Origin: Fimbriosthenelais zetlandica
Taxonomy: Eukaryota
NCBI GenBank assembly: GCA_977030845.1
Contig: CDRPQX010000016.1
Coordinates: 248,001-312,000, forward strand
Direction: 5' to 3'
Length of the DNA: 64,000 bases
The position numbers were made by a program, and so were the translations under genes. The notes under the pieces were generated by a model. That model had not been told where the DNA came from. It was given only the letters and a program-made list of their open reading frames with translations, and did no database searches. Below, piece after piece: positions 1 to 64,000 of the stretch. Numbering within the stretch: the stretch's first letter is position 1; the number at the start of each line of letters is the position of its first letter.

Positions 1-343
1 TCTAGGAGGATTCACATTAAAGTAGATGAGTGACAGGCAGGGATTCCTGCACTGTCAGTCATTCTGATAGTGACATACACAGTGACAATACTTCAATAGT
101 CAATACACACATCCTAAATGTCATATCAATTATCATAGATCTGTTCATGATCTATACACTATTAGTATAGACTATACCATGGCATGCTATTTAATATTGG
201 ACATTTTTGTTATGGCTTTGCTTGGTATTGAAATGACAGTGGCACTCAGTGCCACTATCTAAAATATATGTTATGAATTGACAACAGACAGTTCCAAAAT
301 AAATAAAATTAATTATTTTTATGAATGATTTTGTAGGAGGATC

Positions 344-813
344 ATGGCGCAGCCTAAGGACGACCGTTTAGATAGAGTGCGTGTATTTAACCACCACGCT
401 CTGCCTATAATCGACACCCCGTTCACCCGCCTGTCTGAACACTGGTTCACCAGGCAGCACGGACCGTGTCGTGACTGGGAGATGGACTACATGAGATGCT
501 CCAGTCGTGTAGGTCACAAACACGAGGAGACACTCTGTCAAAAATACTTCGAGGATTGGCGAGAGTGTGTGTACAAGACTAAAACTGTGAGTGTCTGACA
601 TATAGGCTCATCCCGACATGAAATTTAATGTATACGGTATTTATAATGTATGTGATATTTATCAGTGATATATTATGATATATATAATTGATGTGATATA
701 TATTTATTATTCAGGCTCTTCGTTATGAAGCCATGCACAATGAGCGGGTGAGACAAGGCGCGGCCTTCAAGAAACCCCCGCCACCTGATAGTGTCGACGT
801 GCCGGTATATTAG
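344..813 (+). CDS. NDUFS5: NADH:ubiquinone oxidoreductase subunit S5 (complex I 15 kDa subunit), 2 coding exons (344-586, 715-813), about 113 aa
   Basis: Twin CX9C motif (C-RDWEMDYMR-C ... C-QKYFEDWRE-C); phase-0 gtgagt donor at 587 and ttcag acceptor ending 714; exon 2 ALRYEAMHNERVRQGAAFKKPPPPDSVDVPVY* has the PPP tail typical of the family; AATAAA at 995-1000. Confidence 0.85.
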
Positions 814-830
814 ACGACGTGCGACATGAT

Positions 831-925
831 ATATCATCCATGTATGATACAGATATCATATCATCCATGTATGATACAGATATCATATCATCCATGTATG
901 ATACATATATCATATCATCCGTGTA
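831..925. repeat. 27-bp tandem repeat (about 3.5 copies) in the NDUFS5 3' UTR
   Basis: Unit atatcatccatgtatgatacagatatc recurs at 831, 858 and 885. Confidence 0.75.
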
Positions 926-1377
926 TCATCTGTGTATATCGATGATATGATCAGCGTCTGTAGTGATTATGTCACAGTATGAAGCGAGACGAGTAATAAA
1001 TGTATATAATATAATCTGTGATGTTTTGTCGTCATTTTGTTTCTATTGTTGTAAGTCATCTCAGTGTAGTGCGACACGTTCAGCGACAGGTTACACACAA
1101 CCCACAACCACAATTCCTCAACACACATAGCTGCCAGAATATAATATCGGTGACCAAGATTAAAAAATCTGTTTCATAGAGTAGAAGCAAAAATATTGTA
1201 GAAGCCAAATCTAAAATATCTCATTTCATGAAGTGGCTCATTACAATTGTAATAAATAATACATTGATTTGGATTGATTCTAGCCTAGGTCTGAATGGGG
1301 AGGGGTACTACGACAGGGCTAGGCCAACAGTCGCCAACTATGTTGGAAGAAAATGACAGAAATACTGCTATAAACTG

Positions 1378-1788
1378 GGGGCTGGGGTGGAGTGAGGTAG
1401 GCTCAGTGCTGGTGTGGAGTGAGGTAGGCTCAGTGCTGGTGTGGAGTGAGGTAGGCTCAGTGCTGGGGTGGAGTGAGGTAGACTCAGTGCTGGTGTGGAG
1501 TGAGGTAGGCTCAGTGCTGGGGTGGAGTGAGGTAGACTCAGTGCTGGGGTGGAGTGAGGTAGGCTCAGTGCTGGTGTGGAGTGAGGTAGGCTCAGTGCTG
1601 GTGTGGAGTGAGGTAGGCTCAGTGCTGGTGTGGAGTGAGGTAGGCTCAGTGCTGGGGTGGAGTGAGGTAGGCTCAGTGCTGGTGTGGAGTGAGGTAGGCT
1701 CAGTGCTGGGGTGGAGTGAGGTAGACTCAGTGCTGGTGTGGAGTGAGGTAGGCTCAGTGCTGGGGTGGAGTGAGGTAGACTCAGTGCT
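1378..1788. repeat. 24-bp G-rich minisatellite (about 17 copies)
   Basis: Unit gg(g/t)gtggagtgaggtag(g/a)ctcagtgct; accounts for the repetitive WSEVGSVL and ALSLPHST ORFs. Confidence 0.95.
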
Positions 1789-4700
1789 GCCGTGTAGTGG
1801 TAGCGGGGTGAATTAAGCCGCACGCTCAGCGCGGCGCCTCGCGCGCCCTCTCATGTTAATACATGGAATCACTATGCCACCCGCCCAAACATGCCCCGCC
1901 CCCAACACTCCTACATCTTAAGCGGATTTAAAGCCACAATAAATCAACAATTATACCCGTCAAAATAATAATAAATCAACCTAAATGTACTGTCAATATA
2001 TTACCATTTAACAAGATTATTGATGTTAACAAAGTTACTCAGAATAGAGACAGTCTGAAAGCTGGACCTGGAGTCTAAAATAAAGCTGATATACATGTGA
2101 CCTAGTTCATGTACTAACTGGGTCAGAGATGTCCCCTATGTCCTACATGACCTAGTTAATGTGTAGTAAGTAGGTGAGGTTAGAGTGTTGGTAAAGTTGA
2201 GGGTTAGTAGAGAGCTTCACTCCGTCCTCCTCCTACTCTACCTTCACGTCTCACACTCTCTCACACTCACTGGAGGAGTAGACCTGTACACAGCACAGCC
2301 TGTACCTACACCATCCCAACACAGGTGTGTATATTATACATCTACCTCTCAGGTATGTTAATTAACTTCTGTTCTCTCTCTGTGTGATTTTGGATCAACA
2401 GGTGAGGTAATGTACAGTGAGTATAATGTGGGTCAGCCGCCCTGGAGGCAGCAGAGAGAGGAGGTTTACATGTATCAATGGGTCAGTGTGGAGGAGGTGT
2501 GTGCCCCCGGGGGGTGGGGGAGGGCGGGGGCTTTATTCTATCAATGTTATCCATGGTGATCTTACACTAAGATAATCACAGACTATCAGGGATGACAACC
2601 TTCCTGGAGTTCCCAACGTTTGTCTCAGTAAAGTGTTCCACTAATATTCTCTATAGCCTCATTATATTATAACCCCAAGAAATATTCATGGAGAAATAGT
2701 TGTTGGGTGTTATTTTGAGTTTGAGACTGTCAGACTGTTTTCTGTGGGGTTTTTTCTGTGAGTAGGTAATGTAGACATGTAGAGGAGGGGAGTTTGTGAG
2801 GGGGGAGGATTGGGAAGTCTATTAGAGAGTCAGGTCAGGGCTCTCTCTCTCTCTCTCAGCCCTCCATTTATTCGTTTTGTTTATTATAAAAATGTCACCT
2901 ATTTATAGGAGTACACTGAACATGTATAGTAAAGGTAGAGCTGATATCAGACTGAGGTGAGGAGGGGACTCATAGAAACTTGGTCGTTCCTGTGGCTTTT
3001 TGTTATTTTGGTCATTACTGTGACCTTATCTTTACTGTATTTTGGTCGTTTCTGTGGTTATTTGCTACTCTGTGTGGTCATGTTTTAGTTGGAAGCTTAG
3101 TACATTATGTGGCTCAGGTATGGGAGTGGGTGTGTGATGGGTAGAGGGGGGGGGGGGGGGGTGGGAGGGTGGTGGAATGGTAACCTTGGAATGGTTCTGT
3201 TCCGTTTAGCTAATGATTCTACACCTATCAGTCTCCATCTGTAAATTGTAGGAACGTCAAACTATGTCAAACTATGTCAATACCTGATATAATCATATGT
3301 ACATGTATAGGCCTACAGATTACCGGAGAAAGCAGCATCAAATGTATACTAAATATTAGCTTTTCCCTGATGATTATTTCTACAGACTCAGAATAAGTAA
3401 TTTATATTTTCATAAAGACCTAATCCTGATTATAATATTAACATAATATCAGTAAGTCTTCTATGTTAAAAGCTAGCGTTACAAAGAAAGCTTAGCTTCT
3501 GTACAAAGGTAGCAATAAACAGGAACTTAGTGTAAGCTTTAAATAACATGACCAAGCCCTGACATGCCTGGACGTGAGGGGGGCGGGGGTGGGGGGCGGG
3601 GGGAGGTGGGGGTAGGGGGTTAAAACTCTTCTTTCTATTTAATTTAGCCCCAGTTACAGTCCTGGGTTGAGGTGGGGAGATGTAGGAACTAAGATGTTTA
3701 AACATTCCTCTCCCAACAACAAAGAGAAAACTGTTTTATTTTGTTGGGGATTTGTCTGACAGGGAGAGAGGAGAGAGAAGGGTTTATGTGACGGGGAGCT
3801 CACACCTGGAGGAGGTCACCCCCCCCCCCCCGCCTCTCCCCCCCCCCCACCCCCCCACCCCCCCACCCACCCTCTATTATATTAGTTAAGCTACAGTATG
3901 GGAGGAGTGTGATGTTCTACAATATAACATTCACCCACACTGACACACTTCATGTGGTTAAAATACACTCAACAAGTGAATATTAATCGTCATATTTATA
4001 CCATAGTCACACTGCCCGTACAGTATAAACCATAGTGGAGATCTCACAATATTAACTCTTACCATGTTAACCCTTTCATGCTCAGCTACGCCCGTATTTA
4101 CAGCATTAAATGTGGGACATTAAGGGTTAAATAGGTCCATATATAACCTGGCGTGACTGGGTCACGGTAATTGTCACAACACTTTTATACATTGAGGTTA
4201 AAAACGGTGAAAAACGGGGCAGATTGAGGGTCGAGACAGGCCGGGGCTGTCAGCGGGGGCCCCGGTATAACAGAGCTATCACTCACTGTTAAACAGGGTT
4301 AATTATACTGGATATAATCCACCAGATTAGTACATTAAAGGAGCAACCTCTATAATATTGAGGCGTTAAAGGGGCAACCTCAGCAGGTTATTATAGGTTC
4401 ACCTTTATGTTTATATGTACCACGTGACCGCATGTTACCCACATTACTGAACCCCCTAACGGTACCTGCCCTCCAGGTGAGGGGGGGGGGGGGGTACATA
4501 CCTGTATAATGTTATCATGGGGCCAATATATACACATCAAATATTACTACATCATTATCACAGGTGGGCTCTCATGATTCAACACACACACACACACACA
4601 CTCTCTGTCCTCACTCTCTCTCATTCTCTACCTCTCTTATCTTACTTTGATATTGAAACTTGCATTTTTTATGTAGAAAGACTTTAGATCGTGAGATATT

Positions 4701-6223
4701 ATTTAAGTTTTGAAGTTGAGCGTTTTTGCAGTGACTCATGTGTGTTATCTATATAGATGTGTTGATGTAGGCCTCAGTGGCTATATCTATACTGCTATGT
4801 CTAGTCTGGTACTGTCTCTACTCTACCAGGATTCGTTGTTTATCTCATCTTGTTTATTCTACCAGTCCATCCCTGTCATGGTCAGGTGTGTGGGTGTCAT
4901 GTTGTCATGGTAATGTGGGCGGGGCATGTAATAACTAGGTCATAGTGAGCATAACTAGGTCATAGTGAGCATAACTAGGTCATAGTGAGCATAACTAGGT
5001 CATACTGATGATGTAATGTTGATATGTAGGTGTGTAATAATATGTGATATAGTTAGTAATGATATAAGATGTTAGTAGGTAACGTCTAGTAACGGCATGC
5101 TGGGGGATGGTAATAAGATGGAGGTTACTGGGCATTACTTACATACTGTCTACACCAGGAGGCGCCTCGTCATATATTAATGTCACCATAGATACTACAC
5201 CCTGATTAACTCAATCATACAGCCTGACCCACGGGAGGATAGAAGGGAGGATAGGAGGGCAGACAGAGATGGGGAGACAGGGGACAGGGGGGATATGGTA
5301 TGTAGTCCGTGATTTGTTCACCCTGTCCAGGACTACCCTCCACTCCATCCAGGATCCTGGTAGAAAACAAGAGGAGGTAAAAAGGTGATGAAGAGAGATT
5401 GAGAACATCTGGTAGTAGGCCTAATGGTGGTTACCATGGGGGGTGGGGGGTTACCATGGGGGTTACCAGGCAGGTTACCAGGGGGTTACCATGGAGAGGT
5501 GGTTACTGGCATTGTTCCAAGTCAATCCTGCCTCACAAACAGCTGACTATATTACTATATCACCTCACATTGTAAGCTCACTTATATTATAACATGCTTT
5601 CATTGTGGGCCTTCATAACGTGAGGTAAAGTATGGAAGGTTCTCACTGTAAGCTAGTATAGGCTGCCTCACCTTCCTCATCATTCACCTCATAACCTAGT
5701 CTCCTGTTTACTAAGTGTAGCCTGTGGTCCTGCTGTGTTTTAACCAGGTACAGTAGATGACCAGGTCAGTCCTGGTAGTTTTCTTGGCTCTCTCCTGGTC
5801 ACCACCGCCAGGGTTTGACCTTGATGAATGACCTCTGACCTTCATGTAGAGGATGATGGGAAGGCAAGATGGCGGAGCTTGGTGAGCTGCCAAACTAGAG
5901 TAGGCCTATGTTTACGAGGGGCATGAGAGGAGGTTGCAACTTTAGTCTCTTGCTCTTCCTCTCTCTTTATCCCTCCATCTCTCTCTTGTATTTTGTCTTC
6001 TTCTTCTTTGAAGTGATCCTGGTAAATCTAGTAGTTTGTAAATATCCATCTATATGTCCAGCTCCTTCTCTCCTTCTCTCCCCTGTCTCCTATTTATCAC
6101 AGATCTTTATTTCTCTCTAATAAATTTCTTTTAGTGCCAACTTGCATGCTCTTTCCTCTCACAGTCTCTAAGACTAGGCTACGTTTCTCTGTTTCAGGTG
6201 TAATAAGCCAATAAGCCGGCGCC

Positions 6224-9200
6224 ATGTTTGGGTTCCGTCGCTATAACCGGGGCTTCCCGTCCTTTGATGATTTTGATGATTTCTTCGGTCATCGTCCTAC
6301 GATCCGTGACACGGGACGAGGGTCCAGTAAACGTAGCACCATGAGGTACGAGGCTAATCATGCTCCTTATCCTGCTTCACAATGAGTTATACAACCATTA
6401 TCCTGCTTCACAATGAGTTATACAATCATTATCCTGCTTCACAATGAGTTATACAATCATTATCCTGCTTCACAATGAGTTATACTATCATTATCCTGCT
6501 TCACAATGAGTTATACAATCATTATCCTGCTTCACAATGAGTTATACAATCATCCAGTCAGCTCCTTATCCTGCTTCACAATGAGTTATACAATCATTAT
6601 CCTGCTTCACAATGAGTTATACAACCATTATCCTGCTTCACAATGAGTTATACAATCATTATCCTGCTTCACAATGAGTTATACAATCATCCAGTCAGCT
6701 CCTTATCCTGCTTCACAATGAGTTATACAATCATTATCCTGCTTCACAATGAGTTATACAATCATTCAGTCTGCTCCTTATCCTGCTTCACAATGAGTTA
6801 TACAATCATTCAGTCTGTTCACATTAACTGTATAGCATCGATGTACAATGATATAACTACAATATCTAACCCACTCTCTCCCTCTCTCTGTGTGTAGGAA
6901 GCGGAGGCCTGCCGGGTACGAGGAGCCTCAGACGTACGAGGAGATTAAAGCCCTACACGTGGAGGAAGGCTCGTTGTACGAGGATCCGGACTTCGGGGCT
7001 GAGGACAGCTCTCTGTTCTTTAAAACCCCGCCGTCCTGCTGGCCTGACATAGAGTGGCTGCGACCTCATGTAAGATTTACTCCATGTCTCTATCTCTCCT
7101 GTAACACTGTACACTTTATACAACTTCTTTTCCCTTCTATATCTGTCTCTCTCTGAGAATGGATTCACGATGGCTTGTCTGTAGATTATATCCCATCAGG
7201 CTGTACATTCTGTAACCTGTCTCTTCTTGTCATCAGGAGATCTGTGGGGAGCCTGTCCTGTTCGCCGAGGGCGCCAGTAGGATGGACGTCAACCAGGGAG
7301 TTCTGGGTGAGTGCTGAACTCTCAGTCTTCATGATTTTCATCTCACCAGTTTTCTATTTGATATATCACAATATCTTCCTACTTTATCTTGTGCCATCTG
7401 CTGTTATTGAGACTCTCATACATTAGCAGCTATCATTTCGTCACGGTGACCTTGTGTTTGACCTTGTAGGTGACTGCTGGTTGCTAGCTGCTGTAGCTTC
7501 CCTAGCAACCAATGAGAAGTTACTTCACCGTGTCGTTCCCCCGGACCAGTCGTTCAGTGAAGATTACGCAGGTAGGAAATAGATGTATTAATGGTTTAAA
7601 ATATGATGCCTGGATGTCAGAGTAAAGTGAAGTGAGACGTGATGAATGTGGCGTGAAGTAGGCTCATATCACACTCTCAGAGGTGATCATAGATAACAGA
7701 CACTATGATAAGAATGTTTATAGTGAGAGAGTCACTATCTCATCTCTCACCTCTCTTCACCAGACAGGATCACAGAGTTCATCTAAGAAAGAGAAATGTT
7801 TTGTCTTTTAAACACATGAAAATGATGTCTGTTTGTAGGTATATTCCGGTTCCAGTTCTGGCAGTATGGACGGTGGGTGGAGGTATTTATTGATGACAGA
7901 CTTCCGGTGAGTGGAGGGAAGCTGTGCTACATGCATTCTACAGACAGGGATGAGTTCTGGTCAGCGCTGGTGGAGAAAGCCTACGCCAAGTAAGTGACAT
8001 GTACACGGCATCGTAATACTATTATAATCTCCCAACTGGTAATATCTCACTATTGTGGCCTGGTGCTGGGTCTTATTCCATCCATGATTAATGTCATACT
8101 TTCAGGTTGAATGGATCATATGAAGCATTAAGTGGAGGTCTGACGTCTGAAGCTCTAGAGGACTTCACGGGAGGAGTGGTGGAGAGGTTTAACATGGCCG
8201 AGGATCCACCAGAGGATCTGTGCAGCATGATGCTCAAAGCTCAAAAACGAGCACTCATGGGGTGCTCTATAGACGTGAGTAAAAGTGGACAGCTTTGATA
8301 TTATAAAGTTATCATTATGTTGACTGATTCTCCTCCTGTTTATTGACTGATTCTCCTCCTGTTTATTGACTGATTCTCCTCCTGTTTATTGACTGATTCT
8401 CCTCCTGTTTATTGACTGATTCTCCTCCTGTTTATTGACTGATTCTCCTCCTGTCTGTTGACTGATTCTCCTCCTGTTTATTGACTGATTCTCCTCCTGT
8501 TTATTGACTGATCCTTCTGTTTGAATGTTTCCAGGCGTCACCAGATCAGATGGAGGCTCGTCTTGACAACGGTCTCATTATAGGTCACGCCTACAGCGTC
8601 ACTGACGTCAAAATGGTGAGTGACGTCACAGCTTGACGTAATGTCTTTATCTGTGTCTTTGATCTTCCTGTAGGCCTATGAGTTACATGTTGATATCTAG
8701 ACGTCAGAGAACCTCTAGATAATAATCCTTCTTCATAACCTCCTAATAACCTCTCATGACCTGGTAATGACCTCTGTGTTGACCTTGTAATGACCTCTGT
8801 GTTGACCTTGTAATGACCTCTGTGTTGACCTTGTAATGACCTCTGTGTTGACCTCTAACAGGTTGATATAGAGACACCGCGGGTGTCGGGTCGTATACCG
8901 ATGGTCCGTGTGAGGAATCCATGGGGCGACGAGCACGAGTGGAAGGGAGCCTTCAGCGACGAGTGAGTAAAGATTATAGGCATATAATATAGACAGTAAT
9001 GTCATCAATGTCTCTCATGTCAGCCATGTCTCTTTAAGTCTCTTGTCAGCCATGTTAACTCTCCCTTTCTCTCCTCTAGTTCTGAAGAGTGGCAGTTCAT
9101 CCCTGAGGACGCTCGTGAGGAGATGGGGCTGACGTTTGATCATGACGGTGAGTTCTGGATGGCCTTCCAGGACTTCTCTAAAGAGTTCCAGCGGTTAGAG

Positions 9201-12200
9201 ATCTGTTACCTGGGTCCTGACTCCATCCTGGAGGGGGACGAGGTGGACGAGGAAGCGCTGTCTGAGATCAGGAAGTGGGAGGGCACGCTTCACGAGGGCT
9301 CGTGGAAGTGTCGTATCAACGCGGGCGGCTGTAAAAACTACTCCTGTAAGTGATAAACTCTAACTCCATCTCACATCCTCAAACATCCTTCTCTCTCATC
9401 CTGCGTTAGAATGTTTATGATTCTCTCTCATCCAGCGTTCTGATGTTTATGATTCTCTGTCATCCAGCGTTCTGATGTTTGTCTGTCTTTCTCTCTCTCA
9501 TCCAGCATTCTGGACGAACCCTCAGTATAAGATAGAGATTGAGGAGGGAGATGATGATGACGATGACGGGCTGTGTTCTATCGTCGTCGGTCTCATGCAG
9601 AAAGAACGAAGAAAGATGAGAAAAGAAGGCAAAGACAATCTGGCTATAGGCTACACCATATTTGAGGTGAGTAACCGAACACAACCTGGCTGTATAAAAG
9701 ACTAGAAACTCTCCTCATGTGAGGACTATCTCTCTCTGTCTCTCTATGTCTCTCTCTAATCATCTCATGTCTCTATTTCTCGCCTGCAGCACGAGGAGGG
9801 AGCCCGTCTTACCCCTCGTTACTTTAACTCTCGTCAGCCCATAGCTCGGTCTAAGAACTACATCAACCTGAGGGAGGTGTCAGAGCACCACAAGCTGCCC
9901 CCCGGTCACTACATCATCATGCCCACCACATTCGAACCCAACCAGGAGGCGGAGTTTATACTGAGAGTCATGACAGAGAAACCTAACCCTACAACGTGAG
10001 TAAAGCTAAAACTAAACCCAACCCCACAACGTGAGTAAAACTAAACTCTAAACCCTAAACATAAATCCAACCCTACAACGTGAGTAAACCTAAAACTAAA
10101 CCCTAAACATAAATCCAACCCTACAACGTGAGTAAACCTAAAACTAAACCCTAAACATAAACCCAACCCTACAACGTGAGTAAACCTAAAACTAAACCCT
10201 AAACATAAACCCAACCCTACAACGTGAGTTATTATAAAACTAAAACCCTAAATCGTACCTGACATGAGTTACATTATTATATAATAATGTGTAATATTGT
10301 TACAGGGAGATTGACGAGGAGACGACCATGGGAGAAGAGGTGGTGAGTAGACCACTTGTTATACAGTCTATAATGATGGGTGGTGAGTAGACTACTTGTT
10401 ATACAGTCTATAATGATGGGTGGTGAGTAGACTACTTGTTATACAGTCTATAATGATGGGCGCTTATAGAGCTACACAGGCTCCACCCAGCGGACAGAGG
10501 GATGGATACTGTATCTATACATTCAGTCTATAATGATGGGCCTTATAGAGCAGGCTCCACCCAGCAGACAGAGGGATGGATACTGTATCTATACATTCAG
10601 TCTATAATGATGGGCCTTATAGAGCAGGCTCCACCCAGCAGACAGAGGGATGGATACTGTATCTATACATTCAGTCTATAATGATGGGCGCTTATATAGA
10701 GCTACACAGGCTCCACCCAGCGGTCAGAGGGATGGATACTGTATACATTAACTGACCATCTCTCACCTACATGTCCTCAGTGTTCCCCATCTCAGAACTT
10801 CTCATTATGATCTATTTTCAGAACCGTGAGAACCAGGTAAACTATGCTGACATTTAAGGCTAAACGTAATGACATTATTCCCTCCTACATTACATGACAT
10901 TGACAGTCATACGTTGACAGTCACATGTAACAGTACCATGAACATTATAACAGTTTTGACGGTACTTTAGGCCACTGTTGTACTGTGACAATATCATGTA
11001 AAGTTGACATGAATCCTGCCCCGAGCCCTCTTCTACCTCTTACATATATATACAATGTCCTCCTCCTCAGTTCCCTGCCCATCTCCACCTCCCCACCACC
11101 CCATGTCCCATGTTAAGTTTAATCATATATAAGTATAAAGATATAAGATCATGTTTATATCAAGCTGTACAGAAGGCCGTGTTTTAGTAAGCGCCGTTTT
11201 GCTCGCTTTCTTTACATAAAACCCCTGACAACTTACTGAACAATATCTCAGGTTGTAAAGGGTACTTGATACTTCCACGTTAATGACAACTACTGACCTT
11301 GACAATTACTCACAGTGACCTTGACATTAACTAGGATGACCTTGACATTAACTAGGATGACCTTTATTGACCTTGGTACTGTGATGTGGACTTTGTTAAT
11401 GGTGACTTATTGACAATGATTGAAGGAATTAAAACTTAACCTCCAACCCGCGACATGAGACAAGCGGCGACCTCAGTAACCTAATACACTAATGTGACCT
11501 TGATTTGACCTTCAGGATGAGGACGAGATGCCTGAGGACACGGATGAGGACGGGGAGAAGATGGAGGCCGCTAAGGAAGCGTTCCGTGAGGCGGTGGGTG
11601 GAGACGGGGAGGTGGACGCGTACGAGCTCAAAGAGATACTCAACGGCGCCATCACCGGAGGTGAGGGGAACTAACCTTATAGTCAGTATAGACAATAGGT
11701 GTGGGGGGTGGGGGGGTCTAGGCAGGGTACGAACTGAAAGAGTCATCATATCAAGGTCAACCCACGGAGGCACAGTTACAACCCTTCATACCATTACCAC
11801 CTATAGCATTGCTGCATGTTGTGTCTTGGTCACCTTTAGATTTCTATCTATCTATTGTTTGTTTTACAGATTTTGTGTTTGATGGGTTCAGTACAGACGT
11901 GTGTCGCAGCATGGTGGCCATGAAGGACGTATCCTTAACTCAGTATACCAAACATAACGTGGGCTGTCTAACTTACAGTAGATCAATATACTCAACATAA
12001 CGTGGGCTGTCTACCACACAGTACATGAGTAACTCACATAGTCAATGTTTCACTACCACAGTGGTCAGTACACGAGTGGCCAATGTTTGAATATTCATCC
12101 ACTTATAATGACCAGTTTCACATGTAGTGTGTCTACTTTACAGGGCTTTCAGTAACCATCATGGGGCAGGGGAGGGTTGTAAATCTAACATTATTAAAGG

Positions 12201-14823
12201 TCTAGTGATCAGGTAAATCATTCTGAGAGTGAGTCCTTGACCAGGTGAAGGTGGACCTGTCAGGTAAACTGGACTTCTCGGACTTCCTGGGACTGTGGAA
12301 CGACCTCCACATGTGTAAGGTACGTAAACTTTAATAACTCCCTCCCCAAACTTGTATGACTGAATGTTCATGGTTCGCACCCAGTGGCAGAGTTGTTATC
12401 TTATATTTTATATTTTATATTATTACAGAAAATCTTCAAGAAGATGGACACGGACGGTAACGGTTACTTCAGTAGTTACGAGTTCAGGCTCGTGCTCAAC
12501 ACCATCGGTGAGTTTATACGTCAATAGTTTACTACAGGTTTATATGAGAATTATTACAAGCTCTAAACGACACAGGTCTTTATAGGTCACAAACTGGCGA
12601 ATAAATCCATCACAATTATATGTAACAATAACATTATAATTCATCTAGTAATACAACCATTATTTATTAAATATTAAATCAATTCACTTGCCAAATCCCA
12701 GTGTTTAAGCAAAGATAAAGGCTTTAAACTGACAAAAAATATAAACTAAACTATCTAAATGTAAATCATAATATTGGTCAGTATCTTGACAGTAGGACTG
12801 AATTGTCTCCCTCTCCCTTGTTCTCTTATTTAAGTTAGTTTTAAATTGTTGTGACATGAATGCATGTTATAGAGTTAGATTGTTCAATGTATGCTTAAAT
12901 GTTGTTGTCAAAAATATATTTGATATTCCTAGCTAGAAATCTGTGTCAAAAGAAGTTAGTTGAAAAAACAAGTGGACGGAATTCCTCCCGTTATAATACT
13001 ATTCATGGAAATCCACTGACCCGCCTAGTTTATAGAGCACCTCATTATAATAGTTATAGTTACTCATTTGCATAATTTATTATTATTTTTTTCCTCACAG
13101 CGACTCATGTACCTGAGATTAAAGGTACCCTGTCTTCCTCTACTCCTTCTCTTCCTCCTTTCTCTCCCTCCTCTTCCTCTCTTCCCTCTCTTCTCCACCT
13201 TTTAACCCCTCATTTCACCTATTATCGCTCACTGCCTGCTCTCCTCCATCTTTGGCTCTCACTGTTTTTTTCTTTACTTTAACCTTCACCCTGACCGACT
13301 CTCACTGAAGTCAAGACGAATATTAGACTAAGATGTGTTTTAAATCTTCTTAAACTTAAACATGAGTGTTATATGAGCTGAACATTTTAACATTAAGATG
13401 AGTTTTTGAGTAGTTTTAATGCTGGCGTTGCTTTAGGAGTGTAATTACATTATCTAATGCCGTTAGTTTGGTCTAGCAGTGAGTTTTAATTCCCCTCTAG
13501 CTGCTAGTTCGTTTTAGCAGTGAGTTGTTCTTCCTCTCTGGCTGCTGGGGTCATGTATTTAAACCTCACTTTATTCAGCCTGCCTATATTTTGCTTGCTA
13601 ATTTATATTTTATATTAATTTTTAACCAGAACTATTTTACTTGGTCGTTCTGGTGGGGAGCGCCCTCTATTCCTATACCACACGTCTGTAATGATACATA
13701 TAGACTATATATAACCACCTGTATATGCTATATGCTATCATTACCCTTTATTTATTATTTTATTTATTTACGTATCCTTTATTGACCTTGTACTGGACGT
13801 ACATAAGGTGTTGGATTGCTGGTATAACCAGTGGACAGTTTATCCCCCCCCCCTGCCAAATCCCTGTATATTTAATTTATTTATCTTTAATTATATTTAT
13901 TTATCATAATTTATTGATTACTTCTAAACTAAATGCCTGTCCCCAAGGCGTTTGATATGACATTAGGCCTATTTGGCCAGACGAGTGTGCGTGTTGAAGT
14001 GTGTAATCTAACTTGAGTGGTTTATGTCTTTAATGTTTTTACTTGCTCCCTTTACTTCTAGTTTTACTTCTTGTTATAGTTGGACTATATGTTAATGTTA
14101 AACACCAGCCGTGTATGACTGGTGTATGTAGTAATAGAACCTCCCTCTATACGTGTAGACGGCATGTTATACATCTATGTTATTGACTGACGTTATCATA
14201 ACGTTATGACACGTTATAGCACGAGTCACAGACAGTCTGACGTTATAGTTCACACCAGTAGTACCCCACCTCTCATCTCTCTACCTGTAATTCATGGTCA
14301 GAGCCCCGGCCTCCCCTCTCAGGCCTATTGATTTATTATAATATAATATTTTAATATTTTATTTTATTTTCCAGGTTTGAGAGTCAGTAACTCCACGTTT
14401 AACGCCGTGGTTTTACGGTACAGTGACAAGGAGGGTCACGTGGCCTTCGATGACTTCGTGGCCTGCGTCATCAAATTAAAATCATTATTCTGTGAGTACA
14501 ATATATATTATACTGAGGCGCATTTATATATTATAATGAGGCGCATTTGGTGCTATTCTAGTGTCATCATGTATTAATATTCTATGTATTTTTAATGTTT
14601 TAGCGTCGTTCAAAGAGAAGGATGAGGAGGGAGCGGGGGAGGCGGGCTTTGGTATGGACGAGGTGAGGTTAACTTACATCATTTAAACTGAAGATAAGGG
14701 ACAACGTACTGACAACTAACTGACAAATTACTGACAAATTACTGACTTTAAGCAACCATTTTCATCATTTACAATCTTGTCATTTGTTTTTTACAGTTCA
14801 TTCAGCTGACCATGTATTCATAA
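6224..14823 (+). CDS. Classical calpain large subunit (CysPc + C2-like + penta-EF-hand), about 730 aa, 19 exons
   Basis: Exons 6224-6345, 6898-7069, 7237-7306, 7470-7571, 7839-7989, 8106-8274, 8535-8615, 8862-8962, 9080-9345, 9506-9666, 9790-9995, 10306-10342, 11516-11660, 11870-11928, 12251-12319, 12429-12507, 14375-14491, 14604-14662, 14797-14823 join in frame (2193 nt). Catalytic motifs [18 protein letters not shown] and RNPWG; also [14 protein letters not shown]2[21 protein letters not shown], and EF loops [12 protein letters not shown] and [12 protein letters not shown]. Exact orthologue (CAPN9/CalpB-like) not assignable by eye. Confidence 0.93.
6367..6815. repeat. 31-bp intronic minisatellite (about 13 copies, with short interruptions) in calpain intron 1
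   Basis: Unit ttatcctgcttcacaatgagttatacaatca, starting just after the donor at 6346. Confidence 0.9.
8322..8520. repeat. Short-unit intronic minisatellite upstream of the calpain His-exon acceptor
   Basis: Repeated ttgactgattctcctcctgttta running up to the acceptor at 8534. Confidence 0.85.
9985..10230 (+). repeat. About 48-bp tandem repeat containing the calpain exon end and donor (6 donors)
   Basis: acaac|gtgagt at 9996 (functional), 10031, 10080, 10128, 10176 and 10224. Confidence 0.85.
10822..10836 (+). other. Candidate 15-nt frame-preserving microexon (NRENQ) in the calpain C2L-PEF linker
   Basis: tctattttcag|AACCGTGAGAACCAG|gtaaac; the flanking exons end (10342) and start (11516) in phase 0. 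Confidence 0.45.
11929..12250 (+). other. U12-type (minor spliceosome) GT-AG intron in the calpain PEF region
   Basis: 5'ss GTATCCTTAAC at 11929; branch site TCCTTGAC at 12234-12241, about 10 nt from the AG; no polypyrimidine tract; splicing yields the EF loop MKD|VDLSGKL. Confidence 0.9.
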
Positions 14824-16713
14824 AGCGACCATCAATCCCACAATGCCCTCTCCCGGTAATGACGTCACTACCCATGGACCAATGACCAGCCCCCGTCCAT
14901 CACCCGCAGCCAGATACAAGCTTGATCGTGATTGGTCAATTACTGAGAGGAAGAGAGGGTGGAAGAGGAACCTATCCTAAACTATAATGACTGATAATTA
15001 TTATCCCAGTTATCCTGCAGTCTGTACATAGAAGGAATGACGTTATATGTGAATTAGTGGATCATGAGAGACGCAGAGTATAGTGGTAACCAAGGTGGTA
15101 ACCAAGGAGACACCCTGTAACTAGGCTACGTGTTACTGTGTCTTCATGTCATACTAGGGCCCCGTTAGCCCTCATTATTTTTATACAGTTTATCTCCTGT
15201 TTTCTAGCGTCCATTTTGTTCAGAAGAATTTAAAGATATTATTGTTAGCAGCCAAAGACAACTAACCGTATCTTTATATGAGAGGTGGTTTACATGGCGC
15301 TCACTAGGTGGCTGGTTGTCATGACAACATGTGTTAATGTTTCTCTATGTGATCTGTATATAGCTTGCCACGTTTTGTAATCTTTAATTTACAGTTTAAT
15401 TAGAACAATAGAGGTTTATATGATTAGTCTGTTTTTGTGACCATGTTTTCTGCTATTCCCCACTGGCTACATAACACGACTTTACGGTAGCTACATTACA
15501 TGACTTTACGGTAGCTACATAACACGACTTTAATCTCAAGGACAAACGACAAGTTTCCATGACTACCGCGATGTTATTATACTGTCTGGGTATTCTAGCC
15601 TTATATTCTCTCATTTACATCCTGTCATTATCTTCTGTCGTTAAATTCTAACGTTACATTCTGTCGTTACATTCTATCGTCATATTCTCGTTTTCTCGGG
15701 TCTTGATGTGACCCATCGTTCAGACCATGGCTACATCCCACAAAGTCTTTCATAATCCAGAGCTTCCCAGTAAGATGACAGGAGGATTATAACAATACAG
15801 GAGGATTATACCAATAAGGAGGATTATCACATGTTAATCCTGCCCGTCTATATGTGCCTTATGTCAACTTTATAATCTACAATCTTGACATTAACATTAA
15901 ATACGTTTATAACAAATACATCTCCTTGTGTTTTAATGTTCTTCGCGTACTGATATAGCCTATAATTCAATCCCCGTTATGACTTTATGTCATAAGTACA
16001 GGTATAGGTGGAACCCAGGACCTTCCTCCAGCATTACCCTAACATGTCATACCTGATTAGCCGTCACTGTCAATAGAGATGAGTCATATTGACAGTGACA
16101 TATCATGTTATCAATAATCAATCATCATAATCAATAATAAACAAGATAAGATCAGAGTTTAATCTATAACTAACTCTCTCATGTCTAATCAGCCCCCTTC
16201 ACCCACCCACGTCTAGTATTGATATTGTGATATCACGGCACCAGATCAAACGTCTACAAACATCCTCACCGCTCTCTCTCCACAACTTATCTCACTCTCC
16301 ACCAACACAGGTCATTATTTTTATAACAACTTTAACTTATAGAACTATACATCAGTCTACAGGGATCCTTGGTAATTCTCAGCTCTAGGATCATATATTC
16401 TCAGCTCTAGGATCACATTCGCAACTCTCTGCTGAGGACAGTTGTGTTCCATGACATCAGGAAGATATCAGGATTAAGATTTATAAGTTTAACCACTATA
16501 TATGTTGTGAAGGTGGACGTTATAAAGATCATCAGGACTTGTAAGGCCCGCTGCGAGCAGGAATAAACATCTGTACGCCCCCTGTGAGGAGGAGAACACA
16601 CCTGTAAGGCCCTCTATGAGCAGGAGAACTAATTAAATCTGTGTAGTTCTTGATAACGCCACATGATGTCTTTGTGGTGCTCACGGCTGTGTGCTTACTT
16701 CCCCTGCTGTCCC

Positions 16714-18582
16714 ATGACGACCAGCAGGAACAAGGTAAATAATAATAATACCCTAGGTCATTACTGAATGAACAAGGTAAATAATATCCAAAGTCATTAC
16801 TGAATGAACTGTTGAACAAGGTAAATACTACACAAGGTCATTAGTGAATGAACAAGGTAAATAGCCAAGGTCATTACTGGTGACCAGCAGGAACAAGGTA
16901 AAGCCATTGTAGCTCTAACATGACTTAGTGAGCACATTGCTCTGGTATTTGTAAATGATGTGTAATAATGCATCATTGCAGCCACAGACAGAGGACGTGG
17001 CTCTAGATACTCGCACCTCCTCCACTGACGTCATCACCGGACCCCCGGGGTCTCCTGTAGTTCCCCCGGCCACCACCAGGCGATCACAGAGCGCCCTCTC
17101 ACAGCTCTATGGTAAATTCACATCACGTGACCAACCTGAGCTGGACCAGAAGCAGCTCCATGACCTGCTCAACGGTTACTTCATCACTGGTATGCCAGGG
17201 TTAATATAAACTCATATTATAATGTAGGCCAGGGTTAATATAAACTCATATTATAATGTATGCCAGAAGCGAGAAACTGCCAAATGAAGGCCTGATCAAG
17301 AATGGGGGTTTGGACCTGAAATCTGTATTAAGAACCTGCCCAGTATTTATGGTACCCTGAACAATGTTGTCTCATGGTTTTATGTTTTGTTGCAGGTTTT
17401 CATTTTGAAGGATTCTCTCACGATATGTGTCGTAGTATGATCGCCATGAGGGACGTATCCTTTATACGACAGTTAATAAAAACAAGTTAAACTTAAAGCC
17501 AGCCAGCTCCTCATGTATCCTTTATACGACAGTTAATAAAACAAGTTATTAAAGCTGAATGTAAACTCCTCAAGGCCACGGGTGTTAGTAATCAGGGTAT
17601 GGGGGGATGGTAACTGTATCATATAATCATGTTGTTATACCTTGACCACTGTCCAGGCTGACCAGTCTGGTAAGATGGGATACACAGAGTTCCTACACGT
17701 GTGGCAGGACCTGGAGACTTGGCGGGTGAGTGTGGGAGACTTGGCGGGTGAGTGTGGGGGGTGGGTGAGTGTGGGAGACTTGGCGGGTGAGTGTGGGTGG
17801 TGGGTGAGTATGGGTGACTTGGCGGGTGAACATGGTGGGCGGGTGTGGGTATTTCTGAATTAACTCATCTTGTGATAAGGTAATATAAAACCTCAATGTT
17901 TCAGGAGGCGTTCAGGGTAAGAGATGTAAATAATGAAGGTCACATTGACAAGTCACAACTAGAGGGCATCCTCCACTCACTCGGTGAGTCCTCTATGTAC
18001 ATTACTGCTGTCTTACCATAGATTAACCCTTGTCTCCTTCTAGCCTTCATAATATGATACTGTCTGCTATTGCCCTGATTAAACTATAAACCCCGTCATG
18101 TCTGTTACAGATCTTGCTGTCAGTGAGAGGACTGTCACAGCTGTCAGTGTCAGGTACAGTGACAGACGTGGCCATGTTAACTTTAGTGACTTTGTGTCTG
18201 CCGCTCTCAAACTCCAGCTCATGAGAGGTGAGTGATAACTGGGGACATTCAGTGATTGTATATTAGTCTGCTCGATCTATGATCACATTAAATGTCAAAC
18301 ATCTTATTATTATTCATCAGAGACGTGGAGGTGTGCGGCGGGTCCGGGAGAGGAGACGGTGAGATTCAAGGTGGATGAGGTAAGTCATCAGGCAGATTAA
18401 CATCGCCTCTATACCGCTACAACCCAATGTTATGGGAGGGAGTTTAGGATATAAGACCCACTTACAAGCCCTGACACCTATATATCTACATGATCAGTGT
18501 TAAATGTCTGTCATATCTACATGATCAGTGTTAAATGTCTGTCATATCATTTCAGTTCATTCAGCTGGCGCTATATGCCTGA
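16714..18582 (+). CDS. PEF-only calpain paralogue (small-subunit/sorcin-like penta-EF-hand protein), about 212 aa, 8 exons
   Basis: Exons 16714-16734 (MTTSRNK, less certain), 16982-17189, 17396-17454, 17657-17725, 17905-17983, 18111-18227, 18321-18379, 18556-18582. The last six exons match the calpain's last six in length and phase (59/69/79/117/59/27 nt); about 40% aa identity by hand alignment (GFSHDMCRSMIAMRD, RYSDRRGHVNFSDFV, DEFIQLALYA*). No protease exons found between 14823 and 16982. Confidence 0.85.
17455..17656 (+). other. U12-type GT-AG intron in the PEF-only gene, homologous to calpain intron 11929-12250
   Basis: 5'ss GTATCCTTTA at 17455; branch site ACCTTGAC at 17639-17646 ahead of the ccag acceptor ending 17656; same codon position (MRD|ADQSGK). 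Confidence 0.9.
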
Positions 18583-19599
18583 TCAGCGAGTACAGCATGA
18601 AGGCTGGTGTGTGAGGATGAGTACAGCATGAAGGCTGGTGTGAGAGGATGAGTACAGCATGAAGGCTGGTGTGAGAGGATGAGATGGGGCGAGGGTTGAT
18701 GGACTGCTTCTATATGACAGATCATTATTATTGTCTCCGATTTGAATTCATTAAACATTGTTAACTAAAAATATCAATCCTTACAAATAATACGGGAAAC
18801 ATACCCTGTGTATAGTCAACTCATGTCATGTAATAAATGTGGAGTGTAAGATATACATGTAAACTTCATGTCGTTTATCATGTGACTTGTACTTGTTTTT
18901 ATTGACTTCTCACAGTCAGCAGATCTTACTGAGATAAGCTCATGTCGCCTTATACCAGGCAAGGCTTGACATTATTATTAACACTATCTGCTGATTGAAC
19001 TTATTAACATCTGGTTCAACAATAGCACTGCTTAATAGGCCAAAAACAGGCCAAAACCAGGCCAGCACCAGGCCAGAACCAGGCCAGAACCAGGCCAGCA
19101 GTGTTACAAGTATTAGAGTCATTAAGCTGAGATGTGTTTACGTCAGCTTCTTGTAGTGACTGTCACACACTTGATGTTAAGAGGGAGGTACACGAGTCAA
19201 CCAGACCTGTATGAGTGGCTCAGACCCGCCTGAGTGGCTCAGGACTAGGATCACTTCATCAAGACTTGTTACAAGAGCTTCTGGGAAAAAACTGTTATTA
19301 TTGACTTCCTCAATGCAAGACATGGTCCAGGAGGGAACAGTTTAACACCAGGCGCCTTATATATCACAATACATATACCACCAGATATACCAGCAAATAT
19401 ACCAGTATATACCAGCAAATATACAAGCAGATATACTAGTATATACCAGCAAGTATAGCAGTATACTGCAATTTACAGTGAACAGTCATACCACTCAAGC
19501 TATATACAAAGTACAGAATCCAAAGGCTTAGATTATATACCAACATATTCAGCAAGAACTTGTTAACAGATCTGCTCAGTACCTGAGACCCAGTGCATA

Positions 19600-20820
19600 A
19601 TGAGTGACATGTCTGACTTCAGTAACAGTACTGGTAACTTCGCCACGTCTGAGATCATCCGTACCTCAGTCTCGTGTTTGGGGGTGGTGGGTAACATCCT
19701 CTCATTCCTCATCTTTAGTCGGTCTACGTTCAGTAGCTGTGGTTACTCTGTGACGTTACGTGTACTAGCGTTAATGGATATAGGAGTATTAGTGGTGTAT
19801 AACACTATAGCCATCCACCACACCGCCACTAACCCTGTCCCCATCACAGTACAGGACGGCCAGCTCAACCTGGTGGGCTGCTGGATCACTATGGGCTTCG
19901 CGGTGTCATCAGCCTGGATGATTGTGACAGTGAGTGTTGACAGACTAACAGCGGTACTGTCACCGTTCTACGTTAAGATCATCTTCACCAGGAAGCATAA
20001 CCTGCTGGCGGCCGTCACTGTCATCATCATCGCCTTCACCATCAGCTCACCTACAGCCTTCATACCACCAGAACAAGGCGACGCGTACGCCTACCCGCAG
20101 GTGTTCGCGTTCAGTTACTTCTTCATACCGTCAGTGTTGATCAGTGCGTGTAACGTGGGGCTAGCCGTAACGTTAGTCCGCCGTAGACAGCTGGGTCATC
20201 AACGTATAGAGAATAAAGGCATCCACGTTATGTTAGCCGTTAACAGTACTGGGTTCATCATCCTCACCCTGCCTTACCCCGTGTACGAGACGCTATCCAC
20301 AGGTACGTGTATCGACCTCACCACACGTAGCTGGCTGCTCATCATACTGGGGCTGAATCACATGTTAAACTTCCTACTATACGGGATCAGTGGTCAGCAG
20401 TTTAGACACGAGCTCAGACTCATGATGTGTGGACGCTGTGACACGGCCAGCGGTCAGTCTGTGACGTCATCAACGTCACTCAGCCGTCAGAAGGTGGTCA
20501 GTGTCACGTCCAGTATCTCCAGTACTACCATCATGGGTGGTATCTATGACAACCCCAGTATCCATGACAACTCGGGTATCAGTGACAAGACAGGGATGGA
20601 CAACCCAGGGCTGGAAGATGGCAACCCAGGAACCAATGACAACCCGGTTATCAAAGACAAGCGGAGAATGGACATGGAGGGCGGTATCCATGACAACCCA
20701 GGACTGGATGTGAAGGGCAGCATGAAGGGTGGGGTGGATGTGAAGGGCAGTATGAAGGGCAGCATGTATGACAACCCGGGTTTAGACCTGACAGATGAGG
20801 ACATTAACATCAGGTTCTAA
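19600..20820 (+). CDS. Intronless rhodopsin-class (class A) GPCR, peptide-receptor/Srw-like, 406 aa
   Basis: Seven hydrophobic segments; TM1 GN, TM2 LALMD, TM3 SAW..V.VSVDRL, TM5 FIP, TM7 NFLLY followed by helix 8 FR; N-terminal NST sequon. Confidence 0.9.
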   Translation: MSDMSDFSNSTGNFATSEIIRTSVSCLGVVGNILSFLIFSRSTFSSCGYSVTLRVLALMDIGVLVVYNTIAIHHTATNPVPITVQDGQLNLVGCWITMGFAVSSAWMIVTVSVDRLTAVLSPFYVKIIFTRKHNLLAAVTVIIIAFTISSPTAFIPPEQGDAYAYPQVFAFSYFFIPSVLISACNVGLAVTLVRRRQLGHQRIENKGIHVMLAVNSTGFIILTLPYPVYETLSTGTCIDLTTRSWLLIILGLNHMLNFLLYGISGQQFRHELRLMMCGRCDTASGQSVTSSTSLSRQKVVSVTSSISSTTIMGGIYDNPSIHDNSGISDKTGMDNPGLEDGNPGTNDNPVIKDKRRMDMEGGIHDNPGLDVKGSMKGGVDVKGSMKGSMYDNPGLDLTDEDINIRF

Positions 20821-21718
20821 AATCCTCAATGGAACTCCCAAAGATATATATTCATAAACTTGTATCTAACATTCCATAATCTATCACAGAACCCTGAATA
20901 CCAACCCTGAAACCCTAGCATGGATCCGCCGACTAATAATCTTAATTTTTGTGTTTAGATTGCTCTATTGTCCATGTAATGAAGGGAGGAGGTTGATTAG
21001 TCTGGAGCTTGATTAATCAGATAAAGACTCCCTGATTAGAAACGTTATCAGGACCAGCTCACTCTACCACAATCTGAGACGATCTGTGTGTATTAATAAA
21101 TAACAATATAATCTAATAGAGCTGAGCCTGGGCGTCTACCTGGATGAGTTATGATACTAGAGGAGTTAGAGAGGCCAGGGATGTTGACAGACAGGCTGAC
21201 CTTTACCTGTCGTCATGACGTCACTACGCGTTGTCAGGGGGTTGCTAGGAGAGCGTGAAGGAAGTGCTTACACGTGATGATAATAAGTCTCACCTTATCA
21301 CCTTATTACCTTAACCTGCCTTATTACAGTAAGGTATGAAAGCATCTCATGCTAGCTTCAGCCTACATGACCAGCGTCAGCCTATACAAGGCCTACCTCA
21401 CATACCCTCTACTTCTGACAATTATACATGGACAAGGACATCTTACACGCCCTCAATAATTGCTGGCTGGCCTTGCTGACTGTTTGACCATATAGTTTAT
21501 CTACACTCTACCCTACACATCCTCAACATCTACTTGACCATTTAACCAGCACTGATGGACTATACACAGCCTCAGTAACTGACCATCAGTAGGACTATGC
21601 CTCATCTTAGCCTCACTCATACCTGACCTGGACTGGAGTGATCTATTCTATATACAGCCTGAGGACCTGTCATTTAACAGTTTACACCATGGTGATACTA
21701 CTGGGTGATATACGCACC

Positions 21719-23128
21719 ATGAATGTCTCTAGTAATGATACGCGTACGTTCGCCGTATCAGAGCTGGTCCGTATGTCGTTCTCGGTGTTAGGATTACTGG
21801 GTAACTCTCTGTCGTTCCTGGTCTTTAGTCGCCCCGCCTTCTGTCACTCCGGGTTCTCTGTCACTCTGCGCGTCCTGGCCGCGTTAGATACCGGCGTGAT
21901 TATAATCTATAACACCATCTCTATACACCACACCCTGACCACCACCACCCCGGTCACTGTACAGGACGGTCAGCTGAATGTAGTAGGTACATGGATGGTG
22001 TGTGTCATGGGGACAGCCAGCGCCTGGATGATAGTGACAGTCAGTGCTGACAGACTGACAGCGGTACTGTCACCTCTCTACATGAAGATTATCTTCACCA
22101 GGAGGAATAGTCTCCTCCTGGCTCTCTCCATCCTCCTCCTCTCATCCCTCCTCCTCCTCCCCATCCTCCTCCTCCCCCCGGGCCCCGGGGATAGCTTCGC
22201 CTTCCCCTTCATCCTGGCGCTCGGGTATTGCATCATCCCGTCAGCCGCCATTGCTGGATGTAACGTGGGGCTAGCCGTAACGTTAGTCCGCCGTAGACAG
22301 CTAGGTCATCAACGTATAGAGAATAAAGGCATCCACGTCATGTTAGCTGTTAACAGTACGGGGTTTATCATCCTCAGTCTACCCTTCCCCATGTACGAGG
22401 CGCTCTCCACACAGACGTGTATAGATCTACCCACACGTAGCTGGCTGCTTACCTTCACCGGACTTAACCACGTACTCAACTTCCTACTGTACGGCCTCAG
22501 TGGCTCCCTCTTCAGGCGTGAACTTAAACTGATGGTGTGTGGACGGTGTGTGAATAAAGTGAAACCCGGGGCTGAGAAGGTGAGCAGGAAGAGGTCTAAC
22601 ACTAGTGGTGGTACACGGAGTACACTAGCTGGCCAGGGCGGCCCTAAAGCTGACAATCAGAATAATAAAACCAGCCTAAAAACCGGTGGTCAGAATAATA
22701 AAACCAGCCTAAAAACCGGTGGTCAGAATAATAAAACCAGCGTAACAACTGGTGGTCAAATTAATAGCATCCAGTCTACTGTAAGTCCTGGGAGTAGAGG
22801 AACTGACCAGGCCAGCAGTAACACCAGCAACACCAGCAGTAAAACCAGCAGTAACAGAGGCAGTAACACTAGTAACACCCGTACGACTACATGTATTGAC
22901 AGCGCGTGTACTAGCGCCACTATTACAGACATAGAGAGTCCCTGTAACGACTGTAACATTACAGACATAGAGAGCCCCTGTAACGACTGTAACATTACAG
23001 ACATAGAGAGCCCCTGTAACGACTGTATGATTACAGGCATACAGAGACAGGCGGGCTGCAGCAGCTGGCTGGAGGTGCCAGGAAGTACACACCATCATTA
23101 CCTAGCGGTGGAGGAGCTAAACAACTAA
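21719..23128 (+). CDS. Second intronless rhodopsin-class GPCR, tandem paralogue of 19600-20820 (about 469 aa; alternative ATG at 21689)
   Basis: GNSL, LAALD, SADRL and NFLLY motifs; N-terminal NVS and NDT sequons; collinear with GPCR1; repetitive Ser/Thr/Cys-rich C-tail. Confidence 0.9.
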   Translation: MNVSSNDTRTFAVSELVRMSFSVLGLLGNSLSFLVFSRPAFCHSGFSVTLRVLAALDTGVIIIYNTISIHHTLTTTTPVTVQDGQLNVVGTWMVCVMGTASAWMIVTVSADRLTAVLSPLYMKIIFTRRNSLLLALSILLLSSLLLLPILLLPPGPGDSFAFPFILALGYCIIPSAAIAGCNVGLAVTLVRRRQLGHQRIENKGIHVMLAVNSTGFIILSLPFPMYEALSTQTCIDLPTRSWLLTFTGLNHVLNFLLYGLSGSLFRRELKLMVCGRCVNKVKPGAEKVSRKRSNTSGGTRSTLAGQGGPKADNQNNKTSLKTGGQNNKTSLKTGGQNNKTSVTTGGQINSIQSTVSPGSRGTDQASSNTSNTSSKTSSNRGSNTSNTRTTTCIDSACTSATITDIESPCNDCNITDIESPCNDCNITDIESPCNDCMITGIQRQAGCSSWLEVPGSTHHHYLAVEELNN

Positions 23129-24009
23129 TAACTAAATAAGTCATCTCCCTTGACAGAATGTGGCCCTATGTACCCCAGTCCATGTAGGTGGCTGGCATCT
23201 CCAACCCCAGTCCACTCCTGTGTGGGGAAGCATTGGACAACATTGGTATATAACTTTGCCAGAATTGCAAGTCATGAAAATCTAATGGATATCTCTAATG
23301 ACTTGGTACACTAATAGGGTACCCACCAGGGATCATTGCCTGTGATTCTTGCATGTGGATATTGTCTACAAGACAATCAACTGCACATGACTATTGACTA
23401 ATTAAAACTCAGAGTAACGGGTGATTTGTACATCCCTAGGGCGGTACTTGGACATATAGACCATGTACAACCATAGACTAAAGCATTGTTGTGTAACGCA
23501 TCTATTGTATGACCCTCTATGGTAAACATTACATTAACCCTAACCCTAACCCTACATGGAGCTAAACAATGATTCACTGTAATGTTCATAATCCGCGCCA
23601 CCTGGACGGTCACATGGTACTAACACCAGACAGTCAGTGGTAGCAGTCGAGTTGTAATCAAAATGACTCAAATCTTAAAATTAACTTAAGACTAAACAAC
23701 AACTTAAACATCTTAACTTTATTAAAAATAACAAAACATGATTGACTAATGAGAGAGCAAAGAATGTACTCACGTCCATGGAAGCACTAACGACTAGAAC
23801 ATCTACCGATACGAGAAAAAAAGCAATATATACCATCTGTATACAACCTTAACCCTAAACGCAGAACCCCAAAACCCCAAACCCATCCCTCAACCCAGAA
23901 TACAACCCACAACCCCAATCCTGACCCACAACACAACCCCAAACATGTAGCAATAAAAGCATACAATCTATACTATTATGACAACCACAGATTTCACTCA
24001 CAGAACAAA

Positions 24010-24140
24010 TTCATGACAAGCCATGACGACGTTCATGACAAGCCATGACGACGTTCATGACAAGCCATGACGACGCTCATGACAAGCCATGACGACGCTC
24101 ATGACAACCCATGACGACGCTCATGACAAGCCATGACGAC
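24010..24140. repeat. 22-bp tandem repeat (about 6 copies) in the ABCC 3' UTR
   Basis: Unit catgacaagccatgacgacg(t/c)t; a minus-strand AATAAA lies at 23718-23723. Confidence 0.85.
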
Positions 24141-24226
24141 GCACAACACGCGTCCGAGGCGACGCGTAATAAACCCTTTAGTTGCTATAGTTTGCTTCCA
24201 TCACAAAGTCTGCTTTACTTATTACA

Positions 24227-48833
<24,607 letters not shown>

Positions 48834-48849
48834 CTTAAAACCTCACTGG

Positions 48850-49200
48850 TTATTATCCAGGTTATTGGTTGTCCAGGTTATTGGTTGTCCAGGTTATTGG
48901 TTGTCCAGGATATTGGTTGTCCAGGTTATTGGTTGTCTCAGTGACTGGTTGCCTTGGCTATTGGTTGCCTTGTCTATTGGTTGCCTTGGCTATTGGTTGC
49001 CTTGGCTATTGGTTGCCTTGGCTATTGGTTGCCTTGGCTATTGGTTGCCTTGGCTATTGGTTGCCTTGGCTATTGGTTGCCTTGGCTATTGGTTGCCTTG
49101 GCTATTGGTTGCCTTGGCTATTGGTTGCCTTGGCTATTGGTTGCCTTGGCTATTGGTTGCCTTGGCTATTGGTTGCCTTGGCTGGTTGGCTGGTTGTCTT
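48850..49200. repeat. 16-bp minisatellite (about 20 copies) immediately upstream of the ABCC ATG
   Basis: Unit ttggctattggttgcc, with degenerate ccaggttattggttgt copies at the left end. Confidence 0.9.
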
Positions 49201-52200
49201 GGCTCGGTTTTTGGTTATGTATTTATCATATAAATGTATGAATGTAGTGGTTGAGAATAACGTCCTTATTCCTTCACTCTCCATGTGTCGTTATGACAAC
49301 CAAAGTCTGAGACAAAAGACGATCACGTGGTCCTCACGTCCTCATTACGTCCTCACCTTACACACGTCCTCATTAGGTCCTCACCTTACCGGCCGTTACT
49401 ATGGGAACCTGGGTGTAATGGTAGGTGTGTGTGCCGGGCGGGGTGTGGATGTGCCGGGCGGGGTGTGGATGTCATATATGGGACCTATCTCTATATATAC
49501 ACCTCTATAGGTACTGGTGGTGGGGGGGGGGGGGGGGGGTTGGCAGGGCACCAGCCCTCACCCCCCATCTGTCCTATAGGCGTTCTGCCAGTCTTGTCGA
49601 TTCACCGTTTCTATTCATTTCTTCTCTATTCATGTTTCTATGATTCAGCAGATAGCCGTACAGGGAGAGGCTAATAAAGTGTGAGAGGACACGATCAGTG
49701 GTCCGAGTCTGAGATCAAGTCTGATCACCAGATCACCGGCCCGAGATGAACTCTTAGACCTGGCACTAATCCAGTAATCACCCCCATGACCCCCCCACCA
49801 TCTCACCTATAATGAGGTACCTCAGTAAGTTTATATTTTATATTTTATGTATAATGTTCATCACGATTCCCCTGCCACCTACTGCCTTATATTCCATGTT
49901 TGCTTCTTCTCTTTATGCTGAGCAAACTTTCCTCTATTTTTGGCTGGGATTCAGGCCCCCACTCCAACCCCCGGGCGCCCCCTACAGCCTAGTGGTGGTA
50001 CTAACTCACAACTGACAGACAGTTGGATAATACGCCAGATGAGGGGTTAACTTAAAAGATAGGCGCCATCTACAGCCTAGTGCGGGTACCTCTCATTGTA
50101 CCAGGTGTGTGGGGAGATGGATGGGGGGGGGGGGGGTGTAGGTGGTGAGGAAGTGGGGCTGGATTTCTAAACTAATCAATAAAATCTACAAAATTGAACA
50201 AGTGATCTCCGACTCCGCCTCAGGTGCGGATCTACTATACTTCATTAATTATAACAGACAATATATACCCTAGATCCACTGTGAGAGTCACTCATAGTTG
50301 TTAACTAGTTTATAAAAGTAAACAAGATTATCGTATACTACTATGTATCTAGTAATCCACTCTGCCATGGACTATAGCTACATGCATGGTGAACCTTAAG
50401 CCTATGATTTAAAGTGTTAAGTGGTTCACGTTTTAACCCATGCCTGTATGTAGTGTGACTGGGGCTTAAGCTGAGTGTAGTGGATCAGGGCTTTAAATCC
50501 CCCGGGACGTTAATCCCGCCTTCTTCACTTCACTACAGACCAGCGAGGCGTTCACACCTACAGCTTTAAGGTGCATAGTCCGCATAGTCTACATGGACTA
50601 ACCATTATATTCACTGACCACTACATGATCTACACAGACCAGCGCGAGGCGCTCACACCTATAGCTTTAACAACCACCACATAGTCTACATGGACTGACC
50701 ACTACATGATCTACACTGACCAGTGAGGACTTTATTTTACACACTGACCACTACATGATCTACACTGACCAGTGAGGACTTTATTTTACACACTGACCAC
50801 TAGAAAACATCGACGATGACACGCGGTAAAACTAAGGTGGGTCTACATTATAATATACGGCGTGCATTAATATGATAATACTGCACGGGCGTGCATTATT
50901 ACAGCCATAATGAACCATTAATATAGAGTGAGATAGTGTGTTAATATAACATCTTAATGAGTGATTCATTAATCAGTTAGTGGTCATTCATTAATCAGTT
51001 AGTGGTCATTCATTAATCAGGTGGTGGCCGTATCGCGCGTCGTCAGGAAGTCAGTGAGTTCTCCTCACTATATAACGTTATATATATATATAATATACTA
51101 TAGGTGATATATATATATATATAATATATATATAATATATTATAGGTGATATATATATATATATAATATATATATAATATATTATAGGTGATATATAATA
51201 TATATATAACGTTATAAAGGATACTATATTGTTATAAAGGATTCTATATTGTTATAGCACCGCATGACATGTTCATTCTCATGTTTTATATTTATAATGT
51301 TTCTCTCCTTAGGAATATTTTCACAGATTTACATACATTAGGGGTGGGGGTAGGGGGCAGGGGGTAGGGGGATGATGTGGGGAGGGGGCAGGGCGGACCA
51401 TTAATATTAGACATGTAATATTAACTTCTGAGTAACTATCATTTCCACTGTTAAAACCTTAATTAATTTACACGAACATGAACAACTTGGCAGTGAGAAC
51501 CCTCACCTGACTGGAAGCCAACATCAAACATCAGACCAGCAAACTTGCCTATATCAAACCTCACCGACATCAAAGTTAAATAAATAATCAATAGTGTAGG
51601 AGTAATGATCACTGTACAGAGAGCTCAATGTTCTACACAATATGTTACTCTAGTACAGAGAGAAGCGGGAGGAAAGCCGCTTACAGCCAGCCTTAATACA
51701 GTAGTCAGCGGGGGTAGGGGGTTTGGGGGGGGGGGGTAGGGGTGTGTGTGTGTGGGGGGGGGGGGGGGGGTAGGGGTGTGTGTGTGTGGGGGGGGGGGAG
51801 TAATAAATAAATCAATCCTAGTTAAACAAAACAGAAGTAAACATTACAAAAGTCTGAGCTGGTTCTGACATGTTGTCTACCCCCCCCCCCCCCCCCCCCC
51901 TACATTAGTCTACAGTATAAAGCTACATATATAATAGAGTTAATATATTAAATCATTGATATAATATTAATCTACAAGCAGGAGTACTGGATTAACACAG
52001 TAATCCCATCTACAACCACCATGTACATCATCAACATATCGTATATTTGTGGATTTTTTTTCTGTATTTTGACAGTTTTTTAAGCATGTTTTTTTAAAAG
52101 CATGCACAATTTTTCATGTGAAATATGACCATGTTTGACAGTGTTTTGCGGTTTTCATTTTGTATGTGTATTATTAAAGTGACCAGTTTTTGCAGTGATT

Positions 52201-54374
52201 TTAAAGTAGCAGAATTTACAGTTAGTTTTACATGTTTTGCTTCAATTTTCCACCATGAATGATGTTTACATTTTAATGAATTATAGACGGAGTTTTGAAT
52301 ATTGTTTGACATTTTGCATTTTAAACGATTTCACAAAGAAAGCACAAGACGGAACTCTTTTGTTAAGAGGAATTTTACTCAAATTTTGAAAACAATTTTC
52401 AGTAGTATATTTTAAATGTGATAAGAAAGTTTGAATATTTAATTGTCTGGTATAAAGTTTAGATGTGGAAAAACCAACGACTGATCCAATATCTATCTAC
52501 ATCTAGATCTACTCTAATCTATGTATCTAAATCTAACCTAGTTTATATAAGTAATTTACTATCTGTTACACATTTAATTATAGAAGTACAGCTGTAGGCA
52601 TTCTATGTCATTTAATATTTAACACAAAGTGAAACTCGTTTCCAGGGAAAGGGAAGAGGTAAAGATGCCAAGGTGAGTAGAGAGAGTGAGAGGTTAATAT
52701 GATGATGATTTATTTAATGTGTATAATATACTAACATAGAGTATTAATGATTACATAACAATATAACTCGCTAAGACTCGCTACTCAAACTAATCACACT
52801 CACACTATATTCATTGGGATCAGATTCACTCTCCAATGGCAGTGAGAAAAATAGCCACACTGGTCAGTCCGGTCAAGGCGTGCAGGGCGGGGCGGGGGGA
52901 GGGGGGGGGGCGGGGGGGCTATCTAATCAGTCTCGTGAAAATTTGACCCCTCAATCACTCAATACCAAACAATATAAACAGAATGAAAATTAATACCAGT
53001 AGACAAATAAACAATAAAAGAACATAATGTAAACACGACAGGGTAAAAGATATCAGCAATAAACTGAAAATGAATGAATAAATTAAAATAAAAACACTTA
53101 CCGGTGTAAGCCTATATGTATACGTGCTGCCGTAACGGTAGCTGTGGATCCCTCCATCTGTGGTCAGTCTGGTCGTAAGAGGGGTGTGGTCAATGTTGAC
53201 GATAGTCCAGCCCCATGAAGGGCCATCCCCCACTCACCCCGCATCCAGGGGGAGGGGTTCAAGGTGACTGACCCACAGTGTTTATAGTCCTACACAGTCC
53301 TGTGGTTACATTATTACAGTTTGTAATGAGTTTATTAATCCCGGGGTCAGTCGGGGCGGAGTGAGAGTGTCACACATGTCACACAGATCTGACAGCTGAT
53401 CCACGCCTCCTCGCCGGTCACTCAGGTCTCTCACTCCATGTCCAGGTCTCTCACTCCATGTCCGCTCACACCCAATACACACCATGCCACGTACAAAACA
53501 CATCACAATTATAAAGATAACACATCTCCCCGTACCTTCCTCATGTCTGTATGTCCTCCTGTCGTTTATTGTCGCTGGTTTTGATGATTTAATGGTGGTA
53601 AAAGGTGGACTGTGGTAGGTAGTAGGTGGGCCGGCGTGGCAGGGTGAGGGGGGAGGGAGCGAGGTGTTCGTGTGTTGGTCAGTATGGGGGTTGGTCCATG
53701 CTACGTCATCACGGGAATTCCGGAAGGGAAACCCCCATCTCTGACAAGATGGCGGACGTGGCGGCCAAAATAGCCGATTTGACATTTCAGCAGTTGAAAA
53801 AGCATGAATTACATCACTCTGAGGGATTGTTGAGATTCCCAAAACAAAGGGAAGCTGTATGACTATATGGCCGTGTGTTTCGAGGAGTTGAGCCTCCATG
53901 TCATTCGTTATTTTTTCCAATAACATCATGAAAACATGGGCGGGAATGGATCCTCGCTAGTTGCAGCTATGGTTTATGGCCTATAAGGGGTGATCATTAG
54001 AATACCAGGGGGTGGGGGAGGGAACCAATTGAGTTTTTTTTTAAATCAGCAAGTTTGTGGGAATATTGTTTAAATAAATTTAAAAAAAGAGGAGGGGGAA
54101 ATAAATATTCTATGGTCGTAGTGGGGACAGATATACAGGACACCGAAAATTGATGATTTTACATTATTTATTACTTCTAGGTCGCTATTAATTGTTTCTC
54201 ATGAATGTTTACAAAACACTATCAAATAAAATAAAAGACACAGGGACGGTATGAGATATTAATCATATGAACAAATCTTGAACCTTTTATTTAATATTAT
54301 ATTTTAACAATGATTCTTAACACGCGACTATAAAATTATCATGAGTAATTACATCACATTATCTGTGTAAGGAC

Positions 54375-54995
54375 GTTTAAAAAGAATATCCCAGAACAAG
54401 CACTAGCTGTTATAAAGAAGTATTACATAAGATATGCTATCGACACATGTATATATGGATATAAGTTATAATTTATATAAACAACATCGACAAAGAGCGA
54501 GGTCCCCACTTCAATGTGACCGTATCTGACCCTTCTTGACCTGCACTTTTTAATTCAAGTACGGTATCATTATCACGAGATATTGCATCATATTATCTGT
54601 GTAAGATTTAATAAGAATATCCCAGAACAAGCTCTAGAACTAATACATCAAATATTAATTGTGATATGGATATAAGTTAATTCATATTATAATTCATATG
54701 AACAACATAGAAAAAGAGCGAGGTCCCCACTTCAATCTGACCCTTCTTGACCTGTACTTTTTAATTCAAGTACGGTATCATTATCACGAAATATTACATC
54801 ATATTATCTGTGTAAGATTTAATAAGAATATCCCAGAACAAGCTCTAGATGTTATAAAGAAGTAATACATCAAATATTAATTGTGATATGGATATAAGTT
54901 AATTCATATTATAATTCATATAAACAACATAGAAAAAGAGCGAGGTCCGCACTTCAATCTGACCCTTCTTGACCTGCATTATTCAAGTACGGTAG
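54375..54995. repeat. About 200-bp unit in three diverged tandem copies
   Basis: aagaatatcccagaacaag...aaagagcgaggtcc(c/g)cacttcaat...gacccttcttgacctg...ttcaagtacggta recurs near 54380, 54612 and 54822. Confidence 0.8.
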
Positions 54996-57949
54996 GCCCT
55001 ACCGTATAAAAAATGATGAGCATTTAACTAACGCTGCGGACAAGGTGGCACGAGACTCGTGATAATGATAAGTCTGATTTAAATCCTCACAAGAAAACAA
55101 AGCTAAACAATCTTAATAAACTTATCCCAGTTTTGTGAGGAATATACTTCAAAGTGCAGGCACTCTTGTGGACAAAATGAGGTGCGTTAATTTGGTCAAA
55201 CATTTGATCTATTAAAAAATTGTTTCTATTAAATATTAATTATTGACCGCATATGTAAAGAGACAGGTTCACAAATCAATAAAAAGTATAAAGAAATTTT
55301 GAATCTACATAAAAAGTTTCTTCATGTAGGTTTTACATTGGGGTAATAGCAGGGGAAGGGGAAGAGGAGAGATTGGGATGGTCTGGGAGAAGTGGGATAA
55401 GAGTTAGGTAGCCTGCCTGGCAGCCCTCTGACTCGGTTAATGTTAATAGATTATAGGTTAGTAGTTAGTAAGTGTTAGATTGTAATTGTTGATGGTTTTT
55501 TAACGTAACCTTTCAACGATTGTTAAGTTAGTCAGATGGCAGGCAGGCATTGGAATTGGAGGGTGGGAGGCAGATGGTATATATGCATGTAAAACCAAAA
55601 ATGAATAAATGCTACGAAGTAAATGCCCAAACTTGTAGAACTACTGCACAATTTTCTGCACACAAGAGTGTCTACATTTTGTGGGATACTCGTGCCTGAG
55701 AAGCTACTGTTACACATGATAATGTAGCATTTACGTTTACATTCAGTTTTAACATTTATAATATAAAGCATCGTAATCTTCCTCCATATAAGGCGGCCGG
55801 TACTAGAAGTCCTATCAGCGCCTGTATTCCAATCATTGATCACATCATAGATCGCTAGTGGGGAGTCTCTAGATCATCTCATCTATGGCTGATTGAGAGC
55901 AAAAATCAAAATCAAAATCATAGAATTAGAAAATACAATCTTACTGATTCAAATAGAATGAGGAGAATTTAAAGTTATTTGAACTAGGCCTAAGGGATTA
56001 TTCTGAAGCAAAACTGCTGAGCTTACCTTGGGTGTCATTTTGCTAGTGTTCCAACCGTCCATTCAAGAGTTCCAATCATCTAGTCAGGTGTTCCAATCAT
56101 CTAGTCAAGCGATCCTATCGTCCAGTCAGGCGATCCTATCGTCCAGTCAAGCGATCCTATCGTCCAGTCAAGCGATCCTATCGTCCAGTCAAGCGATCCT
56201 ATCGTCCAGTCACATCTGTGGTTGATCGAGGTCCATATAGCAGATCACCAGAAACGTTCACCTCATGAATCACTGAAAAGATACTCAAAACACATGAGAT
56301 TCACGAAATGGTCTAAAATGTTCAATTTCACTTTTAGTGAAAAAAATAAAGCCTATCAGAAGGTAAATTCAATTTGGTGCGAACAAACAGTTTGATAAGA
56401 GCTTGAGAGTTTAGTTAGAATTTGGGCCAGAGAAAGTTGATACAAATTATATTTGACAAATGGAAACCAGAGAAACGACAGTAGAACTTGTACATGAGGA
56501 GGTTAACAAGTCCCTGGCTAATTAAGGCCTAGAGACCGTCACCATTGTAAACCCTGGCTAAATATTACCTAGAGTGTAAACTATGGATATAGTGGCTCCT
56601 GATTGAACAAGATCTCACATCGCTTTCACTAGTCCCCACTTATCCAAGGATACTGGTTGCTGAAGGCAATAAATCTCTCACAACTTGACTAGATGATGTT
56701 TAGCTGGTTGATTTCAAGCTCGTATCAAAAGAATGTTCATATAGAAAAATAATGCACGAACTCAAGGGAATTATTACCGTAATATATATATTAGCAGGAG
56801 CTTAGTAAATAGTTATAAAAGCTTACTTCATTTCCTTGGGTAATTCAATTTGATACTCATACAAGAAATCCCTGAAGAAAGGAAGTCCAAAGCACTCGAT
56901 GACAAACTTGATCACTCTGACCTGGTCCTATCTGTTATCTGCTTGAGTCCCGTAGATTGAGGTGATGTGGAGGGTGCAGTGTCTTCATGTATGGGCCTCC
57001 ACTCTCCTCTCACCATCCTGTCAAGGAGAACTTGTCGGCAGTCACCTTAAAATAATCGGTCTCCAGACCGAAAAGTTAAAAGTTAAATCAAATTCTTTTA
57101 AAAGTTAAATCAAATTTGTATTGCTGAAAAGGAACTTTCTTAACAGAATCTAACATACAATACAAACAAACAAACAAACAAACATAAAAACAAACAAATA
57201 GGAAGGCAACAGCGGTACTTGTACACCAGGTTACTCTAGAAGCCTGCATCAAGCTGCAAAACAGCTACAGAACCTGGCAAATTTAAACCAAGGAACTGTC
57301 ATCCCTGACTTCCTAATAATCGCCTAAACTAAGGCAGAGTTCAAGAGTCTCCTGATGCAGCAAGCCCAACCATCCCTTTACCAGGACTTACCACTTAAAA
57401 ATACACTGAAAAAAAGAACAATTCTGAAAAAAAGAACAATTCTGAAAAAAAGAACAATTCTGAAAAAAAAAATAATTCTGAAAAAAAGAAAAAGGAAAAA
57501 TACATGTATACAGGCGGAAAGGGAAAAGAAAAAAGAACACACGATAGGATGTGTTAGAAAACATTGCTGGGACAAATGTAAAATACTATATTGGTTCATA
57601 ATGTAATTGATCAGGCAGAGCAGAAAGTTAATTAATTTTCATATTAATAATTTATCCCATGTTTTCCAACAACATCAAGGAGAAAACTTAAACTGAAAGT
57701 TTTGATAAAAAACGACAATCTCCCAACCAGCAAAGGCACTGGTCAAAAGACTGCCTCACGATGAGTATACTCGCGACTTCCTTTTGGGCTATGGTGGCGT
57801 CTGAAATTAAATAGAAAATACATTTATTAAAGTGTCATAAATAGTCATGGGAGCTCAGATTAATTGATGGTATCACTATAATATCTCATTGATATACCCA
57901 CTAATAAATAGATAGTTGTTTAAAAACAGAACAAGAAAGAAAAAGCAAT

Positions 57950-58770
57950 TATACAAGAGAACTAGGACCTAGGACCTATACTAGGTGATCAACCAGCAAA
58001 TGATTTATCCCACAAAATTACAAATATCCAACTGTATCCATGTGAATGCTTTGAAAATGTATTTTTGCAATGCGTAGAAATCAAGAAATTATCTCGAAGT
58101 ATTGCGTATATAATAAATAGCAATAAATGTCACGAGTGAAATGGTGAAAGTTTGGTGAATTGGTTTAACAATGTTTTTTCCAAATCTTAAATCACTTGAA
58201 CAAGAAGTTGAATAAATTTATCAAAACAATTATAAGGATTGTAGTTTCAAAGTGGACATAGTCCAAAAAAGACAAATGGAATACGAATGATTCTAAACAT
58301 TGTTCGGTAATCGGTATAAATGTGTTACAGTTACCAGGAATTTGGTGTAAACAATTTAATTTTGAAACATTTGCATTTCAACAAATGTATTTCTTTAAAT
58401 GGAAAATTTAGAACATGAAAATCTTTCAAACACTGAAGTCTAGTGTTTCGACAAGAATCCATGGCGAAACGATTTGATAAATAATGCTCTAAACATGGAC
58501 AGATATATCTAAATAGATCAACATCTATTCAAATAATTATGAAACAATCTTTGTAAAAGTGTAATCCAAATGTGTAATCCAAATCCCTAGGATATAAATA
58601 TTCCTTTCGACGTAAAACCAGAACACCAAACTTTCAATACTCCGATCTCCAAGACATTAAAAAGCATCAAATTATTCCAAATATGACAAATAATTCTCTT
58701 CACATTCTCAAAGCAACACCCTGGAAATCAGCACACTTTCAATGACTATAAATTATAAAATAGAAAAAGA
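57950..58770 (-). mobile_element. Possible highly degraded non-LTR (L1/Tx1-like) retrotransposon ORF2 remnant
   Basis: AT-rich block; stop-interrupted minus-strand peptides IYILGIWI and LSMFRALFIKSF resemble the post-RT YLG and LSLxGRxxIKS segments. Recognition by eye only. Confidence 0.25.
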
Positions 58771-59820
58771 TAATCTGGATGAGTACATACCGAATCCGCA
58801 ATAGCCCAGCGCCAATAACGCCATAGACATAGAGAGAGCTGGCGATCCACTACCTCTCTCTACAGTTGTCTACGACTTAGTGACGAGAAAGGCGGCAAAA
58901 TGTGAAATCCTTGGTCTATAGTGTATAGCAACCATAGCGTACGTGGCAACGAGAGCTCTCCACCAATCAGATGGCGAAAATCGCCCCTGCCCCGATGTGG
59001 AGGTGTGTGCATGCTGGCAGCGGAGGGTCGGGAGAGTGCACCCCTCTACATGGTGGGGTGTGTGTATGGGGGGGGGGGGGGGGGGGGGTCAGGGGGTAAG
59101 GATGTAGGGGAGAGGGAGGGAGGGAGGGAGACCACCCCCCACCACACAGTGCCTCTGAAACTTTTGTTTTGGTCCACCCTTCGCCATTTTGTCGACTTTT
59201 TCTCTCTCCACAGTAGGAGAGCTCCATGTCTCTGCACCGACGCCACGGCGGTGTTTCTCAAAACCATTTTTTCCCCCAATCTTTATTTAAGCTATTTAAA
59301 TCTTTATAATTATAATTTTGGTCTTTCATATGGGAAATAAAATTAGAATCCGTTACTTTTTATTAAATAATAAGGTATATTGCATATAATTTTGGACGTT
59401 TTTCCAAGATGCAAGATGTAGGTCAATGCGAACAACTATTGGGAGCAACAGTCCACTTACCAGGAGACCCCCTCCCCCCCCCCCCCCCCCCACCCCCTGT
59501 TGGTCAGTGCGTGGATAATGACCAGAAACATCAGTACTTATGAACTGAAACGGACCTGACGCGATCTGTATTTTGATCATTTTTGTGGAACTCTTCAGCG
59601 CTCTGAGTGAGAAGGCGTGAAAAGATCAATAATCTCAAACCAAAACACGCGCGTCTCTTACAGCTTCCAGAGGCTTAATACAGTAAACAATGACCAGAAT
59701 TAGAACTACATATAATAAACACATTATTAAATCACTCTAATTGACTGAATTCACGGGTATTTAGTTAGTTTTGAGTGGGTTTGAGGTTACGTTGTTGGGT
59801 GGCAACGTGAAAGCATCAAG

Positions 59821-62627
59821 ATGGCGGCTCGTGGAGCGCGAGGCGGGCAAACCGCCGCGAAATCAGGCCGAAACTCAGCTCAATCTGTCCCTGTCTCAGC
59901 TAGATCTGACCGGAAAAGTGGCAGATTCAGAAACAAGAAATCTAAGGTACTTAAAGTCGTTGATTGGACAGAGATTAAACAGAATGTCGCGGTTCTCTGG
60001 CATCGTTTATGCCCGGAGGTGGAGGAGGCGAAGGGACCGAATCAAAACATTGGGAGGGGGCGGGGCCCTCCCATCCCATCAAGGATGGTAGACGTCTACT
60101 ATCCTTGATCCCACGTCCATAAAATGATGCTTATTCATAATATATTGCGTAGAATAATGTAAAAAGAAATCTAGGAATTTTTTAGTTAACAAATGTGATG
60201 CTTTTATGGAAAATTCTTTAAAATAATTCGTGAAATCAAATTAATTTATGCAGCAGGAAGGAGTGAGTGAAGGGGACGATTCAGACTACGCTCACAGTCT
60301 CCCGGTCTGTTTAATTCCTATTTCAGATCATTTCACCCTATTGTCACTAAGCTGCATGCATGGGTACAGGCCTAGGAAACCTCTAATCTACCGGGGTATC
60401 TTCACTTTCTAGCATGACTCACAAAACCGACATTTTCTTGCTTTGGAGTTGCCACAATCTATACTCTGATAATAACTTACTTTATCATATGTTTTCTTTT
60501 TTTGGCTTAAGGAATGCTTTATAAGCTTTCGAATCTTAAGCTTTCTTGAGCTATTTCCCTGGCATGTCATGTCTGGATTCTGATTAGAATATTTGGTATC
60601 AGATCAGACATATGACAGTCCTCCTTTAAACACATCTTTGCATGTAAATTTGGTCAGGTTTTATTTCATTATCAATACAATTATAATGGTACAAAGGGAC
60701 ATCAACTAAATGTTAGATTATTACAAGTTAATTTAATATCATTATAGAATATTCGTGGGAGAAATCAATACTATAGGAGCTGTATGTGTGAGTGGACGTG
60801 TATATTGATCACTTTACGTTTGCTCTGCCGCGTGTGTGTTTGTGTGTGTATCATGTAGGCATGTCATTAGTCATTACATGTTGGTCATTAAATGTTTATC
60901 GGTACATGTTTGTGATTATTTATGCTATTTTTTCTGCTGGTTTTCAGGATGAGAACCGGGAATGTCTGGCGTGGAAGGTTCTGTCCGCGGATCAGGTGAA
61001 GGAATTCACGGAGCTGGAGACGGTGGAGGAGGTGCAGGGGTACGTATAATGATCAATGATACAAATAGTAGAAGATTTCATCTAGAGAAGGAGTTTACTT
61101 CTCAATACAGGTCAAACTTTAACTTTAACCCACATTTTCTCCTCATTCCGCAGTAAAATGATGAGCATGATGAGTCTAGAGGATCACCTGACAGACCTGA
61201 AGTCAGCCACACTGTTAGACTACTACACCAGCGCCATCTGGTGGGGCCGTGAACAGTCATACACACACGAGCAACAGTCAGCACTGTTCACAGTCATACA
61301 CACACTACTAGACAATATTAAAGGTGAGATATACAAGTCATATACACACGAGCAACAGTCAGCACTGTTCACAGTCATACACACACTACTAGACAATATT
61401 AAAGGTGAGGTATACCAGTCATACACACACGAGCAACAGTCAGCACTGTTCACAGTCATACACACACTACTAGACAATATTAAAGGTGAGGTACACTGTT
61501 AAGTCAATGAATAACATGTGAATGAAGTGATCATTTACTAAGTGTACAGTACCTCATTGCCGCCTGTTTTAATGTAGATTGTTTCTGGCTGTCTGTACAG
61601 TACCTCATTGCCGCCTGTTTTAATGTAGATTGTTTCTGGCTGTCTGTACAGTACCTCATTGCCGCCTGTTTTAATGTGTAATGTTTCTGCCTGTAGAGAA
61701 GCATGCTGGTATCGTGGAGAACCTGAAGGAGTTTAAGAAGATGTTGGCGGGAGTCGGGGTGGACGCGGCTGAGATATCAGGAGGTCTCGAGTGTTTTGAC
61801 ATCCACCAGGCCCGGGACGTGTTTGATTACGTCCACAACAGTTTATTCCAGCATTACCGGCTGTTTGAGTTCCTGTTTACACGCACACAGGCGGAGGAGA
61901 TCATAGGAACAGATGTAAGTCTATTACTTCATCTTCTATCTCCCTCCTTGCCTTGGCCAGCTCCCTCCTTGCCTTGGCCAGCGCCCTCCTTGCCTTGGCC
62001 AGCTCCCTCCTCCCCTTGGCCAGCTCCCTCCTTCCCTTGGCCAGCGCCCTCCTTCCCTCATCCCTCTCCTTCCCTCATCCCTCTCCTTCCCTCATTGACT
62101 TTGACTGTTACATGTTGTAGTTGGAGGTAGAGACGGCACCGGAAGCTAACATCCCGTGGCCGCCGCCACTAGAGGAGGGTGTGGGTGAGGGGGTGTATAC
62201 TGACCACATCGCCACACCACCCCCCACACCCCCACCACAGGTACGTCATAAAGTATGGACATCTTTACACATTACAAGTACTGATTGCTGTCTTATATAA
62301 TATATAATATTAACCACTGACTGTATGTTATATCATATATAATATTAACCACTGACTGTTTGTTATCAGGAGTTGACAGCTGGTGGTGACGGCGAGGTGA
62401 CAGTGACAGCGGGGGAGGAAGTGACAGATGGAGCTACAGGCCTGGAACCGGAACAGGAAGCGGAACTGATGGCCAAACTGTCATCAGACGAGATTAAAAC
62501 CATCATCAGCTCCGTGTTTAATGAGATGTTAGGCGGACTGGAGACGGACATCGCCGACAAACTGAGAGAGAAAGAGAACAATATCATCACCAAGATTAAT
62601 AAAATACACAAAGTGGCCGAGAAATGA
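59821..62627 (+). CDS. CABCOCO1: Ciliary-associated calcium-binding coiled-coil protein 1 (C10orf107, CLAMP family), about 327 aa, 6 exons
   Basis: Exons 59821-59946, 60948-61039, 61154-61323, 61697-61914, 62121-62240, 62370-62627 join in frame (984 nt); motifs TDLKSATLLDYYTSAIWW, FDIHQARDVFDYVHNSLFQHYRLFEFLF, PWPPPLEEG and a C-terminal coiled coil. Confidence 0.85.
61257..61500 (+). repeat. 81-bp in-frame tandem triplication of the CABCOCO1 exon 3 end plus donor
   Basis: AATATTAAAG|gtgag at 61324, 61405 and 61486; the ORF reads through all three copies without a stop. Confidence 0.9.
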
Positions 62628-64000
62628 AGAGAGATTATAGTCAGAGACTGAGAGAGAAATAGAAGATGAGAGAGGGAGGAGACTATAAACACTGTGATCT
62701 GTATAAAGTATAAACCGTATTCTGTATATTATAATAAACTGTTACTTACTTCATCATGTTAGTATCTGCTCCTGTCTTCTCTACTTTATCTAACATAGAC
62801 TCAGCGATAACCAAGTTTTCATTAATAAATCCATGTATTTCACAGTAATAATTACATACAAGCACCAGTTTGGACCTCAGAATGAAAGACAGTAGAAATG
62901 TGAACTCTTTAACAAGTAGAACAACTTGAGATTAAGTTAACACCTTATCCTTACCGCGTTACACAATGAAACATTGTATAATTACATTAATATAGAACAT
63001 GATAACATGATAACATGATATAATAAGATGATATGTCTAACATAATAACGCCACTAGTACAATAATAATGTTAGTAATCAACTATCAGTACACGGGAACT
63101 CACGGTCGTACGGTTAATACTCCGTATTAAATGTCTGGGTGTAGGATATGATGGGGGGGTGGGGGGGGGGGGGGGGATAAGGGGGGTATGGACCCTGAGA
63201 TTCAGACAAGAAAAAGAAAGACGATGCAAATAAAATAGCATCAAGTGTCCAACTGTTTTTGGCAGTAAATAGAATCAATATAAACTTTAAGATGGAATCT
63301 GAGAGTATTAAAGGGGCACTAGCTTAATGAACGCTTAATCAGAGAGTTAACATGAGAGGGCAAGCCGGTATATAACAACATAGCCGGTATATATCAATAT
63401 ATAAATACATTATAACTCTATAGAACCGTTAGCCACTGTCACCAAAAATCAGTTTTACATTTTACCCATTTTTATCTTTACAAAGATCTAGTTTTGTAAG
63501 AAAAGGTCCAATAGGACCTGCTTTATGTGTTACTTGTAACATTACTTCATTTCTTATTTAATAAAGTTAATAAATTCACAATGTAGGATTAATTTTTGGT
63601 GATAGTTTAGCGTGATAATCTTAACGTGCATGTAGATTAAATAGAGTAAAGATGAGTATGGTCGCTAGCCGCGTATAGCCGAGATAATGAGACATTAAAT
63701 CATGTCGTACAAATAAAACAAACTTAATATGAGCATATATAAATATATATGAGCATTTCTCGTCTTGCCAGTTTATGATGCGCTTCTTTAAAGCTCTGTG
63801 ATTGGCTGGTTACTATGACGTCATCAAGTCGTCACGTGGTCTCATCATGTGTACATTCCAAGCTGCATGAACTGAAATCAGGAGAGAACGAGAGATTTAA
63901 AAACTGAAATAAATAATCAATTAATTGACATTGACGTAACATAGATGTACAGACGAGTAATAATAAGATGTAAAGACGAGTAATAATAAGATGTAAAGAC

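What the first reader, a model, noticed from the sequence alone, without database searches (positions are those of the whole stretch)
16714..18582. Protease-less penta-EF-hand calpain paralogue directly downstream of a classical calpain: candidate invertebrate calpain small subunit
Seen: 1.9 kb after the calpain stop, a same-strand gene repeats the calpain's last six exons with identical lengths and phases and the same U12 intron, at about 40% aa identity. It has no CysPc or C2L exons. Instead it has a Pro/Thr/Ser-rich N-terminus (TSSTDVITGPPGSPVVPPATTRRS). It keeps the C-terminal EF5 helix (DEFIQLALYA), one canonical loop (DADQSGKMGYTE) and one degenerate loop (DVNNEGHIDKSQ, Q at position 12). 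Established: vertebrate CAPN1/2 heterodimerise with the PEF-only CAPNS1 through EF5, and Drosophila calpains have no recognised small subunit. Inference: this locus could be a linked catalytic plus regulatory-subunit pair, either an independent origin or a cryptic CAPNS orthologue. Shared exon sizes show calpain-family descent, not necessarily a recent duplication.
Basis: partly seen in the sequence, partly recalled or inferred. Interest (0 to 1): 0.8.

Follow-up and report, generated by a model that had tools for sequence, protein, structure and literature searches.

The report
Protease-less calpain calcium-domain gene copy
Just downstream of a normal calpain protease gene lies an old, intact copy of only its calcium-binding tail, which could be an invertebrate counterpart of the vertebrate calpain "small subunit", but nothing yet shows that it is expressed or binds calpain.

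Summary
At 16982-18582 (+) seven exons mirror the last seven exons of the upstream classical calpain (6224-14823). Six have identical lengths and phases (59/69/79/117/59/27 nt). The same U12-type intron is present. Identity is 39% over 153 residues with no gaps. The reading frame and all splice sites are intact. Simulated neutral substitution kept the frame open in only 8 of 2000 trials, so the copy has been under selection.

No protease or C2L exons lie between the two genes. Two of the three main calcium loops (EF1, EF3) carry Gln instead of the chelating Glu. EF2 and the EF5 tail are kept.

The copy is old. It is equally distant (39-40%) from the orthologous calpains of three species, which are 67-71% identical to each other. 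One relative (L001) has no such copy in the 4 kb downstream of its calpain.

Not shown: transcription, the proposed 21-nt first exon, binding to calpain, and any specific kinship with CAPNS1. The neighbouring calpain's own exons also hit CAPNS1 first in the PDB. An alternative 3' exon set for the calpain is phase-compatible and not excluded. Most likely this is a stand-alone penta-EF-hand dimerisation partner. Its small-subunit role remains a hypothesis.

The parts
6224..14823 (+). Upstream classical calpain gene (CysPc with Cys/His/Asn, C2L, PEF). It is colinear with a 731-aa calpain cDNA of a relative.
   Evidence: Open frames and motifs [14 protein letters not shown] and RNPWG. Pfam Peptidase_C2 on exon pieces. 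tblastn with L008.
10307..10343 (+). Calpain linker exon that ends in phase 0. It could in principle splice in frame to paralogue exon E2.
   Evidence: Sequence read.
11516..14823 (+). The calpain's seven PEF exons (145/59/69/79/117/59/27 nt). A U12-type intron runs from 11929 to 12250.
15896..16141 (+). First poly(A) hexamers after the calpain stop (ATTAAA at 15896, AATAAA at 16136). They mark the likely end of the calpain 3' UTR, about 0.5-0.8 kb before the paralogue's ATGs.
   Evidence: The 3' UTR of the L008 cDNA is at least 976 nt.
16663..16734 (+). Hypothetical first coding exon. ATG at 16714 gives MTTSRNK. In-frame ATGs at 16663/16666 give MMSLWCSRLCAYFPCCPMTTSRNK. The donor is AAG|GTAAAT. 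Unverified.
   Evidence: The 3' end is part of the minisatellite at 16744-16879.
16982..17189 (+). E2 (208 nt). It encodes the Pro/Ser/Thr-rich N-terminal stretch and a degenerate EF1 (TSRDQPELDQKQ). It is homologous to the calpain exon 11516-11660.
17396..17454 (+). E3 (59 nt).
17455..17656 (+). U12-type intron. The 5' splice site is GTATCCTT. A CCTTGAC branch motif lies 11 nt before the AG.
   Evidence: The same intron is present in the calpain here and in L001.
17657..17725 (+). E4 (69 nt). It holds the canonical EF2 loop DADQSGKMGYTE.
   Evidence: matches PROSITE PS00018.
17905..17983 (+). E5 (79 nt). It holds the degenerate EF3 loop DVNNEGHIDKSQ.
   Evidence: (EF-hand_1 16.5 bits, against 28.8 for the calpain's EF3).
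18111..18227 (+). E6 (117 nt), EF4 region.
   Evidence: (CAPN13-like_C_EFh, E = 0.0011).
18321..18379 (+). E7 (59 nt), EF5 loop.
18556..18582 (+). E8 (27 nt), FIQLALYA followed by the TGA stop.
18750..18837 (+). Poly(A) hexamers after the paralogue stop (ATTAAA at 18750, AATAAA at 18832).

Best explanation
An old partial tandem duplication copied the last seven exons (the whole penta-EF-hand domain) of a classical calpain. Selection has kept the copy intact.

Most likely it is transcribed from its own start just upstream of 16.7-16.95 kb. The product would be a protein of about 24 kDa with a short Pro/Ser/Thr-rich N-terminus and five EF-hands. EF1 and EF3 have lost the chelating glutamate (both are Gln), so calcium sensing is probably reduced to EF2, possibly with EF4. 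The EF5 helix pair that all PEF proteins use to dimerise is retained.

The protein would therefore act as a non-catalytic dimerisation partner. The simplest partner is the PEF domain of a classical calpain such as its neighbour, which would be small-subunit-like. Otherwise it pairs with itself.

Shown: the anatomy, the descent from a calpain PEF, the signs of selection, the loop changes, the age of the copy, and its absence downstream of one relative's calpain.

Inferred: independent transcription, dimerisation, and any effect on calpain.
For: - Seven homologous exons with identical phases. Six have identical lengths. The U12 intron is shared.
- 39% identity with no gaps. dN/dS is about 0.5 with dS about 1.15. 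The frame stayed open in 8 of 2000 neutral simulations. There are no indels and all splice sites are canonical.
- No protease or C2L exons lie between the calpain stop and E2.
- The calpain has poly(A) hexamers 1.07 and 1.31 kb after its stop, before the paralogue. An orthologous cDNA has a 3' UTR of at least 976 nt.
- In-frame ATGs are available at 16663, 16714 and 16955.
- EF1 and EF3 have Q at -Z, where three species' calpains keep E. EF2 matches PS00018. The C-terminus FIQLALYA is of calpain type.
- The best PDB hits per exon are CAPNS1 and calpain-1, ahead of sorcin and grancalcin.
Against: - There is no expression evidence of any kind. No RNA run was listed.
- E1 is a 21-nt model that chance could produce.
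- No orthologue was found. An exhaustive phmmer search with E2 returned only low-complexity proteins. A word search with E6 found no candidates. A JGI metagenome scan found none.
- A relative (L001) has no second PEF set in the 4.08 kb after its calpain stop, although the duplication looks older than the species split.
- The N-terminus is not the Gly-rich domain of CAPNS1.
- The loss of two calcium sites differs from CAPNS1.
Confidence: 0.5

Rival explanations
1. Alternative 3' cassette. The seven exons are not a separate gene. They are a second, mutually exclusive PEF domain for the upstream calpain, reached by splicing from the linker exon (10307-10343, which ends in phase 0) to E2 (which starts in phase 0). 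This would give a calpain isoform with a calcium-poor PEF domain and a longer linker.
For: - The phases are compatible, and E2 keeps the ancestral acceptor position of the calpain's first PEF exon.
- No independent first exon is demonstrated.
- Unchecked notes from this scan report duplicated, interchangeable EF-hand exons in other genes of this genome.
- Aplysia classical calpains are alternatively spliced in the C2L-PEF linker (PMC5650170).
Against: - It would need a skip of seven exons, including a terminal exon with its stop, and a 3' UTR of 1.1-1.3 kb with poly(A) hexamers. The splice would span 6.6 kb, against a competing acceptor only 1.2 kb away.
- The E2 acceptor has a weak pyrimidine tract.
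- I know of no precedent for swapping a whole PEF domain in calpains (from memory, not tested).
Confidence: 0.22
2. Stand-alone PEF calcium sensor unrelated to calpain regulation. The protein would be sorcin- or grancalcin-like in function, forming a homodimer that binds other targets. Its position next to a calpain would only record where it came from.
For: - PEF proteins commonly form homodimers through EF5 (reference to Maki et al. 2002 cited in PMC5650170).
- Sorcin scores about the same as CAPNS1 for E6.
- The copy is ancient and was lost or moved in a relative. That is easier to explain if it is not an obligate calpain subunit.
Against: - Two of the three principal calcium loops are disabled, which is odd for a sensor.
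- The exon structure, the U12 intron and the C-terminal motif are of calpain type.
- E4 scores higher against CAPNS1 and calpain (20.7 and 20.5 bits) than against sorcin (16.8).
Confidence: 0.15
3. Silent or recently dead relic. The duplicated exon block is no longer expressed, or never was on its own, and looks intact because it decayed only recently or by chance.
For: There is no RNA evidence, no detectable orthologue, and no copy downstream of the calpain in one relative. Minisatellites invade several of its splice junctions.
Against: - At 44% nucleotide divergence the frame stays open in only 0.4% of neutral simulations.
- There are no indels in six exons.
- Fourteen canonical splice sites are kept, including the rare U12 signals.
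- The calpain gene has the same kind of junction minisatellites.
Confidence: 0.1

Closest known systems
Vertebrate calpain small subunits CAPNS1/CAPNS2
   Same: Both are a PEF domain without protease or C2L parts, and both descend from a calpain PEF. E4 and E6 give CAPNS1 as the best or joint-best PDB hit. EF5 and a calpain-type C-terminus are retained.
   Different: - The N-terminus is Pro/Ser/Thr-rich, not Gly-rich (3 Gly in 58 residues).
- EF1 and EF3 lack the chelating Glu.
- The gene lies next to a calpain gene.
- Nothing shows specific kinship, because the neighbouring calpain's own exons also hit CAPNS1 first.
- Heterodimer formation is untested.
- The literature places the origin of CAPNS within vertebrates and finds no invertebrate small subunit (PMC5650170).
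PEF(L) domain of classical calpains (the neighbouring gene and its orthologues in L001 and L008)
   Same: Exon lengths, phases and the U12 intron are identical. The alignment over 153 residues has no gaps. The motifs CRSM(I/V)AM, RYSD..GHV.F.DFV and DEFIQL..Y are shared.
   Different: - Identity is only 39-40%, while the calpain orthologues are 67-71% identical to each other.
- No catalytic exons are attached in the genome.
- EF1 and EF3 are disabled, whereas EF2 is more canonical (E at position 12, against D in the calpains).
Sorcin and grancalcin (group II PEF proteins)
   Same: They are small stand-alone PEF proteins with a flexible N-terminal extension. The PDB score for E6 is comparable (18.1 bits).
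   Different: The score for E4 is lower (16.8 against 20.7 bits). The C-terminal motif is of calpain type (recalled from memory, not tested). No phylogeny could be run.

Membership tests
Penta-EF-hand family, calpain subgroup | About 170 residues with five EF-hand units, colinear with known calpain PEF domains | tested here: met
   The alignment with the PEF domains of three calpains runs 153 residues without gaps. Pfam hits on single exons are weak: EF-hand_1/6 and CAPN13-like_C_EFh, E = 0.0011-0.05.
Penta-EF-hand family, calpain subgroup | Calpain-type exon-intron structure of the PEF domain | tested here: met
   The exons are 59/69/79/117/59/27 nt with the same phases. The U12 intron is at the same codon boundary as in the neighbouring calpain and in L001.
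Penta-EF-hand family, calpain subgroup | Unpaired EF5 that mediates dimerisation | not testable with these tools
   The EF5 sequence and its hydrophobic pattern are kept.
Calpain small subunit (CAPNS1/2) | PEF-only product, with no CysPc or C2L domain | tested here: inconclusive
   No protease or C2L exons lie between 14824 and 16982. The transcript structure is unknown, because no RNA run was listed. In-frame splicing from the calpain is possible.
Calpain small subunit (CAPNS1/2) | Gly-rich hydrophobic N-terminal domain | tested here: not met
   The N-terminal 58 residues hold T 10, S 8, P 6 and only 3 Gly.
Calpain small subunit (CAPNS1/2) | Orthology with vertebrate CAPNS in a PEF phylogeny | not tested
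   Reference PEF sequences could not be fetched, because exon pieces fall outside the length window of the protein search and the spliced protein has no reference. Per-exon PDB scores show no CAPNS1-specific affinity.
Calpain small subunit (CAPNS1/2) | Heterodimer with a catalytic subunit through EF5 | not testable with these tools
   Needs co-expression or co-IP, or a multimer prediction.
Calpain small subunit (CAPNS1/2) | Calcium binding at EF1-EF3 | tested here: not met
   By sequence only. EF1 is TSRDQPELDQKQ and EF3 is DVNNEGHIDKSQ, both with Q at -Z. EF2 is canonical.
U12-type (minor) intron | 5' splice site RTATCCTT and branch motif TCCTTRAC 10-15 nt before the 3' splice site | tested here: met
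   GTATCCTT is at 17455 and 11929. CCTTGAC lies 11 and 10 nt before the AG. The intron is conserved in L001 at 5821. Calpains are known minor-intron genes in mammals (PMC8767276).

The most novel reading that the evidence does not exclude
An invertebrate lineage independently evolved its own calpain small subunit. A calcium-poor PEF-only protein, born from the 3' end of a classical calpain and still linked to it, would heterodimerise with that calpain through EF5 and control its stability or calcium threshold. This would be a convergent re-invention of vertebrate CAPNS1.
Probability: 0.22. Interest if true: 0.75.

Novelty: new variant of a known kind. Interest (0 to 1): 0.5.

Why it matters
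Vertebrate calpain-1 and calpain-2 need the PEF-only subunit CAPNS1. [quoted passage not shown] A selectively maintained, protease-less calpain PEF gene next to a classical calpain is a concrete candidate partner that can be tested directly by co-expression. If it does bind calpain, it would show that small subunits arise repeatedly by partial duplication of the 3' end of a calpain gene. It would also provide a natural variant in which the chelating Glu of both EF1 and EF3 is replaced by Gln, useful for studying calcium activation. If it proves to be an alternative 3' cassette, it would be the first calpain known to swap its whole PEF domain. The weight of the finding is limited by the lack of any expression data and by its absence downstream of the calpain in the one relative that could be examined.

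Tried and rejected
- RNA evidence. Two searches for sequencing runs, one with the whole gene and one with E2 alone, listed nothing. Read laying could therefore not be used.
- Exhaustive phmmer with E2 (69 aa) against 1.84 billion representatives gave three low-complexity repeat proteins and no relative.
- The protein atlas with E2 gave only generic EF-hand clusters below 0.9.
- Neighbouring GPCR used as an anchor for synteny. Exact look-ups were not on record. The best homologues are 41% identical. So this lineage, and this genome's own proteins, are absent from the collections.
- A word search with the E6 frame found no candidates.
- A JGI scan with E2 patterns found none. E6 alone was too short for that tool.
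- Per-exon PDB searches, intended to separate CAPNS1, calpain and sorcin, did not discriminate. The neighbouring calpain's exons behave the same way.
- Rfam and tRNA scans of the window were empty.
- Earlier notes of this scan hold nothing on this locus.
- One literature search was badly designed and gave nothing useful. The vertebrate classical-calpain phylogeny paper does not mention small subunits.
- A recent lineage-specific duplication was considered and rejected. The paralogue shares no excess of derived states with its neighbour (9 sites against 10; quartet counts 3:4:1).
- An assembly or haplotype artefact was rejected, because nucleotide identity is only 56%.
- Not done: a PEF phylogeny, a structure or multimer prediction, and full-length searches.

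Full report
**1. What is in the sequence**

I rebuilt both gene models from the raw sequence.

The upstream gene (about 6224-14823, + strand) is a complete classical calpain.
- Its exons encode the catalytic Cys (GDCWLLAA), His (GHAYSV) and Asn (RNPWG), a C2L domain and a PEF domain.
- It is colinear with a 731-aa calpain encoded by an intronless, cDNA-like metagenome contig of a relative, L008.
- Its PEF domain is split into exons of 145, 59, 69, 79, 117, 59 and 27 nt.

The downstream unit begins 1.9 kb after the calpain stop.
- Its exons are 208, 59, 69, 79, 117, 59 and 27 nt (16982-18582), with the same phases throughout.
- All donors are GT and all acceptors AG.
- In both genes the first 59-nt exon ends at GAC|GTATCCTT, and a CCTTGAC motif lies 10-11 nt before the acceptor. 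This is a textbook U12-type intron.
- Only six RTATCCTT sites occur in the 64 kb on both strands, which is no more than chance. Two of them sit exactly at these homologous exon ends.
- The translated products align without a single gap over 153 residues, at 39.2% identity. Nucleotide identity is 56%.
- The 731-aa calpain probe finds nothing between 14.5 and 17.4 kb, so no protease or C2L exons precede the copy.

- The 208-nt exon E2 is itself the homologue of the calpain's first PEF exon. It has the same phases and is 63 nt longer. The copied block is seven exons, the whole PEF domain plus its acceptor.
- EF1 is degenerate as well as EF3.
- The proposed first exon (ATG 16714, 21 nt) has no support beyond being possible. 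In-frame ATGs also exist at 16663/16666 (MMSLWCSRLCAYFPCCP...) and, without splicing, at 16955. The 3' end of E1 is the first unit of a minisatellite.

**2. Is it alive?**

- Nei-Gojobori estimates give dN 0.57, dS 1.15 (near saturation) and a ratio of about 0.5.
- I let the calpain sequence drift by random substitutions to the observed divergence. The frame stayed open in 8 of 2000 trials.
- There is no indel in six exons, and the rare U12 signals are kept.
- The copy has therefore been under purifying selection for most of its history. A very recent death cannot be excluded.

**3. How old is it, and is it shared?**

The protein collections hold nothing from this lineage.
- The neighbouring single-exon GPCR is not on record, and its best relatives are 41% identical.
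- An exhaustive phmmer search with E2 found only low-complexity proteins.
- A word search with the E6 frame found no candidates.

The calpain's own 117-nt exon did find fragments, and these led to host DNA in metagenomes.
- L001 is a 15.6-kb scaffold of a relative. It carries the orthologous calpain with the same six exon sizes and the same U12 donor.
- The L001 calpain's last exon ends at 11535 (FVQMTMYA*).
- The 4.08 kb downstream holds no second PEF set, even at tblastn E up to 100, and no second U12 donor.

The paralogue is 39.2%, 39.9% and 39.9% identical to the PEF domains of the window, L001 and L008 calpains. Those three are 67-71% identical to one another.
- Sites where the paralogue agrees with only one of two orthologues split 9 against 10.
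- Quartet-informative sites split 3:4:1.

So there is no sign of a recent, lineage-specific duplication. The copy predates the split of these species, or diverged too fast to tell. It was then lost or moved in the L001 lineage. It is not a universal invertebrate component.

**4. What the protein would look like**

- It is 212 aa and about 24 kDa.
- The N-terminal ~58 residues are rich in Thr, Ser and Pro and hold only 3 Gly.
- EF1 reads TSRDQPELDQKQ. The three calpains keep ..DGE(V/I)DAYE.
- EF3 reads DVNNEGHIDKSQ, against D.DGNGYF.S.E in the calpains.
- In both loops the bidentate Glu at position 12 is Gln. By established EF-hand chemistry this change weakens or abolishes calcium binding.
- Pfam agrees for EF3: EF-hand_1 scores 16.5 bits, against 28.8 for the calpain's EF3 exon.
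- EF2 (DADQSGKMGYTE) is the only loop in the four sequences, besides L001's EF2, that matches PROSITE PS00018.
- The EF4 region (RYSDRRGHVNFSDFV) and the EF5 tail (VRFKVDEFIQLALYA) keep the calpain pattern.

**5. Kinship with known PEF proteins**

The spliced protein has no reference, so only exon pieces could be searched.
- E4 scores 20.7 bits against CAPNS1, 20.5 against a mu-like calpain, 16.8 against sorcin, 15.7 against calpain-3 and 15.6 against grancalcin.
- E6 scores about 18 against CAPNS1, sorcin and calpain alike, and about 13 against ALG-2.
- E5 looks like a generic EF-hand. E2 matches nothing.
- As a control, the neighbouring calpain's homologous exons also give CAPNS1 as the top hit for the 69-nt exon. 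Their scores for the 117-nt exon are far higher: 39 bits for calpain, 33 for sorcin and 31 for CAPNS1.

The paralogue therefore belongs to the calpain/sorcin group of PEF proteins and is a long branch. It shows no CAPNS1-specific affinity. A proper phylogeny could not be run.

**6. How it most likely works**

All PEF proteins dimerise through EF5. CAPNS1 does so with CAPN1 and CAPN2, and other calpains form homo- or heterodimers (statements and references in PMC5650170).

A selectively maintained, protease-less PEF module with an intact EF5 but two disabled calcium loops is best read as a dimerisation partner rather than a sensor.

My leading reading (about 0.5) is a stand-alone PEF-only protein. 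Within that, a calpain partner is somewhat more likely than a pure homodimer.

Weak support for separate transcription:
- The calpain has poly(A) hexamers 1.07 and 1.31 kb after its stop, before the paralogue.
- The orthologous cDNA has a 3' UTR of at least 976 nt.
- The paralogue has its own hexamers 170-250 nt after its stop.

**7. Rivals**

- **Alternative 3' cassette (0.22).** The calpain linker exon 10307-10343 ends in phase 0 and E2 starts in phase 0. Unchecked notes of this scan describe interchangeable EF-hand exons elsewhere in this genome. Against this, it requires skipping seven exons, a stop and a long 3' UTR.
- **Sorcin-like homodimeric sensor unrelated to calpain (0.15).**
- **Silent relic (0.10).**

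RNA junction reads would settle the first and the last.

**8. Comparison with what is known, and novelty**

The nearest known kind is the vertebrate small subunit.
- Same: the architecture and the descent from a calpain PEF.
- Different: the N-terminal domain, the calcium loops, and the physical linkage to a calpain gene.
- Unknown: orthology and binding.

Hastings et al. [quoted passage not shown] Earlier notes of this scan treat this genome as an invertebrate's.

If the gene is expressed, it is a new variant of a known kind. I score interest at 0.5. It is a concrete, testable candidate for an open question, but there are no expression data, no orthologue was found, and it is absent downstream of the calpain in the one relative examined.

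Noticed in passing
window 9979-10252, 10339-10460, 11940-12023, 14502-14548, 16744-16879, 17190-17266, 17455/17515, 17713-17845: Minisatellites start at or within a few bases of donor splice sites and duplicate the donor itself. The U12 donor is included: GTATCCTT is repeated 60 nt downstream at 17515. This occurs in both the calpain and the paralogue. Further repeats abut acceptors (8756-8856, 18482-18548) and the paralogue's stop codon (18588-18683).
   Followed up: partly
window 19600-20820 and 21638-23128 (+): Two tandem intronless rhodopsin-type GPCR genes (Pfam 7tm_1 / Srx-like) with repetitive C-terminal tails. The best database relatives are only 41% identical.
   Followed up: partly
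window 344-592 (+): First coding exon of an NDUFS5-like twin-Cx9C protein (Pfam Ndufs5, E = 3.5e-6), upstream of the calpain gene.
   Followed up: partly
window 16663-16713 (+): If translation starts at ATG 16663 or 16666, the paralogue gains a Cys-rich N-terminus (MMSLWCSRLCAYFPCCP). This looks like a possible S-acylation (membrane-anchor) stretch. It is speculative.
   Followed up: no
L008 407-2602: An intronless 3.6-kb contig from a JGI sample encodes a full 731-aa classical calpain that begins MGQKQS, a possible N-myristoylation motif. It is presumably host mRNA in a metatranscriptome.
   Followed up: no
L001 11536-15619: Downstream of the relative's calpain there is no PEF copy and no GPCR. 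Instead there is a short N gap (about 13.06 kb) and a long minus-strand ORF (14543-15490, with no Pfam hit). Synteny downstream of the calpain is therefore not conserved.
   Followed up: partly
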